Shown piece by piece: positions 1-64,000 of a DNA stretch of 64,000 nucleotides; positions within the stretch are counted from its first letter, which is position 1, and each line of letters starts with the position of its first letter. The stretch lies in IMG/VR virus record IMGVR_UViG_3300032221_000327; one strand, written 5' to 3'. Position numbers and translations under genes: made by a program. The notes beneath the pieces are model-generated. The model was not told the DNA's origin. It did no database searches and was given only the letters and a program-made list of their open reading frames with translations. Source of the stretch: an uncultured virus (IMG/VR IMGVR_UViG_3300032221_000327). Lineage: Duplodnaviria > Heunggongvirae > Uroviricota > Caudoviricetes.

Positions 1-213
1 GCCTTTAAGCGCACCATCGTCAGCGGCAGCCCCCGCACTGCCACCGTTGACACCGGGAGAGGCTACGGCTTCTCCATCGCCTATTGCCCCCTGCGAGGGG
101 CCTGGTTTGGCGAAGAATGGGAAAGGCTGTCCTGCCTGTCCGTTCACTCAACTCCCCTTACGGACGCCATGAGCGAAGCTCAGGCCCGTGATTGGCTGGT
201 TCAGTTCCTCTGA
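1..213 (+). CDS. hypothetical protein, 5'-truncated by window edge
   Basis: Frame +1 open from base 1 to TGA at 211-213 (…AMSEAQARDWLVQFL*), co-directional with the following genes. Confidence 0.5.
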   Translation, partial: AFKRTIVSGSPRTATVDTGRGYGFSIAYCPLRGAWFGEEWERLSCLSVHSTPLTDAMSEAQARDWLVQFL

Positions 214-270
214 AGCCCCTGTCCACTGTCCACCATCCCCTCCCCTCCCCTGTTCATTCGCTATTCGGAA

Positions 271-900
271 ATGACGATCATCGCAACCCTCCCTCCGGCC
301 ATTCTCTGGGCAGCCTCTCATGCTGCTTCCACCGACTGCTCTAAGGGCCCATTGTGCGCTATTGACATTCGGCGCATCGACAGCAAGGTGCGCATTGTTG
401 GCGTGGATGGCCACCGCTGCTTCCGCTGTTTTCTTCCGTTGTCTGATATGTACTTCGCTCCTGAGGGCAGCATCAGGCTCTCGCCTAAAACCTTCGCCAA
501 GGCCCCTACAAAGAAGGCTGTCGTGGCAGAGATTGACGATGGAGGGATGGTGTTCTTCAAGGACAATCTGGGTCACGTATTGTCGTCTGGATCGTGGCTG
601 CCTGAGCCCTGGGCATCTGCTGATCTGACATTCCCGAACATTGAACAGATTTGGCCAGACGATACAGCCTTTTCTTGCAATCCTGGCACCTTTATTGCCA
701 TGAGCGCCACCTACATCGCTGATTTCGCCAAGGTGGCCGCCAAGATCGGCGCCAACAATGTCATGCGCCTGCTGTCCACTGATTCCCCCATTGCTCCCCT
801 TGTGTGGCAGTGCGTTCTGGACAATAAGTGGTTGGGTTATGAGGAAACTCAAGAGGTCTGGCTACAGTATCTGCTCATGCCCGTGCAGGTCAGAAAGTGA
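271..900 (+). CDS. truncated DNA polymerase III beta-clamp (DnaN)-like protein
   Basis: AASTDCSKGPLCAIDI, VGVDGHR, FPNIEQIWP, IAMSATYI and terminal YLLMPVQVRK follow the order of DnaN domain II/III motifs; 209 aa only. Confidence 0.75.
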   Translation: MTIIATLPPAILWAASHAASTDCSKGPLCAIDIRRIDSKVRIVGVDGHRCFRCFLPLSDMYFAPEGSIRLSPKTFAKAPTKKAVVAEIDDGGMVFFKDNLGHVLSSGSWLPEPWASADLTFPNIEQIWPDDTAFSCNPGTFIAMSATYIADFAKVAAKIGANNVMRLLSTDSPIAPLVWQCVLDNKWLGYEETQEVWLQYLLMPVQVRK

Positions 901-1268
901 TCCCAGACAGGCTCAGGCAAGCCTATGCTGCTGCCGTTGTTACTGACGACAACGGCAATGCACTGGCAGGGGCTTCCTCTCTGCCTTTCCCATTGTTCGT
1001 GATCACAGCTTGCAACCCCTACAGCATCGCCACTCCCTCGATTAACGAGCAGTTGCACGTTGTTTTGCAAGCCTTCATTGTCAGCCGCTTCCCCCATGCG
1101 CAGTGGCAGGAGGCTGTAGGCCAGTCGCAGGATGGCCAATGGAGGGAGCAGAGCCTGGCCGTTAGTGGCCTGTCTCAAGAGCAGGCAGTGGCCATAGGCA
1201 GGCATTTCCTGCAGTGGGCCATCTTTAGGATTGACGACGCAGGACTAGAGGTGGTTTCCTGCTGGTGA
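897..1268 (+). CDS. DUF3293-like protein
   Basis: FVITACNPYS…GQSQDGQWREQS…AVAIGRHFLQWAIF pattern; start overlaps upstream stop (GTGA). Confidence 0.7.
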   Translation: MIPDRLRQAYAAAVVTDDNGNALAGASSLPFPLFVITACNPYSIATPSINEQLHVVLQAFIVSRFPHAQWQEAVGQSQDGQWREQSLAVSGLSQEQAVAIGRHFLQWAIFRIDDAGLEVVSCW

Positions 1269-1276
1269 CTGCTGAG

Positions 1277-1345
1277 GGTCCGGCTAGGGTCCGGCTGGAT
1301 TTTGTATGAAGGTCCGGCTGGATTCTGTATGAAGGTCCGGCTGGA
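1277..1345. repeat. tandem repeat, core GGTCCGGCT x4, 23-bp period
   Basis: Core at 1277, 1288, 1311, 1334; units GGTCCGGCTGGATT(T/C)TGTATGAA at 1288-1310 and 1311-1333. Confidence 0.9.
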
Positions 1346-1351
1346 AAACAT

Positions 1352-1371
1352 AATGAGAATCGTTCTCGATT
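1352..1371. promoter_or_regulatory. degenerate Fur-box-like palindrome
   Basis: AATGAGAATCGTTCTCGATT, same core as the 2987-3007 palindrome. Confidence 0.4.
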
Positions 1372-1384
1372 GCTGGGGCCGCCA

Positions 1385-1440
1385 GGAGCGAGCGAGAGGG
1401 AGGGAGCGAGCGAGAGGGAGCGAGAGGGAGGGAGGGAGAG
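1385..1440. repeat. GA-rich low-complexity tract
   Basis: Iterated GAGC/GAGG/GAGA units. Confidence 0.85.
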
Positions 1441-1443
1441 CCT

Positions 1444-1522
1444 GGCCACTGATAAGCTCAGCCGCTGAAGCCACGGCGAAACGGCCACCCATAAGCGTAG
1501 CCGCTTATCAGTGGCCGTTTCG
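1444..1522. repeat. overlapping inverted repeats (alternative hairpins)
   Basis: GGCCACTGATAAGC 1444-1457 / GCTTATCAGTGGCC 1503-1516; CGAAACGGCCAC 1477-1488 / GTGGCCGTTTCG 1511-1522 with inner ATAAGCG/CGCTTAT. Confidence 0.85.
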
Positions 1523-1633
1523 AGCTTGCCTGATGATCTTCACTTATCTGGCCTGCCAGGGGCGATCAGACGGGGCAATCCAGGGTATTGTTTGTGGGCG
1601 GAGAGATCCGCGATTCTTCGGCACAGTAATGCC

Positions 1634-2086
1634 ATGCTTGCCCAGCGTCTGGCCGCCCTGTATCAGGGCGCCGCTTCTGTACCCACGTCCCGTGAGATCG
1701 CATCGCTACGGCGATGGATCGACGGTGAATTTTCCCGGATCACAGCCCCGGTGATCTACGTGCCGCTTGACCTTGACTTGCCGGATGCCGTGGCCCATTT
1801 GCGGGACCACGGCGTGTTGATCATCAGCACGGCCCACAACGACGACCACCCGATTCTCACTCCTGCCGAGAATGCCCGGTTTCGTGCTGTGCATGATTGG
1901 CACCATATTCGGCACGGCCTGGACTCCAGTTTAAGCGGTGAGATTGCCGCGTATAAAGTCGCCCGTAGGTCTGCACCGCGTCATATCTGGTGGCTGCTAC
2001 ATTCTGAGATTGTTTTGCAGGCGGCTGCGGCCCTTGCTACTGGTGCATTTCAGGCTCAGCGTACCGTTAATACTATCGGCCGCTGA
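1634..2086 (+). CDS. conserved phage protein with FRAVHDxxH motif (possible metal-binding)
   Basis: ENARFRAVHDWHH…GEIAAY…SEIVLQ; start re-assigned to ATG 1634. Confidence 0.65.
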   Translation: MLAQRLAALYQGAASVPTSREIASLRRWIDGEFSRITAPVIYVPLDLDLPDAVAHLRDHGVLIISTAHNDDHPILTPAENARFRAVHDWHHIRHGLDSSLSGEIAAYKVARRSAPRHIWWLLHSEIVLQAAAALATGAFQAQRTVNTIGR

Positions 2087-2087
2087 C

Positions 2088-2717
2088 ATGAATATATCTC
2101 ACGCTTACATTCTGGCCACGTTCTTTCACGCCTCGGCACAAGAACGCGCCGATGGCGCCTCATGGTATGACCGTGCATCAGTGGCTGCTGCTGAGATTGC
2201 GGCAGAATGTAGCCTCAGCATTTCTGGCGTGGCCGGCGTTGTCGCCGCACTTAGCCCAAACAACCGATGGGAGCGTAACTGCGCCGACGCTGAGCGTCTG
2301 TGCCGACTCTATACGGCCGGCGGCGCCGAATCGGCCGCTGCTTGCGTGGTGTCCACCTATGGAGCGAACAAGGCCAAGGCGCTTCGGGTTTTGGCGGGGG
2401 AACCACCCCTCACGGTGCTAGGTGGTTTGAAAGTGCGGGCATTTTATGAATGCATTATCGGCAGTACAACTAGCGTTTGCGTGGACGGTCACGCTTACGC
2501 TATTTGGGCGGGCGAGCGGATTGCTACTACGCAAACGCCTAAGATCAGCGCCAAGCTTTATGCGGCAATCTCCGCCGCTTACATACAGGCTGCCGATACT
2601 GTTAACGCTGTGACCGGCGCGTCGTATTCTGCCGCGCAAGTGCAGGCAATTACTTGGCTCACTTGGCGGCGCATGATTCAAGAAAACGGACTCTACCGGA
2701 GCACAAACACAAAATGA
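2088..2717 (+). CDS. HhH-GPD glycosylase-like phage protein (DUF7178-like)
   Basis: GASWY, AALSPNNRWERN, GGLKVRAFY, VCVDGHAY, QVQAITW; ATG 2088 directly follows upstream stop. Confidence 0.6.
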   Translation: MNISHAYILATFFHASAQERADGASWYDRASVAAAEIAAECSLSISGVAGVVAALSPNNRWERNCADAERLCRLYTAGGAESAAACVVSTYGANKAKALRVLAGEPPLTVLGGLKVRAFYECIIGSTTSVCVDGHAYAIWAGERIATTQTPKISAKLYAAISAAYIQAADTVNAVTGASYSAAQVQAITWLTWRRMIQENGLYRSTNTK

Positions 2718-2875
2718 ACGATTCTACAAAGTGCTACCTATTGTCGGCGATTCTCGCCGCTGATAACATCCCGGACGCGGTGATCACTGACGCTATGTCA
2801 ACGCTAGGTAAGTGTCGCCCATGGGCCCCCTACAGGAGCCTGCGCGATTGGCAGGCAGCTCAGCCGCCAGACTAG
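2714..2875 (+). CDS. small hypothetical protein
   Basis: ATGA overlap with upstream gene; 53 aa; followed by hairpin. Confidence 0.5.
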   Translation: MNDSTKCYLLSAILAADNIPDAVITDAMSTLGKCRPWAPYRSLRDWQAAQPPD

Positions 2876-2913
2876 CTGCGCGCCCCTTCCAGGGGCCCCT
2901 AGGTCGCAATCGT

Positions 2914-2940
2914 AGCCTCCGGGAAACCGGGGGCTGTTCT
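2914..2940 (+). terminator. putative terminator hairpin
   Basis: AGCCTCCGG-GAAA-CCGGGGGCT, weak U tract. Confidence 0.5.
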
Positions 2941-2986
2941 ACTGGGAGAGAATGTAGGGGGAACAGTCTCCACTGTTTCGGCGCAT

Positions 2987-3007
2987 TATTGAGAATCATT
3001 CTCAATA
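2987..3007. promoter_or_regulatory. Fur-box-like 10-1-10 palindrome
   Basis: TATTGAGAAT-C-ATTCTCAATA perfect inverted repeat in non-coding DNA. Confidence 0.6.
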
Positions 3008-3222
3008 CGCTGCGCCAACCCGCAAGCCGTCCACTGTTAAGTTTCGTGACGGTGAGCGTATGACGGTAGTGTTATGGAGCAGTAACGGGGGGAAATGGCG
3101 AAGCGGGGCTGGGACTCCCCCTCCCAAGGGGCGCGTAATTTTCGGTTGAAAACTAATTCCCCCCATCTCCAGCGCCCACTGCGCGAACGATCTAGCAGTT
3201 CACGAGCGGGAGTGAGCGCATG

Positions 3223-3297
3223 AGATTGTTCGTGCCCGTACGATTGCATGAGCCGGAGCATTGTACTGGCTGGAAGATTGTTCGTGCCTGACGATTG
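3223..3297. repeat. iteron-like direct repeat
   Basis: AGATTGTTCGTGCC at 3223 and 3275, each followed after 2-3 nt by ACGATTG. Confidence 0.75.
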
Positions 3298-3549
3298 TAC
3301 GAAGGGGCAATGGCCGGAGGGCCGCAGGCCGCCACTGTTATTGCCCCTTAGTTAGTCGTACGAGCAGGAGCAATGGAAGGAACAGTTTATCGGTTTTTGC
3401 AATAAGCGTCAGTTATCGAGAATGCAAGTGGAAGGAGAACAGCCCATTTCTTTTCCATTGAGGCTTCCTGGAGCGCCCTTTGCTCATGCGGCCCTCAAGG
3501 GCCGTCGTTCGTTGGGCGCTTGTTCGTTCATTATTGTATAAAAACTGTC

Positions 3550-3579
3550 AAAAGTGTGCCCTCCCGTAGCGGAGCACAC
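3550..3579 (-). terminator. intrinsic terminator for leftward transcript
   Basis: Minus strand GTGTGCTCC-GCTACG-GGAGGGCACAC-TTTT. Confidence 0.55.
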
Positions 3580-3884
3580 CATGGCCATGCCCTCACGATG
3601 TATCACGACCGGGGAAAAGAAGAAAGAGAAAATAGAGAGGATGGAGAAGGAGCCTTGGACTGTACCGGCGGGAGGAAGTCGCCAGGAACAATCGCCTTGG
3701 GGGCTGCCCTCGCGTGCGACTTCCGCTTGCGACTGGCTCTAAGGCTCCCGGCGAAGGTTTCTAAGAAACGCTTTGAGAGGGAGCGTGTGGAGCTGAGCCG
3801 CTGTGACGGGCACGCTTGAGGCTCCTGATCGAGCGGCTCGCAGGGGATGCTGCTGCTGCTTCGTAAGGCTCTGTAGCGGAGCCC
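3550..3884 (-). ncRNA. candidate ~330-nt structured non-coding RNA
   Basis: Lies between a near-consensus promoter and a terminator; nested and crossing inverted repeats; no convincing ORF. Confidence 0.45.
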
Positions 3885-3890
3885 CTTACC

Positions 3891-3919
3891 AGTGTAAACC
3901 TTTGTCAACAGGCTGTCAA
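3891..3919 (-). promoter_or_regulatory. sigma70-type promoter
   Basis: TTGACA (3919-3914)-N17-TACACT (3896-3891). Confidence 0.7.
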
Positions 3920-4105
3920 CATATTGAACAAGGGGCAATGGAAAGGAAAAGCTAGTGATTGCAAGGGAAGTGGAGGGAGGGCGATGGAAAGGGAATGGAG
4001 AGGGTTCTTGCTTGTGACAATTTATCTTCTGGATAAGCAAGGGAATCAAGACAATTCCCTTCCATTGGGACTGCCTTAGCCTTTGAGGCAGTTACCAGCA
4101 GCGTC

Positions 4106-4381
4106 GTGCCTTCTCTTGCTTCCGTGCCCAAGCGTTCCCCTTATCAACTGCCTTCTTCCACCACGTTGCGAGTGGAAGCCATCTACAGCCTGCGGGTGAG
4201 TATGCAGCGGCATGAAAGCAAGGTGGTGCGGGACATGCTCAAGGTGTTGAGGGAGGCGGTGGTGAAGCAGCAGTACCAGGCTGCTACTGGCGGGGGACGC
4301 CCTGGCTACCTCCTGAAGCTGACTGGCATGGTTGCGGAGGAAGTGCAGAAAGATGAAGCCCCTGCCTACCCCGACTGGTGA
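4106..4381 (+). CDS. hypothetical protein
   Basis: 91-aa ORF at head of a + strand run. Confidence 0.55.
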   Translation: MPSLASVPKRSPYQLPSSTTLRVEAIYSLRVSMQRHESKVVRDMLKVLREAVVKQQYQAATGGGRPGYLLKLTGMVAEEVQKDEAPAYPDW

Positions 4382-4407
4382 TGAAGCCCCTGCCTACCCC
4401 GACTGGT
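4352..4407. repeat. exact 28-bp tandem duplication
   Basis: GATGAAGCCCCTGCCTACCCCGACTGGT x2 (4352-4379, 4380-4407). Confidence 0.95.
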
Positions 4408-4496
4408 AGGGCAGGCGCCAATGATGAGGAGGACCGTGGCAGTTGACCGGAGCGGGCAGCCGTGCCTACCGTGGGCGAGCCCTCAGTGCCCCAGCA

Positions 4497-5288
4497 ATGG
4501 CTTCCAGCGACTGCCCAACAGCAACTAGCTTCCCTCCATCGACCAACTCCCGGCGACGGCCGTTCCATCGGTTTGTGCTTTCCGTGGACGAGGAGTCCAT
4601 GGAGGCTGTCTTAAGAGGTGACTTGGACAGCCTGATGGCAGCGTTTTGTTGGATCGACTCTCCCCAAGGCCATAAGTATTGGCGGCGGCTCCACGCTGGA
4701 GAGGTGCCTCTGTCTGACAGCGACAAGCGCATGTTGGTGCTGTGGATAATCATTGGTGCCATGCCGATAGAAACAGTGTTTGATGCGGAGGATTATCACT
4801 GCTCCAACCACGCAGCACGCCTGCGGGGCGTGGTGGAACACGGCGGGGTTAAAGCGTTGGACGAGTTGTTCACTTGGAACAAGACTTGTCAAGGTCACGA
4901 TTACTGGCAGGATCGTCGCTACAGGGGTGTGCCATTGTCCCACGCAGACAAGGAATGGCTCCTGGCGCTGGCTGAGCTTCACGACAGGATTGAACAGGAT
5001 CGTAGCGATGGCATTAAGCAGCCCCAAGGGACTCCCAGCAAGACTGAGGCCAAGGACGACGCAGCGGACGAGCCAGTGCAGCAAGCTGCCCAGGTGGACG
5101 AGCCAGTACAACAGGCTGCTGTGGCCAAGCGGGAGCTGGAAGCCGCCATCAGCAAGCTCCTTGCCACCTTCTGCCGGGAGCACAATGCTTCCCTGGATGA
5201 GCTGGACATTCTCCACACAGTCGATGCCACTGGCACCAGCCTGATCGAGGTGACGATTGATGCGCATGTCGCCACTCCCATTCTCTGA
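4497..5288 (+). CDS. hypothetical protein with two FxWxx(S/T)xQGxxYW repeats (paralogue 1)
   Basis: Internal repeats; strong DNA and protein similarity to 5346-6107. Confidence 0.8.
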   Translation: MASSDCPTATSFPPSTNSRRRPFHRFVLSVDEESMEAVLRGDLDSLMAAFCWIDSPQGHKYWRRLHAGEVPLSDSDKRMLVLWIIIGAMPIETVFDAEDYHCSNHAARLRGVVEHGGVKALDELFTWNKTCQGHDYWQDRRYRGVPLSHADKEWLLALAELHDRIEQDRSDGIKQPQGTPSKTEAKDDAADEPVQQAAQVDEPVQQAAVAKRELEAAISKLLATFCREHNASLDELDILHTVDATGTSLIEVTIDAHVATPIL

Positions 5289-5345
5289 CCGTCTACGGAC
5301 CAGCCTCGTTTCCTTCCATCCCTTTCTTTTCCATCGTCCTTTCCA

Positions 5346-6107
5346 ATGACTGCTTCCATGACCACTTCATCGCCCTACCGCCGCCCCCCGTTTCATCAGT
5401 TTGTGCGTTCCGTGAACAAGGAGCCGCTGGAGGCTGTCTTAAGAGGCGACTTGGACAGCCTGAAGATAGCGTTTCCTTGGATCCGCTCCCCCCAGGGTAG
5501 TGAGTATTGGCGGCAACGCTACTGTGGAGAGGTGCCCCTGTCGGACGACGACAAGGCCATGCTTCGTCGCTGGCTGATCATCAAAGACATGCCAGAGGCT
5601 TTTATCGCTGAGCATCTGGAAGTTGGTTTTACCGACCGGAACCGGGCACTTCGCGCCATTGCCCACGGCGGCCCCCTGAAGGACTTGATCTCGTTGTTCG
5701 CATGGGCGCCCACCAGCCAAGGTATCCATTACTGGGCGGCTCGTTGCTACGGGGAGGCACCATTGTCAGGCGAAGACAAGGAATGGCTTTTGGCGCTGGC
5801 CGAGCTGAGCGACAGAATCCAAGAAGACTTGCAAGCAGGACTGCTGCGCAAAGGTAAAAAGGGCTTGGAAACGGTGCCGGCTGCAGAAGCCTCCCCTGCT
5901 CCTGCTCCTGCTCCCTCTGATTCTCCGTTGCTCCCCGTCCTCAAGCAAGCCATTCGCGCCAAGGGCGATCTGGAAGCTGCCATCAGCACGCTCCTGGCTG
6001 ACTTCTGCCGTCAATATGGCGCCACGATTGATGAAGTAATCGTGCATGGCCGGACGACGACAGGCACGACTGTGACGGTTGGCGCCCACATTTCTCAGCC
6101 CCTTTGA
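5346..6107 (+). CDS. hypothetical protein with two FxWxx(S/T)xQGxxYW repeats (paralogue 2)
   Basis: Shares EAVLRGDLDSL, GEVPLS, DKEWLLALAEL, LEAAIS with 4497-5288. Confidence 0.8.
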   Translation: MTASMTTSSPYRRPPFHQFVRSVNKEPLEAVLRGDLDSLKIAFPWIRSPQGSEYWRQRYCGEVPLSDDDKAMLRRWLIIKDMPEAFIAEHLEVGFTDRNRALRAIAHGGPLKDLISLFAWAPTSQGIHYWAARCYGEAPLSGEDKEWLLALAELSDRIQEDLQAGLLRKGKKGLETVPAAEASPAPAPAPSDSPLLPVLKQAIRAKGDLEAAISTLLADFCRQYGATIDEVIVHGRTTTGTTVTVGAHISQPL

Positions 6108-6161
6108 CGACCCCCTTCCATCTAGGCCACATTCCCTTTATTCCTTTCCATCGTCCCTTCA

Positions 6162-6647
6162 ATGACCACTGATCCCCTGCCTTCATTTCCAACCAGCACC
6201 TCCTACCCGCTGCCTAGCCCCTCCCGCCCATCGCCACCGCGCCCTCCGTCGCTGCTGGGCCGCGCCATGGCGGAAAGCGCATCCCTGGACGACGCCTCCC
6301 GTGGTTTTACTAAAGAGCTGTTCACAGACTTTGAGCTGTGCGGCAGTAAAACTGCTGCGGCATTCCTGGGCTACCTCATTGGCAAACGTGCTGCTAAGGA
6401 TGCGCCCGCTGCGGAACCGGCAGTGTATATGGCAATGCGCATTGCGCTGGAGGACTACGCCGAAGGCACCACCAGCCAAGGAGAAGCCATGAGCAGCCTG
6501 CTTGGGGCAGTGCTGCACCACCTTCAGGAACATGGCTTCAAGGAGGGCCCCCTCACCATTGAACAAGCGCAAGCCCTATTCAGGGATCTGGCTGCTCCGT
6601 TGAATAACGACGAGCTGCTGGATTCTGGCTTGATATTGGCTGATTAA
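6162..6647 (+). CDS. hypothetical protein
   Basis: 161-aa ORF in gene run. Confidence 0.65.
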   Translation: MTTDPLPSFPTSTSYPLPSPSRPSPPRPPSLLGRAMAESASLDDASRGFTKELFTDFELCGSKTAAAFLGYLIGKRAAKDAPAAEPAVYMAMRIALEDYAEGTTSQGEAMSSLLGAVLHHLQEHGFKEGPLTIEQAQALFRDLAAPLNNDELLDSGLILAD

Positions 6648-6685
6648 GCCCCGTTCCTTTTCCATTGCTCCTTTCTTTTCTTGCC

Positions 6686-7408
6686 ATGGCCGATTCTTCT
6701 TCTCCTTATGACATGTTCCGTATCTGCTCTATTACCTTGGATCGCCCTGGCGTGAGTAAGCGTCTACAGGCCAGGTTCAAGAGGGCCGCTGACGACTGCC
6801 TTTCCAAGGAGGCAGCCATGGCCTTTGGTTACATGCTGGCTCAAGACGACATGGCCAAGGGCTACCCCGATCCCACTGCTCCGGGGATTGAAGACACAGT
6901 GGCCGCCACTCTCCGAGCGTTTGCTTCTGGCGACGAGACGCTGGAAGATACGCTTCAGATTGTGTTTGGCCTCATCTACAACTGGGTGGATGATGCTTAT
7001 GACCGTGAAGAGTATGAGTCTGATGGCGGGGCACGGGAGTGTCTTGCTGACCTCTTCCGTCCCTACGTCCGTCCGGGCGTGGTGGTGGACGAAGCGGGGC
7101 TGGTCAATCCTGCACTCGCTGAAGACCAGGCGCCGGCAGTGAACAGCGAAGCTGTTGCCAAGGCGGACCCGTCCGTTGTTGCCAAAGCGGACCCGTGGTT
7201 CGAGACAGTGCGCGACTTTCTTGCACAGAGCCTAGCCGCTAATCGGGTGCCTCTGACCAGCGGTGACATATTCCGTGCCATCGGCCAGTTCCCTCTGCCC
7301 GATGGGGCATGGTATCGGATACGTCGCATTGCCACTGCTTGCGACTGGTCCGTTGTGATGGACAATGGCGGAGCAAAGTTCTGGCATTGGCCATCAATAA
7401 CTCCCTAA
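6686..7408 (+). CDS. hypothetical protein
   Basis: 240-aa ORF; short internal repeat VAKADP x2. Confidence 0.7.
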   Translation: MADSSSPYDMFRICSITLDRPGVSKRLQARFKRAADDCLSKEAAMAFGYMLAQDDMAKGYPDPTAPGIEDTVAATLRAFASGDETLEDTLQIVFGLIYNWVDDAYDREEYESDGGARECLADLFRPYVRPGVVVDEAGLVNPALAEDQAPAVNSEAVAKADPSVVAKADPWFETVRDFLAQSLAANRVPLTSGDIFRAIGQFPLPDGAWYRIRRIATACDWSVVMDNGGAKFWHWPSITP

Positions 7409-7454
7409 TTCTCGCCAGTCTCGTAGTTATCACTACCTTCCTTCCATCGTTTCT

Positions 7455-7485
7455 GCCCTAGCCTTGTTGAAGGCTGGGGCTTTTT
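7455..7485 (+). terminator. intrinsic terminator-like hairpin
   Basis: GCCCTAGCCTT-GTTG-AAGGCTGGGGC-TTTTT. Confidence 0.65.
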
Positions 7486-7486
7486 C

Positions 7487-7681
7487 ATGGACATTCTTGG
7501 TGGATTGGTCAATCCTTTTATGGTGGGCGCCATTAAAGTATGGCCCTGCGCTAGTCGGCCTGGCTTTCAATGGTTCATTGCCCACGAGGGCCGGCCTCAT
7601 TATTTTAGAAGCCACTCTGAAGCTGTGTTGTTTGCTAAAGATGCCCAGTCCATGCACGATGCTGAAGGGCTTTGCGACTGA
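7487..7681 (+). CDS. small hypothetical protein
   Basis: 64-aa ORF with globular composition. Confidence 0.6.
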   Translation: MDILGGLVNPFMVGAIKVWPCASRPGFQWFIAHEGRPHYFRSHSEAVLFAKDAQSMHDAEGLCD

Positions 7682-7791
7682 TGAAGGATGAAGGCATCAT
7701 AAAGGCCATTGACGATGCCATTAAACGTCACGAACTGCGCGTGGCCTTGTGGAGCGGCCTGTTAGGCGCCATTTTACTTGCTGGCACCTAG
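7681..7791 (+). CDS. small membrane peptide (possibly shortened by a premature TAG)
   Basis: MKDEGIIKAIDDAIKRHELRVALWSGLLGAILLAGT*; TGATG coupling; in-frame HALAMLR* follows to 7815. Confidence 0.45.
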   Translation: MKDEGIIKAIDDAIKRHELRVALWSGLLGAILLAGT

Positions 7792-7835
7792 CACGCTCTT
7801 GCCATGTTGCGCTAGCCTGCTCCTGTTGATCCCCG

Positions 7836-7855
7836 GCCCGCTCGGCGGGCTTTTT
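7836..7855 (+). terminator. intrinsic terminator-like hairpin
   Basis: GCCCGC-TCG-GCGGGC-TTTTT. Confidence 0.6.
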
Positions 7856-7862
7856 GTGTCTT

Positions 7863-10400
7863 ATGAAGCTCAAGGAAAAGGCTCGTTGCGAAAAGATTGC
7901 TCGCACTGGCAGGGTGCAAGATTGGCTTGATAGCCCCGAAAGCAGACTCCCGGCATCTTGCACTACGTTCATCGTGGAAGATGATATGGAAGGGCCGGAT
8001 GGTATTGAGGCTTCGTGGCGCTACGTCTCCCATGGCCTTCGCAACGCTGCAGGAGTGGCGGTCCACCTCTCCAAACTTCGCCCTCGTGGCACGGACAATG
8101 GCAAAGGACTGATTGCTAGCGGTCCCGTAAGTTTCGCCACCATCTATAGCAAACTTAATGAGATTCTTCGGCGTGGCGGCAAGTTCCGCAATGGTGCTAT
8201 TACACTCCATCTTGATTATGACCATCCTGATGCCATTGATTTTGTTAATGCAACTCGCGCCGAACTTCCCTGGGCTAAGCGTTGTCTAAACGTTGACCAA
8301 CATTTCCTTGACAAAGCATCGCCTGAACTGATTTCCGCTTGCATGAAAGCAATCAGCAATGGCGACCTTTGGCTCACAAAAATGCGCACTGACAAGAATG
8401 GTGCTCGCATCTATGGCAATGTTTGCGTAGCTGGCAGCACTATCATTCTCACCACTGAAGGCCCTCGCAAGATTTCTGATCTCCAAGGCCAAGCCTTCGT
8501 TGCAATTATTAATGGCCAAGAGCATCCTTCTTCTGATCGTGGTGCATGGAGCAATGGCTTCCGTCAAACCTATCTTCTGGAGACCAAAGAAGGCTATTCA
8601 GTTCGGGCCACTGCCGATCATAAAATCATGACGGCCAATGGATGGAAAGAACTTGGCAGTTTGAAGCCTGGTGACAAGATTTCACTCAACAAGCACTGGT
8701 CAGACGAAGCTTGCCAATGGGGCGGCAAGGGTTCTTACGACGAGGGCTGGCTGATTGGCTGGCTTCTCGCTGATGGCACCTACCAGAACGACGAAAATGC
8801 CAAGCTTGATTTTTATGGCAGCAAGCAATGTCTACTAGATGGCGCCCTGAAAAAGCTTGCCACTCTTGACAACTATCTTCAGCGCGACCACTATTCTAAA
8901 CTTCGCACTGGCACTGTTAGCGCATGTGCTGATCGTACAAGCGTAGGAAGCGCAGGACTAGCTCGTGCTGCCATGGAATATGGCATTGCTCGTAGCAATA
9001 AAACCGCCACTGAACTCCTTGAAGAAACTAGCGCAGAGTTTCAGCGAGGATTCCTTGAAGCCTATTTTTCTGCTGATGGCACTGTTAGTGTTGGAGGTGT
9101 GTCGGGCAATGGTAAAAGCATTGGCGTGACGAGCGTCAACTTCCGCAATTTGGAAGTGATGCAACGCATGTTGCTGCGCTTTGGTATTCGCAGTCGTATT
9201 TGGAAAGAGTGCTACAACGGTGGCATGACCATGATGCCAGATGGCAAAGGTGGACAAAAGCTTTATCAAACGCAAAAAGCTTCTCGCCTTGACATTTCTG
9301 GACAAGCCGATTTCCATCGCTTCAACACTTTCATTGGTTTCACTCTTCCCGAAAAACAAGAAAAGCTTGATGCGCTGCTGAGCACTTATCAAAAAGCTGC
9401 CTATGCCAAGCGATATGAAGCCATTGTTTGTTCCATCACGCCTCACGACGTGGAAGAAGTGTTTGATTGCTCCATTCCCACTGCAGGAGCTTTTGATGCC
9501 AATGGCATTTACGTATCGAACTGCTTAGAGGTGCTGCTGCCTCACCGTGGTACATGCCTGCTTGAGCACATCAACATGGGCGCCTGCTCTATTAACGAAC
9601 TTGAAGGGGCATTTGTCGATGGCATGAAAGAGCTTTGCGAACTTCATGGCCGTACTGGCGTGGGAGAAACAGGCGAATATCTGCCACCTGAGAAGGATAG
9701 GCAAGTGGGTCTCGGCATACTCGGCCTCGCCAACTTCCTTTCTATTCACGATATTTCCTACCGGGATTTTGGGGAAGCTCTTGATGCCTTCCTCATGGAT
9801 GATCCACATCCTTGGTGCCACTACTGGGGCGAAAAGCCCGCTGGAAAGGCCGTGAAAGCCCTGGACAAGGCCATTCAAGCCGCTGCGGAAGTGGCTCGTG
9901 AGAACAAGATGGAACGCGCCTTTGCTATTGCCCCTACTGCCTCCTGCTCCTACCGCTACTTAGATGCCCGAGGCTTCACAACTGCCCCTGAAATTGCTCC
10001 TCCCATTGCCCGTATTGTCGATCGGGATAGTGAAACAATGGGCGTGGAACGGTTTGAATATGGGCCAGTGGAAATTGCTGAAGAAGTGGGCTGGGAAACA
10101 TTCCGCAAAGTGGCTGATGGCATTGCGCGGCTTTATTCTCGCACTGGCCTCTACCATTCCTACTCGCTTAACTGGTGGTCGGACATGGTAGTTTGCGACG
10201 AAGCCTTCATTAAAGAATGGCTGGACAGTCCGCAAACTTCTCTTTACTACGCCCTTCAAGTGCAAAGTGGCACCCAAGCCAAGGATGATGTTGGAGTAGA
10301 ATTGGGGGACGACTTCTCCAGTTTCTTTGAGCTGGAGAATGAAGACAAGCCTGAGGCTTGTTCCATTGATGCTGGCTTCTGCGCCGCTTGCTCAGAATGA
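7863..10400 (+). CDS. nrdA: ribonucleotide reductase class I alpha subunit (compact cyanophage type), intein-containing
   Basis: PASC, LSKLRPRG, SGPVSF, split N-V-[intein]-C-L-E motif, IAPTAS, SLYY, C-terminal CAAC; ~480-aa extein. Confidence 0.92.
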   Translation: MKLKEKARCEKIARTGRVQDWLDSPESRLPASCTTFIVEDDMEGPDGIEASWRYVSHGLRNAAGVAVHLSKLRPRGTDNGKGLIASGPVSFATIYSKLNEILRRGGKFRNGAITLHLDYDHPDAIDFVNATRAELPWAKRCLNVDQHFLDKASPELISACMKAISNGDLWLTKMRTDKNGARIYGNVCVAGSTIILTTEGPRKISDLQGQAFVAIINGQEHPSSDRGAWSNGFRQTYLLETKEGYSVRATADHKIMTANGWKELGSLKPGDKISLNKHWSDEACQWGGKGSYDEGWLIGWLLADGTYQNDENAKLDFYGSKQCLLDGALKKLATLDNYLQRDHYSKLRTGTVSACADRTSVGSAGLARAAMEYGIARSNKTATELLEETSAEFQRGFLEAYFSADGTVSVGGVSGNGKSIGVTSVNFRNLEVMQRMLLRFGIRSRIWKECYNGGMTMMPDGKGGQKLYQTQKASRLDISGQADFHRFNTFIGFTLPEKQEKLDALLSTYQKAAYAKRYEAIVCSITPHDVEEVFDCSIPTAGAFDANGIYVSNCLEVLLPHRGTCLLEHINMGACSINELEGAFVDGMKELCELHGRTGVGETGEYLPPEKDRQVGLGILGLANFLSIHDISYRDFGEALDAFLMDDPHPWCHYWGEKPAGKAVKALDKAIQAAAEVARENKMERAFAIAPTASCSYRYLDARGFTTAPEIAPPIARIVDRDSETMGVERFEYGPVEIAEEVGWETFRKVADGIARLYSRTGLYHSYSLNWWSDMVVCDEAFIKEWLDSPQTSLYYALQVQSGTQAKDDVGVELGDDFSSFFELENEDKPEACSIDAGFCAACSE
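8424..9521 (+). mobile_element. intein with LAGLIDADG homing endonuclease (366 aa)
   Basis: Starts CVAGSTIILT, block B ATADHKI, GWLIGWLLADG and GFLEAYFSADG, VFDCSIP, ends GIYVSN before Cys. Confidence 0.93.
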
Positions 10401-10427
10401 CAGTTCTGTTGTTCATTGCTTCCCATG

Positions 10428-10453
10428 GGGCCGAGGTATCGGCCCTTTGTTTT
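10428..10453 (+). terminator. terminator-like hairpin between nrdA and nrdB
   Basis: GGGCCGA-GGTA-TCGGCCC-TTTGTTTT. Confidence 0.55.
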
Positions 10454-10484
10454 CTGTCTTTTCTATTCATCGCACTTACCAACA

Positions 10485-11213
10485 ATGGCCGTTCTTGATT
10501 ATTTTTCTGCAGTGGCACGCAAGCGTCCTTGGCAAGCAGTGCCTGTCACGAAAGGGCAACTGGTGCCCGGTTCCGAAGAAACCATCTACCGTGCATTGGC
10601 CATTCGCCACCTAGAACTGCCCGTGAAGGACATGCTGCTGGAAGGACTGAAGGGCGAGCTGCCTAGCACTCCCGGACTGCTTGAAAGCATTGAAAGCAAC
10701 ATTCTTGACGAAGAACGTCACGATCTGGCCTTGAACTACGTGGCGGCTGCTCATGGCCTCGACGAGAAAGCCGAAGCAGAAGCACTCAAAATTCGTCAAG
10801 CATGGATTGATCACCCTGCTTTTCCCATTGCCAAAGTAGCTGTGCTGGAGCGGAGCATTTTCTTCACCATCCTTCCATTCTTTCGTTTCAATGGTGATAA
10901 AGGACTGCGAACTGTTGCGTCTGATATTTCCAGGGATGAAATATGTCACGCATATTGCCATACGGAAATCTGCAAAGAAGCAGGGGAAAAGTATGGTGAA
11001 AGCCTGAATAAACTTCGCAAGATGACTGCTCTGTGGATTTATGACAAGCTCGGCAAGTCGTCCAATAAGCACTTGAACAAGGACTTCTGGCTCAGGGCAA
11101 GCGACAATCTCTTTTACCATGGCAAAGCTCCTGAACTTACAGAGACAAGAGCATCAGTTATGCCAGCGTTCTTTGAAAGTAATTCACTGAATCTCCCATC
11201 ATACGGTAGGTAG
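10485..11213 (+). CDS. nrdB: ribonucleotide reductase class I beta subunit (ferritin-like)
   Basis: Metal ligands HLELPV, DEERH, VLERS, DEICH; adjacent to nrdA. Confidence 0.85.
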   Translation: MAVLDYFSAVARKRPWQAVPVTKGQLVPGSEETIYRALAIRHLELPVKDMLLEGLKGELPSTPGLLESIESNILDEERHDLALNYVAAAHGLDEKAEAEALKIRQAWIDHPAFPIAKVAVLERSIFFTILPFFRFNGDKGLRTVASDISRDEICHAYCHTEICKEAGEKYGESLNKLRKMTALWIYDKLGKSSNKHLNKDFWLRASDNLFYHGKAPELTETRASVMPAFFESNSLNLPSYGR

Positions 11214-11290
11214 AAATACCTATAATTAATGCAGGGCTGCCCCGATGGATCAGCGCGTGCTATGCTTGCCGGGACTCGGGTTGTCAATCA

Positions 11291-11321
11291 AGCCTCGTCG
11301 TTGGCGCGACGGGGCTTTTTC
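11291..11321 (+). terminator. intrinsic terminator
   Basis: AGCCTCGTCG-TTGGCG-CGACGGGGCT-TTTT. Confidence 0.7.
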
Positions 11322-11382
11322 ATGGCTAGTCTTGCCGTGACAGAGGGCAAGCCCCTGCTTGCACGCTTGCTCCGCTCTCTTG

Positions 11383-11391
11383 TGCTACAGT
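11383..11391 (+). promoter_or_regulatory. extended -10 promoter candidate
   Basis: TG-C-TACAGT just upstream of the first hairpin of the structured region. Confidence 0.45.
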
Positions 11392-11396
11392 TCCGA

Positions 11397-11660
11397 AGGC
11401 GACCGGAAGGCCGCCTCTAAGTCCCCGGCTCGCAGCCTGGGCATTTCCCTCCATTGCTCCGTCAATGGAGAGCAGCCAGTTCAGGAACCTGCGTCGTCAG
11501 GGTGTGGTCTTGCTGGTCTGTGTTCAAATCCCGTGTTTGCGGGTCGGGAGGACGCTCCCGCTAGTTTGGTCCGCTAGTGCGCTTTCCCACTTGGCAAGCG
11601 CAAAGGACTAGCTCCCCTAAGCCTCTCAACGATGCTCAAACAGGGGGACTTCTGGGAGGT
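11397..11660 (+). ncRNA. candidate ~260-nt multi-helix structured RNA
   Basis: At least seven consecutive stems plus an 8-bp long-range closing helix 11419-11426/11644-11651. Confidence 0.6.
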
Positions 11661-11913
11661 GCGTGAAGGCGCTCGCTCATGGTTCGATGCCATGGCTTCC
11701 CTTTCGTGGTACGATGGCGGCGTCCATGCTCTCATTTCCATGCAGCACCAGAACGAGCCCGCAAGGGTGATGGCATTCGTGCCAGCTAGAGGCCCGTGGT
11801 GGTTAGTGGGCGCTCGCCCCGAATCAGGCCGCATCGGCCGTCTTCGCTGGTTTAATTCAGACCAAGAAGAAGGCGTGTTCGGTCGCGTGTTCTGGGGGAG
11901 GGATGCAGTATGA
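11632..11913 (+). CDS. hypothetical protein (start uncertain)
   Basis: Stop overlaps next start (ATGA); 5' end overlaps the structured region. Confidence 0.45.
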   Translation: MLKQGDFWEVREGARSWFDAMASLSWYDGGVHALISMQHQNEPARVMAFVPARGPWWLVGARPESGRIGRLRWFNSDQEEGVFGRVFWGRDAV

Positions 11914-12272
11914 ACTACAAATTCAGCGTTAGCGACATAGAGCACTTTGCCGAGGCAAAAGTGGGGATTGATGGCTGGAAGGCTTACCAATGGGAGCGGG
12001 CCGACGAAGATTCAATCATTACTGGCGACATTCCCCATGGCGTCTACAAAACGGGCAAACGCAAAGGCAGGCCCAAGTTCATTGGCAATGGCCGGAAGGT
12101 GGTGGTGACAAACGCCGAAATGCAGGCTCATGCTGCCGCCTGGGAAGCTGCGACTGGCAAATGCTGGGACTGTAAAGGCACTGGGCAAACGTTGGCTGGC
12201 TGGAGCAAGGCGGAAGGCACTCGCTACCGCACATGCCAGCGATGCAATGGTTCCAAGGAGGCGCAACGATGA
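11910..12272 (+). CDS. protein with DnaJ-type zinc finger
   Basis: CWDCKGTG…CQRCNGS. Confidence 0.7.
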   Translation: MNYKFSVSDIEHFAEAKVGIDGWKAYQWERADEDSIITGDIPHGVYKTGKRKGRPKFIGNGRKVVVTNAEMQAHAAAWEAATGKCWDCKGTGQTLAGWSKAEGTRYRTCQRCNGSKEAQR

Positions 12273-12907
12273 GCACCATTACAAACGGCTGGAACGACAG
12301 TGACATGGAAGAGGCCATGAAATCAGCACGCGCTATGCTGGCCCAAGAAAGGAATGCGCCAGAGCCCGCCGACTTAAGCCACTTGAGCGACGAAGAGTTC
12401 AGCGCCCTGTGCCCGCAGGGCTATCACGCAACAGGAGACTGCGTTTCAGGGCCAACGGACGACGAGCTTAATGTTCTATGGAATCGTTGCGGGATTGCTG
12501 ATGAATACGGTCACCATGAAGGCAACATTTTCCAATACGCTCGTGCTGTTTTGCAATACTGGGGCGGCTTTGTTGTCAGGCCAGCGCCAAGCACAGAAAA
12601 CTGCTGGATCAATGTCAGCAAGGAGCTGCCAGACCCAAGCAAAAAAGTGCTTGCGCATTACAAGAATGACCTAGGGAACGGTCGTACTGTTGTTGCCTGC
12701 TATGTGCCAGCAAAAACAAGATCCGGCGGATACGATGAAGAGTTTGCGGAATACGACGAAGATGCCGATGAGTTTTACTGGCCTGAAGGCTGGTACGAGT
12801 GCATTGAAAACTGGGAAGAGCTGGATTGCGTGAACATTTACGGGGGCGTCGTTACTCACTGGCGCCCATTGCCTGAGTCGCCCGTCTCCGATGCCCCAAA
12901 GCAATGA
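12269..12907 (+). CDS. DUF551-like phage protein
   Basis: WINVSKELPD…VTHWRPLPESP; AAGGAG upstream of ATG 12269. Confidence 0.7.
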   Translation: MSTITNGWNDSDMEEAMKSARAMLAQERNAPEPADLSHLSDEEFSALCPQGYHATGDCVSGPTDDELNVLWNRCGIADEYGHHEGNIFQYARAVLQYWGGFVVRPAPSTENCWINVSKELPDPSKKVLAHYKNDLGNGRTVVACYVPAKTRSGGYDEEFAEYDEDADEFYWPEGWYECIENWEELDCVNIYGGVVTHWRPLPESPVSDAPKQ

Positions 12908-13290
12908 CCACACTCCCCTCTATCGCATTCTCTTTCGTGGCGCTCACCATTGGCGCATGGCTTGGTTACTACGCAGGCCGTAGCGATGCCCGCAGCATGA
13001 GACGCTACAGGCCAGGCATTCGCTATCGCTCCATGCCGACCACGCCCAAGCCCTCCATTGTTCCCAAGCCGCAGTTTCCTGCCCCTCGCGTCATTCGTGA
13101 GGACTTCCTTCCATGGCCATCTTCCTCACTTCCGATACGCACTTCGGCCACAGCAAGATCCTGGCTATTGAAGACAATGGCCAGCGCATCCGTCCGTTTG
13201 ACTCCCTTGACCACATGCACGCCGCACTGGTGGAGCGATGGAACGCAGTGGTGGCGCCTGGCGATACCGTCTACCACATGGGCGATGTGA
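12904..13290 (+). CDS. small membrane-anchored protein, C-terminus probably a read-through extension
   Basis: N-terminal hydrophobic helix, Pro-rich TTPKPSIVPKPQFP; last ~58 codons overlap next gene. Confidence 0.5.
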   Translation: MTTLPSIAFSFVALTIGAWLGYYAGRSDARSMRRYRPGIRYRSMPTTPKPSIVPKPQFPAPRVIREDFLPWPSSSLPIRTSATARSWLLKTMASASVRLTPLTTCTPHWWSDGTQWWRLAIPSTTWAM

Positions 13291-13652
13291 GCATGACCCG
13301 TAAAGGGCTCCAAATACTGGAGAGGCTGAATGGCCGGAAGGTGCTCATTCGCGGCAACCACGACATTTACAGCCTCAAGGACTACGCTCGCTTCTTCGCT
13401 GATGTGCGTGGATGCTACGTGCGAGACGGTCTTGTGTTTTCCCATATTCCACTCCATCGTGACTGCCTTGCGAATGAACGCTACCAAGGCAATGTTCACG
13501 GGCACTTGCACAACCATGTGATTGTCGATACCGATGGGGCGCCCAGTTCGTTCTATTTCAACGCTTGTGTCGAAAGGCATGGCTTTGCCCCCGTAGCATT
13601 GGAAGAAGCGAAAGCGTACTTCTCTGGCCATGGACGATCGGCGCACGTTTAA
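13113..13652 (+). CDS. calcineurin-like metallophosphoesterase
   Basis: SDTHFGH, HMGD, GNHD, SHIP, HGHLH. Confidence 0.9.
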   Translation: MAIFLTSDTHFGHSKILAIEDNGQRIRPFDSLDHMHAALVERWNAVVAPGDTVYHMGDVSMTRKGLQILERLNGRKVLIRGNHDIYSLKDYARFFADVRGCYVRDGLVFSHIPLHRDCLANERYQGNVHGHLHNHVIVDTDGAPSSFYFNACVERHGFAPVALEEAKAYFSGHGRSAHV

Positions 13653-13884
13653 CACGCCCATCAGGGAGCCTTGGAACGCTTCCATCCATCAGATATTGCG
13701 TGCCATTGACAACCACACTGCGCTCTACCTGCACACTCGCCTGCCGTGGCACCTAGAAAAGGCTGCGGCATTGCGAGCTTATGTGCATGAGCTGAAAACC
13801 TACATCCATGCAGAAGAAAGGGCCCGTCTGAGCGGGCCCCTGCAACCATCACACCAGGCAGTAACTGACGCGAATGTTGGCTGA
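13630..13884 (+). CDS. hypothetical protein
   Basis: 84-aa helical ORF. Confidence 0.6.
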   Translation: MDDRRTFNTPIREPWNASIHQILRAIDNHTALYLHTRLPWHLEKAAALRAYVHELKTYIHAEERARLSGPLQPSHQAVTDANVG

Positions 13885-13998
13885 CTGCGACTGCAGCAGG
13901 CGAGCAGCCTTCCGCAAGCGTTGTTGAATCAAGGCAAGGTGGTTCATTGTGGCCTCCATGTCCCGGCCCCGTTCCCTGCCGGCGATCATGCGCTCCTG

Positions 13999-14178
13999 CT
14001 ACAGCGGGAGTGAACGTGCCAACAGACTAGCATCATCCTCTGCCACGCCAAGCCAATGCTCCAGCGCACGGGCTGCTAGTCCCGCCTCGATGCTGCGATG
14101 GCCATGGCGCCTGCTGGAAGCCTCCAGCGCACCTTCTGCGGCTGCAATGGCAGCCTGCGGATCATCTTCCCTAACCAT
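13999..14178 (-). CDS. small hypothetical protein
   Basis: ATG 14178 overlapping upstream minus-strand stop. Confidence 0.45.
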   Translation of the reverse strand: MVREDDPQAAIAAAEGALEASSRRHGHRSIEAGLAARALEHWLGVAEDDASLLARSLPL

Positions 14179-14362
14179 CGTCCCTGTCCTTCTGTTCAGC
14201 GGCTTGGCGCTTGAGCGCAGCCTGTAGCTTCTCCATGCGAGGCAGCAGCGATGGACGGTAAACATGCTCTGCCGCCAGGAGCTGCAACGCCGTCTGCCGA
14301 TCACAGGTGAGCAGGCCAACCAGAAAAGTCAGTTCCTGACTGGAAATTTCAAGACTGGCCAT
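14171..14362 (-). CDS. small hypothetical protein
   Basis: 63-aa ORF downstream of terL. Confidence 0.55.
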   Translation of the reverse strand: MASLEISSQELTFLVGLLTCDRQTALQLLAAEHVYRPSLLPRMEKLQAALKRQAAEQKDRDDG

Positions 14363-14399
14363 TGTTCAGCAATGGTGAAAAAGTGGAATTGCTGAAACT

Positions 14400-15773
14400 T
14401 TAGCGCACTAAACTGTTGATCCAGTCAATGTTGTCGTCCTTTGTTGCTTCAAGAATGGCAGCCGCCATAGCAAATGGGTAGTCGTCCACTGCTGCATCCT
14501 TCCCGCCCGTTACGCTCCATTGGCCACTGCTCCTATAGATCACGCCAAGGTTCTTGATCTGCTTGATGGCTTCCTTATGTGGATACAGCTCAATGGCCCC
14601 ACCATTGAACAATTCTTTCATCTTGCTAAAAGCCTTCATCTTGGTGCTAACGGACCACGTAAGTTCCGACACGGGGAACTCTTTGGCCAGTGTCTGAATG
14701 GTGCCGGCTGAGTTGTACTGGTCAAGCACAATGCTCTCAAACTCATACAGCCGGTGGTGCTCCTTGATCCATTCTTCCACCTTGGCAATGTTCACTTCCA
14801 TCTTGCCAGCAATCTCAAAGTCAGCATCAAACTGGTGGAGCTTGTCTACCACTAGGCGCTCCCCTTCGTAGTGGACAATGCAGGCCACGTATAGGTCACG
14901 CTCCTTGCCGCCCTTGGCGGGGTCAAGCGCAAGCACGTAGGTGCCTCGTAGATCCTTCTGTGGCAGCAGGATGCCGCGCTCCTTGTTCACTGCAATGTCA
15001 ACAATCTCGGGTGCCACTAGCGTTGCATTGGTGCGCCTGAACTCAGCACCAAACTCCACCATGAACGACTCAGGATCCTTCCTGCGAGCCGCTTGCATGA
15101 AGTCGCAATCGAAAGGCAGGTTAGGGTTGATCTCCCAGGTTGGGATTTTGAGCGCCTTCATGCCGGGGTAGTCACCGCTTATCGCCTGCTGGTAGTGCTC
15201 ATAGAACACACCATCCGTAATCCATGGCGAAGACAGCTCCAGAACCTTACCAAAGCCCCCGAACTGCGCAATGGAAGGGCCTAGTGCATCGAACAATGCA
15301 CGGGCGCCCCTGTTGGCATCACTGTCCAAGCTGAACGCTACTTCGTCAAAGATGATGCAAACCACTGCCTTGCCACGCGAAGCCCTTGCGGAAGCCGGGA
15401 TCGCCTGAAACACACACCCATTGCTGATTTCTAGCTCAAACGCAGTTTCCCTGACCACTTCCTGCGCCAAGGGACTGTTGATGATGAGCTGACGAATGTT
15501 GTCCAGGGCAATCTTGGCCTGCCCCAAGTCGTTTGCCACCGTGATGATATACCACTTCTCGCCTTTCCTCACCTTGCGCCTGAACTGTTCGTCCAGCACA
15601 AAGCACATATATACTGCCGCCACTGCTGCTAGAAGCGTCTTGCCGCTACGCCTGCCTAAGCACCATACGGCATGGTTGATCTTCTCAGTGAAGAGGTTGT
15701 TGACGATGGACTGCTGCTTTGGCCATAGCTCTAGTCCCAGGGCGTGGTGAGCAAACTCACTGCAGGAGAGCAT
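14400..15773 (-). CDS. terL: terminase large subunit
   Basis: Walker A GRRSGKT, Walker B CIIFDE, coupling LSSP, RNase H-fold LALDPA and terminal DD. Confidence 0.92.
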   Translation of the reverse strand: MLSCSEFAHHALGLELWPKQQSIVNNLFTEKINHAVWCLGRRSGKTLLAAVAAVYMCFVLDEQFRRKVRKGEKWYIITVANDLGQAKIALDNIRQLIINSPLAQEVVRETAFELEISNGCVFQAIPASARASRGKAVVCIIFDEVAFSLDSDANRGARALFDALGPSIAQFGGFGKVLELSSPWITDGVFYEHYQQAISGDYPGMKALKIPTWEINPNLPFDCDFMQAARRKDPESFMVEFGAEFRRTNATLVAPEIVDIAVNKERGILLPQKDLRGTYVLALDPAKGGKERDLYVACIVHYEGERLVVDKLHQFDADFEIAGKMEVNIAKVEEWIKEHHRLYEFESIVLDQYNSAGTIQTLAKEFPVSELTWSVSTKMKAFSKMKELFNGGAIELYPHKEAIKQIKNLGVIYRSSGQWSVTGGKDAAVDDYPFAMAAAILEATKDDNIDWINSLVR

Positions 15774-16269
15774 GTTTCAATTCCTCCATGGACCGTAAGT
15801 GCTGCTGAGGGTAGAAGAAGGCAGGGCGCCCCCTGGCGGGATCAGCCCAGAACTGTGGCTGCATTGCTTCGCCGCCAAAGCACCAGCCATGGATGAGCAC
15901 TTCCTTGTTCTCAATCGTGACCAGCACAAACTTCTTGTCAGGGTTGGAGTGCTTTTGCACAATCAAATCATAGGAATGTTTGGAGCGCGTCTTCACGTCA
16001 ATGCCGGGCAAGTCGTCTGATTCACGCTTGGCCGTGGTTTCCCTGTATAGCTTATCCTTCATGCCAAGGTAGGAGGCCACTGCCATTTCACCAGCGGCGC
16101 CTAGTAAGTGAATGTCCAGCGCATAGCTGCCCCTGGAAGGCCCCTTGTTCCTACCCCGCAGGCCATGCTGCTCGTTCACGCCCTGACGCCTGTGGCCTTC
16201 CTCCATCGCTGCTTCTTTCTCTTGCTTGGAGAGAATGAACGGAATTGGGCAGTGCGTCATAGGGGCCAC
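15757..16269 (-). CDS. putative PD-(D/E)xK nuclease-fold protein
   Basis: GAAGEMAVA…DLPGIDVKT. Confidence 0.55.
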   Translation of the reverse strand: MAPMTHCPIPFILSKQEKEAAMEEGHRRQGVNEQHGLRGRNKGPSRGSYALDIHLLGAAGEMAVASYLGMKDKLYRETTAKRESDDLPGIDVKTRSKHSYDLIVQKHSNPDKKFVLVTIENKEVLIHGWCFGGEAMQPQFWADPARGRPAFFYPQQHLRSMEELKHALLQ

Positions 16270-16316
16270 AATAGCGCCTCAATGATAGCCACCTTCTTAG
16301 AATGGTGGCACTAGCC

Positions 16317-18377
16317 ATGGCACCAATGAGCGAGGTTACGGGGGATCTAGGACATTTTGTAGGCGATGGGACAAGGGTGGATGGCCTTGCCAACGTGCTC
16401 ACTGGCATGGGTACCAGTCGAGACAAGAGCCAGTACACCAGCACTCAACCATTGGTCTTCTTGAATCAAGTGGACCTTGAAAACCTATATGGCGAGTGGA
16501 TCCCGAAGCGGATCGTTGACATTGTGGCCGAGCAGTCCACACGCAAGGGCTTTCGCGTGCTGTTTGGTGGGGATGGTGCCGCCGCCGAGGAAGTGACTGG
16601 CATTGAGCAAGTGATCGAAGAGCTGTACCTGCTGGAGCATCTGATGCACGCCAGCAAGAACGCCAGGCTGTATGGAGGCGCTGCACTGCTGCTCTACATC
16701 AACGATGGGCGTTCCGCAGAGCAACCTGTGGACTTCAACAACATTCAAGAAGTGGAAGGCATGGAAGTGCTTGACCGCTGGCAGATTGCTCCCATCATCA
16801 CAGAAGCAAGCCTCTACGACTACTCCAAGGCAACGTACTACCAGATCATTGCTGGTGACTTGATAAACCAGCCGCAACTGCAAAAGATCCACAAGGATCG
16901 CATCTTGCGCTTTGATGGGGAGTGGCTGCCGTATCGAGTGAGGCAAAGGAACTATGGATGGGGAATGAGTAGTTTGCAGGCCATCTACGACAGCTTCCGT
17001 CTCTATTGGACTGGCCTTAATTCTGCTGGCACCGTACTGGTTGAGTTTGACGTTTTCGTGCATAAGCTGCGCGGCCTGTCGCAGATGCTCGCTGCCGGCA
17101 AGGAGAAAGATGTACAGAATCGGCTGGTGCTAAACGACATGAGCAAGAGCATCTATCGCGGCTATGCGATTGATGCGGACAAGGAAGAACTGGACTATGT
17201 GACGCGCAACTTGTCGGGCATTGGCGAGATTCTGGAGAAACTGCGCGTGGACATTATCGGCGCTTCACAGATTCCCCACACCATCCTGTTTGGTGAAAGC
17301 CCCAGTGGGCTTGGCTCCACGGGGCGCAGTGAAGAACGGGACTTCGCCAAGATGCTGGGCGACTACCAGGCCAGTCACTACAAGAGGCCGTTGCAGAAGT
17401 TGATGCGCATGATCCTGCTCAGCAAGACAGGCCCCACTCGCGGGAAGCTGCCGGAGTCGTGGCGCATTTCCTTCAATGATCTGTTTGAGCTGAACGAGCG
17501 GGAGTCAGCAGATGTGCGGGCCCGTACTGCGGCAACGGATGGACGCTACCTGCAGCTTGGCGTGCTGCACCCCGAGGAAGTACGACAGGCACGCTATGGC
17601 GGCTCGGAGTGGTCTATGGAAATCGCCCTGGATCCATCGTTGAAGGCCAACCCAGCGATGCTGCAGAAACCTGGGCAGGGCGTACCCCCAGGAGGCCGCA
17701 ATCCATTGGACGAACAAAACGGCACCTTGCCGATTGATGGCACCAGGGAAGTGGCGGATGAAGCTGGCCTATATCCCGCTGGCAGCCTGAAGCATGAGCG
17801 GGGCGATGTGCAATTCACGGACAAGTCGCTCCATGGGCAGGCTGTCGCCGCTGCTAAGGCAAAGTTCAAGGTGTGGCCCAGTGCCTATGCCAGTGGCTAC
17901 GTCGTGCAGCACTACAAGGACTTGTACCGGCGTAAGCATGGTTCACTGTCTGGTGCGTTCAGGAGCGATGGGCAAGATGTGGCTGAGGATGATCTGGCGG
18001 AATGGTTCAAGGAGCAGTGGGTGAGGCTGACCAGCAGTGGCGAGATTGCTGGCCCCTGCGGAGGACGATCAGAAGGCGAGGGCAAGCCAAAGTGTCTGCC
18101 GAAAGCCAAGGCAGAGGGCATGAGCAAGGAAGAACGGCAGCGTATTGTCGCCAGGAAGCGCAAGGCTGACCCTGACCCTGATCGCCGTGGCGCCGCGAAG
18201 ATGGTCAGCAGCAAGACTGATGCCATCGACCCCATGAAGGTGGAAGGCATGATCCTGCCGCCCGACGACGAAGTGGCCTTCATTTCACCGGAGGATGTAG
18301 AGGAAGCAGTCAAGCAATGGAAGGAAGAGGCACCAGCCCGCTTCAAGGACATTCTGGAAGCCGACAATGCTGAATGA
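16317..18377 (+). CDS. portal protein (DUF1073-type) with C-terminal accessory domains
   Basis: DGLANVLTGMG, RLYGGA, IHKDRILRF, IPHTILFGESPSGLGSTG; ~230-aa extension containing WPSAYASG and LAEWFKEQWV…CLP (DUF5872-like). Confidence 0.88.
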   Translation: MAPMSEVTGDLGHFVGDGTRVDGLANVLTGMGTSRDKSQYTSTQPLVFLNQVDLENLYGEWIPKRIVDIVAEQSTRKGFRVLFGGDGAAAEEVTGIEQVIEELYLLEHLMHASKNARLYGGAALLLYINDGRSAEQPVDFNNIQEVEGMEVLDRWQIAPIITEASLYDYSKATYYQIIAGDLINQPQLQKIHKDRILRFDGEWLPYRVRQRNYGWGMSSLQAIYDSFRLYWTGLNSAGTVLVEFDVFVHKLRGLSQMLAAGKEKDVQNRLVLNDMSKSIYRGYAIDADKEELDYVTRNLSGIGEILEKLRVDIIGASQIPHTILFGESPSGLGSTGRSEERDFAKMLGDYQASHYKRPLQKLMRMILLSKTGPTRGKLPESWRISFNDLFELNERESADVRARTAATDGRYLQLGVLHPEEVRQARYGGSEWSMEIALDPSLKANPAMLQKPGQGVPPGGRNPLDEQNGTLPIDGTREVADEAGLYPAGSLKHERGDVQFTDKSLHGQAVAAAKAKFKVWPSAYASGYVVQHYKDLYRRKHGSLSGAFRSDGQDVAEDDLAEWFKEQWVRLTSSGEIAGPCGGRSEGEGKPKCLPKAKAEGMSKEERQRIVARKRKADPDPDRRGAAKMVSSKTDAIDPMKVEGMILPPDDEVAFISPEDVEEAVKQWKEEAPARFKDILEADNAE

Positions 18378-19041
18378 TCTCAGCTCATTTTCCGCCACCA
18401 TTGAGGCTCGATTTGATGCGCAGTGGTCGTTTGACCCACGGACGGGCCGCTACCGCAATGAACAAGGGCGCTTCCTGAGCCAGAAGGCTGTTGAGGCACT
18501 GGTGGACGGCAAGATTGCCGCGATGGAGCGGAGTGTGCGGCGCTACACCAAGATGCTGGCTGAGGGCAGCATCACGCTGGATCAATGGCAAGGCAGCATG
18601 AGGGAAGCTATCAAGGCGGCCCACATTCAGGCAGCCATTGTGGGCCACGGTGGGCGCACGGGCATGAGCAGCAGTGACTATGGAAGGGTGGGGCAGCGAT
18701 TGAGGCAGGAATACGCCTACCTGCAGAACTTCGCCCTTGACATGCTGGAGCAGCGCATGTCTGCCCCTATGGCCATGGCGAGGGCTTCGCTGTATGCGCA
18801 GAGCGTGCGGGGCTCCTTCTGGGAGGGTGGTGCCATCAGGCAGGAGAAGCAGGGCTTCAGCCTTATGAAGCGACTGCTGGACGCCCAAGCGCAGCACTGC
18901 GAAGACTGCCTCGCCTATGCCAGCCGGGGAATCGTGCCGATTGGCTCAGTGCCGCTGCCGGGGCAGCGTTGTGCTTGCAGGGCACGTTGCCGCTGTGGCG
19001 TGCAGTATTTCAGGCAGCAGGCGCCAGTGTCTCCAGTGTGA
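18367..19041 (+). CDS. head morphogenesis / minor capsid protein
   Basis: Follows portal; C-terminal HCEDC…PLPGQRCACRARCRC. Confidence 0.75.
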   Translation: MLNDLSSFSATIEARFDAQWSFDPRTGRYRNEQGRFLSQKAVEALVDGKIAAMERSVRRYTKMLAEGSITLDQWQGSMREAIKAAHIQAAIVGHGGRTGMSSSDYGRVGQRLRQEYAYLQNFALDMLEQRMSAPMAMARASLYAQSVRGSFWEGGAIRQEKQGFSLMKRLLDAQAQHCEDCLAYASRGIVPIGSVPLPGQRCACRARCRCGVQYFRQQAPVSPV

Positions 19042-19043
19042 GC

Positions 19044-19072
19044 TTGACAGGGGAGCAGGCTGCCGTTAGCGT
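19044..19072 (+). promoter_or_regulatory. sigma70-type promoter
   Basis: TTGACA-N17-TAGCGT. Confidence 0.55.
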
Positions 19073-19093
19073 TGGCGCAGTTCCTGACCAAGC

Positions 19094-19414
19094 GTGACTC
19101 ACAAGCTGACAAGACCAAGCATGGCTAGGAGAGCAGCGAGGCGGTTGCGCGTGATGTGGCGCGAACTGAAGTTTGAGTGGTACATACTGGAGAATCGGTG
19201 GTGTCTGCTGCTTGATGCGCCTTGGCTCCAAGCCGTTCGAGAGAGGGCGTTCACCTTTGTCTCCTTTTTCGTTACGTTCCTCGTCTACATAGGCTCCCTT
19301 GTTGGCTTTTTGGCGCTCCTGCCATTGATGACCCCCGTGCAAGCGTTCTTCGGGGTGTGTCTGCTTATGGCTGCATTGGCCACTTTGGCCTGCTACTCTG
19401 GAAGAGATCGGTAG
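19094..19414 (+). CDS. small membrane protein
   Basis: Two C-terminal hydrophobic segments. Confidence 0.6.
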   Translation: MTHKLTRPSMARRAARRLRVMWRELKFEWYILENRWCLLLDAPWLQAVRERAFTFVSFFVTFLVYIGSLVGFLALLPLMTPVQAFFGVCLLMAALATLACYSGRDR

Positions 19415-19493
19415 AACACAGCCTTGTAGTCGCAGCGATTCGCGGCCCCTGTATAAACGGTCGGTATCATGGCCACAGTTCATTGTTTCCCTT

Positions 19494-20735
19494 GTGGCCA
19501 AGATTCTTTACTGCGGCGACATTGGCGTGCAAACCGGCTTTGGGCGTGTGGCCGAATACCTTGTCCCAGCCTTGGCCAAGGAGCATGAGGTTCATGCGCT
19601 AGCTGTCAACTGGCACGGCGATCCCAGTCCAATGCAGCAGCACTGCGCCATGTATCCAGCGCAGGCCCACGGCTCGGACCCGTTCGGCTCGCACCGCATT
19701 GCCAGTATGGTGCAACAACTGAAGCCTGACTTGGTGTTCATTGTCAATGACATTTGGGTGGCAATTTCGCTATACGATCAAATCGAAGGACTGAAGAAAG
19801 ACATTCCATTCAAGAGCTGCATCTACACTCCCATCGACTCCTACGGATTGTTCCCTGAACTGTTGCCCGCAGTAGAGAAGTGGGACCAGATGATTACCTA
19901 CACGCACTTTGGCGCCCATGAAATTGCCCGCATGGGTTATCAGCGGCCCGTGCCAGTGATTGGCCATGGCACGGACTTCTCCAAGTTCTTCCCCCTGGAC
20001 AAGCAGCAGTGCCGCCGTTCGCTGGGCCTCCCTGAAGACGCCTTTATCGTGTTCAATGGCAACCGCAACCAGCCACGGAAACGCATCGACTTGACCATCA
20101 AAGGCTTTGTTGAGTTTGCCCTGGACAAGCCTGATGCCCGCCTGTGGCTGCACATGGGCGTGAAGGATATGGGCTGGGAGATTGTGCCGCTGTTCCGGCG
20201 AGTGGCGCGTGACATGGGCTACGACGCCACCAATAAGCTCATCCTGAGCGGCCCGCACTTCTCCACTGCGAATTGCCTTTCCATTGAAAAGCTCAATGAA
20301 GTGTATAACGCTGTGGACATTGGCGTGAATACTTGCATTGGCGAGGGCTGGGGCCTGGTCAATACTGAGCACGCTGCAACTGGCGTTGCGCAAGTGGTGC
20401 CAGACCACACAAGCCTGCAGGAAATCTTCACCAACACACCTCGTATCCAGTGCAACGCACAGGCCACTGATTGCAACTATGGGTTGGAGCGCCTGCTGCC
20501 TGACCCTTCCAGCTTGGCGGCCATCCTGAACGGCTACTACAACGATCGGGAGCGACTGGCTGCTGATGGGCAATGGTGCAAGCAGCGCATCGAGGAGCCG
20601 CAGTTCACTTGGCCTGTCATTCAACAGGCGATGCTGGGCGTGGTGGCTGATCTGCTGGCGCCACAGCCTGTCGCGCAGGACTTCAAGGGCTTTGGGCAGC
20701 CTCCTGCCCTGCAAGCAGCAGTGAAGGTGGCCTGA
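19494..20735 (+). CDS. GT-B fold glycosyltransferase (GT4-like)
   Basis: TGFGRVA, HGTD, NRNQPRKRID, GEGWGLVNTE. Confidence 0.9.
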   Translation: MAKILYCGDIGVQTGFGRVAEYLVPALAKEHEVHALAVNWHGDPSPMQQHCAMYPAQAHGSDPFGSHRIASMVQQLKPDLVFIVNDIWVAISLYDQIEGLKKDIPFKSCIYTPIDSYGLFPELLPAVEKWDQMITYTHFGAHEIARMGYQRPVPVIGHGTDFSKFFPLDKQQCRRSLGLPEDAFIVFNGNRNQPRKRIDLTIKGFVEFALDKPDARLWLHMGVKDMGWEIVPLFRRVARDMGYDATNKLILSGPHFSTANCLSIEKLNEVYNAVDIGVNTCIGEGWGLVNTEHAATGVAQVVPDHTSLQEIFTNTPRIQCNAQATDCNYGLERLLPDPSSLAAILNGYYNDRERLAADGQWCKQRIEEPQFTWPVIQQAMLGVVADLLAPQPVAQDFKGFGQPPALQAAVKVA

Positions 20736-20737
20736 TC

Positions 20738-21445
20738 ATGCAAGTATCCCAAATCTTCCTGACGGACAGTGGCGGCAATGAAGTGCCGCCCGTGCTGAGC
20801 CAGTTCAATTCAACAGTGCAGGCTGGCTTTGCGCTGCCTTACGTGCGCTACAACAATGCCACATTGCGGGCGTTCATGGTTGAGCACTATGACGAGCGAG
20901 TGGTGGCAGCCTATGACAAGCTCCGCTCCTATTCCAACAAGGCTGACCTGGGGCGTTATGCCCTGCTCCATGCCTTAGGGGGCTGGTACTTTGACATGGG
21001 CATCCGTTTGCATACGCCCGTGGAACTGGCAGAGCACATTGACATGGTGGCCTTCCGCGAAATCCAGAAGTTCACTGGCACTTGCTGGGCGTGCATGACA
21101 GCAGTGATCTTTTCCAAGCCTGGTAACCCTGCACTGCGCTATGCCATTGATCAAGTGGTGGAGAATGTCGAGAACGCTTACTACGGCATCACTCCATTGT
21201 CCCCCACTGCTACGCCCGTGCTGGGGCAGGCACTGGCGAAGCATGGTGAGCACGCTGGCATTGTCTACGGGGACTTTCTGCAACTCACACCCACGCATGA
21301 GAAGCAGAACACTGCTTTTGTGCTGCCGGATGGCACCATCCTGGCCTGGGGCAAACCGGCTGGTGGTGGTGATTTATCAGCACTGGGCGCTAAGGGAACC
21401 AACAACTACAATGTGCTGTGGCAACAACGGAGTCTCTACGCATGA
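20738..21445 (+). CDS. GT-A fold glycosyltransferase (GT32/capsule-synthesis-like)
   Basis: ADLGRYALLHALGGWYFD. Confidence 0.8.
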   Translation: MQVSQIFLTDSGGNEVPPVLSQFNSTVQAGFALPYVRYNNATLRAFMVEHYDERVVAAYDKLRSYSNKADLGRYALLHALGGWYFDMGIRLHTPVELAEHIDMVAFREIQKFTGTCWACMTAVIFSKPGNPALRYAIDQVVENVENAYYGITPLSPTATPVLGQALAKHGEHAGIVYGDFLQLTPTHEKQNTAFVLPDGTILAWGKPAGGGDLSALGAKGTNNYNVLWQQRSLYA

Positions 21446-22056
21446 AGCACTTTCTGGACTTCGGCACCCATTACTTCAGGGATTCAGCCTGCGGCAATGG
21501 CATCTTGCAGTTTGAGCGCAGTGGTTACTTTGGCCCAGAGGTGCCTCACCAGTGGAACGTCTACACGTTTGAGGCGTCCAAGCAAATCGCCGCCGATAAC
21601 GCCGCTTACATTCAACCCATTGCCGATCGCTTTACCGGCTTTCAAGCCTTCCACGCAGCAGTGGCAAGCTATGACGGTACGATTGCATTTCGATGGTGCC
21701 CCAACTACGAGGGCGGATCAAACTGCCTGTCCATGCACATCGCGGAAGTGATTGAGCATGGCGCCGAGGAATACGAAGTGGAGGCCATGGATGCAGGGCG
21801 CATTGTCCGTGAGATTGTGGCTCAAGATCCCAATGCGGAACTGACCATTAAGTGCGACATTGAGGGCAGTGAGTTTACGGTTTTGCCTCGTATTTTGGAG
21901 ATTGAAGGCGTTGGCCGATGGGTGAAGGAGATATTCGTTGAGTGGCATCATCGGTTTTGGCGCGACTCCGAGGATCTTTCATTGATCCTGGGGCTCAAGG
22001 CTAGAATTGAGCAACTATGCGAGCAGCATGGTATTACCTTGCACGACTGGCAATGA
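21442..22056 (+). CDS. FkbM-family methyltransferase
   Basis: FLDFGTH, VYTFEA, IKCDIEGSEF, IFVEWH. Confidence 0.85.
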   Translation: MKHFLDFGTHYFRDSACGNGILQFERSGYFGPEVPHQWNVYTFEASKQIAADNAAYIQPIADRFTGFQAFHAAVASYDGTIAFRWCPNYEGGSNCLSMHIAEVIEHGAEEYEVEAMDAGRIVREIVAQDPNAELTIKCDIEGSEFTVLPRILEIEGVGRWVKEIFVEWHHRFWRDSEDLSLILGLKARIEQLCEQHGITLHDWQ

Positions 22057-22664
22057 CCAAGAAAGAGAAGCAGGCCAAGGTGGCCAAGGTGATGCGGGAG
22101 TTCAAGGCTGGCAAGCTCAAGAGCAGCAGTGGCGGCAAAGTGACCAGCCCGCAACAGGCGCTGGCCATTGCCCTGTCAAAAGCTGGAATGTCCCGCAAGC
22201 CGAAGAAGGACATGAGCGATGAATACTACATGGGCTTTTTCATGGAAATGGCAGGCGAGGAAGAGGAGTCCGAAGAGGATCCCGAGACGGGGGAAGATGA
22301 GCCCGAAGAAGATGGCAGAGACGACGCTGAATCATTCTCTCCTCCATCGTCTGTTCGATCAGCAGCCCGTCGTGGCCTGGAGCTGCGCAAGAAGCATGGC
22401 AGAGGCGGCCTGACCACGCAGGAGGCTGGCAAGCAAGGCATTGGCAGTGGCGTGGCACGGGCTACAAGCCTGGCCAATGGTGAGAAAGTCAGTTACGAGA
22501 CGATCAAGCGCATGGCGGCGTTTTTCTCAAGGCACGAGAAGAACTTTGCTGGAGGAGAAGACGATGCAGGCTTTATTTCAATGTTGCTCTGGGGAGGCGA
22601 TGCAGGGAAGGCTTGGGCGAATCGCATCATTAAGATGGTTGAAAGCCGTTCCGCCAAGCCATGA
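22053..22664 (+). CDS. two-domain head-associated protein (DUF6496-like N-terminus, acidic linker)
   Basis: KVMREFKAGKLKSSSG…QALAIALS; EEEESEED linker; RMAAFFSRH…LWGGDAGKAWA. Confidence 0.7.
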   Translation: MTKKEKQAKVAKVMREFKAGKLKSSSGGKVTSPQQALAIALSKAGMSRKPKKDMSDEYYMGFFMEMAGEEEESEEDPETGEDEPEEDGRDDAESFSPPSSVRSAARRGLELRKKHGRGGLTTQEAGKQGIGSGVARATSLANGEKVSYETIKRMAAFFSRHEKNFAGGEDDAGFISMLLWGGDAGKAWANRIIKMVESRSAKP

Positions 22665-22969
22665 GCGACTATGTGCGCATCGTTGAAGATGAAGACGAAG
22701 AAGGCATTGGCCTACTGAAAGCCCTGGCGATCCTGTCGGGCCATGAGCACCGTGACACTCCCCACTGGCGCCTGGTTGAAGAACAGCGATTCAAGAATGG
22801 CAGACTGGACGAAACCCACATCTTTGTCACCAACCACTACGACAAGCCTCATGAATACTACGAGCCGGTGAAGATGCTGGTGTTTGAGGTGGAGGCGATT
22901 GCCAAGGCATACGTGATGAGCGGTATCGAGAATCAACTGGCTTCTGTTCAGGAAGACGACGAAGACTGA
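22661..22969 (+). CDS. hypothetical acidic protein
   Basis: 102 aa, ATGA-coupled. Confidence 0.65.
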   Translation: MSDYVRIVEDEDEEGIGLLKALAILSGHEHRDTPHWRLVEEQRFKNGRLDETHIFVTNHYDKPHEYYEPVKMLVFEVEAIAKAYVMSGIENQLASVQEDDED

Positions 22970-23232
22970 GCGGCGTGAATGACAAAGTTGGGCATCCCCA
23001 GGAGCCACAGCACCGACAGCCCATAGAGGCCACTGAGGGTAGCCAGTTGCACGGCTGAAGGCTCTGTGATGCCACGTTCCATGCGGCAGTACGTGGAGGC
23101 ACCAATGTGTAGCTCAAGGGCTACATCACGCTGAGACAAACCACTATTGAGCCGAGCGTCTTTCATGCGAGTGGCCACTAACACCTTGCGTTGCCGGTGA
23201 GGCATCCGCAGGGCGTTTTCCTTGCTGGTCAT
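22948..23232 (-). CDS. XRE/Cro-type helix-turn-helix regulator
   Basis: RMKDARLNSGLSQRDVA…STYCRMERGITEPS…WLLG. Confidence 0.85.
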   Translation of the reverse strand: MTSKENALRMPHRQRKVLVATRMKDARLNSGLSQRDVALELHIGASTYCRMERGITEPSAVQLATLSGLYGLSVLWLLGMPNFVIHAAQSSSSS

Positions 23233-23305
23233 TAAGTAACGCACGGTGTTTCGTCACTGGCACAGATACTGTAGCTCATTGTTCCGCAGTGGCTACATTA
23301 GTGCC

Positions 23306-24499
23306 ATGAGCGAAACTTCCTTCCGCTACGACGTTGCGCCCATTGATAAGTACGAAGTGACGCCAGAAGGCTATCTTCGTGCTTGGGCTACCATCGCTCG
23401 CACTGGTGTGCAAATGTACACCGATGCCAATGGTGGTATCCGCAGGGAGTACCGGCCCGAGGAAGAAGTGGCGTCTCCCGAAAGCCTTGCTTCTTTTGCT
23501 GGCAAAGTAGTCACTGACGAACATCCGCCAAAGCTGCTCAACAGCACCAACACCGACGAGTTCCAGAAGGGCTTTGCCGGCACTGAAATTGTCTATGACA
23601 ATGGATTGGTGCGAGCAGTGGTGACTGTCACCAATCAAAGCCTGATCGACAAGATCATGCGTGGTGACGCCAAGGAAGTGAGTGCAGGATACCGTGTGGA
23701 CTTTGACCCAACTCCCGGCACAACCGAGAGCGGTGAAGTGTACGACGGTATCCAGCGCAAGATCATGGGCAATCACATTGCCGTGGTCAAGCGTGGCCGT
23801 GCAGGCCCTGATGTCAAGCTGCATCTTGACCGTATGGATGCCGCTGCCCCATCACTTTTACCAACCAAGGAGACACAACCGATGACTGCACAAGTCAATT
23901 TTGATGGTGTTTCTTTTGAAGTGTCCGAAGGCATTGCCACGGCTATCGCCAAAGAGCGCGACGACGCCAAGGTTTCCTACGAAGACATGAAGAAGAAATA
24001 CGATGATCTGATGGCTGATGCTTCCAAGATGAAGGAAGAAATGGATGCCATGGAAAAGGAGCTGACCGGCAAGATGGACGCTGCTGAAGGGCGTGCTGAT
24101 GCCCTGGAGCAGGAGCTGGGTGAAGCCCGCGCTGCCCTGGATGCCGCTGGTCAAGTGGACCTGAGCGCCATGGTGGATGAGCGGATTGCGCTCATTGACA
24201 AGGCTCGCCCGTCCCTCGATAGCGACTATGACTTCTCGGGCAAGAACACCCGCGAAATCATGGAAGCCGCTATCTCCGCAGTGCGCGGCGATTCCGTTGC
24301 CCTCACCGATCGTTCCGACGATTACGTGCAGGCAATGTTCGACGCCCTGACCGATGCCCCGGCCCGCAAGGATTCTTCCACTCGCCCCCTGCGTGAAGCC
24401 GTTGCCTCCATCGCCTCTCCTGCTTCTGCTCCGGCGGCTTACGTCGAGCAAGTGCAGAACGCTTGGAAGAAGCCTCTTTCCGTTACCAAGGAGAACTGA
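23306..24499 (+). CDS. prohead protease/scaffold (DUF2213)
   Basis: TPEGYL, IARTGVQ, VTDEHP, EVSAGY, NHIAVVKRGRAG; coiled-coil C-terminal half. Confidence 0.88.
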   Translation: MSETSFRYDVAPIDKYEVTPEGYLRAWATIARTGVQMYTDANGGIRREYRPEEEVASPESLASFAGKVVTDEHPPKLLNSTNTDEFQKGFAGTEIVYDNGLVRAVVTVTNQSLIDKIMRGDAKEVSAGYRVDFDPTPGTTESGEVYDGIQRKIMGNHIAVVKRGRAGPDVKLHLDRMDAAAPSLLPTKETQPMTAQVNFDGVSFEVSEGIATAIAKERDDAKVSYEDMKKKYDDLMADASKMKEEMDAMEKELTGKMDAAEGRADALEQELGEARAALDAAGQVDLSAMVDERIALIDKARPSLDSDYDFSGKNTREIMEAAISAVRGDSVALTDRSDDYVQAMFDALTDAPARKDSSTRPLREAVASIASPASAPAAYVEQVQNAWKKPLSVTKEN

Positions 24500-24502
24500 T
24501 CC

Positions 24503-25060
24503 ATGGCTGTCACTTTTACCACTTCTGGGACTGCCACTGCCGGCGGCGTGCAACAGGCTTATGGCCTCATTCACGACGCCCTGCTGGAAGGCCAACTGTC
24601 CGACATGCGGGACAACACCATTGGCTCCTATGTCAATGAAACTGGTGCCGTGATTGCCTTTGGCAACATCGTCACCTACGCCTCCGGCGGCACCGTCCCC
24701 AATTCCGCCAAGACCATCGGCGCCACTGGCGAAACCGTGCTCGGCGTCAACGTGCTCACCTACGTGGACGAAACCGCTGAAGACGGCAACAGCCGCCCCG
24801 GCGTGAAGGCCACTCAGGCCATGAACGTCCTGAACGAAGGCGCAGTGGCCATGTACGTCCATGGCAACGTGGATCCTTCCACTGCTGTGCGCGTCATTCA
24901 CACCGCTACCGGCGTGCGTTATGCCGGTCAACTGCTTGCCAGTGGCCTCAGTGGTCGCACGGCTCGCCTGTCCAATGCTCGCTATCTCAATTCCGTCACC
25001 GGCTCCGGCCTGGCGATCGTTGAACTGAATGGCCCGAGCTTCACTCTCACCGCTGACTGA
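24503..25060 (+). CDS. capsid decoration/cement protein
   Basis: Beta-rich protein between scaffold and capsid genes. Confidence 0.75.
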   Translation: MAVTFTTSGTATAGGVQQAYGLIHDALLEGQLSDMRDNTIGSYVNETGAVIAFGNIVTYASGGTVPNSAKTIGATGETVLGVNVLTYVDETAEDGNSRPGVKATQAMNVLNEGAVAMYVHGNVDPSTAVRVIHTATGVRYAGQLLASGLSGRTARLSNARYLNSVTGSGLAIVELNGPSFTLTAD

Positions 25061-25075
25061 TAGGAGGTTCCAACA

Positions 25076-25981
25076 ATGTCTGAATTTCGCATGGACGAGG
25101 CGGGCCTGTTTCTTGAGCGTCAGCTTGAGCACATCCGCCCTCAGGTGTTTGAGACTCAGTACGCTGACATCAAATACCCCACCATCCTGCCTGTGACCAG
25201 CGAAGCTGGTAACGCAGCGCAAACCTTCACCTACCGAGTGATGGACAGCACTGGCGAGTTCCGCCTGATTGCTGACGCCGCTGACGATCTGCCCCGCGCT
25301 GACGTTAGCCAGGTGGAGAAGACCATCCCCATCCGTTCGTTCGGTGGTTCTTTCGGTTACACCGTGCAAGAACTGCGGGCTGCCCAAATGGCCAACGTGG
25401 CCCTGGAGCAGCGTCGTGCCGCCGCTGTGCGCCGCGCCTACGAAGAGAAGGTGGAAAGCATCGCCATGTTTGGCGAAAGCTCCGCTGGCCTGGGTGGGTT
25501 CTTCAACAACCCCACCGTTGACGTTCTGGTGGCCGACAAGTGGTTCGGCGGCGCCACCACGGCTCCTGAAATGCTGGAAATCCTGAACTATGGCGTGACT
25601 GCCATTGTTGGCGATTCCAACATGGTGGAAGCTCCTGACACCATCCTGATGCCCTATGAGGACTTTCGGATTGTCAGCACCACCCGCAACTCGGACTCCT
25701 CGGATGTGACCGTGCTGGAATACTTCCTGCGCACCAACTCCTACATCCGCAACATCGAGCCCATCAACCAGCTCGATAAGGACAAGAGCGTGCTCAACAC
25801 CAACCGCCTGGTGGTGTACAAGCGCGATCCCCAGAAGGTGCAACTGCACATTCCTCAGCCGCTTGAGCTGTTCCCGCCCCAGCAACGTGGTCTGGAGTTC
25901 ATCGTTCCCGCCCATGCCCGTGTTGGTGGCGTTGCTCTGTACTTCCCCAAGAGCGTGAAGTACGTCCAGGCTGCCTCCTGA
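25076..25981 (+). CDS. major capsid protein (DUF2184/linocin-like HK97 fold)
   Basis: FLERQLEHI, DDLPRADV, FGYTVQELRAA, PDTILMP, GGVALYFP; strong codon bias. Confidence 0.92.
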   Translation: MSEFRMDEAGLFLERQLEHIRPQVFETQYADIKYPTILPVTSEAGNAAQTFTYRVMDSTGEFRLIADAADDLPRADVSQVEKTIPIRSFGGSFGYTVQELRAAQMANVALEQRRAAAVRRAYEEKVESIAMFGESSAGLGGFFNNPTVDVLVADKWFGGATTAPEMLEILNYGVTAIVGDSNMVEAPDTILMPYEDFRIVSTTRNSDSSDVTVLEYFLRTNSYIRNIEPINQLDKDKSVLNTNRLVVYKRDPQKVQLHIPQPLELFPPQQRGLEFIVPAHARVGGVALYFPKSVKYVQAAS

Positions 25982-26031
25982 GCCTGACAAGATTCGGGGC
26001 GTTAAGCTATTGGCAGTTTGTTTTCCGACAG

Positions 26032-26418
26032 ATGCTGATTGCATATCGCCCTGAACTTGAAAATCCACCCCGTGAAGGTGGACTCGGCGTCGTCACTGAT
26101 GCCGGCATGATTCAGCTCAGCCCCGGCGTGAACCTTGACGTTCCTGAGACGAAATGGGCACAAGCCCGTCTCAACCTCACCGTCAAGCGCCTGATGGCCA
26201 TTGGTGCCATTGAGGAACTGAAAGAACAGGCAACTGTGAAGGACGTTCCCCAAAGCATTGATGCCCTCGCCAGCCTGCCCCTGTCCGAAGCACTCCGCAT
26301 TCTTGAAGTGATGCACGACACTGAGCAACTTGCTGATTGGGTGAAGGTGGAAGGCCGCACTCGCGTCCGTGCCGCCATTCGTCGGCGCCTGGAAACCATC
26401 CGCATCGGGAAGGCTTGA
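26032..26418 (+). CDS. hypothetical virion assembly protein
   Basis: Position after capsid gene. Confidence 0.7.
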   Translation: MLIAYRPELENPPREGGLGVVTDAGMIQLSPGVNLDVPETKWAQARLNLTVKRLMAIGAIEELKEQATVKDVPQSIDALASLPLSEALRILEVMHDTEQLADWVKVEGRTRVRAAIRRRLETIRIGKA

Positions 26419-26420
26419 TC

Positions 26421-26735
26421 ATGGCAGTGACTATTGCCAGTTTCCTTGATAGGTTCCCTGAGTTCATTCCCCATCCATCGGGAATTGTCAATGGGGCCAT
26501 CACGGAAGCAACGGCAGATGTGAACGCAGATGTGTTTGGCAGCCAAACCGATCGCGCTGTTAAGCACCTTGCTGCTCACATCATTGCCATTCAGCTTGCA
26601 CAAATGGGCGTTCAGATTGGCGCCACTGACGGCAAGGTGTATGGCGAGGGACTGGAGGCCACTCAGTATGGCCAAGAGTACCTACGGATGCTCACTTTCG
26701 TCTCTGGATCTTCTTCCATTGGTTTCGTGGTATGA
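26421..26735 (+). CDS. head-tail adaptor (DUF4054-like)
   Basis: FLDRFPEF, LAAH, TQYGQEY. Confidence 0.8.
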   Translation: MAVTIASFLDRFPEFIPHPSGIVNGAITEATADVNADVFGSQTDRAVKHLAAHIIAIQLAQMGVQIGATDGKVYGEGLEATQYGQEYLRMLTFVSGSSSIGFVV

Positions 26736-27118
26736 ACGGACTGTCGCCACTCGCTAATGCCACTCTTGTGTGGCAAGTAGCTTCTGGCTATGTCCTTGAT
26801 GCCGCCACTGGCAACTACGTGTCAGTGTCCTCAGGAGTTGTGCATTATGCCACGTTGCGTCAAAAGCGCAATCCGCAGTATGACTACCTGCTGGGAGCCG
26901 ACACTACTGCCACCTACATGGAAGGCAGGCTGACCAACCCTTTAGCACTGTCTGGGGTGACGCCCGGCAGCAGCGCAGCCGCCACAATCAATGGAAGGGA
27001 AGGACGGTTTGAGCTGCTACCAAACGAGCAAATTGCTGAACACTACTGGCAGTTTCTCGGCACACCAATCAGAGGCATTTTTAGACTGGTTGGTAAAGGA
27101 AGCGTACAGAACGTCTGA
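26732..27118 (+). CDS. putative head closure protein
   Basis: Synteny and size. Confidence 0.6.
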   Translation: MNGLSPLANATLVWQVASGYVLDAATGNYVSVSSGVVHYATLRQKRNPQYDYLLGADTTATYMEGRLTNPLALSGVTPGSSAAATINGREGRFELLPNEQIAEHYWQFLGTPIRGIFRLVGKGSVQNV

Positions 27119-27154
27119 CGCTTAACCACTTTCTTCTCCATTGAGGATTCTCCA

Positions 27155-27733
27155 ATGCTCTACCACCCGACTGAACTGGTTAAGAGCCAAGACGTTATCG
27201 TGCGTATTGGCGCTATTGCGGGCACTGTCCGCCCAGTGATCACTCAGAGCGGCGCCACCTTCACGGTGTCGGGCGCTCCCACCCTGTACACGCTGCAGGC
27301 TGCTACCACGGCTTCCGTGGCCTTCAACGACGGCAATCAGGAGTTCTACCTCCTGGGCGGCGGCGGCTACGCTGACAGCGTGATCGTGACCAGCCAAGCC
27401 ACTGCTTCCATCACTTCCTACTTCCAAAAGGACGTTGATGGTTCCACCTTTGTGCCCAGCAGCTTTGACGAAGCCTTCCAAGTGGTTTCCGAAAGCCGCT
27501 ACAACAAGAACCATGAAGTGTACGTTGAAATCAACAAGCAACTTGGTTCCAGCGGCACCACCTTCTACTACGACCGCGTGGCCTACTGCGCTGTGGTGCA
27601 GGGCTACAACGAGAGCTACCCGGCGGACAACCTCGTTGAGGTGACTTTCGATCTGGTGAGTCGTGGCCGTATTGGCATCCACCAGGGCGCCACTTCCAGC
27701 GGTACGCTCATTCCCAGCGCCCCCAACTCCTGA
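27155..27733 (+). CDS. major tail tube protein
   Basis: Strong codon bias, beta-rich, PADNLVEVTFDL C-terminus, followed by terminator. Confidence 0.75.
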   Translation: MLYHPTELVKSQDVIVRIGAIAGTVRPVITQSGATFTVSGAPTLYTLQAATTASVAFNDGNQEFYLLGGGGYADSVIVTSQATASITSYFQKDVDGSTFVPSSFDEAFQVVSESRYNKNHEVYVEINKQLGSSGTTFYYDRVAYCAVVQGYNESYPADNLVEVTFDLVSRGRIGIHQGATSSGTLIPSAPNS

Positions 27734-27767
27734 TTGTTGGCCGCTTGAATTGATCGTGAATGTGTTA

Positions 27768-27790
27768 GCCTCCCTGTACAGGGGGGCTTT
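27768..27790 (+). terminator. intrinsic terminator-like hairpin
   Basis: AGCCTCCCTG-TA-CAGGGGGGCT-TT. Confidence 0.55.
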
Positions 27791-27795
27791 CGCTT

Positions 27796-28200
27796 GTGAA
27801 CTTACTGGAGCTGCGCGATACCATTGAAACCGTGCTGACCATCAGCCCTAGCCTGCTGGGTTGCTATGTGCTGCCAAACAATGTCACCATTCCAGCTTTG
27901 TACGTGACGGGGCGCACCAGCGTGGCGCCTGAGTGGAAAGTGCTTGGCCTGGAGGCCGCCATCCTACAGCAACCGTCCCTGGACCCTGCGCCGGGACTGG
28001 GCATCGTGGACCTGTTGAAGCAATGGGAAGTGATGCTGACGCAATACAAGCTTGATGGTAATGAAATGGGAGAGGCAATGGAAAGAATGGCTCGGCGGTT
28101 CCCTGATGCTGACTTGCGCCACCTGCGGGGGAGTGATGTGGCGTATGAGCGTTGTCGAATTATCATCCCTGACCGCGAAATCAAACTGCGACTGGTCTAA
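27796..28200 (+). CDS. putative tail terminator/completion protein
   Basis: Synteny and size. Confidence 0.55.
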   Translation: MNLLELRDTIETVLTISPSLLGCYVLPNNVTIPALYVTGRTSVAPEWKVLGLEAAILQQPSLDPAPGLGIVDLLKQWEVMLTQYKLDGNEMGEAMERMARRFPDADLRHLRGSDVAYERCRIIIPDREIKLRLV

Positions 28201-28202
28201 GC

Positions 28203-28661
28203 ATGGCCACACTTAATGCCACCATTGTCAACTTCAAGGCTGTGGAGCGGGCGTTGCTGGGAGCGTTTGAGGAGTGGGCCACTGAGGACATTAACGATGC
28301 GTATTGGGACGATCAATTCCTAGACATGGGGCTGTGGCCGTACAACAATGAAACCAGGCGCAGCAATGGCGAAGTGGTGGATAGCCCGCGAGATATTTAC
28401 GACTTGGGCGACTTGTACAGAAGCGGCAAGGAAAGCTATGTCGTCACCATCGCTCCACAACAGGCCACTGCATCGTGGCAGTGGCTGGACTACGGCTACT
28501 ACGTTCACTACGGCACAGGCAGTAACGTAACAGCCCGCCCGTTCACTGATGATATTGCTTTGGTTGCATCGTTCTTCCGGCGGGCGCCTGGCAAGGCATT
28601 CGTACGTAGAGTGCAGACAGCCTTGGACAGAATCAATGCCCCAAATCGACTGCCTAGTTAG
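28203..28661 (+). CDS. putative tail completion protein (HK97 gp10-like)
   Basis: DLGDLYRS, YGYYVHYGT, ARPF. Confidence 0.6.
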   Translation: MATLNATIVNFKAVERALLGAFEEWATEDINDAYWDDQFLDMGLWPYNNETRRSNGEVVDSPRDIYDLGDLYRSGKESYVVTIAPQQATASWQWLDYGYYVHYGTGSNVTARPFTDDIALVASFFRRAPGKAFVRRVQTALDRINAPNRLPS

Positions 28662-28878
28662 CGACGACTCCCGTTTTCATGCCATCAACTGCTCTGTAGA
28701 AGGGAGTGCAATGGAGGTGGGTATTGTTTGCGCCGTGTCTTGCCAAGAAACCACCGTTAGAATCAGCAGCGACACAGACGCCTTTGTCGTGGAACTTCCG
28801 AAAGAGCTTCTTTCTGGCAGTGAACGAGTGAAGGCTTTTAACATCCTCTTGAACATCTTGAGCCATGAGCAAGTATAG
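28636..28878 (+). CDS. hypothetical protein
   Basis: 80-aa ORF overlapping neighbours. Confidence 0.55.
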   Translation: MPQIDCLVSDDSRFHAINCSVEGSAMEVGIVCAVSCQETTVRISSDTDAFVVELPKELLSGSERVKAFNILLNILSHEQV

Positions 28879-29410
28879 TTTCCTCCTGCAAGGCACCGAA
28901 ACTGAATACGCGGAACTGTCTCCGACGCTGCGGCTGCGCAAGTATGGCGGGTGGTTGGTGGCGGAAGCCATTGAGCAGGAAGAACTGTCAAAGGCTCAAA
29001 GCCAGGCCACCATCCGCGCTGTGCAACTGGCCAAGCGCATCGCTACGGTCAAGGGCATTGAGCTTGACGCTGCGTTTGAGCTGCTGCAGGGTGGTGGCGG
29101 CATGGACGAAATGGACCTGCTCAGCGACTTCACGGACGACACCCTGGCGATGCTCAGCAGCAGCACCAGCATGGAACTGTCCAATGCAAAGCTGGTGACT
29201 GTGTTCATGCGCTGCCGAGGGGAAGCCCTGATGGACGGCTCTTGGAAGTCCACTGACGACTGGACGCTGGACGACACCAAGCTCATGGGCAGGCCCATGA
29301 TCAGCCAGGCGCTGGAGTTCATTGCAGCGGAGCAAGCTGCGGAGGTGAAGCCCGCAAAAAAAGCGCAGAAGGCGAAGGCGGAAGTACCGGCAGCCGAGCC
29401 CAGCAACTAG
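28865..29410 (+). CDS. tail assembly chaperone (G-like)
   Basis: Upstream of tape measure; slippery A7 run near 3' end. Confidence 0.75.
   Translation: MSKYSFLLQGTETEYAELSPTLRLRKYGGWLVAEAIEQEELSKAQSQATIRAVQLAKRIATVKGIELDAAFELLQGGGGMDEMDLLSDFTDDTLAMLSSSTSMELSNAKLVTVFMRCRGEALMDGSWKSTDDWTLDDTKLMGRPMISQALEFIAAEQAAEVKPAKKAQKAKAEVPAAEPSN
29356..29362 (+). other. programmed -1 ribosomal frameshift site
   Basis: A AAA AAA in frame; -1 frame open without stop to 29841. Confidence 0.8.
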
Positions 29411-29841
29411 AAGATCAGGCGCGGGCAGTCCTGAAGAACATCACTCCATGGAATGACTTGTACTTCAGGCTGTCTGCATCGGACTACAAGGATGAACGGT
29501 GGACTGCTGACAACTTCGGCAAGCAACGAGTGCAGGACGTTACGGCTGCATTGCGATGGATTGAGAAGCATGATATTGCCAAGTACAACTTCCTGAGCGT
29601 GTCCACTGCAAAGTTGAGCACAGTGGTGCTTGGTGCATTGGGCGGCAAGAAGGCGAAAGCCGCCGTTGAGGACTTCCTGCCGTTTGACACGCGCAAGCTG
29701 AAGAAAGAGAACGGCTTGACAGACGAAAGCCTGATCGTGCTGCGGCGCCTGATGGCCACTCGCAGGATGGACGGCAGGGTGATTGCACTGTTGGCTGATG
29801 AACTGAAGGCAGCGGCCAGCCGCCTTGACCACAAGGAATAG
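29362..29841 (+). CDS. tail assembly chaperone frameshift extension (T-like)
   Basis: No strong independent start; continuous with -1 frame from the slippery site. Confidence 0.7.
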   Translation, partial: SAEGEGGSTGSRAQQLEDQARAVLKNITPWNDLYFRLSASDYKDERWTADNFGKQRVQDVTAALRWIEKHDIAKYNFLSVSTAKLSTVVLGALGGKKAKAAVEDFLPFDTRKLKKENGLTDESLIVLRRLMATRRMDGRVIALLADELKAAASRLDHKE

Positions 29842-29885
29842 AGCTGAGACTTGCTACAGTACGGAATAATAGTGCGCGTCATACA

Positions 29886-32800
29886 ATGGCCGAAGGAGCG
29901 GGCAACGTACAGCTAAGGCTCCAGGCGAGTTTGGACCTTGCCTACATGCGAGGGCAGTTGGCCAGCCTGTCCAGCCTGTCCAAAAGCTACCCACTCATCC
30001 TCGCGCCTCAAATTGACTCGCGCAAGCTCACGGAACTTGTCAAGGGGATCAGCAAGCAACTGGTTCTGAAGGTCAACGATAGTCAAGTGACGGGGCTGAT
30101 CGCTCGTCTTGACAGTGCAAAGGCTCGGCTGAGTGAACTGCAAACTGCGGCGAATAAGGTTCAAGTTAAGGTTAGTGGCCAGGCATCAGTCAACCAGAAA
30201 GAAGCTCGCAAGATTCGCTCTGGCGTGTATCGGGAGATTGTGGCCAATGGCGGCAAGATTCTGCTGCCAGTTGGCCTGAAGCCTGTTTCTAGCGATGCTA
30301 TTAGCAAGTTCAAGGCTGATCTCCAGCAGAAGCTTGGTTCTATCACCATTGAAGTGGAAGCCAGCGTTCGACAGAGCGCGAAACAAGGTGCAGGCGGCAA
30401 GAGTGCTGCGCAGATTGATGCGGAAGTGCAAGAAGGGCTGCGGCACATTCAAGAGAAAGGCGCCCAGCGATTTGCGGGCACCTCTGGCGTCAATGTCACG
30501 GAAGCTGCTGTCCGAGAGCAACTGCGGTCCAACATTCGAGAATTAACGGTTGACGGGCTCAAGAAACTTGCAAAGCAAATGCAAGTAACCGGCTACAGCG
30601 GCTTGAGGAAAGATCCGCTGATTGACAAGATTGTCGCGGAAGCATCGTACGAGATGATCAAGCGACATCTCAACGTGCAGGGCATGATGCAAAGGGGCGG
30701 CACTGGGCTTTCGCGTCTTCTTGGGCGGGGCACAGCAGAGGGCGGGCGCTCTTTCTCTGCGACCGGCGGCGCAATGGTCAATGCGTCACAGCAATTTGTT
30801 GACACCATTACGCAGGCAATGCAGAAAAGCAGGGCCTTGCTGTCAAGGAGCTTAAACAGCCTAACCGGAGGCGGTTTCGCTCAGAGGCGTCAAGAGGTTC
30901 GGCAAACAAGTCAATGGCACGCTAATCAGCTAAACGCCCGCCAATTCCCAGACGCAGCGTTTATGCGGAGTTCTTATACGGTCAGCCCCCGTGGCCGAAT
31001 GGTTCCCCTGCAGTTTCCGCTGTCCCAGCCCGCGCAGCTTAGGCCATCTTCTGGCGGCACTGGAGCGGGCGCTGGTGGTGGCTTTAGCGGGGGTGCTGGT
31101 GGCGGCTTTGGCGGCACTGGCGGTGGTGCTGGTGGAGGTTCTGGTGGAGGCACTGGTGGAGGCGCTGGTGGCAGTGCTGGTGGCAGTGCTGGTACTCGGC
31201 TGACCGCAGCACGCATTGGTCAACTACGTGCCCAACTGCAAGAATACAACCGGCTAATGGAGTTGGCTCGCAGGGCTTCTAGCGAGTTTCGCATCGCTCA
31301 ACTGCCAGTCATTGGTGGCCTGCGGGAGCTGGGTGGTGAGTTTGCTAATGCCGCTAAGCAAGTGTTGCTCTACGGCACCGCATATCGTGGATTGGCTTTC
31401 CTCACGGCACTACCGGGCAATATGCTCAATGCCGCTAAGGCTCAGCAGCAATATAACAATGCCTTGCAAGTGGCAACGCAAGAGTCAGGCACGCTCGCCA
31501 AGGAACTGCTGTTTGTTGATAACGTGCAGCGGGCATTTGGCCTGAACCTGCAAACAACAAGGGACGGCTTTGTGCGTCTCTATGCGTCAATGTCTCCCGC
31601 CGGCTTTGATTCCGGCTCCATTGAAAAACTCTTCACGGGCATCAGCGCAGCAACGGCGGCATTGCAGCTCACGCCAGATCGTGCGGAGCGAGTGATCTAT
31701 GCCTTTGGCCAAATGGCCAGCAAAGGGCAAGTGATGAGCGAAGAACTGAAAGGCCAGTTGGGCGATGTGCTGCCTGGCGCATTGTCAATCTTCGCCAAGG
31801 CTGCGGGCAAGAGCGTTAAGGAGTTCAACGCTGATCTAGAGAAGGGGGTGTATAGCGGCACTCGATTCCGAGAGCTGATGACTTCCGTGACGGACGAGCT
31901 GCTGAATCGCTTTAGCAGTGGCGCCATGGTGGCTGGCCGATCCTTGCAGGGGATGCTGAACGTCCTGCAAAGCGACTTCCAGCGCACCCTTGAATCACTC
32001 TCTCCATTGGCCGACTCTGCAGCAAAAGCATTGCTGCTGCCCCTGTCGGGCGGACTGCGGCAGTTCTCAACTGCGGCGCAAATTGCTACCGGCGAAGTGG
32101 AAAGACTGAAGCAGCAAATGGCCGATGCGCAACAAGTGGTGCAAGGCTTGCGTGACAATGGTGGCAGTGCTGCTGACATTCAGGCTGCAGAACGCAATGT
32201 ACTGGCGTTGCAATCTCGCTATGAGCAACTCAATGTTGCCATGCAGAATCCAGCCGTGGCACAGCAGGCTGCTGATATTCAGCGGTTCACTGCGGAACTA
32301 GCAAAGGCAGGCACTTTTGTGTTGAACACGGCCAAGGCGATTGGCTCCGTGCTGCGTCCGGCGCTAGCTGTTCTGGGCACCAATCTAACCAGTGTGGTTG
32401 GAACGCTATTGACAGTGGTTGCTGGCTTCCAAGCAGCACGGCTGTCGATGATGCTGCTGCTGGGCGCCATGACCCTGCTTCGCGTGACCGCAGCAGCGTT
32501 AGGACTAGGCAAGGCTGCATTGTCTGCAGGGTCGTTTGCCACAGCCTTGCAAGTGCTAGGTGTTCAGGCAGCGGGCGCTCGCGTGCAAATGGTGGGGCTT
32601 AAGTGGGCGGTGGGCGCATTGGTTGCCTCTACTTTTATCGGGCTTGTGGTGGCGGGCATTGCTACGCTCATCGGCCAGTATGCAGCACTAGGTAATGCAG
32701 CAGAAGATGCTGCTAATAAGACGAAATCAATGCTGGATGCGGCTAACGACGCAGCTTTGTCTGGCAATCCTGAACTGCTTACTGGGCCGATTGCGCAAAC

Positions 32801-35800
32801 AGGTGCCGACATTAGAGACCTCGGGGAAGCGAGGCAACGGCTAAGAAGGTTACCTGGTACCACTGCACAGCGAGTTGCCGCAGGTTACATGCCTGTTGCT
32901 GGCCTTGCGACTGCTGGCGAGCAACGCCCGTCGCCGGGGCTAACTGGCGCTGCATATCGAGCTGTGACGACAGCTCCTATTAAGGCCGCTGCGTTCCCAT
33001 CGGACTTGCGTCGTGACCTGGGAATGCTGGGCGTCAATGTACCAGTCACTGGCTCCATTGATGTTGAGGGCCTTAAGAGGCAGGTTGACGAGCGACTGAA
33101 AGAACGAACCAGCACCTTGGGGACATTGCGCGAAAAGCAGTCTTTTGGCGCCAGGAGAAAGGGGATGATGGGGGTGTCCCAGCCTGGCGCTATGCCCCCC
33201 ATTACTGAAGCCGACGCTACAACGGACGAGGCCCGCCAGAAGGCAGAAGATGCTCGCCGGAAAGCGTTTGATAAGGCTCAGGCTGACTTGGAAAGACTGA
33301 ACAACCAGAGGCAGCAACTGCTCACCGCTACAGCCGATCACGAAGCCGGTCTCAGGGAGCTGAATTTTGACAGGGAACAAAGCCTCGCAGAAGAGCGTTA
33401 TGAAAACGCAAAGGGATTGATTGACGCTGAATACGATTATCGCCTTACCCGCGCCAATGAGGTGCAGGCGGTGCAGCTTAATCTTGAGAAAAAACTAGCA
33501 GAAGCTCGCCTGAACAGTGCTAAGGCCATTGAAATGACTGCGTTACGCCTAGACGCAGCGCGACTGCAAGTGGAAAATGCACAAGCCAAGAGGGCCGCAG
33601 CGGAGCAGGCCGGTGCGCTTGCACTGGACACAACTAGCGCCCCATCCGCGCCAGTATTGCCGCCTCCCGCTCAGGGCGATCAGGGGGTCTACATTGCGCA
33701 AACGCTACAGTCGGCGCTGAGAATTAGCGCAGCACAGGCGGCGGGCATTGTGGGCAACTTCATGCGCGAGTCAGGGCTAAACCCTCGCGTCAATGAAGGT
33801 GGCGCAGTTGGGATGCCTAGGGGAGTGGGTGGTTACGGACTTGCTCAGTGGACTGGCAGCCGACAGACCGACTTGGTTCGCTTTGCTGGCGGCGGTCGCC
33901 AAGCGGGCGATCTGCAAACACAGCTTCGTTTTGTAGTTAGCGAGTTGATGGGGCCAGAGGCCAATGCGTTGCGACAACTTCGTGGCACACAAGGCCCCGA
34001 GCATGCGGCAGTGGTCTTTGACAAGTATTACGAACGATCAGGAATCAAGGCACTGGGAGAGCGGCAGGCTAATGCGCGTAGTGTATTCACTCGCATGGGC
34101 GGCGCACCTGCTTCGGGCCCCGTGTTTTCAATGCAACGACGCGAGCAGGGAATTGAGTTCAGCGTGGAGCAGGCTGAAGCGGAAGAGCGCGTAGCCAAGC
34201 AGGCTGAAGAAGCTAAGCTCCTGAACATCCTCCTGAAAGACGTTCGTCAAACGGCGATTGACGTAGCGAGTGCGATTGGGCAAGTATTGCCCGTCGAGCA
34301 GCTCAAGCTAGAGAACCAGCTACTGGCTGAGCGCAATCAGCTCACGCTTGCTGGTGCCCCCGATGAAATCATTCAATCCACCGAAAAACTGACAACAGCA
34401 AAAGCACAGGCCGTCAGCATTGAAGCGGGCTTGCTTTCTCAGATTGCCGAAACCAAGAAAGAAAGCGCACGGTACAAAGATCAACTGGACAAAAACCTGA
34501 TCAGCGAGAGTCGTTATGCTCTTGTTGTTGCTCAGAATACACAGCTCATTGAGAAATACGAAGCAGGATTAGCCGAGCTTCCTAAGCGGATGCAGGCTTT
34601 CACTCTGCAAACGCTTAGCAACACTCTTGCTCAGATTCGGAACGCCGATGCCATGAAGGCAGTGGAAGAAGCGGTGGCGATGGTGGAAGGAGCTGTGTCT
34701 GGAGCAATCTCCAGCTACAAGGGCTTTGTTTCTGAGGTGTTGCAGGGCGGGGACATTCGGGAGGCTGCGCAGAAGCTCCAAAACGCATTGTCAGAGCAAG
34801 TGATCACAATGTTCTTGGACTTCTCCATGAAGCCCATGCAGCAGTTCTTCGAGAAGGAGCTGAAGCGAATGTTCAACTTGCCAGACGAGGAGACACTGAG
34901 GGCTCAGGAGATTCAGCGACTGGAGGCATTGATCGCTGCACTAGACAGAAACACTGTCGCTGTCACCGGCCCTAGCGGTGCTGCGCCTGCTGCTCCCTCC
35001 GCTCCTTCTGTGCCTTCCGCCCCTGTGGCCCCCGCTGCCGCAGACGGCTCTACGGGCCCCATGTCAATCCCCGTGGTGCCATTCCAAGAGGGCCGTCAAG
35101 CGTTCCCCTTGCCCCCTGCAGTGCCCATGCCCCTTGTCCCTGCCATTGTCCCACCTTCCGCTGTCGCCCCCACTGCAGAGGCCCTGGCGCCGGTCACAGA
35201 GGCCATCCAGGAAACGGGCAAGGTGGCCGAAGATGCAGCACCCAAGTTGGCAGCCAACACTGAACAGTTCAAGTTTACGATGGGAAGCACGGTGCAGGCT
35301 TTCGGTATGGCCGTTGGCGCTATCACCAGCATTGTGGCGGGTATCAGCCAGATGAAGAAAGGCGGCGTGTCGGGCGTGCTTGGGGGCCTAGGGTCCATCT
35401 TCATGGGCGTGGGCGGCGCCATTGGTGGCTTCGGCAATATGTTCAAGCCTGCTGCCCCAATAGCAGCAGCCACTGGGTTCAAGCTGTTCGCCAATGGTGG
35501 AGTGGTACATGGGCCAACGCTGGGCATGGTTGGTGAAGGGCGTTATAGCGAAGCAGTGGTGCCACTGCCGGATGGGCGCAACATTCCCGTGCAGATGCGT
35601 GGAGGCAGTGCCTCCAGGGAACTGCTGAATGATCGCAGTGCTGGTGGTGCCGCTTCTCCGATTCTCTCCATGAGCTTCCAGTCCACTAGATTTGGAGGCA
35701 AGGATTACGTGGATGTGGAGCAGTTGGAGCAGGCAATGGCGGAAACAGAACGGCGGGCCGTGCGTGGTGGTGCATCCAGGGGCGCATCACTGGCCCTTGA

Positions 35801-35849
35801 TCGCCTGCAACATTCCCCCACCACCCGCAAGAAAGTGGGGCTTCGCTGA
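29886..35849 (+). CDS. tape measure protein with tail lysozyme domain
   Basis: AFGQMASKGQVMSEELKGQLGD; AAGIVGNFMRESG…GLAQWTGSR…YYERSG; C-terminal FANGG…GEGRYSEAVVPL. Confidence 0.92.
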   Translation: MAEGAGNVQLRLQASLDLAYMRGQLASLSSLSKSYPLILAPQIDSRKLTELVKGISKQLVLKVNDSQVTGLIARLDSAKARLSELQTAANKVQVKVSGQASVNQKEARKIRSGVYREIVANGGKILLPVGLKPVSSDAISKFKADLQQKLGSITIEVEASVRQSAKQGAGGKSAAQIDAEVQEGLRHIQEKGAQRFAGTSGVNVTEAAVREQLRSNIRELTVDGLKKLAKQMQVTGYSGLRKDPLIDKIVAEASYEMIKRHLNVQGMMQRGGTGLSRLLGRGTAEGGRSFSATGGAMVNASQQFVDTITQAMQKSRALLSRSLNSLTGGGFAQRRQEVRQTSQWHANQLNARQFPDAAFMRSSYTVSPRGRMVPLQFPLSQPAQLRPSSGGTGAGAGGGFSGGAGGGFGGTGGGAGGGSGGGTGGGAGGSAGGSAGTRLTAARIGQLRAQLQEYNRLMELARRASSEFRIAQLPVIGGLRELGGEFANAAKQVLLYGTAYRGLAFLTALPGNMLNAAKAQQQYNNALQVATQESGTLAKELLFVDNVQRAFGLNLQTTRDGFVRLYASMSPAGFDSGSIEKLFTGISAATAALQLTPDRAERVIYAFGQMASKGQVMSEELKGQLGDVLPGALSIFAKAAGKSVKEFNADLEKGVYSGTRFRELMTSVTDELLNRFSSGAMVAGRSLQGMLNVLQSDFQRTLESLSPLADSAAKALLLPLSGGLRQFSTAAQIATGEVERLKQQMADAQQVVQGLRDNGGSAADIQAAERNVLALQSRYEQLNVAMQNPAVAQQAADIQRFTAELAKAGTFVLNTAKAIGSVLRPALAVLGTNLTSVVGTLLTVVAGFQAARLSMMLLLGAMTLLRVTAAALGLGKAALSAGSFATALQVLGVQAAGARVQMVGLKWAVGALVASTFIGLVVAGIATLIGQYAALGNAAEDAANKTKSMLDAANDAALSGNPELLTGPIAQTGADIRDLGEARQRLRRLPGTTAQRVAAGYMPVAGLATAGEQRPSPGLTGAAYRAVTTAPIKAAAFPSDLRRDLGMLGVNVPVTGSIDVEGLKRQVDERLKERTSTLGTLREKQSFGARRKGMMGVSQPGAMPPITEADATTDEARQKAEDARRKAFDKAQADLERLNNQRQQLLTATADHEAGLRELNFDREQSLAEERYENAKGLIDAEYDYRLTRANEVQAVQLNLEKKLAEARLNSAKAIEMTALRLDAARLQVENAQAKRAAAEQAGALALDTTSAPSAPVLPPPAQGDQGVYIAQTLQSALRISAAQAAGIVGNFMRESGLNPRVNEGGAVGMPRGVGGYGLAQWTGSRQTDLVRFAGGGRQAGDLQTQLRFVVSELMGPEANALRQLRGTQGPEHAAVVFDKYYERSGIKALGERQANARSVFTRMGGAPASGPVFSMQRREQGIEFSVEQAEAEERVAKQAEEAKLLNILLKDVRQTAIDVASAIGQVLPVEQLKLENQLLAERNQLTLAGAPDEIIQSTEKLTTAKAQAVSIEAGLLSQIAETKKESARYKDQLDKNLISESRYALVVAQNTQLIEKYEAGLAELPKRMQAFTLQTLSNTLAQIRNADAMKAVEEAVAMVEGAVSGAISSYKGFVSEVLQGGDIREAAQKLQNALSEQVITMFLDFSMKPMQQFFEKELKRMFNLPDEETLRAQEIQRLEALIAALDRNTVAVTGPSGAAPAAPSAPSVPSAPVAPAAADGSTGPMSIPVVPFQEGRQAFPLPPAVPMPLVPAIVPPSAVAPTAEALAPVTEAIQETGKVAEDAAPKLAANTEQFKFTMGSTVQAFGMAVGAITSIVAGISQMKKGGVSGVLGGLGSIFMGVGGAIGGFGNMFKPAAPIAAATGFKLFANGGVVHGPTLGMVGEGRYSEAVVPLPDGRNIPVQMRGGSASRELLNDRSAGGAASPILSMSFQSTRFGGKDYVDVEQLEQAMAETERRAVRGGASRGASLALDRLQHSPTTRKKVGLR

Positions 35850-35851
35850 TC

Positions 35852-36265
35852 ATGGCTGACTTTCCTTCGCTTCATAACTCCAAGATTATTCGCCCTACCA
35901 ATAGGGAGTTTTCCCTGGGAGAATACCCAGTCAAAGTATATCGCACCATGTCAGGCGCGATTCGCAAGCGGAGCTTTGGCCTTTTTCCATCGTCCTATAC
36001 TATGGAGCTTGAGTATGCCAATGTCATAGAAGGCATTGTTGCAATGTTCTTCGACCACTACCACGGACAGCAGGGATCTACGCTCGGCTTTCGCATTCCT
36101 AAGGCAGTGTTTGACGGTTATCAAGATCCTATTTGGGAGCGTTTTGCATATAGCATGAACGCGCAATCTATCCAGTGGTTTTACACTGAATCGCCTCGCG
36201 TGGTGAGTGGCTTCAATGGATTAAGCACAGTGTCGATCGCCTTGTCGGGAGAGCTGGTGGCATGA
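35852..36265 (+). CDS. distal tail protein
   Basis: Immediately after tape measure; typical size. Confidence 0.65.
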   Translation: MADFPSLHNSKIIRPTNREFSLGEYPVKVYRTMSGAIRKRSFGLFPSSYTMELEYANVIEGIVAMFFDHYHGQQGSTLGFRIPKAVFDGYQDPIWERFAYSMNAQSIQWFYTESPRVVSGFNGLSTVSIALSGELVA

Positions 36266-36741
36266 CCATTAAAGTTGCACAGTTCCTTGACTTAACTGTC
36301 TACGATGCAGACAACCGTCAAGTGGGGCGCCACTTCTACCAGAACTACTTTGTCAGGCAACAGAAGAACTATGCAGGGCAAGTGTTCGACTTTGCCCCGT
36401 TTAGCATTGAGGGAACTAGCGCAAGTCTCAATGGAGAGAATAGCTTATTGCAACTATTGTTTCCCACGGACGACTACGTGCTGCGGGCGCTGGAGCAGGG
36501 CAACGGCAACCGCCTGAGCAAGCTGATCTTCACTTCCCGCTGGCTGAATGACAACCATCAATTCACTGGCAATGACCACTCTGAATCCTACGTGGGCATT
36601 GGCGCCAGTTTCTCTGAAACCACTGTTGAACTGCGCTTCCGCTCGGCGATGGACAGCATTGGCGCACAGTTCCCCCGCCGGGTGTTCTCTCGCGGCTTGG
36701 TTGGTATATTGCCAACGAACGCTGATTTAGTGCTGCAATGA
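36262..36741 (+). CDS. minor tail / hub protein (lambda L-like position)
   Basis: Synteny; C-terminal QFPRR. Confidence 0.6.
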   Translation: MTIKVAQFLDLTVYDADNRQVGRHFYQNYFVRQQKNYAGQVFDFAPFSIEGTSASLNGENSLLQLLFPTDDYVLRALEQGNGNRLSKLIFTSRWLNDNHQFTGNDHSESYVGIGASFSETTVELRFRSAMDSIGAQFPRRVFSRGLVGILPTNADLVLQ

Positions 36742-37130
36742 TCAATGTCCACGATCTCGTTGGCCTGCCCTACCGCTGGGGGGCGCGGCCCGTGGAAGGA
36801 GCAACCGACTGCTTCATGCTATGCGGGGAGGTGCGCCGCAGGCTGGGGCTGCCTGACTACTTTCAGCAGTACAGTTGGATTTATGAACGATGGGACGCAT
36901 TTTCCTTTCCATCGGCAATCGTCCTCCGCTGGTTACAGCGGCACGGGCGACTGTCTGAGCCAGTGACAGGAGCCGTTGCTTGCCTTCCATCGTCCACCAA
37001 TGGCTTCGCCCTTGGCACCTTGATTGACGAGGATCGAGTGTTGTTTATCAGCCCAGGAGGCCGCGCTACAGTGTCTCCATTGGGCCTACTGGAAGTACGC
37101 CTGTTCATGGACAAGAAGATCAATGTCTGA
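36738..37130 (+). CDS. NlpC/P60-like tail assembly protein
   Basis: LVGLPYRWGA…DCF. Confidence 0.7.
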   Translation: MINVHDLVGLPYRWGARPVEGATDCFMLCGEVRRRLGLPDYFQQYSWIYERWDAFSFPSAIVLRWLQRHGRLSEPVTGAVACLPSSTNGFALGTLIDEDRVLFISPGGRATVSPLGLLEVRLFMDKKINV

Positions 37131-40100
37131 ACGCGCACTGCTTCCGTATGAGCACCAACTGACTGATGCGCTTGGCATCAGCAAGGAGGAATACCTTGCG
37201 TTTGTTGTAGCGCAGCATGAGTACACCGACCCCAAGGCGGGCACGCTGCTCGACGTTCGCAACGAGGCTGGCACTGTTGCCATCGTGCTGACGGTTGTTG
37301 GCATGATCTTTCAGGTGGCGGCTTCCCTGCTGGCCCCCTCTCCATCGCAACAAAAGCAACGGGGCACTCCCCTCACTCGGGATCAGCAATTTGCCCCACG
37401 GTTTGGCTTCAACGGCAGTCAGGAGTTTGCCAAGTATGGCGAAACCGTGCCACTGGTCTACACCAACGTCAATGACAATGCAAGTGGTGGCGTGCGTGTG
37501 TCAACGGCCCTGCTATGGGGGGCAGTGCTGAGCTACGGCAGCTCTCAGTTCATGCAACTGATGCTGAGCGTAGGGGCATCGTCCGTGCGCAATATCGTCC
37601 CCATTCGTACTGCCATTGGACAGTTGCCGCTGCGCGACGTAACGCGCAGTCGTGCTTGGCTCTACTACCAGAACAATGGTGCCACTACCTACGCCAATCG
37701 CTACACCAACTTGACGGTGCAGGGCAATGGAGTGGATGCCTCCAGCGACCCCACCTATCGAGGTGACTCCCAGGAGACTGCCACGCTGTTCCACGACAGT
37801 GGCAAACGGCGAGGGTTCAGCCAGGTGTATTCGCCTTCCACTGGCACCGTAGTGGGCGTCACGGGCATCATTCCAATACGGGCAGCAGTGGTGGAGCTGA
37901 CTTCCAAGGGCAAGCTAGACGATCCCAAGAGGGTGCCTATTTCCATTGAAGGGCTTGCTGGCTGGACGGGCAGTGATCGCCGCACGCTGATCAGTCCCGG
38001 CACTCGCATGGTGGTGCAGATTGAAGGCACCAACAATATCAAGGGCGACCGCAAGAAGAACGCCAAGCCTTCCGTCGAATCGGTGAAGCGTGCCATTCGG
38101 GAAGCGGCATCAGTGTTTGATGAGGGTTCGCTGTATAAGCTCGGCGGCGCCATCTTTCGCGTGGAGAGCATCACCTACCAGTCGGACGGTGACATTGATC
38201 GTGGTTCCATGGCAGTGGCGATGGTATGCGAAACCAGTGGCTACACGCCTGCTGCACCATATAGCCTCACCACTGGACTGTCCGAAGAACAAATCAAGAA
38301 AGCAAACGAGGAAGAAGATGCCTTGATCGAGGAGCGTGACGCTGCAGTCAATGAGCGTGACAGCATCCCTGCTACGTCCAAGAACAACCAGAAGAAGCGC
38401 AATGAACTAGACAAGCGCATTGCTGAGATTGATGCAGAGCTGGACGCAATGAAGGAGGCCAGGCAGGAGGAAAAGGACAGCAAGAGCCTGACCAATGCAC
38501 AGAAGCAGATTGGCACCAAATGCCTTGTCCGCATTGAGCAGGCCACCTATTCAACAGTGACTAAGTGCAGCGTTGTGGAGTTTGCGCTGCGGGTGAAAGC
38601 ATTTCGCCGTCTGAGCGGGAGAGCGGAGTCCTATGGAGAGAAGTCGAAGGATTATGGCTACAAGTCGTCTGAGAATGGCGTGCAGCCACGCACTGTTATG
38701 TTTGCCATTGAATACAGCAAAGGCGATGCTGAGCAGGAACTGGGAAGGGTGCCCTATGTGTTCTGCGTGCGCAACTCAGCAGAGCAAGATGTGTTTGTGT
38801 TTTTGCGCTTTCTGGTGAAGCAAGCGATTGCTGATGGCCGCTTTGCTGCCTACCACTGGAAGTTCCGCCTCACGCCTGTGACGGAAGCACAGGCCGAAGC
38901 GGGCGCAGGCTTTCGCGGGTATTGCTTCATTCGCCCATCCGGCAAGCTCCAGACGGTTGATCTAGGCGGGGCTTCTGTTCAGTTCAATGGTGGCATCTAT
39001 GCGTTCAGCCAGTACCCGCCATTCAATGAAGGCCCGTCTGACACAACGGAATGGGAACTGTTTAACCTTGACAGCCGCAGCAATACTCAATTCTCATACC
39101 AGCAAGGCCCAGAGGTGACGATCACTGCCGTGAATGAGCAGGCTTATGACCTGTGGACTGCCTATGGCAACCGTCTCTACCAAGGGCTTTCCACCATCGC
39201 TCTCCATGCCTTCTCCGGCAGGGGCTTCCAAGACGTTCGCAACATCACCGTATGGGCCGATCAGGGCAAGGAGCTGAGGCGCCTGAGCCCGAACTGGCGA
39301 GCCTATGACACCAGCGAGGAAGTGGCAGCCTTCATCGCCTCTGAACCATCGCAATCATCTAGCTATGCGCCTGATATTTTCGTGGACTCCGTGCTTGACG
39401 GTGAGAATGGCATTGGCCAGTACGCCAGGGCCGATGGCTTGGACTTCCCAGGACTGAGCAAAGCAAAGGCATATTGCGACGTAAATCAACTGTTCATGGA
39501 CGGCGTTATTGCCGACAGTGGGTCATGGCGGGCGTTCTGGGCCGAAACTGCTGGGTTCAGCCTGCTGGAGCTTGGGCGTGTTGGCGGCAAGGATACGTTG
39601 CTGCCTGCAGTGCCAGCCAATGACACGGGGCAGATCCTGTCACAAGCACCCCTTCCCATTGCCTCCTTGTTCACAACTGGCAACATTCTGGAAGGAAGCT
39701 ACAAGGAAGAATACATTGACTACGGCTCCAACACGCAAGATGTGATTGTGACGGCTGTATATCGAGACGTTGAACGTGACGGGTACTTCCCTCGGAACAA
39801 CAGCGTTGAGTGCAGACTGGCGGGCGTGCGCGATGCAGTGGCAATCCGCGAAACCATTGACCTTTCGCAGTTCGTCACCACACGACGACAGGCGCTGCTG
39901 GTGGCACGCTTCACTTGCCTTGTGCGCAACCTATCCCGCAAGGCTTATGAGTGGCAGACATTTCCCTCTGACACCTTTGTGGCGCCTGGGAGCTATGCGC
40001 TGCTGGACATTGGCATGAACGCATGGGACGGCGTGTATTCGGGCAGGATCATGCCAGGAGGAGCCCTGAACGTACCGATTGCTTCTGTGCTGCCGGATGG

Positions 40101-40386
40101 GACTTACAACTTCCTGCTCTACAGCGGCAGCGAGGGTACTGTGCGACGCAATAACGTACGTGTGGAGGGCAACGTGGCTGCCTCACTGGCGCCCCTGGAT
40201 GGCTACTTGTTCGTCGTGGGTAGGCCCGCCCACCGCACAGGCAAGCGGGCCGTCAAGATCACGCAAGTGGACATGGACTCCGAAGGGCTTGTCACCATTC
40301 AAGCCGTTGACCACCCAGTAGACAATGAAGGCGTGTCATTACTGGCAAAGTACCTGAAGGATGCCAGTCGCTTTGATGAGCTGTAG
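37123..40386 (+). CDS. tail tip / central fibre protein (lambda J-like)
   Basis: YGETVPLVY, STALLWG, APDIF, FMDGVI; 1087 aa. Confidence 0.8.
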   Translation: MSERALLPYEHQLTDALGISKEEYLAFVVAQHEYTDPKAGTLLDVRNEAGTVAIVLTVVGMIFQVAASLLAPSPSQQKQRGTPLTRDQQFAPRFGFNGSQEFAKYGETVPLVYTNVNDNASGGVRVSTALLWGAVLSYGSSQFMQLMLSVGASSVRNIVPIRTAIGQLPLRDVTRSRAWLYYQNNGATTYANRYTNLTVQGNGVDASSDPTYRGDSQETATLFHDSGKRRGFSQVYSPSTGTVVGVTGIIPIRAAVVELTSKGKLDDPKRVPISIEGLAGWTGSDRRTLISPGTRMVVQIEGTNNIKGDRKKNAKPSVESVKRAIREAASVFDEGSLYKLGGAIFRVESITYQSDGDIDRGSMAVAMVCETSGYTPAAPYSLTTGLSEEQIKKANEEEDALIEERDAAVNERDSIPATSKNNQKKRNELDKRIAEIDAELDAMKEARQEEKDSKSLTNAQKQIGTKCLVRIEQATYSTVTKCSVVEFALRVKAFRRLSGRAESYGEKSKDYGYKSSENGVQPRTVMFAIEYSKGDAEQELGRVPYVFCVRNSAEQDVFVFLRFLVKQAIADGRFAAYHWKFRLTPVTEAQAEAGAGFRGYCFIRPSGKLQTVDLGGASVQFNGGIYAFSQYPPFNEGPSDTTEWELFNLDSRSNTQFSYQQGPEVTITAVNEQAYDLWTAYGNRLYQGLSTIALHAFSGRGFQDVRNITVWADQGKELRRLSPNWRAYDTSEEVAAFIASEPSQSSSYAPDIFVDSVLDGENGIGQYARADGLDFPGLSKAKAYCDVNQLFMDGVIADSGSWRAFWAETAGFSLLELGRVGGKDTLLPAVPANDTGQILSQAPLPIASLFTTGNILEGSYKEEYIDYGSNTQDVIVTAVYRDVERDGYFPRNNSVECRLAGVRDAVAIRETIDLSQFVTTRRQALLVARFTCLVRNLSRKAYEWQTFPSDTFVAPGSYALLDIGMNAWDGVYSGRIMPGGALNVPIASVLPDGTYNFLLYSGSEGTVRRNNVRVEGNVAASLAPLDGYLFVVGRPAHRTGKRAVKITQVDMDSEGLVTIQAVDHPVDNEGVSLLAKYLKDASRFDEL

Positions 40387-40445
40387 TGGCTGAATTGCCT
40401 CTAGAATAATCGCAAAGCCTTTGTAGCGACCGCTCGCTTTCCGCA

Positions 40446-41261
40446 ATGATCTATACGGGCAATAACGGGCGGGTGTATATTGCCCGCGCACAGGCGTCTG
40501 CATTGACCGGCGCCTTTACGCTCAACATTCTTGCTGGCCAGGGCGTTTCACTGAACGGCAACTACTACGTCTACAACGTGAGGGGCGATGGAGCCGGAGC
40601 GTATGCCAGGGCAGGCAGCACCGTGCTTTCCACTGATAGTTCCCGCGCCTGTACTTTCACCATCGTCTCCGGCGGTTACAACTACGAAGCTGGCGACGTT
40701 GTGCGTTTTGCCTATACGGACGCTGCGGGCAATCGCGTTGATGTGACTGGCGACTTCGCAATCGACACGACTGTCACCACTGGCATTGACAGTGAGCGGG
40801 AGATCCTGGACGACTACTACAGGATTGCCAAAATCCGATCGTGGAACCTGACCAGCAACAGTGAAGTGGTGGAAACCACTGCGCTTGGTGATGCCACCAA
40901 AACCTACGCTCCATCGCTTACTTCCGGCGAAGGCAGCGCCACACTGATGTTTTACGAGGACACGCTGAGCAACGCCGGCATTGATCGCCAGAAGGACACG
41001 TTTGAGCTGATTGATCTGCTGTTCCCTAGGAGCGCCCCGCCTCGCGTGGTCCTGAACCTCGCCATTGATGGTTCGGCAACGGGCTTTGTTGGGCAAGTGG
41101 GCGGCCAAGCCATCTGGAAAACCAACTTCCTTTTCTACGCCTACATCACCAGCGCAAGCATTGGCTCCACCTATGGAGAAGTGGTGACGATTGACACTTC
41201 CTTCACGGTTGACGGGCCGTTAATTGATGTGCCCTACAAGCCTGGTGTTGTGAAGCTGTGA
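40446..41261 (+). CDS. tail tube-fold structural protein with inserted domain
   Basis: YTGNNG…IRSWNL…ETTALGD…GEGSATL…SFTVDG. Confidence 0.65.
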   Translation: MIYTGNNGRVYIARAQASALTGAFTLNILAGQGVSLNGNYYVYNVRGDGAGAYARAGSTVLSTDSSRACTFTIVSGGYNYEAGDVVRFAYTDAAGNRVDVTGDFAIDTTVTTGIDSEREILDDYYRIAKIRSWNLTSNSEVVETTALGDATKTYAPSLTSGEGSATLMFYEDTLSNAGIDRQKDTFELIDLLFPRSAPPRVVLNLAIDGSATGFVGQVGGQAIWKTNFLFYAYITSASIGSTYGEVVTIDTSFTVDGPLIDVPYKPGVVKL

Positions 41262-42190
41262 CCATCTTTGCGGGCCACTATGGCAGCATTGAATTGAAGC
41301 GTGTGGGAGGGCCGTTGCCTCTCGATGTGGAGATTCACGGGCAGGACATGGACATAGCCCGCAAACGCTTTGCGCTGTCCACGAAAGACGGGCAAGACGT
41401 TCCCTACTCGACGATCACCACGGGCGATCGTATTCGCATTAGCACCACTGATGCAAGGGGCCTGCCGTTTCGTTTCTACACCAACAGCGCCAATACCACT
41501 TACATTGACAACCCCGGTGCAGCCGTAGGGCCGTTGGAGTTCTATGCCAATGTGGATACGATGGGCGCCATCCGCATGTATCGCACCTTCAACGATGCGA
41601 TTAACAATGTAGGAGTGCGTTACATGGCCATCCCACTGACGCCGGGGGCTGGTGCTGCGGCATGGCCCGTGACAATCAACATGCTGCCAGGAGCGTTTAA
41701 CACGCTGGGCGAAGTGACGGCATTTCGCTTCTCCACTGACCGGGAGAATGTTGACGTTACATCATTGGGCGATCGGTTTCGTGGCGTGACGGCTAGTGCC
41801 ATTAGTGGCAATGGTTCCATCGACTGCATGTTTGAGTTCAAGAACTTGGCTGACACGGAAGTGGCATCGGCATTGGCCAACCTTATTCAGAAGGTGGAAG
41901 TAGGTAGTCAGTTTGAGGCCAAGCTCTACCTGCTGGAGCCTAATGTGAATGGCCCGCCGGGATATAGTGACACTGACGGGGCATACTATCAAGTGCAAGG
42001 GATGCTCACACGTTCTGCCATGGAAGCCCCTGCTAATGCCATTGTGGAATGTAGCTTTGACTTCGTAACGACTGGTGAGTTTAGCTTTAAGACAGGCGTA
42101 GCACCAGTGGACTTGGCAACGCAAGCGGGCGTTAGCATTGTAGAGGAAAGCACTTTGGACTCTATCGGTCTTCTTCAGGAGGCGAACTAG
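41258..42190 (+). CDS. tail tube-fold structural protein with inserted domain
   Basis: FAGHYG…DVTSLGD…SGNGSID…FVTTG. Confidence 0.65.
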   Translation: MTIFAGHYGSIELKRVGGPLPLDVEIHGQDMDIARKRFALSTKDGQDVPYSTITTGDRIRISTTDARGLPFRFYTNSANTTYIDNPGAAVGPLEFYANVDTMGAIRMYRTFNDAINNVGVRYMAIPLTPGAGAAAWPVTINMLPGAFNTLGEVTAFRFSTDRENVDVTSLGDRFRGVTASAISGNGSIDCMFEFKNLADTEVASALANLIQKVEVGSQFEAKLYLLEPNVNGPPGYSDTDGAYYQVQGMLTRSAMEAPANAIVECSFDFVTTGEFSFKTGVAPVDLATQAGVSIVEESTLDSIGLLQEAN

Positions 42191-42192
42191 CT

Positions 42193-44328
42193 ATGCCCGT
42201 AACCATTTCTGAGCTGCCTGAACTTTCAACAGACCTGTCGCAGTCAGACCCGCTTGTCATTCTGGACGTTAGCGCAGGCGCAACGAAGAAGATCCAAGCC
42301 GGCAACCTGCTGCAAGTTGGCATCAGTGGGGCACCGTCTGGCTTCATTGATCTGGCGAAGCTCAATCAAAGCTCTGTCACGAAACTATCTTCCACTGCCC
42401 TGGCCAATACGGGCGTCAGTGCCGCCACTTACGGCACCGCTGCGCAAGTGGCCTCCGTGGTGGTCAATGCAAAGGGCCTGATTACTGCCGCTTCGGGAGT
42501 GCCGATTGTCATTACGGCTTCCAGTGTGACGGGCCTGGCAACAGTGGCCACCAGCGGCACCTACAGCAGCCTGACAGGCAAGCCAACGCTGGGCACACTG
42601 TCAGCGCAGGATGCAGGCAACGTGCTGGTCAGTGGCGGCACGATTGCAGGCATTGTTGACCTAGCCATTGCAGATGGTGGCACAGGAAGCTCCACAGCGT
42701 CTGGCGCCAGGGTGAACCTTGGCCTCGCCATTGGCAGCAACGTGCAGGCTTACGACGCTGGCCTTGCTTCCATTGCAGGACTGACCACCACTGCGGATCA
42801 GTTCATCTACACCACGGCTGCTGACACCTATGCAGCCACGGCCCTGCCGGCATACATGCGGCAGCTTATCGGCAGCGGCAGCAGCGCATCAGCGGCACGC
42901 ACAACGCTGGGCCTCGGCACGCTGGCCGTTCGCAACTCCGTGCAGGCAGGAGATATTACCGATGGGACAGTGAGTGGTAGCACGATTGCTTCTGCCACGA
43001 TCACCTCTGCCAATATGGCGAGCGGCAGTGTGGTGAGTGCCGCCATTGCAAGCGGGGCTGTCACCACTGCCTGCTTGGCTGACGATGGCGTGACTGCCGC
43101 CAAACTTGCCGATAACTCTGCCACCATCGTTAGTGGTGGCACGCCCATTGCTAATGGCTCCTTCATTGGCCAGAGGCAATACGACAGCAGCCAAGGGCTG
43201 GACTATGTGTGGAACGGTTCAGCGTGGGAGCGCGAAGCAGGCATTGGCGCACTGGCCTTCACTGGCAGCACGCCCATTGCCTTTGCCGTTTCCTATCCCG
43301 ACCGCTATTCCGCCTCCATCGCCACTTCTCTGAACACGCAAACTGCGAACACGGTGTTTGTGGGCCCCTCCAGCGGCGCCAACGCGGCTCCTACGTTCAG
43401 GGCACTGGTCAGTGACGACTTGCCGCTTGCCATTAGTGGCAGCCCTGGCGCAGTGTCGCCTGGTGCTGGCCTGACGGTCACGGCAGGCGTGCTGAACCAT
43501 AGCAATGCCGTTACGGCTGGCACCTACACGGGCTCAATCACGATTGACGGACAGGGCCACGTTGTTTCCGCTGCTGCTGCACTGACGGCTGAGAACATCC
43601 CTGAACTAGACGCCAGCAAGATCACCACTGGCACGTTCTCCTCTGCTTTCCTTGCGGACAACAGCGTCACTGCTGCGCAACTGGCGGACTACGGCATTGC
43701 GCAGGTGACGGAAGAACTGCCGGTGCCTGAGTTTGCAGGGCAGTGGTGGATCCATCCCACGGAACGCTCAGCATCGGTGTGGGTGGGCGTTGTGGCGCCG
43801 GAGCCCAATGGCTACTGGCTCAACGTGGGCTACGCCAGCCCTGAGCAGCTCAACCTACGGTTTGGCGGCACCTACAACGCTTCGGGCAATACGGTCAGCA
43901 GCCTCAACAGCGCGGGCCTGGAAGCCGGGCTTGCCATCGGCTCTCCATTGCCGGCACCAAACGACAGCAACAATGGCGTGTACTTGATTGTGACCACTGC
44001 CGGCACGGGCGTCACGCCAGCGCCTGTGGAGTCGCTGCTGGTGGGCAACTGGGTGCTTTCAGAAGGCACGGGCTCCAACTGGAAGACTGTGGCCCTCACC
44101 AGTTCCCTTGGAACCGTGAACGACCAGAGCGTGCTGGTGGCTGGCGGCAGCCTTGTTCCTGCAGCATCAGGCATTGCAACGCAAGAGAACTTCAACGATT
44201 CAGTGTGGGGCAAGGTGCAGATTGCCAATACCACCACTGCTGGCATCGTGCGGGCATCGTCACAAGTGCTGGTTGCTTCTGGCACGGGCATTATGACCAT
44301 TGGCGAGATTGACGATGGCACGTACTAA
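42193..44328 (+). CDS. tail fibre protein
   Basis: Gly/Ser/Thr/Ala-rich repeats (AIADGGTG, VTAAKLA, APTFRAL). Confidence 0.8.
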   Translation: MPVTISELPELSTDLSQSDPLVILDVSAGATKKIQAGNLLQVGISGAPSGFIDLAKLNQSSVTKLSSTALANTGVSAATYGTAAQVASVVVNAKGLITAASGVPIVITASSVTGLATVATSGTYSSLTGKPTLGTLSAQDAGNVLVSGGTIAGIVDLAIADGGTGSSTASGARVNLGLAIGSNVQAYDAGLASIAGLTTTADQFIYTTAADTYAATALPAYMRQLIGSGSSASAARTTLGLGTLAVRNSVQAGDITDGTVSGSTIASATITSANMASGSVVSAAIASGAVTTACLADDGVTAAKLADNSATIVSGGTPIANGSFIGQRQYDSSQGLDYVWNGSAWEREAGIGALAFTGSTPIAFAVSYPDRYSASIATSLNTQTANTVFVGPSSGANAAPTFRALVSDDLPLAISGSPGAVSPGAGLTVTAGVLNHSNAVTAGTYTGSITIDGQGHVVSAAAALTAENIPELDASKITTGTFSSAFLADNSVTAAQLADYGIAQVTEELPVPEFAGQWWIHPTERSASVWVGVVAPEPNGYWLNVGYASPEQLNLRFGGTYNASGNTVSSLNSAGLEAGLAIGSPLPAPNDSNNGVYLIVTTAGTGVTPAPVESLLVGNWVLSEGTGSNWKTVALTSSLGTVNDQSVLVAGGSLVPAASGIATQENFNDSVWGKVQIANTTTAGIVRASSQVLVASGTGIMTIGEIDDGTY

Positions 44329-44534
44329 TGGCCCTTCCATCACGGCGCATCTATAGCGGCCCTGCTGTTCCACCGTATGGCGATGTAAGCGAAGTGCTAG
44401 CGAAGCGCACTGGCACGTTTTATGATGCTGGTTGGTACGGGGTGCCAGACTTGCTGATGGGAGCCACTATTTCAGGCGTGACGATTAGCGGCAGCACTAT
44501 CACTGCTTCCACCATTGATGATGGTGAATACTGA
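44328..44534 (+). CDS. small tail fibre-associated protein
   Basis: Ends IDDGEY, like upstream IDDGTY. Confidence 0.65.
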   Translation: MALPSRRIYSGPAVPPYGDVSEVLAKRTGTFYDAGWYGVPDLLMGATISGVTISGSTITASTIDDGEY

Positions 44535-44582
44535 AAGGCCATAGAATAAGGCAATAATTGTCGCCCGCAAGGGTTTGGCGCC

Positions 44583-46511
44583 ATGACTCTGAAGCATCTT
44601 CGCTCGTCCACTGCTAACAAAAGGCCCACGGCTTCTGGCTTGGCCGATGGCCAGCTTGGCATCAACACTGCTTCCGGCACGCCTGGCATTTACTTCAAGG
44701 ACAGTGCAAGCGGCATCGTGAAGATTGGCCCTGCACATGTGGGCACGGCTGCCCCCAATGCAACGCCCGCCGGAAGTGCCGGCAACAGCAAGGGGGAGCT
44801 ATGGATTGATGAAAGTACGACGATCATTGGCGCCAAATACTACAACGGCACCACCTTCGTCAACCTCACACCCTCGGGCACGCTCACTGCTGCTGGCCTG
44901 CTGGAGCTGGCCACTGGTGCAGAAACGCAAACCGGCACTGATGCCGTAAGGGCTGTGTCACCGTCTGGCCTACAGAGCAAGCTCAGCGACAGTGTGGCCA
45001 CCACCAGTTCCACCACCATCGCTTCTGCCACTGCCGTGAAGACGGCTTATGACCTGGCCAATGCTGCGCTGCCCAAGACTGGCGGCATCATCACGGGCAA
45101 TCTGGAGATTGGCGCTACGGGCAGCCTGACTTTTGAAGGCAGCTCCGCTGATCTGTTTGAAACCACTCTGACCGTCACCAACCCCACAGCGGACAGAACG
45201 ATCACGCTGCCCGACCGCACCGGCACAGTGATCACCACTGCCGATACGGACACCGTGACAGGTACGATGATTGCAGCGGAAACGGTTACGAGCACGAACA
45301 TTCTCAATGGCACGATTGTCAATGCCGACATAAACGCTTCTGCCGCCATTGCCGACACCAAGCTCGCCACCATTTCCACTGCCAACAAGGTGAGTATTGC
45401 GGCCCTTGACATTGACGGGGCCACGGACATTGGCGCGGCCCTGGTTGATGCCGACTTGTTCATCGTTGATGATGGCGCTGGTGGCACTAACCGGAAGGCT
45501 GCTGCATCGCGCCTGAAACCGTTTGTCTACGCTGGCGTCAGTGGCGACATTACGCTCACCAGCCTTGGCGTGGCAACGATTGGCACGGGCGTGATTGTTG
45601 ACGCAGAAATCAATGCTGCTGCTGCCATTGCAGGCACCAAGATCAGCCCCAACTTTGGCAGCCAAGACATTCGCACCAGCGGGAACATTGGCGTGGGTGC
45701 TGCGCCAGTGTATGACATTGACGCCAACACGACGGGCGCCGCCACTATCCTGCGGGTGAAGCAAGGCGACTTGTCCGCCACCAACACGTTCCGCCCTTCC
45801 ATCTTTCTGGACAAGGGCAGTGACAACGTATTTGCACTGAGTTGCGATGGAGGCGCGGCTGGGTCTGGCATCACTTACTACGAGGCCAAGCACGCAACAG
45901 GCCAGCACGTTTTCTACTGCAATGGCAAGGAACAGATGCGCATTGTCGCCAGCGGTGACGGGCATGTGCTCATTGGACGATCCACTGCTACAAGTGGGAC
46001 TGGTAAGTCTAGGCTTGCGATTGACGCTGTTGGCAACACTGAGAACATCAGCAAACTTGCCTTGCTGGGCTATGGCAGTTCACTGGGCTATGGCATCATC
46101 TTCCAGCCCGCCAATGATTCCACGCCTACGCCATGCCTGTTCACGAACAATGCAGGCACCACAGTAGGCTCGATCACCACAAGCGTTAGTGCCACCACCT
46201 ATGCAACGGCGTCAGACTATCGCGTGAAGGAGAACGTGCAGCCAATCGTGGGAGCAGTGGCGCAGGTGATGGCCCTCAAGCCTTGTAGTTTCAACTTCCT
46301 GCAGGAAACCAACGTGAGGCGCAATGGCTTCTTGGCGCATGAATACCAAGCAGTGGTGCCCTATGGCGCAACGGGCGTGAAGGATGCAGTGGACGAAGAT
46401 GGTCAACCTGTGCTGCAGGGGATTGACCACTCCACGGCAGTGCCACTGCTCACGGCTGCCCTGCAGGAGGCCCTGCAACGCATCAGTGTGCTGGAAGCTC
46501 AGCTATCCTGA
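44583..46511 (+). CDS. tail fibre with C-terminal intramolecular chaperone (peptidase S74)
   Basis: SDYRVKENV…GFLAHE…PLLTAALQE. Confidence 0.88.
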   Translation: MTLKHLRSSTANKRPTASGLADGQLGINTASGTPGIYFKDSASGIVKIGPAHVGTAAPNATPAGSAGNSKGELWIDESTTIIGAKYYNGTTFVNLTPSGTLTAAGLLELATGAETQTGTDAVRAVSPSGLQSKLSDSVATTSSTTIASATAVKTAYDLANAALPKTGGIITGNLEIGATGSLTFEGSSADLFETTLTVTNPTADRTITLPDRTGTVITTADTDTVTGTMIAAETVTSTNILNGTIVNADINASAAIADTKLATISTANKVSIAALDIDGATDIGAALVDADLFIVDDGAGGTNRKAAASRLKPFVYAGVSGDITLTSLGVATIGTGVIVDAEINAAAAIAGTKISPNFGSQDIRTSGNIGVGAAPVYDIDANTTGAATILRVKQGDLSATNTFRPSIFLDKGSDNVFALSCDGGAAGSGITYYEAKHATGQHVFYCNGKEQMRIVASGDGHVLIGRSTATSGTGKSRLAIDAVGNTENISKLALLGYGSSLGYGIIFQPANDSTPTPCLFTNNAGTTVGSITTSVSATTYATASDYRVKENVQPIVGAVAQVMALKPCSFNFLQETNVRRNGFLAHEYQAVVPYGATGVKDAVDEDGQPVLQGIDHSTAVPLLTAALQEALQRISVLEAQLS

Positions 46512-46640
46512 TTCCGCCTCCATCGTTTCTTCTCCGTGGCAGTCAAGAGCAAAGCCGGCATTTCCGGCGCCCGTCGAGTGATTGTTTCCAAGCCCAAAAC
46601 CACCCGCCAGGGCCACGGCAAGCACAGCAAACCGAGTCAT
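46503..46640 (-). CDS. possible small exported peptide
   Basis: MTRFAVLAVALAGGFGLG; 45 aa. Confidence 0.3.
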   Translation of the reverse strand: MTRFAVLAVALAGGFGLGNNHSTGAGNAGFALDCHGEETMEAESG

Positions 46641-46733
46641 GGCAGGAAGCTGCCGCGAGGTCAAGGCGGCTGACGGATTGATTGACAGTCGCAATGGGGA
46701 GAAGTAGGCTGCGGCCTGCCTCTCCCTTTTCTC

Positions 46734-47009
46734 ATGGCGCCAGTTGTTGACTCCTACACATTTTCCCATCGCTTCTCTGACACTGAAGCCATTGTGGGCT
46801 TCTCCAGTTACGAGGACATTCAGTATCAGTGCCAGCCGGGCCCCAGTGTCCATGCGCTGGTGCGTTCCTTCTTGCAGTTTGCACTTGCCTGTGGATGGCC
46901 TCAGTCCGCTGTGCTGAACGCCTTTGCGGACATTAGCGAGGAATATGCAGACGCAGCTCGGCGTCATTGTGAGCGGCAATCGTGTTGTGCCAAAGCAGAA
47001 GATCAATGA
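46734..47009 (+). CDS. hypothetical protein
   Basis: 91-aa ORF. Confidence 0.55.
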   Translation: MAPVVDSYTFSHRFSDTEAIVGFSSYEDIQYQCQPGPSVHALVRSFLQFALACGWPQSAVLNAFADISEEYADAARRHCERQSCCAKAEDQ

Positions 47010-47063
47010 CGATGGCATGATTGCGCAGTGACGGCTAGAATTACGCTACGGACATGAGCGTAG

Positions 47064-47690
47064 ATGATCTATCCGGCCAGCTACGACATTACCATCCTTC
47101 AGGATGCGACATGGCGTGCTGCGCTGCGCATTACTCAGCTCCAGCAGCAGATTACAAGCATTAGCACTTCTGGCACTTCGCCATTGTTCCAATGCTCTTG
47201 CCATGGGCTTGCTGCTGGTCAGAACGTCGTGTTTGCGCCAGGCGTTACGAGCAGCAATTATATCAGCCTCGCTCCTGTGGTCAACCCTCGATTGCCGTGT
47301 GGCATGGAGTTGAACACGGTGTACTACGTAGTCGCCAGTGGGCTCACTGACGATCAATTTTACGTTTCAGCCACTGTTAGCGGCAGCCCAGTGGAAGCCA
47401 GTGGCGACAGTGCCGGCACCATCTACGTGTCGCAACCAATCAATCTAGTCGGCTACACCATTGACGCCGACATTAACGCATCAGGCACTACCACGCAAGT
47501 GGCTACGTTTGCTTGCACCGTAACTGATGCAACGAATGGAGCGGTGACTATCAGCATTGCGCCTGCAGTGTCTTCGGGATTGGCGGTAGGACAATATGGC
47601 TATGATGTGAGCATAACTGCCCCGAGTGGCGATCGTTATTACGTGATGCAAGGGAGCGCAACCGTGCAGCGCACTTATTCCAGAACTTGA
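47064..47690 (+). CDS. virion structural protein (fibre attachment-like)
   Basis: YDITILQDATW…INLVGYT…YDV…YVMQG. Confidence 0.7.
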   Translation: MIYPASYDITILQDATWRAALRITQLQQQITSISTSGTSPLFQCSCHGLAAGQNVVFAPGVTSSNYISLAPVVNPRLPCGMELNTVYYVVASGLTDDQFYVSATVSGSPVEASGDSAGTIYVSQPINLVGYTIDADINASGTTTQVATFACTVTDATNGAVTISIAPAVSSGLAVGQYGYDVSITAPSGDRYYVMQGSATVQRTYSRT

Positions 47691-49354
47691 CCATGAGTAC
47701 GGCATCCCCAGGCAACACGCAATACTCTGTTTGTGGCTCCGGCGGCCTGCAAGTGATCCTTGCTGTGCCTGGCGTACAAGGGCCAACAGCTACGGTATCT
47801 GGCGCCGGCACTGGCACTGTTACCAGCGTGGGACTGTCTGTGCCTTCTGGGCTGGCCGTCAGCGGTTCGCCAGTGACCACCAGTGGCACGCTGGCAGTCA
47901 CCTTTGCATCGGGCCACTCTATTCCCACCACTGCCAGTCAAGCGAACTGGGACACGGCTTATTCAGAGCGCAGGCAATGGGACGGTGGCGCAACGAATCT
48001 TACTGCCGCCACGGGCCGCACAAGCCTTGGCCTTGGCACTGGCGATTCTCCTGTGTTTGCGGGGCTGACTGTTAGCGGAACTGCCAACCTGCCTCACATC
48101 CATGGTGCCTTGGCTGGTGTGCTCTATGAGCATGTTCGTAATACCAGCGGGGCTCCAATCAGTGCGCTAACGCCATATCACATCACTGGCTCGCAGGGCG
48201 ATGCCGACAGGGTGACGATTGAGCCCGCGCAGGCCAACAATGCGGCATTGATGCCAGCAGCAGGCATCACCTATGGCGCCTTGAGCACAAATGAAGATGG
48301 CCATGGGGCTGTGGGTGGCGTCATAACTGGCCTCAATACGATTGGCTTCCAGTCGGGGGATCCCGTGTACGTGGCCCCCAGTGGCGGCCTGACGGCAACA
48401 AGGCCCGCCAGTGGCATTGTGCAGGCAGTAGGCGTGATTGGTCGCGTTCATGCCAGCACGGGCTCCATGGCAGTGCTGATTGGCAGCGCCTTGCAGGCTG
48501 TTGCCTTCTCTGGGGCATACGGTGACTTGAGCGGACGGCCCACAATCCCTTCAGGGGCTGATGCCGTCCCACAGACTTTGGGCACTGCTGCCGTAGGCGT
48601 CAGCAACGATTATGCCCGCGAGGATCACGTTCATGCTATGCCAACGGCGGCGGATGTTGGTGCTGCCGCTTCTGGGCACGTTCACGGCAATATCACCAAT
48701 GCGGGAGCAATCGGCTCTGTCAGTGGCGTGCCGATCATCACTGGCACCAGCGGGGTGCTGCAGGCGGGATCATTCGGGACCGCCTCGGGCACATTTGCTC
48801 AGGGCAATGATGCACGGTTCCACGATGCCGTCACCCTCGCCGCCAGCGTCGCGGACGTGCTCAACCTGTCGGGCCAGGAGCTGCAGGCGGACGACCCCGG
48901 CGGGGACCGGCTGTTGTTCTGGGACGGCTCAGAAGGGAAGCTGACCCATGCGACGCTGGGCCCTGGTATCACGATCGTTGGCACCACGATTGCCAGCGAG
49001 TACGTGCTGGGGATCGCCTGCTCTGATGAGACAACGGATCTCACGGTAGGCACGGCGAAGGTCACATTCAGGATGCCATTCGCGGCGACGCTGGCGGCAG
49101 TACGGGCGAACGTGAACACGGCGCCAACCGGCTCGACGTTGGTGGTGGATATGAACGAGGAAGGCACCACGGTGCTGAGCACAAAGCTGAGCATTGACGC
49201 GAGCGAGAAGACAAGCGTTACGGCAGCGGCGCCGGCGGTGATCAGTGATTCAGCGTTGGCCGATGATGCCGAAATCACGATCGACATTGATCAGGTGGGC
49301 GCCACGATCAAGGGTAAGGGCCTGAAGGTGTGGCTCTACCTGAGGAGGGTGTGA
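47687..49354 (+). CDS. tail fibre-like protein
   Basis: GTVTSVGLS, VAFSGAYGDLSGRP, YAREDHVH, GLKVWL; GTG start given, ATG at 47693 also possible. Confidence 0.75.
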   Translation: MTMSTASPGNTQYSVCGSGGLQVILAVPGVQGPTATVSGAGTGTVTSVGLSVPSGLAVSGSPVTTSGTLAVTFASGHSIPTTASQANWDTAYSERRQWDGGATNLTAATGRTSLGLGTGDSPVFAGLTVSGTANLPHIHGALAGVLYEHVRNTSGAPISALTPYHITGSQGDADRVTIEPAQANNAALMPAAGITYGALSTNEDGHGAVGGVITGLNTIGFQSGDPVYVAPSGGLTATRPASGIVQAVGVIGRVHASTGSMAVLIGSALQAVAFSGAYGDLSGRPTIPSGADAVPQTLGTAAVGVSNDYAREDHVHAMPTAADVGAAASGHVHGNITNAGAIGSVSGVPIITGTSGVLQAGSFGTASGTFAQGNDARFHDAVTLAASVADVLNLSGQELQADDPGGDRLLFWDGSEGKLTHATLGPGITIVGTTIASEYVLGIACSDETTDLTVGTAKVTFRMPFAATLAAVRANVNTAPTGSTLVVDMNEEGTTVLSTKLSIDASEKTSVTAAAPAVISDSALADDAEITIDIDQVGATIKGKGLKVWLYLRRV

Positions 49355-50193
49355 TGCTGCTGATTAACTCCTACAGGTTTGCGGTGATATCAGCGTATGA
49401 CCCAGATGCAGTGGACTATATTAGCCGTGTCGAGGCTGCTGATGGTCAGGCCCTGGAGTCAGGTGTCAAGGACGCCATCAATGCGCTATTTGTTGGTTGC
49501 AAGGCTGACGAATCAGGGATAGCTGGAGTTAGCAATTATCAAACATTTGGGTCAGCCTGTTTATTTGCCGGACCTCGCACTAGGGCAGGTTGCCGTGTTC
49601 CGTTAGGTAATGCAATGCCTGCGATATTGGAATATGGAACAGCAGGAGGCTGGAGCTTAGACAGAAAGACCGGATTGGCCGGAAACGGGATTGACAATTA
49701 TTTGGACACTCAATACGCTAGCGCGTCAATAGCAAAAGATAATTGCGGAGCCTTTGCTTATGTTAGTATAGCTGACTTGATAAGCAGTAGCGGCACTTAC
49801 CTTTCTGATAGATTTTCTGGTACTACAAGCGTGGATTGGACTAACATCCAAGTTACAACCAGCAATAGGCTGTCCTTCAATAATCAAAACGGAACAGCGC
49901 AAATTCAAGTCGCGCCATCTCGGGTATCAACTGGATTCATTGGTTCTAGCCGTATTGATTCAGCGAGTTATTCTGCGCGATACGGAGGTGTTTCGTATTT
50001 ACAAACAAGAGCTAGCGCTGCAACGCGCGGATCTGGTACGTTTCACGTATTCGCTCGACCTACAACAACCGTTCCCGGCGTATTTACGATAGCTAGGTTA
50101 GCAGCTTATAATGTTGGTGCTGCGTTGTCCATGGATTCAATGGAAACGCGGCTTAATGATTACATGGCCGCTCTGGCTACTGCTATTCCCTGA
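49354..50193 (+). CDS. putative receptor-binding / lectin-like protein
   Basis: YDPDAVDYISRVEAADG N-terminus; AT-richer beta-rich body. Confidence 0.65.
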   Translation: MLLINSYRFAVISAYDPDAVDYISRVEAADGQALESGVKDAINALFVGCKADESGIAGVSNYQTFGSACLFAGPRTRAGCRVPLGNAMPAILEYGTAGGWSLDRKTGLAGNGIDNYLDTQYASASIAKDNCGAFAYVSIADLISSSGTYLSDRFSGTTSVDWTNIQVTTSNRLSFNNQNGTAQIQVAPSRVSTGFIGSSRIDSASYSARYGGVSYLQTRASAATRGSGTFHVFARPTTTVPGVFTIARLAAYNVGAALSMDSMETRLNDYMAALATAIP

Positions 50194-50194
50194 C

Positions 50195-50866
50195 ATGTCC
50201 CGCCACATCCTCCGCCGCCCCACCAGTCAACTGGTGGCCTATCCCCGGCAGGATGATCAGCCGGTGATCGGCCTCGACCGCACCGTCTACCATGTGCTGC
50301 AGGATGTGCATGATCCACGGCCGGAGTACGACCCGGCGACACACATTCTCTCAGCCGCTGCGCCGGTCATTGATATCACTGATCCTGATGGTGATGATCT
50401 CAATGGAACCGTCACCTATGGCTGGATCCTGACCCCGATCGTGCCACCACCCCCGCCGCTGCCCCCGCCCGACTGGCTGACGTTCGCCGGCTGGCTGTTC
50501 AGCTACCCCCCGATGGCCACCGCCATGGCTGCCGCCCGCTCCAGCACCAGCCACCAGGGCGAGCCCGCCACCACCAGCCTCCCCGCCGCCATGGACGAGG
50601 CCCGCCTCCGGCAGAACTATGCGCCGTTCGCCGCTGCATGGGCGCTGTTCCTGCAGGCCGCTGCGATGCCTGCTGATGCACTGGCCGCGATCGTGGCCGA
50701 GGCACAGGCTGATCGACTGCCGGATGAGTTTATCTACGCCCTTCAACCCACTCTGCTCGTTCGTGCCCGCAACGAAGATGGCACCTTCCGTGCAGATGAT
50801 CCCGCAACGGCCATGATCAACGAAGCGTGGGAAGTGCCTACTGTCAGCGGTGCGTTGGAGCCGTAG
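50195..50866 (+). CDS. tail fibre-associated protein
   Basis: YPRQDDQPVIGLD, PEYDPATH, poly-Pro linker, RARNEDGTFRADDP. Confidence 0.65.
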   Translation: MSRHILRRPTSQLVAYPRQDDQPVIGLDRTVYHVLQDVHDPRPEYDPATHILSAAAPVIDITDPDGDDLNGTVTYGWILTPIVPPPPPLPPPDWLTFAGWLFSYPPMATAMAAARSSTSHQGEPATTSLPAAMDEARLRQNYAPFAAAWALFLQAAAMPADALAAIVAEAQADRLPDEFIYALQPTLLVRARNEDGTFRADDPATAMINEAWEVPTVSGALEP

Positions 50867-50990
50867 CCTCTACCGCTTGCATAGCCCGCTGCTGGGCACT
50901 CCTGCGACACGCTTGGAAGCGCCTACCTTCGCAAGCCAGTGATATACCACTCACCACCATTGAAACCAAGCCAAACACAATGAGCGTCAT
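50844..50990 (-). CDS. small membrane protein downstream of endolysin
   Basis: N-terminal hydrophobic helix; 48 aa. Confidence 0.4.
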   Translation of the reverse strand: MTLIVFGLVSMVVSGISLACEGRRFQACRRSAQQRAMQAVEATAPTHR

Positions 50991-51001
50991 GGCACGTTCC
51001 C

Positions 51002-52171
51002 TCAGGCTTCCTTGACCATGACAGCCCACCCATCGTTGCCCTTCGGCATCCAGCGGCGCTCCCAATACTGATTAGGAAACACTACATACTGCCCGCCTTG
51101 TGCGCTCTTGTAGCCACCGTGAATCAAGTCGCACAACCCGTAGGGGTCGTGGTGAATGGTGCCCCCATTAGAAAGGCCCACAATGGTAGTCCAATGGCCA
51201 CTGCCAGCAGGCGCACGATAGTTGCCATAATGCAACCAACCCACAGCGAGCGGACGGCCCGCCTGGATTTCTTTTGTCACATCCGCCAGCGTCAAGTTTT
51301 GACGGAATGTAGCAACCAGCCCTAGCTCCTGCAGCGCCTTCAGTTGCGCCGTTGAATTGGTGGTGTCACCATACTTCTTGCGGATGGCATTGTATTGATC
51401 ATCACTTGTTACTTTTCCATAGAACGCCGCCAGCATTGCGCAGGCGCTGGAGAAGCATTCGCGATGCCCTTGCCCTGACGCATTGTCCCGCTGGCTGAAA
51501 TAGGGAACGGTCAATGGATTAGTGAATGACGGGCCTGCTGGTGCCGCTGGGCGTGCCCTGTAGAGCTTCCCAAACTCCAGCCGCTGTTCCATCGTCATTG
51601 TCTTGTGCAGCCACTCATAGGCCGCCACTTGATGCTCCTCGTTCTTGAAGTTACGGGCTGCTGCCACCATTGAAATGTCGCCAGTGGCAGGGGCTGCAGC
51701 AGGCGCCACACTGGTACTCCATAGCTTTCCCTCCGCTGTGCGACGACGCTTGAGGCCCGCTTCCACTGTGCTGCCAGGGTTGACATAGAGCATGAGCGCA
51801 TCCGGCACCCTGCTCCATTCCTTCCCCTTCAGACGTTGTGACAACGTAGCGAACCCTTCAGTGCCGTAGAAGTGCCAGCCAAGGTTCCATGCAAAGGACA
51901 GCAGCGCCCCCTTCTGGTTGTCGTTCATTCCGTCCCAGCCGGGAATCTTCACCAGGGCCGGCAGCACATCTTTCGTGACAGCAGTGCGCAGCATGGCTTC
52001 TGCCTGCCCTTCCGTGATGCGATCACCACGCTTCACTGCACGGCCATCAGGCATCTTGGTGGAACCGTAGCCGATCGTCCATGGCTCTCCCCCAGATAAG
52101 GGGTCTGGATAGGCGGAAAGCTCCAAACCTTCAAATTCCCGAATCAGAGCCAAGCCAGCGTCTACGTTCAT
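51002..52171 (-). CDS. endolysin: GH24 lysozyme fused to C39-like peptidase
   Basis: FEG…AYPD…WTIGYG, ALLSFAWNLG, GLKRRR; VPYFSQRDN, ECFSSACAM, GHW, HDPYG. Confidence 0.9.
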   Translation of the reverse strand: MNVDAGLALIREFEGLELSAYPDPLSGGEPWTIGYGSTKMPDGRAVKRGDRITEGQAEAMLRTAVTKDVLPALVKIPGWDGMNDNQKGALLSFAWNLGWHFYGTEGFATLSQRLKGKEWSRVPDALMLYVNPGSTVEAGLKRRRTAEGKLWSTSVAPAAAPATGDISMVAAARNFKNEEHQVAAYEWLHKTMTMEQRLEFGKLYRARPAAPAGPSFTNPLTVPYFSQRDNASGQGHRECFSSACAMLAAFYGKVTSDDQYNAIRKKYGDTTNSTAQLKALQELGLVATFRQNLTLADVTKEIQAGRPLAVGWLHYGNYRAPAGSGHWTTIVGLSNGGTIHHDPYGLCDLIHGGYKSAQGGQYVVFPNQYWERRWMPKGNDGWAVMVKEA

Positions 52172-52203
52172 AATGCCCTCAAGCCGTCTAGAAGTGGAAA
52201 CGA

Positions 52204-52347
52204 TCAGCGATTAACGCGGAGCGCAGCCTTGGCAGCAGTCAAGATGAGCTGAATGATGTTGTTTTCCCGCCAAGGGGTGTGCTGAATCATTTGATCCAGG
52301 GCCGCAACCAGAATGCCACCAATCACGAACCATTCAATAGCTTCCAT
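52204..52347 (-). CDS. putative holin-like peptide
   Basis: MEAIEWFVIGGILVAALDQMIQHTPWRENNIIQLILTAAKAALRVNR; directly upstream of endolysin; below ORF-track cutoff. Confidence 0.6.
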   Translation of the reverse strand: MEAIEWFVIGGILVAALDQMIQHTPWRENNIIQLILTAAKAALRVNR

Positions 52348-52381
52348 GGGACGAAAAGCGAATGTGACTCAATTCTAGCCG

Positions 52382-52609
52382 CTACTGCCGGTCAGCCCTA
52401 GAGGGATCCATTTCCAAGTTGCGCACTCTGGTTTCCAGTTCCTTCAGGCTATCTGTCAATGCCGTGAGGCTAGTGGTGAGGTGATCCATGCGTTCAGAGA
52501 TTTTAACCTGCTGATTACCAATGCCAATCATCATTCCCCCCGTTGCCAAGAGCATACCAGCGGTGACGGTGGCAGCAAAGTTGGCCAGGCTTTCCTGCCA
52601 TTTTTCCAT
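52382..52609 (-). CDS. membrane protein with coiled coil
   Basis: Hydrophobic N-terminus then heptads ending RVRNLE. Confidence 0.65.
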   Translation of the reverse strand: MEKWQESLANFAATVTAGMLLATGGMMIGIGNQQVKISERMDHLTTSLTALTDSLKELETRVRNLEMDPSRADRQ

Positions 52610-52694
52610 TGAGCGTAGTGCAGCACTCTGCCCATTCTATCGGCTCCACCTTCAGCGTTTTTGTGCTTTATCGTTGGAGAAAGAGGGCAGAGCT

Positions 52695-53246
52695 ATGGGT
52701 GGGGAGCATGGGCCCAACTTGTTGCTACATTCCCTTTCTGAACTGCGACCGTCTGAAGCCAAGCGGCGCTTTCGGCGTTCCATCTTTGACGACTATCCTG
52801 TGAGGGGGCCCTTGGGCCAGCCTGCTTGCGCCTATTGCGGCAAGTGGCACGAAAAGCTCACCCTCGATCACATTGTCCCCAAAAGCAAGGGCGGGCCGCA
52901 CTATGCCAAGTGGAACCTTGTGCCGGCTTGCCAGCTCCATAATGGCTGGAAGTCTGATGCGCCAGTGTTTGAGTGGTGGAGGCCGCAGCAGTTTTGGCGG
53001 CAGGACTTGGAAGATGCTCTAGTGGCTTGGGTGCAGGGGCAAAGTTTCGTTTCGGCCCATACTGCTACGGGCTCTTGGGAGGAGTGGATGGAGCAGACGG
53101 GGCGAGTGGTGCCCGTCCATGAAAAAAGCGGCCCAATGGCCGCCTTGTTTGCTCTTACTGGTCAATACAGCGCAAACGCCACGCTGGGGGGCGGCGGCAC
53201 AGGCGGCGTTGATGCACTGTCCTGGCGAGGGTCTGTGCCCGCCTGA
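52695..53246 (+). CDS. HNH endonuclease
   Basis: CAYCG, TLDHIVPKSKGG, NLVPACQLHNGWK. Confidence 0.88.
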   Translation: MGGEHGPNLLLHSLSELRPSEAKRRFRRSIFDDYPVRGPLGQPACAYCGKWHEKLTLDHIVPKSKGGPHYAKWNLVPACQLHNGWKSDAPVFEWWRPQQFWRQDLEDALVAWVQGQSFVSAHTATGSWEEWMEQTGRVVPVHEKSGPMAALFALTGQYSANATLGGGGTGGVDALSWRGSVPA

Positions 53247-53467
53247 TAAGCGGCTTGCGTTTCAACGAAATCAATCAAGCGGGCCTGATACCATTCGCTC
53301 TTGCGCAGATCCTCGGCGCCATTCTTCTGCCGGTAGCGCCACAGATATTTGATGCAGTTGCCCTTCAAGAATCCTTGGAACTCTTCTGCGGACATTGAAG
53401 CCTCAATGGCCTCGATACATTCAATGGTGCCGGAAGTGTAGTGGGACGGGTTGATGGCGTCAGACAT
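53162..53467 (-). CDS. DUF3310 (SaV-like) protein
   Basis: INPSHY, IECIEAI, GNCIKYLWR, EDLRKSEWY. Confidence 0.88.
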   Translation of the reverse strand: MSDAINPSHYTSGTIECIEAIEASMSAEEFQGFLKGNCIKYLWRYRQKNGAEDLRKSEWYQARLIDFVETQAAYQAGTDPRQDSASTPPVPPPPSVAFALY

Positions 53468-53472
53468 GGTGG

Positions 53473-54219
53473 TCAGAAGGATGAGGGAACAGTGGAGAAT
53501 GCGTCAAATGCCTCTGGGGCAACAGGACGTGCAAGGGCTTGCAGGGCATCAGCATAGGCCACAATTTCACCTTGAGCGCCATGACCCTGCCGCAGGCTGA
53601 CGAAGTGGAGCAGTGCCTGCAGGCTGCATGTCCAGATGAAGCTGGAATAGAGCGCAGAGGGCAGGATGGCCCTGGCCTGCTCCTTGGCCACGCCCGTCAA
53701 CAGGAGCCCCTCATAGGCCCTCTTGCAGCCCTCTAGGGCCTGCACGTATTGGCGCAGGGCTAGTTGCTGGTCATTGCGGCTCAGGCTGCCTTCAGACGCC
53801 TGGCGGTTGCTTTCGCTTTGCTTGCGAAACGTGTCGGGCACGTAGTATTCGGCATCGTCGGCTGCGCAGTAGCGGAAGCTCTTTTCGTTCCAGCCCAGTT
53901 GATCATCCACGTAGGTGCAAGCCACCACATGCTTCCACCATTGCCGACAAATGAACAGCGGAGCCTTCACGAACCACTTGAAGACGGTGCCGCGAAAGGG
54001 GCTGGTGTGGTGCTCTCGGATGAGGAAGTTGATCAGCTTCTGGTCACGGTCTGTCCATTCCACTGAGCGGGCTTCAAGGCTCTGTCTGGCGTCGTTCACG
54101 ACGCTGAGGCTGCTGCCCATGGAATCAAGCAGCACCACTCGACTGATGCCATCGCCCAGTGGGTCCAAGGCGGGACGATCAAAAACAAGAGGAGGCGATG
54201 GAGAGGCATTGTCAGTCAT
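53473..54219 (-). CDS. thyX: FAD-dependent thymidylate synthase
   Basis: VVNDARQS, HHTSPF, APLFICRQW, NEKSFRY, GVAKEQARAILP, AQGEI. Confidence 0.9.
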   Translation of the reverse strand: MTDNASPSPPLVFDRPALDPLGDGISRVVLLDSMGSSLSVVNDARQSLEARSVEWTDRDQKLINFLIREHHTSPFRGTVFKWFVKAPLFICRQWWKHVVACTYVDDQLGWNEKSFRYCAADDAEYYVPDTFRKQSESNRQASEGSLSRNDQQLALRQYVQALEGCKRAYEGLLLTGVAKEQARAILPSALYSSFIWTCSLQALLHFVSLRQGHGAQGEIVAYADALQALARPVAPEAFDAFSTVPSSF

Positions 54220-54362
54220 GCTGAACGCATGGGGGCCTGGCCATCTTATCTGCGGGCCACCTTTTCGGCAATCGCCCCGTTCAGTTTCGGCCTTCCACGC
54301 TTGCTTCTGCCCACCAGCTCACTACCCTAGACACAGATCGCCATTCGCCTGTGCCTTTCTCC

Positions 54363-54716
54363 ATGCCGGTTCAGTTAGTATTGGACGGCCAACCATGCAC
54401 TGCCATTATGGGGCCGTTTGAACACTCCACTGAGCGTCAGTTTTCGTTGACGGTACAGAAAAATGCCGTGCAGGCATGTCAGAACAAGGAAGAACTACGC
54501 TCGATTGCGCTGCACCTGCTGGAAGGTTGGGCTGCTAGCACCACTGCCTTGCAAGGGCTGATGCTGGAAAACATTGAGCTTCGGCAGTACATGGCCGTGC
54601 AAGCCAGTTCCCTGAAGGCTGCCGATGCAATGCTCACTGAAGCGGGGCAGTCGCTCCAGCAATATGAGCAGCAATCAAACGGTGCCAAAAGGGGTCTTTG
54701 GCCATGGAAGCACTGA
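54363..54716 (+). CDS. hypothetical coiled-coil protein
   Basis: 117-aa ORF opposing the surrounding minus-strand block. Confidence 0.6.
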   Translation: MPVQLVLDGQPCTAIMGPFEHSTERQFSLTVQKNAVQACQNKEELRSIALHLLEGWAASTTALQGLMLENIELRQYMAVQASSLKAADAMLTEAGQSLQQYEQQSNGAKRGLWPWKH

Positions 54717-55011
54717 GCAGAAAGATTGTCCAGCTCGACGTATAAGCAAGATTGTACTTACGACAATCTCTTTCGTAGCCTGAGCCAGTAACATGGCGAC
54801 CACGACTATAAACGGCACCTTGGATTTCGATGCCAGTGCGAGAGAGGGGATGAGCAAAGTCAAGGCGATAGCGTTTGGAATGTTTTGACCGGGAATAGCG
54901 CCCTAGATAATCAGCTTCCCAGGCATCAATAGCACTATATTCTCGCTCAAGAATAAGCGATGGATTGGTTGCTTGCCATTGCTTGAGAAATTGATCCTCT
55001 AAGGCGCTCAT
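54634..55011 (-). CDS. Vsr/DUF559-like endonuclease
   Basis: YRLDFA, GIEIQG, GRH, DCRKYN. Confidence 0.75.
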   Translation of the reverse strand: MSALEDQFLKQWQATNPSLILEREYSAIDAWEADYLGRYSRSKHSKRYRLDFAHPLSRTGIEIQGAVYSRGRHVTGSGYERDCRKYNLAYTSSWTIFLLSASMAKDPFWHRLIAAHIAGATAPLQ

Positions 55012-55013
55012 GC

Positions 55014-55583
55014 TTAGATGGCAGTGGCCCTCACTGTAGCGCCCTGATCTTGATAGACGCCCGTGTAAGGAGTGGCGACAGTGCCGCAGTCGTAGAACAG
55101 CACTTGTGCGATGCCTTCATTGGCATAAAGACGCATGGGATTGTTGGTGGGATTGATGAAGCACATGGTCAAATGGCCGCACCAACCGGGTTCAATGGGG
55201 GTGACATTGGTGATCAGCCCTCGACAGGCATAAGTGCTCTTGCCTTGCACAGTGGCGAAGACGTGATTTGGCATCGTAAACCGCTCCAGACTGACACCAG
55301 CGCCTGCGGAAAAGGAAGGCAGTAGGAAGAACTCGCCACTGCTGTCGCGCTGAGACGCAAGGAGAGGGCCGTCCAGCGGGGACGACTTGGGAGAGACGCA
55401 AGATTCGCGGGTGTTGTAGAGCAGCTTGAACTCGCCAGGTGCTAGGCGAATGTCGTAGCCACACTGGGAAAGCCCGAAGCTAATCACTTTCCTTCCATTG
55501 TCTGTCCTGACCTTCTCCCCGACGTAGGGGAACAGGATGTCGTTTTCAGCAAGTGCTGAAATGGCCTTGTCGTTGAGAATCAT
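55014..55583 (-). CDS. dcd: dCTP deaminase
   Basis: ISFGLSQCGYDIRL, GKSTYACRG, TPIEPGW, YANEGIAQ, YQDQ. Confidence 0.9.
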   Translation of the reverse strand: MILNDKAISALAENDILFPYVGEKVRTDNGRKVISFGLSQCGYDIRLAPGEFKLLYNTRESCVSPKSSPLDGPLLASQRDSSGEFFLLPSFSAGAGVSLERFTMPNHVFATVQGKSTYACRGLITNVTPIEPGWCGHLTMCFINPTNNPMRLYANEGIAQVLFYDCGTVATPYTGVYQDQGATVRATAI

Positions 55584-55633
55584 GGTTGTTGAGGAATGAG
55601 GGCAAAGACTGTTGAGAAGGCGGAGAGTCGTGG

Positions 55634-55807
55634 CTACTTGGAGCTGACCCCGCCAAACAACCCTGCCAGTGCCCAGCAACCCAGTGCAGCAGGCCAGAAT
55701 GGCACAGACGGCCAGATGGAGACGATCGCCCAAGCAAGCAAGCAGGCAACGCCAAATGAAATACCGATTGCAACAGCAATAGCCAAGGCGAACAGAAAGA
55801 ATTTCAC
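55634..55807 (-). CDS. small membrane protein
   Basis: GTG start; MKFFLFALAIAVAIGISFGVACLLAW…; 57 aa, below ORF-track cutoff. Confidence 0.55.
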   Translation of the reverse strand: MKFFLFALAIAVAIGISFGVACLLAWAIVSIWPSVPFWPAALGCWALAGLFGGVSSK

Positions 55808-55868
55808 GATAGGGAAGCGCGGAGAAAAAGAAAGGGCGCAAAGGCGCCCCGGAAATCAGCAGCAGGCG

Positions 55869-56120
55869 TCAGAACGGATCGCCGCCGTCCAGTGGGCCAT
55901 TCACCCACACGCTGGCATAGCCCTTGGGGCCATCCTTGTCGCCCTTCAGCTTGACGGAGCCCGTATAACCAGGCGCACGGTCGCTGTTCTTCTTGGTGTT
56001 CTCCCAGACGGCAACGTCCAGGCTGTAGTTGCCGCGTTCGTTCGGGCCTTTGGCCTTCAGTGCATTCAGCACTTCAGGGGTGAGATCGACGGCAGCAGTG
56101 ATCGGGGGCCGGTTGGCCAT
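55869..56120 (-). CDS. putative single-stranded DNA-binding protein
   Basis: DRAPGYTGSV, acidic C-terminus ending DPF; next to exonuclease and annealase. Confidence 0.65.
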   Translation of the reverse strand: MANRPPITAAVDLTPEVLNALKAKGPNERGNYSLDVAVWENTKKNSDRAPGYTGSVKLKGDKDGPKGYASVWVNGPLDGGDPF

Positions 56121-56168
56121 GGTGTTTCTCCAGAGGGAGTATTGGAAGCCCCGTGGGGCTCGCCCATA

Positions 56169-56930
56169 TTACCCACGATCGTCCGTTATGGCAAACGCTT
56201 CGCCCCCTGGGTAGTGAAGGTCAAAGTATTTACAAATGAGGCCCTCCACGGCGAACTGCTCAGCCGCCAGCTCAAAAGCAGGCAGCGGCTCAAGTTGCAG
56301 CTCCGGCTGGCTGCTGGCATCCTCGGGGTCGTAGCAGGCAATCACATCAAACGCACCATCGAGGCGGATGTTGTGCATCTGCTCAACGGCCATGGCATAA
56401 CACACCAACTGCCGGCGATAGTCCGTTAGCTGCTCAGGGCTCTTGAGCCTGTAGCTGGTCTTCCAATCAACCAGGGCAATGGAACCGTCTTCCATTTCGG
56501 CCACCATGTCAAGCGTACCGGCGTAGCCACAGCGGCTGCCGTCCCACCACGCCACGGCACTTTCCACAAGGATGGGCCGCCTGATCTGCGCCAGGAAGGG
56601 CAGGACCGTTTCAAAGTATGGGCGCCATTGCGGCTGGCTGGCAAGGTGGTGCTCAATGTCCAGCTCTTGAAACCAATCCTCCAGCACGCCATGCAACCAT
56701 GTGCCCCGATCGGCGCCAAGGCGAGTGCGACGGTTGGCCTCTGCATCCCCCACTCGCTTCCGCCAGTTGATGAGCGCCATGATCTTCCCCACTGGCGCCA
56801 TGGCCCCCAGGAAAGTGGTCACACTGGGCAGCACCATGCCTTCCGGCACGTTGGGGAAGCCGGTGGTGATGTAGTGGCGCTTTTTGTTGATGCTGATGCG
56901 TCGTGGCTGGTGGTGCGACAGGGTGGTCAT
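56169..56930 (-). CDS. PD-(D/E)xK exonuclease
   Basis: LPSVTT, GTWLH, GYAGTLD, LVDWKTS, QLVCY. Confidence 0.88.
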   Translation of the reverse strand: MTTLSHHQPRRISINKKRHYITTGFPNVPEGMVLPSVTTFLGAMAPVGKIMALINWRKRVGDAEANRRTRLGADRGTWLHGVLEDWFQELDIEHHLASQPQWRPYFETVLPFLAQIRRPILVESAVAWWDGSRCGYAGTLDMVAEMEDGSIALVDWKTSYRLKSPEQLTDYRRQLVCYAMAVEQMHNIRLDGAFDVIACYDPEDASSQPELQLEPLPAFELAAEQFAVEGLICKYFDLHYPGGEAFAITDDRG

Positions 56931-57036
56931 GGCGAGCAGCGGAGAAAGGAAACGGTACAAACAGAAAAAGCCCTGCTAGAAGTCGCTAGGCAGCGAGTTC
57001 AGCGGGGCCCCGTCAACAAAAACAAGCGCACCAGCA

Positions 57037-57056
57037 AAGGCCCGCGCAAAGCGGGC
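57037..57056 (-). terminator. intrinsic terminator-like hairpin
   Basis: Minus strand GGCCCGC-TTTGC-GCGGGCC-TTT. Confidence 0.5.
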
Positions 57057-57067
57057 CACTGCCAGTT

Positions 57068-58000
57068 CTACTGCTTTCCCTCCTTGAAAGCCACCATTGC
57101 AGCAATCACATGGTCAGCCGTGCCTTCCATGCAAATAGCACGGAACTTAGCCATGCTTGTCTTCATGGCAGCAGCATCAATGGAAAGAGATTCTGCTTTA
57201 GCCCATTGAACAATCATCGTGGTGGCCACATCCGCAAACGACTCGCGGTTCTTAATGTCGTCGCCTTTGTTCATGCCGTGCTGCTGCAGGGCAGCCTTGC
57301 CTTGCAGGAGGCTGGCCCGTTCATCTGCATATTGCAGCGGGTTGGCCTTGCAGACGGTCAGGAGCATCGTCTTGCCATCAAAGGCAGGAGCAGCAGCGGG
57401 AGCGGCAGCAGGGGCCTCAGGGGCCGGCTCAGGAGCAGCAGGAGCAGTAGCAGCAGTAGCAGCGGCTTCTGCGCGAGGGCGGCGCGTGCCCTTGGCAGGT
57501 GCATCGGCAGCAGGAGCCTCGTCCGACTGCTTCGGCACGTCCTCTCCTGCGTAGAGCTTCAGGCCCAGGCCCGTGAACGTGGCAATGGCCTTCACGGAAG
57601 CCCGTTGCATGTTGTCGCTCACTGCCCTTGCATCGAGCTTGGTCAAGGCGTTGTGCTTGTTGTCCATCAGGGGGAACACAAGCGCAGGCGTGCGTTGCGT
57701 GCCATCCGTCAGGAACGGTCGCAGCAGCCAGCAGCCCTCCTGGCCAAACACCGGCCATCCGTCTTGCGCTTCCTCAAAGCTGACAAACAGCGTGGGGAAG
57801 TGCTGCTTCATGTAGCGGTAGGCGAACGGCCAGCTCAGGTAGGACAGGCCTTTGTAGTTCTGCTCAACGTGATCGCCAATCGGCGCCTCGTAGGCAGCAG
57901 CGAAAGCCTCTGCTGAGACTACCAATGGAGGGAAAATGCCAAGCTGCTTCTCGGCAAGCATCACTTCACAGAGAGCAGAGCGGGACGGTTCAGAAGTCAT
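57068..58000 (-). CDS. Sak/Rad52-like single-strand annealing protein (DUF1071-like)
   Basis: GLSYLSWPFAY, PLMDNKHNA, QRASVKAIA, GLGLKLYAGED. Confidence 0.85.
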   Translation of the reverse strand: MTSEPSRSALCEVMLAEKQLGIFPPLVVSAEAFAAAYEAPIGDHVEQNYKGLSYLSWPFAYRYMKQHFPTLFVSFEEAQDGWPVFGQEGCWLLRPFLTDGTQRTPALVFPLMDNKHNALTKLDARAVSDNMQRASVKAIATFTGLGLKLYAGEDVPKQSDEAPAADAPAKGTRRPRAEAAATAATAPAAPEPAPEAPAAAPAAAPAFDGKTMLLTVCKANPLQYADERASLLQGKAALQQHGMNKGDDIKNRESFADVATTMIVQWAKAESLSIDAAAMKTSMAKFRAICMEGTADHVIAAMVAFKEGKQ

Positions 58001-58244
58001 TGTCGGGCTTAGCGGGAGAATAGGCAGTGAACAGCAGCAGCAGTTTAACCGGCTGCTCCTCAGGGAACAGCAGACTGGCGCCTGGCAGTGGCCAGTCAGG
58101 CATGGCGCGAAGGTCCGTGGGCGTTTGCAGAGGCGCTGCCTGTTTCAAGAACAAAGGCTGCTCGTCCATCAGCACCACTTCCGTTTCGCCACCAAGGCTG
58201 GTGCTCGCACCTTGGAGGTGGGCGATCAATTCGTCAATGGTCAT
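57990..58244 (-). CDS. hypothetical protein
   Basis: MTIDELIAHLQ start, coupled to neighbours. Confidence 0.6.
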   Translation of the reverse strand: MTIDELIAHLQGASTSLGGETEVVLMDEQPLFLKQAAPLQTPTDLRAMPDWPLPGASLLFPEEQPVKLLLLFTAYSPAKPDNDF

Positions 58245-58471
58245 TCAGCGGATGCGGAGGACGGGGAAGCGTGGTCAATACAAAGGGGCCACGCTCCATT
58301 GGAGAACGTGGCGCCGCCTTCCCACACGGGCGTGGAGCGAATGAGACGCTCCATGGTTTCCGATCGGGACAGGCCAGCATCAGAGGCAATGGCAGACAAG
58401 TGATCGACAGCCCCTTGCGACAGGGTGAAGTGACGCTTGACTTTGCCTCCGGTGTACAGGCTGCTAGGCAT
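58241..58471 (-). CDS. ribbon-helix-helix DNA-binding protein
   Basis: KVKRHFTLS…HLSAIASDAGLSRSETMERLIR; divergent from primase. Confidence 0.7.
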   Translation of the reverse strand: MPSSLYTGGKVKRHFTLSQGAVDHLSAIASDAGLSRSETMERLIRSTPVWEGGATFSNGAWPLCIDHASPSSASAE

Positions 58472-58610
58472 GAGAGGGTGCAGGGCCTCCCCACAATAAC
58501 CTTCATCCCCACCATGGCAATCATTTTGGCGATAAGCGGTGCTTATAGGCGCTGCTCTCCCCATTGAGCGGCCTGCGGGGCACAATGGAGCCGTTGTCCT
58601 GAAATCGCGC

Positions 58611-60533
58611 ATGGCGTTTTCGATCCTCGACCACTTGGAAGCCCTGGAAGCAAGTAACCAGCCAGGGAAGTATCTATGCCCAGCGTGCAACAGCAACGAC
58701 TTCTCCGTCAACAAAACCACTGGTGGTTACAACTGCTGGCACGACCCCAGTCCAGCGCATCGTGCTGAGATTCGCAATGCACTGGCGCCCATGCAGCGGT
58801 GGGAGAAGCCTGCCCGTGCCCCGAACACCTACACCTTCAACTATGTCGATGGGACAGGCCGTGACGTAGTGCGCGTCAGGCGGGATGATACGGCTGGCCG
58901 CAAGCAAATCTGGCAAGAGTTTCCCACGGTTGACAAGACCGAACGGGGGCAATCGCAGCAAGTGCAGGAGGCACGGGCCAGTGTGCTGCCATTCATGTAT
59001 GACAAGGCGATTGAGGCTTCTAAGGCTACGGGTCTGCCAATCTTCGTCGTGGAAGGAGAGCTTACCTGTCAAGCCTTGTGGGCGCTTGAGATACCATCCA
59101 TCACCTTCCTGGGTGGCAGTAAGCAATACCGCACGAATGGCGACTATTCGCAACTGCTCAAGAATCAGAGGCTAGTGCTATGCCCAGACCGTGACGAACA
59201 GGGCGTGGCCTTTATGACGGAAGTGGCCACTGACAACCCTGGCGCACAGTGGCTGTACGCTGATCCACGTTCTTGGGAGTGGGACAATCTGCCTTCTGGG
59301 AATGGTTACGACGTAAGTGACTACATTGAAGAAGGCGCCACAAAAGACGACTTGCTTTCATCTATTGGCCCTTGTCGTCACAAAAGTCTAGATGGCAAGC
59401 CATCCTACGAAGAAATCATTTCCACCATCGAACAATTCGTCGGCCTTTATGCTGATGATGCTCGCATAGCGTATGAAGCTGCGCATTGGCTTGAGCAGCG
59501 CGGCGTGAAGATGAGCCAGCAAAACATCGACTTGATTGTTGATGCAGCCAAGGGCAGGCTCTATGGCAGAGAAGAGCTTGAAACCATTGATGCTCTCACC
59601 ATTGCCAATTCTGACAAGGCAAGAGAATGGCTTATTGCTGGCATTGTGCCGCTTGGCAGTGTAATGCTATTGGCCGCAGTGGGCGGGGCTGGCAAAAGTA
59701 CAGTTGCCTATAACTGGGCACTTCATGTTGCTCTGGGCACGCAATGGAGCGGACGTAGGTGTATGCAAGGCCGCACGTTAATTATACAGAGCGACGAACC
59801 ATTGATTGATACTAGCGAGAAGTTGAGCGTGATTGGCTATCAGGATGCCGGCATTGAGCCTGGCACTGTGGAGTTCTGGGAAACCTGGCGGTTTTCGCAC
59901 ATGCGCCAGTTGGAAGACTACGTGCGCAAGAATCGCCCTGCGCTGGTGGTGATTGACAGCCTGACGGCTTGCATGGCAGGCATGAGCGTAGACCTGACCA
60001 AGAGCAATGCTGGTGATTCCATCTATGGACTGCGGGATATTGCCAACACCTACCGCTGCTCCATTCTGATTCTCCACCACCTCAACAAAAGCGGAGGACT
60101 GCGCGACTCCACCAGTTTCGTGGACAACGTGAGCGAAGTGGTGAAACTGACCCGCGCTGAGAACAACTTTGACAACAATCAATTCGTCCTGGAATGGATC
60201 AAGAGCCGGTCAGGACTGACTGGCAAGCACGCTTTGCAGCGTGATGCCATGAACTATGGCTGGCACTATGCAGGCCCCCTGGAGGGCAGCCTGGAGGAGC
60301 TGGACAGGGTGGTGAGCGTCGTGACCATGCGCAAGACAGAACGGCTCAGCAGGCAGCAAGTGGCGGCACTGTCTGGCTCCTGGGACATTGCCTCAACGGG
60401 CAAGATGCTGGAAGTAGCAAGGCGGCAAGGACTCATCACTTCATCGTTCCAGAATGGCCCGAACGGGGAACACTCTCGCCTGTACCATTCTTGGGACTAC
60501 GTAGACTACGACGACGAAGACTCTATCATTTAA
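58611..60533 (+). CDS. primase-helicase (zinc finger, TOPRIM, RecA-type AAA_25 helicase)
   Basis: CPAC…CWH; VVEGE, PDRD; GGAGKS, VVIDS, ILHH. Confidence 0.9.
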   Translation: MAFSILDHLEALEASNQPGKYLCPACNSNDFSVNKTTGGYNCWHDPSPAHRAEIRNALAPMQRWEKPARAPNTYTFNYVDGTGRDVVRVRRDDTAGRKQIWQEFPTVDKTERGQSQQVQEARASVLPFMYDKAIEASKATGLPIFVVEGELTCQALWALEIPSITFLGGSKQYRTNGDYSQLLKNQRLVLCPDRDEQGVAFMTEVATDNPGAQWLYADPRSWEWDNLPSGNGYDVSDYIEEGATKDDLLSSIGPCRHKSLDGKPSYEEIISTIEQFVGLYADDARIAYEAAHWLEQRGVKMSQQNIDLIVDAAKGRLYGREELETIDALTIANSDKAREWLIAGIVPLGSVMLLAAVGGAGKSTVAYNWALHVALGTQWSGRRCMQGRTLIIQSDEPLIDTSEKLSVIGYQDAGIEPGTVEFWETWRFSHMRQLEDYVRKNRPALVVIDSLTACMAGMSVDLTKSNAGDSIYGLRDIANTYRCSILILHHLNKSGGLRDSTSFVDNVSEVVKLTRAENNFDNNQFVLEWIKSRSGLTGKHALQRDAMNYGWHYAGPLEGSLEELDRVVSVVTMRKTERLSRQQVAALSGSWDIASTGKMLEVARRQGLITSSFQNGPNGEHSRLYHSWDYVDYDDEDSII

Positions 60534-60552
60534 GGACTACGAACGATTAGCC

Positions 60553-60699
60553 ATGAAGATTCTGTGGGACGCCAATGTGCCTACCACTGGGCCGGCGCCG
60601 GAGGGGAAAGAGCCTTCGGCGCCCGCTGCGCCTGCTCCTGCCGTTGTGAAGCCTGCAGCCAGTGGCGAGGCAGCGCAAGGGACAGTGCGGCGCTCCTGA
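60553..60699 (+). CDS. small Pro/Ala-rich hypothetical protein
   Basis: 48 aa after primase. Confidence 0.4.
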   Translation: MKILWDANVPTTGPAPEGKEPSAPAAPAPAVVKPAASGEAAQGTVRRS

Positions 60700-60766
60700 T
60701 CGTGCGCCAATAAAAACCCCCCAGCGATTGCAGTCGCTGAGGGAAGCTGGAACCAACGGGCTTAGC

Positions 60767-60958
60767 TTAGGGCATGGCTTCGCCTGAGGCAGTGACTGAG
60801 GGTTCTTTAGGAGGGCCTGGCAAGCGCATTGCTTTCCATCGCTCCCTTTCTAGGGCCGCTTGCGAGGCCTTGTCTTTTGCCGCCATCCAAGCACGCACTG
60901 ACTGGCCGTTTTTTGGCCCATTGGGGGGCAGGCGAATGATTTGAGAGCCAGGGTTCAC
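60767..60958 (-). CDS. small hypothetical protein
   Basis: GTG start; IIRLPPNGPKNGQSVRAW. Confidence 0.4.
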   Translation of the reverse strand: MNPGSQIIRLPPNGPKNGQSVRAWMAAKDKASQAALERERWKAMRLPGPPKEPSVTASGEAMP

Positions 60959-61116
60959 GCATGAGAGGAAGTGGAGCGTTAAAACTATTCCCCGTGGAAC
61001 ATGCCATGGGGAATAGAAAGAGACTTGACTGACAGGCAAGTGCTAGTCAACGCCTGATGCGCGATAGGTAGACGCACAAGACAATCAACGTGGCCAAGTT
61101 GATGATGCTGTCGCTT

Positions 61117-61353
61117 TCAACGACCACCATGGTTGTGCTCCAGCTCGTCAGCGATCGCGTGAAGCCAGTGCGCTGACATTTGAGGATCAGGCACGCGATC
61201 TGCGGCGGCACGCAGGGCGGCGGCCATCCCAAGTGCGTGATAATGCGAACTCGGGTTTTCGGTCTTGAGTAACCTATACCATTCCGATACGCGCTTGTGG
61301 TAGGCATTGAGCACCGCCTGAGCATCGGGGGACAGGGACCGTGGTTCAATCAT
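61117..61353 (-). CDS. small hypothetical protein
   Basis: LSPDAQAVLNAY…AAALRAAAD…AIADELE. Confidence 0.65.
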   Translation of the reverse strand: MIEPRSLSPDAQAVLNAYHKRVSEWYRLLKTENPSSHYHALGMAAALRAAADRVPDPQMSAHWLHAIADELEHNHGGR

Positions 61354-61907
61354 TGTTCAGGGTCTCCAATGTGATTGGGCGCCGGGGAAAGTGTATCAGC
61401 AGCGAGCTGATGCACACGATCTACCACGACGTTGAAATGCTTGTCGCTGTCGTCATTTACAACAGTCATCTCGTTTGCGGCTTCCAGCAGCTCAAGGCAC
61501 AGTTCGCGCCAATCAGCAACCTGGGAAAGCCTCTTCACGTTCTCTTCGCGCCAAGCCAGATATTTGAGTCGCTGGTTCATTCCTCCCCCTTCCCCGCAGG
61601 CAGGGGGCAGGGCGGTGGCGATGGCGTCGGACCATTCCTGTGACCAGCCGGGGCGATTATGCGGAACTGTGTCGTCTAATTCAACCAGCCGCTCCAATGC
61701 GGCACGAAAATCAATGCTCATTGTGCCTCCTGCGCAGCAATGCCTAGCAATGCCTTCCAGAAACTTGCCAGTCCACACACCACCAAGTAGGCGGGCTTCT
61801 GTGGCGCAGTCAGTGACTATGAAACGAGCAGCTCTAACACAGAACGCACAGGGCTCAGCGCAGTCAAATGGACAGGCCCGCTGAGCAAGGGCCGAAAGCG
61901 TAAGCAT
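61350..61907 (-). CDS. hypothetical protein, apparently three in-frame modules
   Basis: Internal ATGs at 61721 and 61580 each preceded by GGAGG. Confidence 0.6.
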   Translation of the reverse strand: MLTLSALAQRACPFDCAEPCAFCVRAARFIVTDCATEARLLGGVWTGKFLEGIARHCCAGGTMSIDFRAALERLVELDDTVPHNRPGWSQEWSDAIATALPPACGEGGGMNQRLKYLAWREENVKRLSQVADWRELCLELLEAANEMTVVNDDSDKHFNVVVDRVHQLAADTLSPAPNHIGDPEQ

Positions 61908-61981
61908 GAGAAGAACAAAGAAGGGAACGGAGGGGATGGAGGGAACGAGGGGGATGAATGGACGAAATGCGGAGGCAGGGA

Positions 61982-62239
61982 TCAGTTGGCGGGGCCCACA
62001 GCGGAGAAGAGGCTGGGGATGGCGTAGGTGCTGCCGGGGGTGTTGGGCGCCGCAGGGCCAATAGCCGTGGGGCGATCGTTCACCACACCAGAGGCACCAC
62101 CAGGGGCACGCATCATGGCACGGGCCTCACGCACGGAAATGCCATACGCCTTGGCTACGCGGCGAGCGGGGCCAGCAAAGGCGGGAGCGGCAGTGGACAG
62201 GAGAAAGCCAGCGGCCAGAAGCAGGGAGAAGGAACGCAT
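61982..62239 (-). CDS. small secreted protein
   Basis: Signal peptide MRSFSLLLAAGFLLSTAAPAFA. Confidence 0.65.
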   Translation of the reverse strand: MRSFSLLLAAGFLLSTAAPAFAGPARRVAKAYGISVREARAMMRAPGGASGVVNDRPTAIGPAAPNTPGSTYAIPSLFSAVGPAN

Positions 62240-62291
62240 GGTGAGAAAACACATGACGAAAGGGACAGGCTCAAACCTTGAACCTGCCGCC

Positions 62292-62319
62292 ATCCTACCC
62301 ACAACTCCCCGCCTGTCAA
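62292..62319 (-). promoter_or_regulatory. sigma70-type promoter
   Basis: TTGACA-N16-TAGGAT upstream of 62239. Confidence 0.6.
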
Positions 62320-62378
62320 TTACTTGGGTGAACGGACGCAACGGTGCCGCTGGCTTGCGGCTTCTTCGCGGAAGCAAT

Positions 62379-62406
62379 AAAAAGGGCCCCTTGCCGGGGG
62401 CCCTTT
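62379..62406. terminator. bidirectional terminator-like hairpin
   Basis: AAAAAGGGCCCC-TTGCCG-GGGGCCCTTT. Confidence 0.6.
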
Positions 62407-62888
62407 CAGGGATCGGCGCACACAACGCCAACCCCAACTGGAAATGTCCGACCCCATTGTGGCTCCCCTTGCAGCCAGCCATGCACTCCATTGTGCCAAC
62501 TGCTCCACTGTCACAATTAAGTTTGACAGGGGTGCCTAGACTCGTCCCCGGTCTGACCTTCCAGCAACAACGCGCCTGGGCAGACCACTCACACCGGCCA
62601 GCGGCGCTCCTGAAGGGGAGAGGCGATGGAGGGAATGTAGGGGCAGTAGCCTCCGCTGAGAGGCAGCACGCGAGGGAGCCCCAAGCGGGCCTGTCAAGCT
62701 GCCTCTCCCCACTCCCCCTCCTGCATACTTCTTCTCCATAAACCTTCGCAAGAGCGCCATTGAAAAGGTGGCGAGCCCCAAGCGAGCCTTAGTCAGGCGC
62801 TCCTTCCCCCTTCTCTGCTCTCTTTCTTAAAAGGCTTGCAGGAATGAACGAAAGGGCTTAAGCTGGCCGAGCCATCAATGCCCATGCT

Positions 62889-63113
62889 GTGTCTGCCCTT
62901 CCCCCCAGTGCTCCAGAAAGGCTTCCATTGCTTGAACATGCTGGAATCCTGATCGAACCAATCATTCACCATGGCTTTTCGCGGCCCTTCAGGGGGCCGC
63001 TTCCGATAGCACGCACCATCTTTGGCGCTCGCAATCCTGCCGATGGCGAACGCCACTGGCGCAGGAGCTATGACGAACTCACCAGCCTTATTGACAGAGG
63101 CTTTCAACCATGA
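62889..63113 (+). CDS. hypothetical protein
   Basis: 74 aa, ATGA-coupled to next gene. Confidence 0.55.
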   Translation: MSALPPSAPERLPLLEHAGILIEPIIHHGFSRPFRGPLPIARTIFGARNPADGERHWRRSYDELTSLIDRGFQP

Positions 63114-63448
63114 CCCCTGCTAACGAACGCTTTGACGATGCCGTGGAAATGCTGGCGGCGGTGAAAGCAAAGCTGAAGGCTTTGCAAGAAGAGGAGGCCG
63201 CCTTGAAGGCCACCATTGAAGAACTGTTCGCAGATGATGAAATCATCGAGCGTTTCAGCGATCCTGATTCGCCATCAATCCGAACACCCTTCGGCACTGT
63301 TCGCCTTCAGGAAAGGCCAGTGAAAGCATACGGCCCATCCATCACGGAGGCCGAAGCCTCCTTGAAGCAAGCAAAGCAGCTAGCGAATGACATGGGCGAC
63401 TACGATGTAGTGGCTTCCACCAATAGCGTGGTATTCACTGCTTCGTAA
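63110..63448 (+). CDS. hypothetical coiled-coil protein
   Basis: 112 aa. Confidence 0.7.
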   Translation: MTPANERFDDAVEMLAAVKAKLKALQEEEAALKATIEELFADDEIIERFSDPDSPSIRTPFGTVRLQERPVKAYGPSITEAEASLKQAKQLANDMGDYDVVASTNSVVFTAS

Positions 63449-63450
63449 CC

Positions 63451-64000
63451 ATGGCAAAAGCCCCAAAGCCCCCTGCTACAACGAGCCCCAGGGGGCTCAC
63501 TAGGCCCCAGATTGAGTTTGGCAGTGAGCAAGACTTGCTGCAATTCAGCCTGAAGGTATTGGTGGATGCGGGTTGCACCGTGGAACAGATTGATCGTTTG
63601 CGCAATAGGGCCAAGGATCCATCGTTCACCTTCAGCCCTGAAATCACTGGCCAGCGCCGCTACATGACCAGCGAGCTACTGGCGGCAGGGCTAAGCAATG
63701 GACAAATTGCTCAAGTGTTTAGGCAAAGCAAGGATGTTGTCAACACTGATAGGCAAGCCATTCGTGCTCTCTATACCAAGAGCATCTTGCAAACCGCCGA
63801 TAACTGGCGGGCAAAGCTCCTGCAGGAGCAGGATGATATTCGCAGGGTGGCAATGGAAGGATTTAGTGAAAGCAAACGGCGCAAAGTGGTGCGTCGGAAG
63901 TTTGATGCAATGGGAGAAGATGATGATGATATGGACTCCCTGCCCAGCAGTGGTGGCGTGACTGAAGATCACTACTCAGCAGGCGACTCCAGCTTCCTTC
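63451..64000 (+). CDS. putative terminase small subunit-like HTH protein, 3'-truncated by window edge
   Basis: Open from ATG 63451 to window end; LLAAGLSNGQIAQVF…VNTDRQAIR helix-turn-helix, helical region, AGDSSFL. Confidence 0.5.
   Translation, partial: MAKAPKPPATTSPRGLTRPQIEFGSEQDLLQFSLKVLVDAGCTVEQIDRLRNRAKDPSFTFSPEITGQRRYMTSELLAAGLSNGQIAQVFRQSKDVVNTDRQAIRALYTKSILQTADNWRAKLLQEQDDIRRVAMEGFSESKRRKVVRRKFDAMGEDDDDMDSLPSSGGVTEDHYSAGDSSFL

Follow-up and report, generated by a model that had tools for sequence, protein, structure and literature searches.

The window analyzed here, a 64,000-nucleotide stretch of DNA from an uncultured virus (IMG/VR record IMGVR_UViG_3300032221_000327), carries near its start a plus-strand gene (271..900) for a 209-aa protein that is, by its ORF, by profile comparison, and by a fold model, a 1.5-domain homologue of the β-clamp, DnaN. 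An in-frame stop codon lies at 211–213, and any N-terminal extension of the ORF is therefore limited to at most 19 codons. Residues 1–112 (271..606, the end being approximate) are equivalent to clamp domain II in the profile and in the AlphaFold2 model, in which the second helix is shortened to one turn (residues 72–75) and then followed by a basic loop. Within this domain, the DGHR motif (residues 46–49; 406..417) corresponds to D173–R176 of the peptide-binding pocket, as the pocket is listed in a section of PMC11139829 on the Escherichia coli clamp. The domain II–III linker motif (residues 121–129; 631..657) aligns with E. coli F241–P249, and half a clamp domain then follows (residues 130–209; 658..897), namely a strand, a helix, and three strands with the MP pocket motif (M203 and P204) at the terminus; in the AlphaFold2 model, this half-domain is made up of one helix and three to four strands. 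The initial annotation had picked out the DnaN motifs from the letters, and all of them are in place: AASTD (residues 18–22), DGHR, FPNIEQIWP (121–129), IAMSATYI (142–149), and YLLMPVQVRK (200–209). It had also put about 12 residues between the linker and the IAM motif, and exactly 12 (residues 130–141) precede I142. Its further reading that domain I and about half of domain III are absent is likewise correct, in that all of domain I and some 55 residues of domain III are missing.

The single 209-aa sequence found no match among Pfam families or PDB sequences. A profile built from 124 relatives, a check that had been proposed along with structure alignment, gave 55 PDB rows, of which the top 50 are β-clamps (best E 2.2e-9), and its match to 8dj6_A came in two blocks, 139–268 and 321–394. 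When the AlphaFold2 monomer model (pLDDT 96.5) was used in a structure search, the first 15 rows were β-clamps; residues 1–208 were superposed on residues 132–377 of 7evp_B with a Z score of 14.9 and an rmsd of 2.8 over 178 aligned residues. Foldseek concurs, and β-clamps outrank PCNA in the structure search (Z 14.9 versus 11.4). As for the deletion itself, P249 and Y323 delimit a stretch of 75 residues in E. coli but of 20 in the 209-aa protein and of 16–25 in all 124 family members, and on E. coli domain III, the family profile scores 5.6 bits in the second half and −1.5 bits in the first half. In some relatives, the stretch behind an N-x-x-Y motif, with the end of the helix and the loop after it, can be aligned just as readily with the first half of domain III; this likeness was noticed at 706–774 of the window and in a second locus (L035:2207–2743). 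We speculate that a partner subunit could thereby present the loop contacted by the loader subunit δ.

The 209-aa protein thus consists of DnaN domain II, the linker, and half of domain III. It shares the homology and the fold of clamp domains with DnaN but does not have three whole domains per subunit, given its length, the upstream in-frame stop codon, and the 55-residue deletion; nor does it have the two whole domains per subunit of the trimeric clamps PCNA and T4 gp45. Two other origins of the truncation were considered and rejected. A split clamp with the missing parts on other genes is not seen, since PF00712 or PF02768 matched in none of 15 related records; the family profile, run over the six frames of the window, gave one match only. 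An assembly artefact is contradicted by the same deletion in all family members and by a contig of metagenome run X4 that covers 547–710, across the deletion junction.

Relatives of the protein numbered 36 among 100 candidates and, by profile search, 175 among 6,529 proteins, defining a conserved cyanophage subfamily in which the lengths were 154–257 aa among the 120 matches listed. With no length limit, there were 87 relatives among the 50% representatives; 85 of these span 58–290 aa, and the remaining two are long repetitive proteins matching just in short pieces. The family set retained 186 of 198 proteins, leaving out 10 short or partial ones and two long repetitive ones, and a 75% identity filter reduced it to the 124 members, which are 24–71% identical to the 209-aa protein and carry the same deletion throughout. 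The protein matches the profile of phrog_3007 (E 3.7e-8, residues 11–164), and Atlas assigned it, at 0.96, to viral clusters in which PF02767 marks 20–38% of the members; within the subfamily, PF02767 stays below the Pfam cut-off, with weak matches in two of 36. Its composition (domain II plus partial domain III) and its size are those of the short phage polIII-β class, about 170–260 aa, to which it belongs, outside the ring-forming DnaN family. The best matches in a viral structure library were phage proteins of 163–266 aa. A distant member retrieves 267 INPHARED records labelled DNA polymerase III β or RusA-like resolvase, a set that may contain a few full-length homologues; a separate set of 73 records mixes short and full-length homologues (e.g., that of Mae-JY04 with 375 aa) and hence gives no family count. 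The RusA resolvase label, which PHROG and RefSeq attach to the family, was rejected: Pfam RusA was found in none of 36 members at E 0.1, and residues 1–208 fit the clamp fold. A scan of GTDB genomes confirmed no relatives among 40 candidate stretches. An AS-1 contig looks like a fragment of a full-type clamp near that of E. coli. Another truncated class possibly exists in prophages of Mycobacterium abscessus, the β homologues of which match E. coli residues 1–119 only.

The short class is widespread and was noted as early as 2011, but it is unstudied. The text passages on it in PMC3201878 (Kazlauskas and Venclovas 2011) and the supplement legend, which names BcepC6B, describe five short homologues spanning the second and third domains and mention neither a half domain nor self-pairing. 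In the part of PMC8790148, the S-SRP02 paper, that concerns it, ORF14 is merely tabulated, and the sections of PMC12363180 and PMC13434031 that were consulted do not contain the class. In a literature search, mostly outside subscription papers, no work on the function or structure of the short class came up, nor any model in which such proteins pair with themselves.

The phage is S-CBS4-like: it shares 82% identity in the major capsid protein, and a collinear genome, with the Synechococcus siphovirus S-CBS4, so that the host is probably a picocyanobacterium. The clamp gene sits in a variable stretch ahead of the ribonucleotide reductase genes, and no homologue of it was found in the collinear S-CBS4 (best E 0.92). 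A related allele from lake metagenomes lacks a 1,008-nt stretch (278..1285) comprising most of the clamp gene and a DUF3293 gene (897..1268, plus strand), which overlaps the clamp stop codon and is lost alongside it. In run X4, a contig joins 277 to 1286, with 32 nt on the shorter side; in run X3, from a different study, a contig departs at 277 and continues with letters identical to those of X4. The empty-site allele retains the first seven bases of the clamp gene, with seven other letters at the joint, and pieces of the clamp gene are present in runs X2, X3, and X4. From S-CBS4 without the gene and the empty-site allele in runs of two studies, we conclude that the clamp gene is optional. The DUF3293 gene was considered as a conserved operon partner and rejected, as it was not seen beside the clamp gene in other loci. 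Promoter and terminator scans of the locus gave results at chance level, and no RNA data set came up as carrying the sequence.

Several other features of the window were noticed in passing. The two-gene cassette is followed by a 23-nt tandem pair (1288–1333), a purine-rich GAGG array (1384–1438), and a 21-bp inverted repeat (1477–1522), and a 28-nt tandem pair lies at 4352–4407. Adjacent genes at 4443–6107 share phrog_16354, 10949, and 25460 via stretches of 20–27 residues and are apparent repeat-built paralogues. The large subunit of ribonucleotide reductase (7854–10400) contains an intein carrying a LAGLIDADG endonuclease, and a relative (L003) matches this subunit in two blocks flanking the intein. 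Amid the head genes, as in S-CBS4, are genes for two glycosyltransferases and for an FkbM-like methyltransferase (19494–22056). The endolysin on the minus strand (51002–52171) combines a phage lysozyme domain with a papain-like C39/C70 peptidase domain. The phage also encodes a Sak annealing protein.

Part of PMC11139829 lists 18 pocket residues of the E. coli clamp, which we mapped by hand onto the 209-aa protein. Eight are identical (L155, G174, H175, R176, P242, Y323, M362, and P363), five are conservatively replaced (R152K, V247I, V344I, V360L, and M364V), and five are changed relative to E. coli (T172V, L177C, R246Q, N320S, and R365Q). Across the family, T172 is retained in 70% and N320 in 76% of members, and L177, R246, and R365 are altered in most of them, L177 to Ala or Cys (76%), R246 to Gln (72%), and R365 to Gln (73%); Trp occupies the position of L248 in 76%, and R208 is conserved in 90%. 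D150 and P363, the mutations of which are described as lethal in E. coli in a passage of PMC4045847, are retained in 94% and 100% of the 124 members, respectively. The pocket is the most conserved surface of the protein, with a mean conservation of 0.66 versus 0.38 overall and none of 20,000 random sets as high; the set consisted of 17 of the published 18 residues plus Y244 in place of R246, and its conservation is partly circular because the pocket motifs also drove the detection of homologues. The top covarying pairs (50–128 with a z of 10.6, 48–148, 14–159, and 52–199) are contacts expected of the pocket and of the packing between domains II and III. The pocket would probably bind clamp motifs; as five of the 18 positions differ, its specificity may have shifted. 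Elsewhere in domain II, K77 (499–501), present in 90% of the family, lies at or beside E. coli E202 in a hand alignment. E202K is reportedly a studied mutant of the E. coli clamp.

A clamp domain has an internal pseudo-twofold axis that relates its two similar halves. A lone half-domain would for this reason expose its core, and in the AlphaFold2 monomer model, residues 134–145 have no strand partner. We had proposed self-pairing through the half-domains before the ESMFold2 result was at hand, and the resulting interface agrees. With four copies, ESMFold2 scored 0.60 (runs of 0.64, 0.48, and 0.60), and the best of three controls scored 0.20; among proteins of solved structure, 20 of 30 self-pairs and one of 23 single chains attained the mark applied, a calibration from which our job differs in its four copies and custom alignment. 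The runs share at least 61% of their contacts with a partner pLDDT of at least 77. The main predicted self-pairing surface spans residues 134–168 (670..774, plus strand), to which the ESMFold2 model and a weak covariation point: strand 141–145 of one copy would pair with strand 163–168 of the other, and in the best run helix 146–157 spans the twofold axis so that residues 149, 150, and 153 meet their own mates. Of the 20 distinct inter-chain pairs that were named, 19 could be scored, and their mean covariation z was 0.86, versus −0.43 to 0.54 in five shifted registers; this signal is weak and not independent of the ESMFold2 model because the same family was used. Conservation of the predicted dimer surface (0.42, a value reached by 16% of random sets) is not above average, and the ESMFold2 pass could reflect a likeness to solved clamp domains.

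Taken as a structural prediction, two copies most probably pair on a true twofold axis via their half-domains and thereby rebuild a whole clamp domain. The likely unit would be an open three-domain arc with two pockets rather than a lone pocket, and from the geometry and symmetry of clamps, the two pockets should face opposite sides. The initial annotation had regarded the protein as a homologue cut down to the pocket; it is more than that, given the predicted assembly of the half-domains into an arc with two pockets. The self-pairing model of the half-domains is new, although the short class itself was already known. The same annotation had held that the protein cannot form a normal ring, and we agree: a normal head-to-tail ring is precluded because the interface residues published in part of PMC11139829 fall in the deleted parts. 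K74, I78, R96, R103, R105, F106, and E298–E304 are all absent, and a counterpart of L273 is conceivable under an alternative register. The arc is thus not expected to close into a ring.

That no phage DNA polymerase is encoded nearby had also been claimed, and none was found among the 67 ORFs of the window, which may be less than the whole genome. No polymerase was found in S-CBS4 by annotation or by three family searches, and PolA, PolB, PolC, and a clamp loader are absent from all six near-complete subfamily records. PolA occurs in four of 18 records overall, including one partial subfamily record (G013), and in three of four near-complete records of the distant proteobacterial type. In locus L036 and in BcepC6B, the clamp homologue lies directly behind the PolA gene, an arrangement that fits a cofactor role in these distant members. 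The BcepC6B protein (gp31; L058:4058–4573), with the same deletion, has lost the terminal MP. In TheodorHerzl, the homologue is a lone antisense gene amid head genes. A product annotated as “DNA polymerase I” in S-SRP02 (L001:22389–23129) is merely 246 aa, and the S-SRP02 genome has no PF00476, PF00136, or PF07733 matches. As for a phage-encoded partner with a clamp motif, nine loose matches and no strict one were found in the window, and no strict one in the neighbouring ORFs scanned.

We then took a census of 35 subfamily loci in 22 sequence groups. S-SRP02-like phages make up 12 of the 22 groups and have the clamp homologue behind the terminase gene, with an integrase nearby in 10 and an RNA polymerase in nine; by analogy, this placement would resemble that of T7 early genes. 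ArdC adjoins the clamp homologue in six groups, and 10 of the 22 groups have a gene for ArdC, ArdA, or a methyltransferase no more than 2.5 kb away, a raw count with no null control. The gene in the window has no such counter-defence neighbour, but just 270 bases upstream of it are covered.

These observations bear on the proposal, made in the initial annotation, that the protein serves as a decoy for the clamp partners of the host. In the mechanism we favour, the gene encodes, as profile and fold show, DnaN domain II and one half of domain III, and the copies are predicted to pair via their half-domains, so that a true twofold axis of the dimer stands where a clamp domain has its internal pseudo-twofold. 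The resulting open arc, II–(half)2–II, would have the size of one β subunit and two clamp-motif pockets. As an optional accessory protein, probably an early one, it would capture host proteins with clamp-binding motifs and keep them off the real clamp or off the phage DNA. Because no polymerase is encoded by these phages, repair, recombination-limiting, or defence proteins, or the loader subunit δ, would be more likely targets than Pol III α; titrating the replicative polymerase would be the least rewarding option since the phages appear to rely on host Pol III and the host clamp, and a general clamp-motif sink would also harm a phage dependent on Pol III. Among possible targets, RecBCD is a clamp-binding protein according to a recent report (PMC13254535), and δ is a further candidate because, according to passages of PMC11139829, its binding to monomeric β is about 50 times stronger than to dimeric β. 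The decoy reading is partly supported by the lack of polymerase or loader genes found alongside, by the accessory status of the gene, and by the counter-defence neighbours in relatives. As a whole, an accessory decoy for host clamp-motif proteins is put forward tentatively, with a chance that we judge to be slightly below even.

Of the other readings, the one that survives best, though unlikely, is that the dimer is an open, loader-independent half-clamp which, in the manner of herpesviral non-ring processivity factors or clamp-derived polymerase subunits, stays on phage DNA and brings in a polymerase (host Pol III here, phage PolA elsewhere) or another factor. Basic residues on the helices expected to line the concave side (a mean net charge of +2.9 in region 71–82, with K77 in 90% and K/R158 in 84% of the 124 members) would suit such a role, as would the position behind PolA in L036 and BcepC6B. 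Parts of PMC11139829 report that an E. coli clamp variant that is monomeric retains DNA binding but cannot support processive synthesis, and a clamp-derived domain is described as serving a jumbo-phage polymerase in part of 10.64898/2026.10.01.755736. The pI of 5.9 (family median 6.2), however, is far from the 9.5 given for UL44 in a portion of the PMC3201878 supplement, the gene is absent from S-CBS4 and from the wild empty-site allele, and most subfamily loci lie outside replication modules.

It is rather unlikely that the pocket has instead changed its specificity toward one particular host protein (e.g., a defence factor) or toward single-stranded DNA. This idea would account for the family-wide changes at L177, R246, and R365, the Trp at the L248 position covarying with position 50, the conserved R208, and the counter-defence neighbours, and the E. 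coli pocket also binds the single-stranded DNA of primed templates, as stated in part of PMC11253446. Nonetheless, the core residues L155, G174, H175, R176, P242, Y323, M362, and P363 are retained, and our comparison is with the E. coli and not a cyanobacterial clamp, so that some of the differences may match the host clamp.

In the portion of PMC9690074 on ring composition, clamp rings are of the 2×3 and 3×2 types only. A third architecture, in which 1.5-domain subunits share a rebuilt domain and either two arcs close head-to-head as a four-subunit ring or an open arc acts on DNA, is improbable; if true, it would stand beside 2×3 and 3×2 across hundreds of phages, and pockets facing both ways could tether two partners in opposite directions. 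For the closed form in particular, with pockets on both faces, the chance is slim. Four subunits of 1.5 domains do add up to six domains, and one of the three ESMFold2 runs gave 318 contacts versus about 120. In the best run, however, each copy contacts one other through a single interface, and the other high-scoring run resembles it in contact count; the free edge of domain II, which would have to close the ring, is conserved below average (0.33, and 0.26 for the edge strand) with a helix of one turn, and a loader gene was found in none of 18 records.

Equally remote is a dominant-negative subunit, the free edges of which would cap host β or jam the clamp loader and slow host replication. The arc has the size of one β subunit, δ has the preference for monomeric β mentioned above, and an overexpressed clamp subunit of a mycobacteriophage was toxic according to part of PMC11797047, but the free edge is not conserved and the phage seems to depend on the replisome of its host. 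Finally, a decaying, functionless fragment of a captured dnaN would explain why the gene is dispensable but is effectively refuted by conservation, all 124 diverged members having the same deletion with pocket residues retained, and distant phages having the deletion as well.

Returning to the accessory decoy, we compared the protein with known systems. With DnaN (PF00712/PF02767/PF02768; 1MMI, 7EVP, and 2AWA), it shares the domain II fold, the linker, the C-terminal strands, the domain II–III packing seen in the covarying pairs, and most pocket residues, whereas domain I, the head-to-tail interface residues, and some 55 residues of domain III are missing from it, and it has a predicted twofold half-domain dimer and five pocket substitutions. 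The short phage polIII-β proteins (phrog_3007; S-SRP02 ORF14, BcepC6B gp31, and TheodorHerzl gp07) have the same profile, size, and short linker-to-helix span, and neither they nor the 209-aa protein come with a loader; the cyanophage subfamily has diverged from them in the Trp of the linker and the altered pocket rim. A clamp fold without a loader is also common to herpesviral UL42/UL44 and Goslar Rhc, and the model of the 209-aa protein matches 1t6l with a Z score of 7.3. UL44 is an open C-shaped dimer. Unlike the 209-aa protein, with its 1.5 domains, a pI of 5.9, and no polymerase found, these proteins consist of two whole domains or are fusions, their pI is high, and each serves a viral polymerase of its own. 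Twort Gp168 and the late transcription of Mu via β are likewise cases of phages manipulating the clamp hub; as described in parts of the literature on them, they bind or use the host clamp, whereas the 209-aa protein copies the clamp's own pocket.

In conclusion, we have described a phage protein in which DnaN domain II is joined to half of domain III. The self-pairing model offers an account of how a subunit of 1.5 domains can fold and predicts an arc with two pockets. The clamp assignment would correct the RusA label that databases carry for the family. Part of PMC4889955 treats the role of stand-alone viral clamp homologues as an open question, on which the predicted pairing, the allele without the gene, and the counter-defence neighbours of relatives all bear. 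Cultured coliphages carry the same short class, and if the protein is indeed a decoy, its interactors would reveal clamp-dependent host proteins that restrict phages, both in cyanobacteria and for the coliphages with this class.

Follow-up and report, generated by a model that had tools for sequence, protein, structure and literature searches.

Between two co-directional operons of this phage DNA, a promoter-like sequence on the minus strand points against all neighboring genes. Does it drive a gene of its own, and, if so, what is the product built from and what might it do? The window, meaning the whole stretch of 64,000 nucleotides that was analyzed, is by its sequence an uncultured relative of Synechococcus siphovirus S-CBS4, that is, an S-CBS4-like cyanosiphovirus. 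To our knowledge, regulation has hardly been explored in siphoviruses of cyanobacteria, and no element like the one described here was met in the titles and abstract openings of the papers retrieved on noncoding RNAs (ncRNAs) of cyanophages, siphoviruses, and Synechococcus. The original prediction placed a stand-alone leftward transcription unit at this locus, whose predicted product is here called RNA1.

Promoter and transcription unit

The predicted RNA1 promoter (3891..3919, minus strand) consists of TTGACA at 3919-3914, a 17-nt spacer, and TACACT as the −10 box at 3896-3891, exactly as originally described. With a score of 10/12, it is the sole promoter-like site in 2700-4500, but a lone match is not significant against a shuffle mean of 0.5. 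The homologues are more informative. In all 25 distinct homologues the −10 box has the form TAnnnT, with T1, A2, and T6 kept through nine different hexamers, and it stands at a constant distance from a conserved start block beginning GGC. The −35 hexamer TTGACA, about 17 nt upstream, is not kept among the homologues; in the −35 region of the relatives it is replaced by CTCGCR-like or operator-like, lineage-specific repeats. A second TTGACA lies at 3908-3903, 6 nt from the −10 box, and this TTGACA-N6-TAnnnT arrangement is also found in L182 and L136. The TAnnnT form of the −10 box supports a promoter of the host type.

These counts rest on the 25 distinct homologues that remained of 27 distinct units after two rows, L083 (incomplete) and L189 (no homology beyond the search pattern), had been removed. 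L182 and L201, which lack the 3′ block, were excluded from 3′-block folding and from open reading frame (ORF) counts. All of the search patterns fixed the loop core of the hairpin termed module B below, and most fixed its stem too, so that the family may be broader than this set and module B contributes no covariation. Two of the alignments, A6 and A7, had been fitted to the covariance model. A scan of genome contigs returned 84 loci, only two of which (L136 and L153) were homologous. No DNA similarity was found among cultured phages, and in S-CBS4, the only cultured relative, the module was not detected with covariance model R2 with filters off.

RNA1 is predicted to be a stand-alone ncRNA of about 335 nt (3550..3884, minus strand), its putative ends being set 7 nt past the −10 box and at a U4 run; the homologues measure 196 to 469 nt. 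The original prediction had stated that the unit holds no ORF. It does lack an ATG frame, and the longest frames in 23 homologues (2 to 119 codons) lie at inconsistent positions, so that no conserved ORF is seen; a 148-codon TTG frame (3603-4049, minus strand) does, however, overlap RNA1. This frame starts upstream of the RNA1 promoter, has no Pfam or PHROG match, and is not conserved. Nor was a conserved peptide found in 2700-3560. The conserved −10 box and the lack of a conserved ORF bear out a stand-alone leftward unit, and comparison among relatives points to 3550-3884 as a conserved, promoter-driven ncRNA gene. That RNA1 is a real minus-strand ncRNA gene is, in our judgment, very likely.

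Folded as a whole, the RNA does not stand out: in minimum free energy, 3545-3890 does not beat shuffled sequences, whichever strand is folded (z, −0.91 and −0.99). The family had not been recognized at the outset, and a search of Rfam 15 agreed: 3550-3919 has no match at the gathering score, and at an E value of ≤5 the six matches in 2700-4500 are to eukaryotic or unrelated models, at 13.5 to 18.8 bits against gathering scores of 40 to 106. RNA1 is best read as belonging to a known kind of RNA but to a new family within it. For two of the functions first offered, antitoxin mimic and replication primer, the RNA1 analysis found no evidence.

The repeated hairpin module

The features originally listed for RNA1 are all found at the coordinates given. 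For three of its four helices (3649-3656/3741-3748, 3674-3682/3716-3724, and 3795-3802/3832-3839), alignment indicates that these helices, A, C, and B, are the stems of one repeated, covarying hairpin module. RNA1 is an array of two to four module copies with CU-rich spacers between them. Each module combines a stem of 7 to 12 bp, free in sequence, with a loop of about 28 to 30 nt in which the run ACGAGCR(G)GAGCCCCAAGCG is conserved. The loop core, GAGCCCCAAGCG in the RNA, belongs to a motif of at least 12 nt that is common to lineages with wholly different stems.

Compensatory changes are plentiful in these stems. Across 54 distinct module copies, the stem is 95.7% paired, against 70.4% in shuffles and 33 to 46% in slid controls, and double changes occur at all eight pairs (103 cells versus 29 expected). 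A separate script counted 185 Watson-Crick pairs in 21 distinct module stems. The fourth helix, 3782-3787/3811-3816, which crosses the module B stem in a pseudoknot topology, shows nothing of the kind: four of its six pairs are Watson-Crick in just 1 to 3 of the 25 homologues, and a conserved pseudoknot was rejected.

Module B (3795..3839, minus strand) has an 8-bp stem at 3795-3802/3832-3839 and a loop containing CGAUCAGGAGCCUCAAGCGUGCCCGUCAC, and it is matched by R2 at 54.3 bits (E, 4.6e-9). Its stem is invariant among the RNA1 homologues, and its paralogues have other stems. Module C (3674..3724, minus strand; R2, 19.4 bits; E, 0.099), with a 9-bp stem at 3674-3682/3716-3724, is nested in the window phage within helix A; related C modules in L076, L005, L004, and L182 have stems that are different yet complementary. 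Helix A (3649-3656/3741-3748) is the outer stem of module A (3649..3748, minus strand), which encloses module C. Six of its pairs are Watson-Crick in 19 to 22 of the 25 homologues, and its length and sequence vary in relatives. Module A is followed by a pyrimidine-rich, single-stranded tract at 3600..3648 (minus strand; 84% C+U), and a second CU-rich spacer lies at 3749-3794 on the same strand; read by eye, every module in all RNA1 homologues is followed by such a spacer. Within the module loop, a mini-stem with CCCAA as its loop is suggested by paired insertions (GAGC-CCCAA-GCG versus GAGCC-CCCAA-GGCG). A different inner helix, GAGCG/CGUUC, was dropped after RNAalifold showed no conserved inner helix in either sense.

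Terminal direct repeat and 3′ end

The 10-mer that had been reported in both the first and the last hairpin of RNA1 is indeed a direct repeat, with exactly two occurrences in the 64 kb (3566 and 3873) on the same strand. The 5′ copy (3873..3882, minus strand), which reads GCUCCGCUAC in the RNA, lies within the first hairpin (3863-3889), whose energy is no better than that of shuffles (z, 0.05). The 3′ copy (3566..3575, minus strand) follows the conserved context CCAUGGUGUGC. In the homologues, a lineage-specific sequence of 7 to 10 nt stands at both ends, and its seven sequence classes co-vary between the 5′ and 3′ positions. For matched 5′/3′ pairing the shared-substring sum is 58, a value reached by the identity alone among 5040 permutations (mean, 29.3).

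The RNA1 unit closes with the hairpin GUGUGC...GCACAC (3554-3579) and U4 (3550-3553), together 3550..3579 on the minus strand, at −15.9 kcal/mol (z, −2.48; 6 of 200 shuffles equally good). As originally predicted, a hairpin followed by U4 is there, but none of the 22 relatives folded has a hairpin-U terminator, and an A-rich tract follows their 3′ block, so that it is not a family feature. A terminator scan that required at least five T in eight positions did not list the 3550-3579 hairpin. The predicted 3′ end is terminator-like and specific to the window phage. No conserved structure was found in the 3′ block of the homologues, and a second promoter considered there was dropped, its TAnnnT not standing at a consistent distance.

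Modules in a terminator and in gene leaders

The module is not confined to RNA1. Hairpin T (3471..3540, plus strand; stem, 3471-3478/3514-3521; −30.4 kcal/mol; z, −3.65), the predicted terminator of the upstream plus-strand operon, is a degenerate version of the module that keeps the same RNA sense. It holds a GGCCC-UCAA-GGGCC mini-hairpin internally, a U-rich tail follows it, and its stem covaries between lineages. In L153, L185, and L191, R2 matches hairpin T on the strand opposite that of modules A and B (E, 0.0018 to 0.015). On the other side of RNA1, a diverged module X (4085..4154, plus strand), with the stem AGGCAGUU/AACUGCCU and GUGCCCAAGCGUUCC in its loop, lies in the leader of the rightward genes starting at 4443; its match is weak (R2, 17.5 bits; E, 0.25), and its fold has a z score of −1.29.

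A paralogous leader, RNA2 (62537-62888, plus strand), carries two modules 5′ of the first gene of an early gene block. Its promoter region (62508..62542, plus strand) has the −10 box TAGACT at 62537-62542 and the palindrome CTGTCAC-N8-TTTGACAG at 62508-62529. Modules B2 (62660-62705) and A2 (62752-62802), which together span 62660..62802 on the plus strand, have the loop GAGCCCCAAGCG, stems wholly unlike the A and B stems, and R2 scores of 49.8 and 33.2 bits, respectively. All six RNA2-type loci (the window, L206, L211, L212, L213 [= L216], and L215) have a −10 box TAnnnT, then CGTCC or CTTCC, two modules, and a gene. In the window, the first gene behind the leader encodes a conserved 74-amino-acid protein (62889..63113, plus strand) that has no Pfam or PHROG match; its AF2 model (pLDDT, 85.2) has no fold match in the PDB at an E value of ≤0.001, the best being 0.59. 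A candidate terminal repeat at the RNA2 locus was rejected because it sits within this gene.

Relative to local transcription, the seven modules of the window are all oriented alike, and so is every module at the 25 RNA1 and 6 RNA2 loci. In T, X, A2, and B2, the GAGCCCCAAGCG-type loop runs in the direction of the flanking genes; for A, B, and C, that sense corresponds to the minus strand, which is an independent argument for the strand of RNA1.

Proposed function and alternative explanations

Because module hairpins stand at the starts and ends of neighboring gene blocks, RNA1 probably helps to control those genes. The module loop would be the putative binding site of a single factor, for which an RNA-binding protein of phage or host, or RNA polymerase itself, is most likely, and this factor would act on leaders and terminators and set read-through, stability, or translation. 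RNA1, which offers module sites with no gene behind them, would mimic a leader and titrate the factor in trans, as EutX/Rli55 does with the antiterminator EutV. We put forward this whole reading, a stand-alone ncRNA gene whose product titrates a module-binding factor, tentatively and as one that may well be wrong; granted that the ncRNA gene is real, a decoy mechanism has somewhat less than an even chance. Among the functions originally offered, a protein sponge fits best, given two to four hairpins with a strictly conserved loop that recurs in leaders and a terminator. Since operator-like repeats surround the RNA1 promoter, which stands back to back with the downstream operon, the decoy would itself be controlled by a DNA-binding regulator of the phage.

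If this reading holds, three things would be defined: a structured RNA module that is new and covaries strongly, a phage gene whose noncoding product imitates the leaders of operons, and terminal repeats that co-vary as a pair and have no known counterpart. The module, through its loop as bait and through its covariance model, would give a handle on the factor behind the control of early transcription in these phages, and it would help to annotate the long stretches between genes that appear "empty" in contigs from viral metagenomes.

Alternatively, the locus could be a cis-acting insulator, in which the leftward promoter and hairpins serve solely to send polymerases against read-through from the upstream plus-strand operon into the downstream one and to terminate it, RNA1 is a by-product, and the modules are a kind of terminator or stabilizing hairpin peculiar to this phage group. 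RNA1 does occupy exactly the space between two operons that run in one direction, and it converges on terminator T, which is itself a module with a U-rich tail; a pyrimidine-rich tract stands behind each module; and in L212 and L215 a U-rich run separates the second leader module from the start codon, directly 5′ of the latter. We nevertheless regard the insulator as unlikely, since plain terminators have no need of a 12-nt loop conserved across lineages with wholly different stems, and modules A and B of RNA1 have no U runs adjoining the stem. Loops of 28 to 30 nt are, moreover, poor for intrinsic termination, and the co-varying terminal repeat is not accounted for.

The co-variation of that repeat would be expected of a trans-acting, base-pairing small RNA (sRNA), whose terminal repeat, CU-rich anti-Shine-Dalgarno-like spacers, or both pair with host or phage mRNAs while the hairpins stabilize it. 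Both repeat copies in the window are partly in hairpin loops, and the CU-rich tracts contain CCUCC or CUCCC runs. Partners are harder to see: in the window, neither the 10-mer nor its 8-mers have a complement at a meaningful position, and the best duplexes of the repeat elsewhere in the 64 kb (−19.2 and −18.9 kcal/mol) fall within what shuffled queries reach (−17.9 to −21.6). Likeness to the motif of the host sRNA Yfr1 is at chance level (see below), and the conserved module loops and their presence in leaders and terminators are left unaccounted for. On these grounds a base-pairing sRNA seems improbable.

The nearly wobble-free stems raise the question of whether the element works as DNA, as a replication origin, as single-strand initiation signals, or as protein sites, with the −10-like box incidental. 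Of 419 cells in module stems, 400 are Watson-Crick, and G·U occurs once in one sense and three times in the other; another count found three internal wobbles, all G·T on the plus strand (3 versus 0) and near the stem ends. With stems this close to pure Watson-Crick, wobbles carry no strand information, so that a strand call from them was uninformative, and the pattern would fit DNA hairpins too. The 1.7-kb ORF-free stretch is also dense in boxes in both orientations, namely CAATGGAA(A)GG, TTGTTCGT, and TATTGAGAAT palindromes; CTGTCAA occurs 21 times versus 10.5 expected; and the RNA2 locus lies about 2 kb downstream of a gene for a RecA-family/AAA_25 replication-type ATPase. A double-strand binding site, however, has no need of flanking complementary arms of free sequence, the uniform orientation of the modules relative to local transcription is unexpected of a DNA site, and conserved TAnnnT promoters stand upstream of both the RNA1 and the RNA2 loci, so that we hold a DNA-level element to be quite improbable.

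Immunity of the P4 type, in which RNA1 would be processed to a piece that pairs with the two direct repeats of nascent transcripts and so terminates them prematurely, with the immunity specificity residing in the sequence of the repeat, has hardly any likelihood: although two lineage-specific direct repeats flank a structured core, as seqA and seqC flank the untranslated CI RNA in the part of the P4 account used here (PMC4825925), and although the RNA1 promoter overlaps lineage-specific operator-like repeats, RNA1 has no internal complementary segment like seqB (in 10 representatives the best interior partner of a lineage's own repeat reached −8.3 to −17.8 kcal/mol versus means of −11.7 to −14.2 for other lineages' repeats) and no replication genes or other genes to shut off downstream, and the window has no integrase, 51002-52171 encoding a lysozyme-peptidase.

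Titration of a module-binding factor by RNA1, our preferred reading, leaves the co-varying terminal repeat unaccounted for. An extension, which we consider very doubtful, is that RNA1 and the RNA2 leader form an RNA-centered control switch in this cyanophage group, in which the stand-alone mimic of the early-operon leader bears its lineage-specific 7 to 10 nt at both ends as an "address" that co-evolves in the manner of an immunity specificity. The repeat would then set whose leader, factor, or transcripts RNA1 acts on, and heteroimmunity or timing control would be encoded in RNA and not in a repressor-operator pair.

Comparison with known RNA systems

In sponges of the CsrB/RsmZ type, repeated hairpins present one conserved loop motif, GGA, that is also found in mRNA leaders. 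RNA1 differs in that its motif spans at least 12 nt of a large loop, is not GGA, and comes in just two to four copies.

The substrates of ANTAR proteins are two small hairpins with short loops. In the published account of EutX/Rli55 from Enterococcus and Listeria, as far as it was consulted, a stand-alone RNA carries the hairpin site of the leaders and sequesters the binding factor; the site lies in operon leaders beside terminators, and the decoy may have either orientation to the regulated genes (PMC5821096). On that account, the likeness to RNA1 is a hairpin motif common to a stand-alone RNA and to leaders or terminators, here RNA1, RNA2, T, and X. RNA1 differs from EutX/Rli55 in having single hairpins with 28- to 30-nt loops and a GAGCCCCAAGCG core, in lacking a riboswitch, and in being phage encoded, and its decoy action is a proposal.

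A CU-rich unpaired stretch between stem-loops, in a cyanobacterial system, is shared with the sRNA Yfr1, for which the portion of the source used here also describes an ultraconserved 11-nt motif (PMC2190773). Mimicry of Yfr1 was rejected: the 11-mer was matched at only 7 to 8 of 11 positions, a level reached by 202 to 498 of 500 shuffles, and there is no Rfam match.

A last likeness is to a phage system. The terminators suppressed by the put RNA of HK022 are passed without protein factors, the RNA itself binding RNA polymerase. According to the part of the report drawn on here, putL and putR are two paralogous stem-loop RNA elements downstream of two phage promoters, each of about 70 nt with two adjacent stem-loops (PMC9378689). 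RNA1 and RNA2 resemble them, to that extent, in being two paralogous, sequence-sharing elements per genome, and one of the put elements lies a few hundred nucleotides into a leader, as do the RNA2 modules. They are set apart, by description, in consisting of single hairpins of 45 to 55 nt in two to four copies with CU-rich spacers of 45 to 60 nt, and the module, unlike put, also forms a terminator, T. RNA2 lies in an early-operon leader at all six loci, whereas RNA1 has no co-directional gene downstream. Both loci are present in the 63-kb relative G001, where they are convergent and stand 16.4 kb apart around a gene block.

Genomic setting and homologues of RNA1

The window is phage DNA whose portal protein shares 60.3% identity with its counterpart in the Synechococcus siphovirus S-CBS4 and whose genes are ordered collinearly with the S-CBS4 genome. 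Other genes encode RusA, DUF7178, an intein-bearing ribonucleotide reductase, tape measure, a lysozyme-peptidase, ThyX, dCTP deaminase, Sak, and an AAA_25 ATPase. RNA1, the predicted stand-alone noncoding RNA (3550 to 3884, minus strand), sits within a 1.7-kb gap (2717 to 4443) flanked by plus-strand genes, in which neither a family-matching ORF nor a peptide conserved among relatives was found. No DNA similarity to positions 2700 to 4500 was detected among cultured phages.

Around relatives of DUF7178 (72 loci), DNA in common with this region occurred in L004 only. Conserved-core patterns matched 11 and then 12 viral contigs, a scan of genome contigs returned 84 loci with two true homologues, the short MAG contigs L136 and L153, and a scan of metagenome contigs returned 22, one of them a chance match. 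The distinct units numbered 27 including the window, or 25 after removal of one truncated and one false unit. All RNA1 homologues were retrieved via the loop core of hairpin module B, and most search patterns fixed the B stem as well; covariation in module B therefore could not appear among the homologues, and these 25 do not delimit the full spread of the family.

Promoter and overall fold

The originally predicted promoter-like sequence TTGACA-17-TACACT is present on the minus strand at 3919 to 3891, the sole such site in 1.8 kb (0.5 in shuffles). In relatives, where promoters were identified by eye from alignments, T1, A2, and T6 of the hexamer aligned to TACACT are kept throughout the 25 homologues, which are not independent lineages. 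This hexamer takes nine distinct forms, each 6 to 8 nt ahead of a conserved GGC... block, and the same alignments revealed no plus-strand box of comparable conservation in the RNA1 region. The -35 region is lineage specific, with two GTTGACA repeats in the window and other palindromes or repeats in other lineages, all of which look like operators for a DNA-binding regulator. The window has 21 copies of CTGTCAA where 10.5 are expected, a count that none of 100 shuffles attained, and CTGTCAA/TTGACAG clusters at both RNA promoters (62508 to 62529 and 3903 to 3919) and the RNA1 3' end (3545 to 3551) and recurs at 63091 to 63097 ahead of the 63110 gene.

The distance from the -10 hexamer to the 3' block ranges from 196 to 469 nt, and some RNA1 lineages carry extra C-type modules. 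The fold energy of the 346-nt stretch was not better than that of shuffles on either strand (z of -0.91 and -0.99), and the case therefore depends on comparison with relatives. The hairpin originally called a terminator is present in the window (3554 to 3579, minus strand, then U4; -15.9 kcal/mol, z of -2.48), although it is missing from the terminator-scan list. It occurs in the window only; in relatives, hairpin T comes after an A-rich tract.

A repeated, covarying hairpin module

All four helices of the original prediction are present in the window. Three proved to be stems of one repeated hairpin element, while the crossing helix, taken as a pseudoknot, is not retained among relatives. On the window plus strand, the module runs from a stem and a variable linker through the core CGCTTGGGGCTC and a YGCTCG-type linker to the closing stem. 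In the RNA1 transcript, CCU(U/C)CGC precedes each module and a pyrimidine-rich tract follows. A script located modules with wholly different stems at 3674 to 3724 and 3795 to 3839 and, on the opposite strand, at 62658 to 62707 and 62750 to 62804, with two to four copies per homologue.

Two covariance models, R1 and R2, were built for the module. In the model-fitted alignment (63 matches, 54 distinct rows), stem positions paired in 95.7% of cells versus 70.4% in shuffles, double changes occurred at all eight stem pairs (103 cells against 29 expected), and shifting the partner by one to three columns reduced pairing to 33 to 46%. An independent stem finder counted 185 Watson-Crick pairs over the 21 distinct stems that it recovered. 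RNAalifold found no conserved helix within the module loop. Where a copy has one C more on one side of the core, it also has one G more on the opposite side, a pattern suggestive of a short stem that closes a CCCAA loop.

RNA2, a paralogous leader

At 62537 to 62888 (plus strand), RNA2 repeats this layout. Some 120 nt separate its -10 hexamer (TAGACT) from module B2; a CU-rich spacer with conserved AAACCUUCGC lies between B2 and module A2, and a gene follows A2. A scan for the A2/T-type core gave 12 viral loci, among them five distinct RNA2-type loci, one known contig's T hairpin, two with the core in a hairpin but with unrelated flanks, and three resembling chance matches. The two with unrelated, AT-rich flanks are viral contigs with core GCGAGCCCCAAGCGAGC (L205, about 1170 to 1240, and L208, 1 to 70); the module may thus extend beyond the S-CBS4-like group.

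By eye, TAnnnT followed by CGTCC or CTTCC was present in six of six RNA2 loci including the window, and a gene follows in all six. Because promoter and modules lead into a gene in every locus, RNA2 is assigned as a 5' leader, and RNA1 has the same build without a gene behind it. In four lineages the gene is that of a conserved 74- to 78-amino-acid protein; in G001 and L213 a 230-amino-acid protein comes first and the small protein next. The window's first gene behind the leader (62889 to 63113, plus strand) encodes the 74-amino-acid form, with homologues in L204, L211, L212, L213, L215, and S-CBS4 (gp084). It matched no Pfam or PHROG family; its confident AF2 model (pLDDT, 85.2) has four strands and a C-terminal helix, with no PDB match at an E value of ≤0.001. 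R2 detects no module in S-CBS4, though the protein is present there. In the 63-kb relative G001, the RNA1 and RNA2 loci point toward each other across 16.4 kb, with a gene block between, and the window's locus order matches when its ends are joined.

Next to RNA2, a strong minus-strand hairpin (62384 to 62403; GGGCCCC..GGGGCCC, then UUUUU) probably terminates transcription of leftward genes; the mechanically called ORF that contains it (61982 to 62491) is therefore doubtful.

Strand and proposed role of RNA1

Minus-strand transcription, as first proposed, is favored by the conserved -10 hexamer and by module sense. Every module outside A, B, and C (A enclosing C) has its GAGCCCCAAGCG-type loop in the sense of the flanking genes. 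Hairpin T (3471 to 3521), which covaries, closes the upstream plus-strand operon with a U-rich tail after it, and in L153, L185, and L191 R2 matches it on the strand opposing A and B. Module X (4085 to 4154; a weak R2 match, E value of 0.25) lies ahead of rightward genes, as B2 (62660 to 62705) and A2 (62752 to 62802) lie ahead of the plus-strand gene at 62889. In the same loop sense, A, B, and C read on the minus strand. Wobble pairs are uninformative on strand, stems being Watson-Crick in 400 of 419 cells.

Sequence comparison thus establishes a conserved predicted promoter, a noncoding transcript region, and covarying hairpins with a conserved loop, reused in one transcriptional sense in leaders and a terminator and including a paralogous leader. 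A real minus-strand noncoding RNA gene is probable. The module loop would be the binding site for one factor working on leaders and terminators, and RNA1 a leader mimic titrating that factor; the statement with this decoy action included we advance tentatively. The nearest worked-out case is EutX/Rli55 (PMC5821096), which sequesters EutV by means of the EutV site that it has in common with the leader. The HK022 put RNAs (PMC9378689) are likewise two paralogous promoter-proximal RNA elements, but of different architecture from RNA1 and RNA2.

That the locus is instead a cis-acting insulator or terminator array is unlikely. Less likely still is a small RNA base pairing through its terminal repeat or CU tracts. 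In the RNA, positions 3600 to 3648 are 84% C+U, and the 10-mer noted at 3566 and 3873 is indeed repeated: the 5' end and the 3' block (context CCAUGGUGUGC) carry common sequence that varies by lineage (GCUCCGCUAC in the window, GCCUAACGUG in L188, GCGCAGCGUG in L199, GCACACGC in L079, and different again in further lineages). For seven repeat classes, the true 5'/3' pairing gave the top shared-substring sum (58), attained by the identity alone among 5040 permutations. No partner for the repeat was found in the 64-kb window or within RNA1 itself. A DNA-level element ranks lower again. P4-like RNA immunity is very improbable, as no internal complement of the repeat was found in RNA1 (P4 comparison, PMC4825925). 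A resemblance of RNA1 to Yfr1 was at chance level.

Other features of the region

CAATGGAA(A)GG-type boxes in both orientations flank RNA1 (3305 to 3384, 3447 to 3460, 3933 to 3995, and 4055 to 4067) and may be operators or iterons; TTTCTTTCCCATTG is conserved beside hairpin T in relatives too. The two 10-nt arms of a palindrome at 2987 to 3007, TATTGAGAAT-C-ATTCTCAATA, complement each other without a mismatch, and related TATTGAGAAT, GATAAAC, and GTTTAT boxes lie near both RNA loci in relatives (L180, L194, L211, L212, and L215). Between DUF7178 and hairpin T, a noncoding block (3177 to 3233, plus strand; ..CACTGCGCGAACGATC..GGAGTGAG..AGATTGTTCGT) with repeated TTGTTCGT/ACGAACA boxes is common to many relatives and holds no conserved ORF.

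The first genes to the right of the RNA1 promoter region (4443 to 5288 and 5346 to 6107, plus strand) encode paralogous proteins with internal repeats like F.W..SPQG..YW...Y.GE.PLS..DK and PHROG matches confined to function-unknown families; directly upstream of the 4443 gene, a 28-nt unit is exactly duplicated in tandem (4352 to 4407, plus strand). By Pfam matches, an intein with a LAGLIDADG domain splits the ribonucleotide reductase large subunit (7854 to 10400, plus strand). Two Rfam matches barely exceed their gathering thresholds: an abiF RNA (11613 to 11649, plus strand; 42.8 versus 37 bits) and a Glutamine-II riboswitch aptamer (13961 to 14019, minus strand; 34.3 versus 33 bits).

Follow-up and report, generated by a model that had tools for sequence, protein, structure and literature searches.

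An orphan abiF-family hairpin between a structured RNA and a tRNA-like minihelix in an S-CBS4-like cyanophage, a possible mimic of the AbiF antitoxin

Positions 11613-11649 (+) of the window, the 64,000-nt stretch of uncultured viral DNA analysed here (IMG/VR IMGVR_UViG_3300032221_000327), form a hairpin that is a member of the abiF RNA family (Rfam RF03085). It is an orphan, with no toxin gene within the window. On its 5′ side lie ~215 nt of structured RNA, and on its 3′ side a 48-nt tRNA-like minihelix. In C. difficile the abiF motif RNA acts as an antitoxin, binding AbiF and neutralising it (PMC12373285), and two reviews cite the same role for Prevotellaceae AbiF. We propose that the phage makes a mimic of the AbiF antitoxin, which would be cut from a longer precursor by tRNA-processing enzymes; we give this explanation about an even chance of being right.

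The window carries a tailed-phage genome, with portal, tape measure, tail lysozyme, terminase, RNR, ThyX and Sak-type annealing protein genes. The best cultured match of the portal was Synechococcus phage S-CBS4 (60.3% identity over 90% of the length), and the order RNR alpha, RNR beta, phosphoesterase and then opposite-strand terminase is common to both genomes; ~23 IMG/VR loci also have the RNR-to-terminase order. The window phage is classed here, from these comparisons, as an S-CBS4-like cyanosiphovirus. The RNA locus is placed between the RNR beta gene (10416-11213; phrog_6799, E 1e-101), with its terminator, and a run of small same-strand genes. The syntenic 9.5 kb of S-CBS4 contained neither the abiF hairpin nor the upstream RNA, and a blastn search of cultured phages with 11230-11960 returned no match. 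Two other features of the window were recorded. The RNR large-subunit gene (7854-10400, +) is split by an intein that contains a LAGLIDADG homing-endonuclease domain. A glutamine-II riboswitch at 13961-14019 (−), which scored 34.3 bits against a cut-off of 33, overlaps with the beginning of a 46-aa ORF (13849-13989, −) and fits a cyanobacterial host; it was found again in 8 of 20 related loci scanned, as well as in L172.

The match of the hairpin to RF03085 scored 42.8 bits against a cut-off of 37, with an E of 1.7e-4 over the whole window, and covered the model in full (1-37). The hairpin has a 6-bp outer stem, a 3-bp inner stem, the loop CCUCUCAACGAUG and a 3′ CAAA bulge, and AAGCCUCUCAACGAUGCUCAAA is identical between the window and the RF03085 consensus. 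The first-pass annotation, whose description of the sequence at 11383-11660 matches the letters, had offered two alternative pairings at this 3′ end; CCCCT/AGGGG turned out to be the stem of the Rfam motif, and the other, CCTCTC/GGGAGG, was not supported (see below). When 11200-12000 was compared with Rfam 15 at E values up to 10, abiF was accompanied only by two chance-level matches (isrJ and SgrS), and none was obtained to known self-cleaving ribozymes, riboswitches, manA, wcaG, tmRNA, 6S or SRP RNA. ARAGORN and Rfam 15 thus agree with the earlier opinion that the region is not a tRNA, tmRNA, SRP, 6S or hammerhead RNA. That it belongs to no known family is correct for 11398-11612 (~215 nt), which had no Rfam 15 match even at E up to 10, and incorrect for the 3′ 37 nt. 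The same division applies to the idea of an undescribed phage ncRNA: a conserved structured RNA is present, and its 3′ hairpin had already been described as RF03085. The motif was first described in PMC5737381, the main text of which does not name abiF.

In ~130 IMG/VR stretches (an estimate; 119 were retrieved) the 22-nt core of the loop (11619-11640) is the same letter for letter. The stems around it vary in their letters and keep their complementarity, with covariation across viral loci. A letter-perfect core together with compensatory stems indicates purifying selection rather than decay. The core is held by 77 cultured phage records, with hosts from several phyla. Mycobacterium phages contribute 65 records with the core, and it was also seen in Arthrobacter, Aeromonas and Rhizobium phages; in several cultured phages the hairpin stretch is annotated inside a hypothetical protein.

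No Abi_2 domain (PF07751) was detected among the 86 ORFs of the window, and a six-frame tblastn of the window with six Abi_2 proteins gave nothing (best E 0.23). The position of abiF upstream of an Abi_2 gene is an association and not part of the Rfam model, and the co-located, co-transcribed toxin gene by which type III toxin-antitoxin systems are recognised is missing from the window. The complete genomes of three cultured phages that carry the hairpin (Redno2, S-SZBM1 and S-CREM1) likewise lacked Abi_2, and so did two large viral contigs with it. Of 80 viral loci with flanks of 2.5 kb, only 4 had Abi_2 beside the hairpin, as did 1 of 39 loci with short flanks; the viral contigs with Abi_2 right after the hairpin are L012, L039, L060, L079 and L118. 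These few contigs are what would be expected if the phages had once carried the whole AbiF module, lost the toxin and kept a decaying RNA. Such a relic is very improbable in our judgement, given the unchanged core, the compensatory stem changes and a regular siting beside tRNAs.

Bacterial RNase P needs no more of its substrate than an acceptor stem plus a T arm. The tRNA-like minihelix at 11654-11701 (+), detected with an acceptor/T-arm script, starts 4 nt 3′ of the abiF hairpin and is of this substrate type, with a 7-bp acceptor stem (GGGAGGU/GCUUCCC), a 5-bp T stem and a 7-nt UUCRAnn loop (CAUGG-UUCGAUG-CCAUG); one small hairpin replaces the D and anticodon arms. It folds at −20.7 kcal/mol (z −2.0) and is a candidate substrate of RNase P. 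The same minihelix was found in L034, L041, L075 and L214, with compensatory changes in both stems and always 3′ of an abiF-type hairpin, so that the 48-nt type stands behind such a hairpin in 5/5 cases with the upstream side visible. By blastn, the similarity between the window and L034 ends at 11701, the last base of the minihelix. The GGGAGG that had been assigned to a pseudoknot with CCTCTC is the acceptor strand of this minihelix; the proposed pairing is 81% paired in a subset of relatives and is lost where true tRNAs follow. ARAGORN called neither a tRNA nor a tmRNA in the window, and the Rfam tRNA model RF00005 had no match there; the tRNA or tmRNA identity considered for 11383-11660 was ruled out by ARAGORN.

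In other viruses the hairpin is often next to a true tRNA. Of 99 distinct viral loci scanned with ARAGORN, 21 have a tRNA that starts 3-8 nt 3′ of the hairpin, 7 have one that ends 3-11 nt 5′ of it, and 37 have a same-strand tRNA within 500 nt. The stricter acceptor/T-arm script found an element starting no more than 12 nt after the hairpin in 28 of 100 loci; among random positions the figure was 34 of 2000. No tRNA adjoins the hairpin in at least half of the viral loci, and tRNA punctuation is therefore frequent rather than universal. In S-CREM1 the annotated order is tRNA-Asn, abiF and, 4 nt later, tRNA-Gly, in S-SZBM1 the hairpin is followed by tRNA-Ala, and in mycobacteriophage Redno2 the nearest annotated tRNA is ~270 nt from the hairpin. 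Many related loci, L021, L035, L061 and L069 among them, have tRNA-like genes of ~64-69 nt just 3′ of the hairpin, in which the anticodon loop is of the CAU type and the T loop reads GUGCAAU; most of these are called neither by ARAGORN nor by Rfam.

Stable RNAs other than tRNAs are known inside a phage tRNA operon, namely the species 1 and 2 RNAs of T4. In S-CREM1, wcaG, manA and abiF RNAs lie between tRNAs, and the hairpin was called an 'sRNA' of unknown role (PMC9964418). Over positions 9745-10643 of that genome (L203), tRNA-Met, -Leu, -Asn and -Gly are interspersed with the three RNAs at spacings of 0-48 nt; manA directly adjoins a tRNA on either side, a layout suggesting that tRNA processing releases wcaG, manA and abiF. 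A structured RNA a few nucleotides from the 5′ end of a tRNA or tRNA-like element would have its ends set by tRNA-processing enzymes. The window differs from the T4 and S-CREM1 operons in that the tRNA is shrunk to a 48-nt minihelix, and its upstream RNA does not match manA or wcaG at E up to 10.

The intrinsic terminator after RNR beta (11286-11317, +), with a stem at 11298-11312 and a T run, is present as claimed in the first-pass annotation. A longer stem at 11290-11317 aligns to the terminator part of isrJ with 15 bits, a structural match only. It is followed at 11340-11380 (+) by what may be a decayed copy of the 5′ hairpin module of relatives, an uncertain assignment: 11339-11373 is similar to L025 by blastn and to L123 and L061 by eye, and 11340-11380 folds no better than shuffled sequences (z +0.5). 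This segment may be part of a longer transcript from a degenerate promoter-like site upstream, at ~11325-11334. The extended −10 promoter-like element TGcTACAGT, which had also been noticed earlier, is read directly at 11383-11391 (+); a consensus promoter scan misses it because a −35 element is absent. Elements of the form TGnTAnnnT were seen by eye, and left uncounted, at the corresponding place in relatives. The similarity of L034 and L120 to the window starts at 11398 (blastn), and the RNA probably starts near this position. None of the public RNA runs listed contained the stretch, and four runs yielded only short DNA contigs of relatives.

The upstream RNA is predicted to be a series of separate hairpins. 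The first of these, at 11397-11416 (+), has a GGAA loop and folds at −10.2 kcal/mol (z −2.5); an A·C mismatch in the window is an A-U pair in L120, and the hairpin is held by only two related sequences. Hairpin M1 (11423-11441, +), obtained by folding, places CCC/GGG around GGCT/AGCC, and relatives have CCCG...CGGG with variable inserts there, as judged by eye. Both the GNRA hairpin and the GGCT/AGCC helix had been listed before and are present. Hairpin M2 (11449-11470, +) has the conserved loop UGCUCYGUCR and a fold z of −4.9. At least six stem versions surround this fixed loop among 23 distinct sequences, and 4 of 8 pairs were changed on both sides in alignment A1 (see below), in full support of the earlier proposal of a hairpin at 11449-11470. 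The 'compound arm' drawn at 11473-11520 was borne out for the outer stem of arm M3 (11475-11517, +; stem 11475-79/11513-17), which in A1 is paired at 90%, two of its five pairs having changed on both sides; its inner part, a hairpin of CCTG (11488-91) and CAGG (11498-11501) in the window, is variable and differs in length among relatives.

The 3′ part of the upstream RNA contains two adjacent hairpins (11530-11560, +) and a pseudoknot module (M6; 11562-11609, +). The former, CCCGT/GCGGG (hp1, 11530-43) and CGGGAG/CTCCCG (hp2, 11545-60), had both been predicted correctly: across 33 sequences hp1 is 97.0% paired with 3 of 5 pairs changed on both sides, and hp2 is 94.8% paired with 4 of 6. The pseudoknot module consists of hairpins at 11562-76 and 11578-11602 and a loop-to-tail helix, 11568-72/11605-09. 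The second hairpin, which contains the previously noted TGCGC/GCGCA stem (11578-82/11598-11602), is supported in the same 33 sequences and has the conserved loop CCCAYUUGGCAA. The pseudoknot helix is 100% paired in them, with two covarying pairs that alternate as GC/AU and as GC/GU/AU.

These values derive from two alignments. Alignment A2 comprises 33 distinct sequences over 11530-11609, with four helices plus the pseudoknot; 95.1% of its cells are paired, compared with 30-47% when the partners are slid, and 12 of 25 pairs are changed on both sides. Alignment A1 comprises eight sequences across the whole RNA, in which 11 helix segments (8 elements) were counted; 96.0% of cells are paired, compared with 36-49% with slid partners. 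The counts are from kin sequences in alignments of our own choosing, and gauge the conservation of pairing, not a probability. The folding energy of the region was less informative. The whole 278 nt folded with a z of −1.61, slightly better than shuffled controls (12 of 200 as good), and the minus strand with a z of −1.44. The whole-region fold by itself makes a weak case, and the comparative evidence decides.

The same comparison disfavours three helices of the earlier structure, all of them in conflict with elements that are better supported. The long-range helix 11419-26/11644-51, with 78% pairing in eight sequences, competes with the stem of the abiF hairpin; GCTAGTT/GACTAGC, with 68% pairing, gives way to the hairpin at 11562-76 plus the pseudoknot; and the third is the CCTCTC/GGGAGG pairing already dealt with.

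We also analyzed how far the upstream RNA extends beyond the window. By blastn against the hairpin-bearing loci, the region 5′ of the hairpin is also conserved, in a mosaic pattern. L034 and L120 are 95% identical to the window over 11398-11701 and unrelated outside; L041, L015, L028 and L027 are similar to 11510/11526-11659, and others only to 11442-11483 plus the hairpin. Placed side by side, the relatives have the promoter-like TGnTAnnnT, then variable hairpin modules, then the abiF hairpin; in L022 the promoter is followed directly by the abiF hairpin, and the window has nearly the full module set. A covariance model of the pseudoknot module (R1, built from 28 sequences) scored 85.5 bits on the window and located the module in 13 of 81 hairpin-holding sources, nine of them with at least 85 bits. 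In L124, L132, L146 and L183 an intrinsic terminator comes straight after the hairpins and pseudoknot, and there is no abiF hairpin. The upstream RNA is thus separable; it may act as an independent sRNA, serve as a 5′ body that stabilises the transcript, or supply further protein decoys. In L183 this RNA stands just 5′ of a portal-type gene (DUF4055), and the contig was binned with a Synechococcus MAG.

No Rfam family matched the pseudoknot module in six loci that hold it (E up to 1), or the upstream modules in 20 related loci at gathering scores. An exact pattern of the module, run against 185,579 species genomes, gave 24 stretches; 22 were chance occurrences in coding DNA and the remaining two are phage-like contigs (L172 and L183). 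Model R1 had one match in 151 genomes of the likely host order, the phage-like contig already found. A pattern for M2 matched 16 of 401 genomes, and none of the 17 matches listed resembled M2 by eye. On these comparisons, 11398-11612 is regarded as a conserved non-coding structured RNA of a phage-only family absent from Rfam 15. The density of helices and the pseudoknot had suggested a self-cleaving ribozyme or another catalytic RNA. Such a function is scarcely credible here, as no ribozyme family matched at E up to 10 and the gain and loss of helix modules among relatives does not fit a single catalytic core.

The 'ORF 11632' of the first-pass annotation, which would begin within the abiF hairpin, bears on whether the RNA acts in cis. 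Its homologue in L034 begins M-AVMWYDGSVHAL, aligned to window residues 23-41, and this start corresponds to window residue 22-23, at the in-frame ATG 11692. Together with the L034 similarity over 11398-11701, the L034 protein start implies that the first 20 codons of 'ORF 11632' are RNA; the AUG in the hairpin loop belongs to the RF03085 consensus. It is more likely that the gene (73 aa; 11692-11913, +) starts at 11692, within the 3′ strand of the minihelix. Its stop overlaps the next start (ATGA at 11910-11913), and its product had no Pfam or PHROG family match. In L034 (2584-3373, at window 11702-11705), an insert of ~800 nt stands precisely where the tRNA-like element meets the small gene; it includes a 218-aa ORF with no Pfam family.

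A cis-acting leader, an attenuator or riboswitch controlling the downstream genes, would account for an RNA sited between a promoter and same-strand small genes, and for the riboswitch-like layout of pseudoknot module and terminator in L124, L132, L146 and L183. The module at 11562-11609 itself resembles H-type pseudoknotted riboswitch aptamers, with two hairpins, a covarying loop-to-tail helix and, in those four relatives, a terminator after it; unlike them, it matches no riboswitch family and has no known conserved downstream gene or candidate ligand. We consider a leader function distinctly unlikely. Between 11612 and 11692 the window has no terminator except the T arm itself, the gene that follows differs among relatives (and is displaced by the insert in L034), and modules are gained and lost. 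Moreover, the neighbours of the hairpin are often tRNAs and not genes, the ORF starts outside the hairpin, and riboswitch families gave no match. The ribozyme-or-switch function and the cis-control of 'ORF 11632' suggested earlier are both disfavoured on these grounds.

The proposed mimic requires an AbiF target in the host. An Abi_2 protein was found in 12 of 301 genomes (~4%) of the order of a Synechococcus MAG, the likely host order, and one picocyanobacterial Abi_2 protein matched the solved AbiF 8VZ6 over its full length (E 2.5e-33). Rfam abiF was found at cut-off in none of 12 picocyanobacterial Abi_2 loci, and above cut-off in none of 151 genomes of the order, with a single sub-threshold match of 33.6 bits. 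A related hairpin is nevertheless present: in seven of the ten host Abi_2 loci listed, a promoter is followed by a hairpin with the flanks of the phage version (AACAC...UCAC). These hairpins share with it the single strands AGCCUCU and AUGCYCAAAC and have an extra small hairpin in the loop (loci L189-L194 and L197, in genomes G066, G170, G290, G296, G133, G271 and G205); the Abi_2 loci L188, L195 and L196 have differing upstream sequence. The loop of the host hairpin differs from the phage version, so that cross-binding is an assumption. Against the mimic count the absence of the canonical hairpin beside host AbiF in the loci and genomes scanned, and the scarcity of Abi_2, which in only ~4% of the sampled genomes offers few targets to an element this well conserved. 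The viral loci with no adjacent tRNA, and the distant tRNA of Redno2, also weigh against it.

The hairpin could instead be a stable small RNA of the phage tRNA operon that is unrelated to AbiF, with a loop read by a universal partner (a processing enzyme, the ribosome or RNA polymerase) which AbiF antitoxins merely resemble. Its place in the S-CREM1 tRNA array beside wcaG and manA, its occurrence in phages of unrelated hosts and the non-canonical hairpins of picocyanobacterial AbiF would all be explained in this way. We know of no other partner of an abiF-family hairpin. The loop and bulge are those that define the AbiF-associated family, and members of the family were shown to bind AbiF directly (PMC12373285). 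On balance we think an AbiF-unrelated RNA improbable.

In the antitoxin mimic that we favour, the phage's own extended −10 promoter would drive a non-coding RNA of ~300 nt (~11398-11701) after the terminator of the RNR operon. The transcript would be laid out as independently folding hairpins plus one pseudoknot in its 5′ two thirds, then the abiF hairpin, then the minihelix. RNase P would cut at the 5′ end of the minihelix and so give the abiF hairpin a defined 3′ end, and hairpins between true tRNAs in other phages would be released by the same RNase P route. The freed hairpin is predicted to bind the host AbiF HEPN ribonuclease as the host's own antitoxin RNA does; AbiF would then stay inhibited when host transcription stops, and abortive infection would fail. 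Transcription, processing, AbiF binding and the anti-defence effect are thus predictions of the model.

The model can be set beside known systems. In stems, loop and bulge the window hairpin is like the abiF RNAs RCd22 (C. difficile) and Prevotellaceae AbiF ncRNA, the antitoxins of AbiF/Abi_2 HEPN type III systems. It differs in being a single copy, where RCd22 has two, and in having ~215 nt of structured RNA 5′ and a tRNA-like element 3′ instead of a terminator and the toxin gene. RNA anti-CRISPRs are phage-borne solitary CRISPR repeats, and the proposed logic is like theirs, in which a phage copy of a host guide RNA occupies the defence protein. Phage PhiTE is described as escaping ToxIN via a pseudo-ToxI RNA (PMC3475682). 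By analogy, the phage copy of a host inhibitory RNA would here too occupy the defence protein; unlike both of these, it would target AbiF, is a hairpin and not a repeat array, is tied to tRNA processing, and is known here from sequence.

A broader and more tentative reading, which we consider possible, is that toxin-less AbiF-antitoxin hairpins serve as RNA anti-defence in phages of many hosts (cyanobacteria, mycobacteria, Arthrobacter, Aeromonas and Rhizobium), placed within tRNA operons for release by RNase P and the tRNA 3′ enzymes; in S-CBS4-like cyanophages they would be fused to a new modular hairpin/pseudoknot RNA, and its shuffled modules may be further RNA decoys aimed at other defence proteins that bind RNA. 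AbiF is considered in the reviews to be the ancestor of Cas13, and its small RNA a forerunner of the CRISPR RNA. If the reading is correct, the widespread toxin-less phage copy would be a natural RNA inhibitor of the AbiF/Cas13 nuclease lineage and a second case of RNA antitoxin mimicry, after pseudo-ToxI. The regular siting beside tRNAs would be a simple route for phages to make defined small RNAs, and the upstream part is a structured RNA family not in Rfam 15, whose pseudoknot is well supported. None of the papers found links the phage hairpin to tRNAs or counter-defence; the primary Prevotellaceae AbiF paper may treat phage copies. Cultured systems with the hairpin are S-CREM1 and S-SZBM1 on Synechococcus CB0101 and the cluster mycobacteriophages on M. 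smegmatis.

Variants of the hairpin were also observed in related phages. L131, L135, L137, L139, L141, L144, L145, L150, L152 and L159 have the usual stem, flanks and CAAAC bulge, with an extra loop hairpin of 10-50 nt. Most of these loop-expanded abiF-type hairpins would score below the Rfam model, and a variant abiF-type hairpin in L151 scored 40.9 bits.
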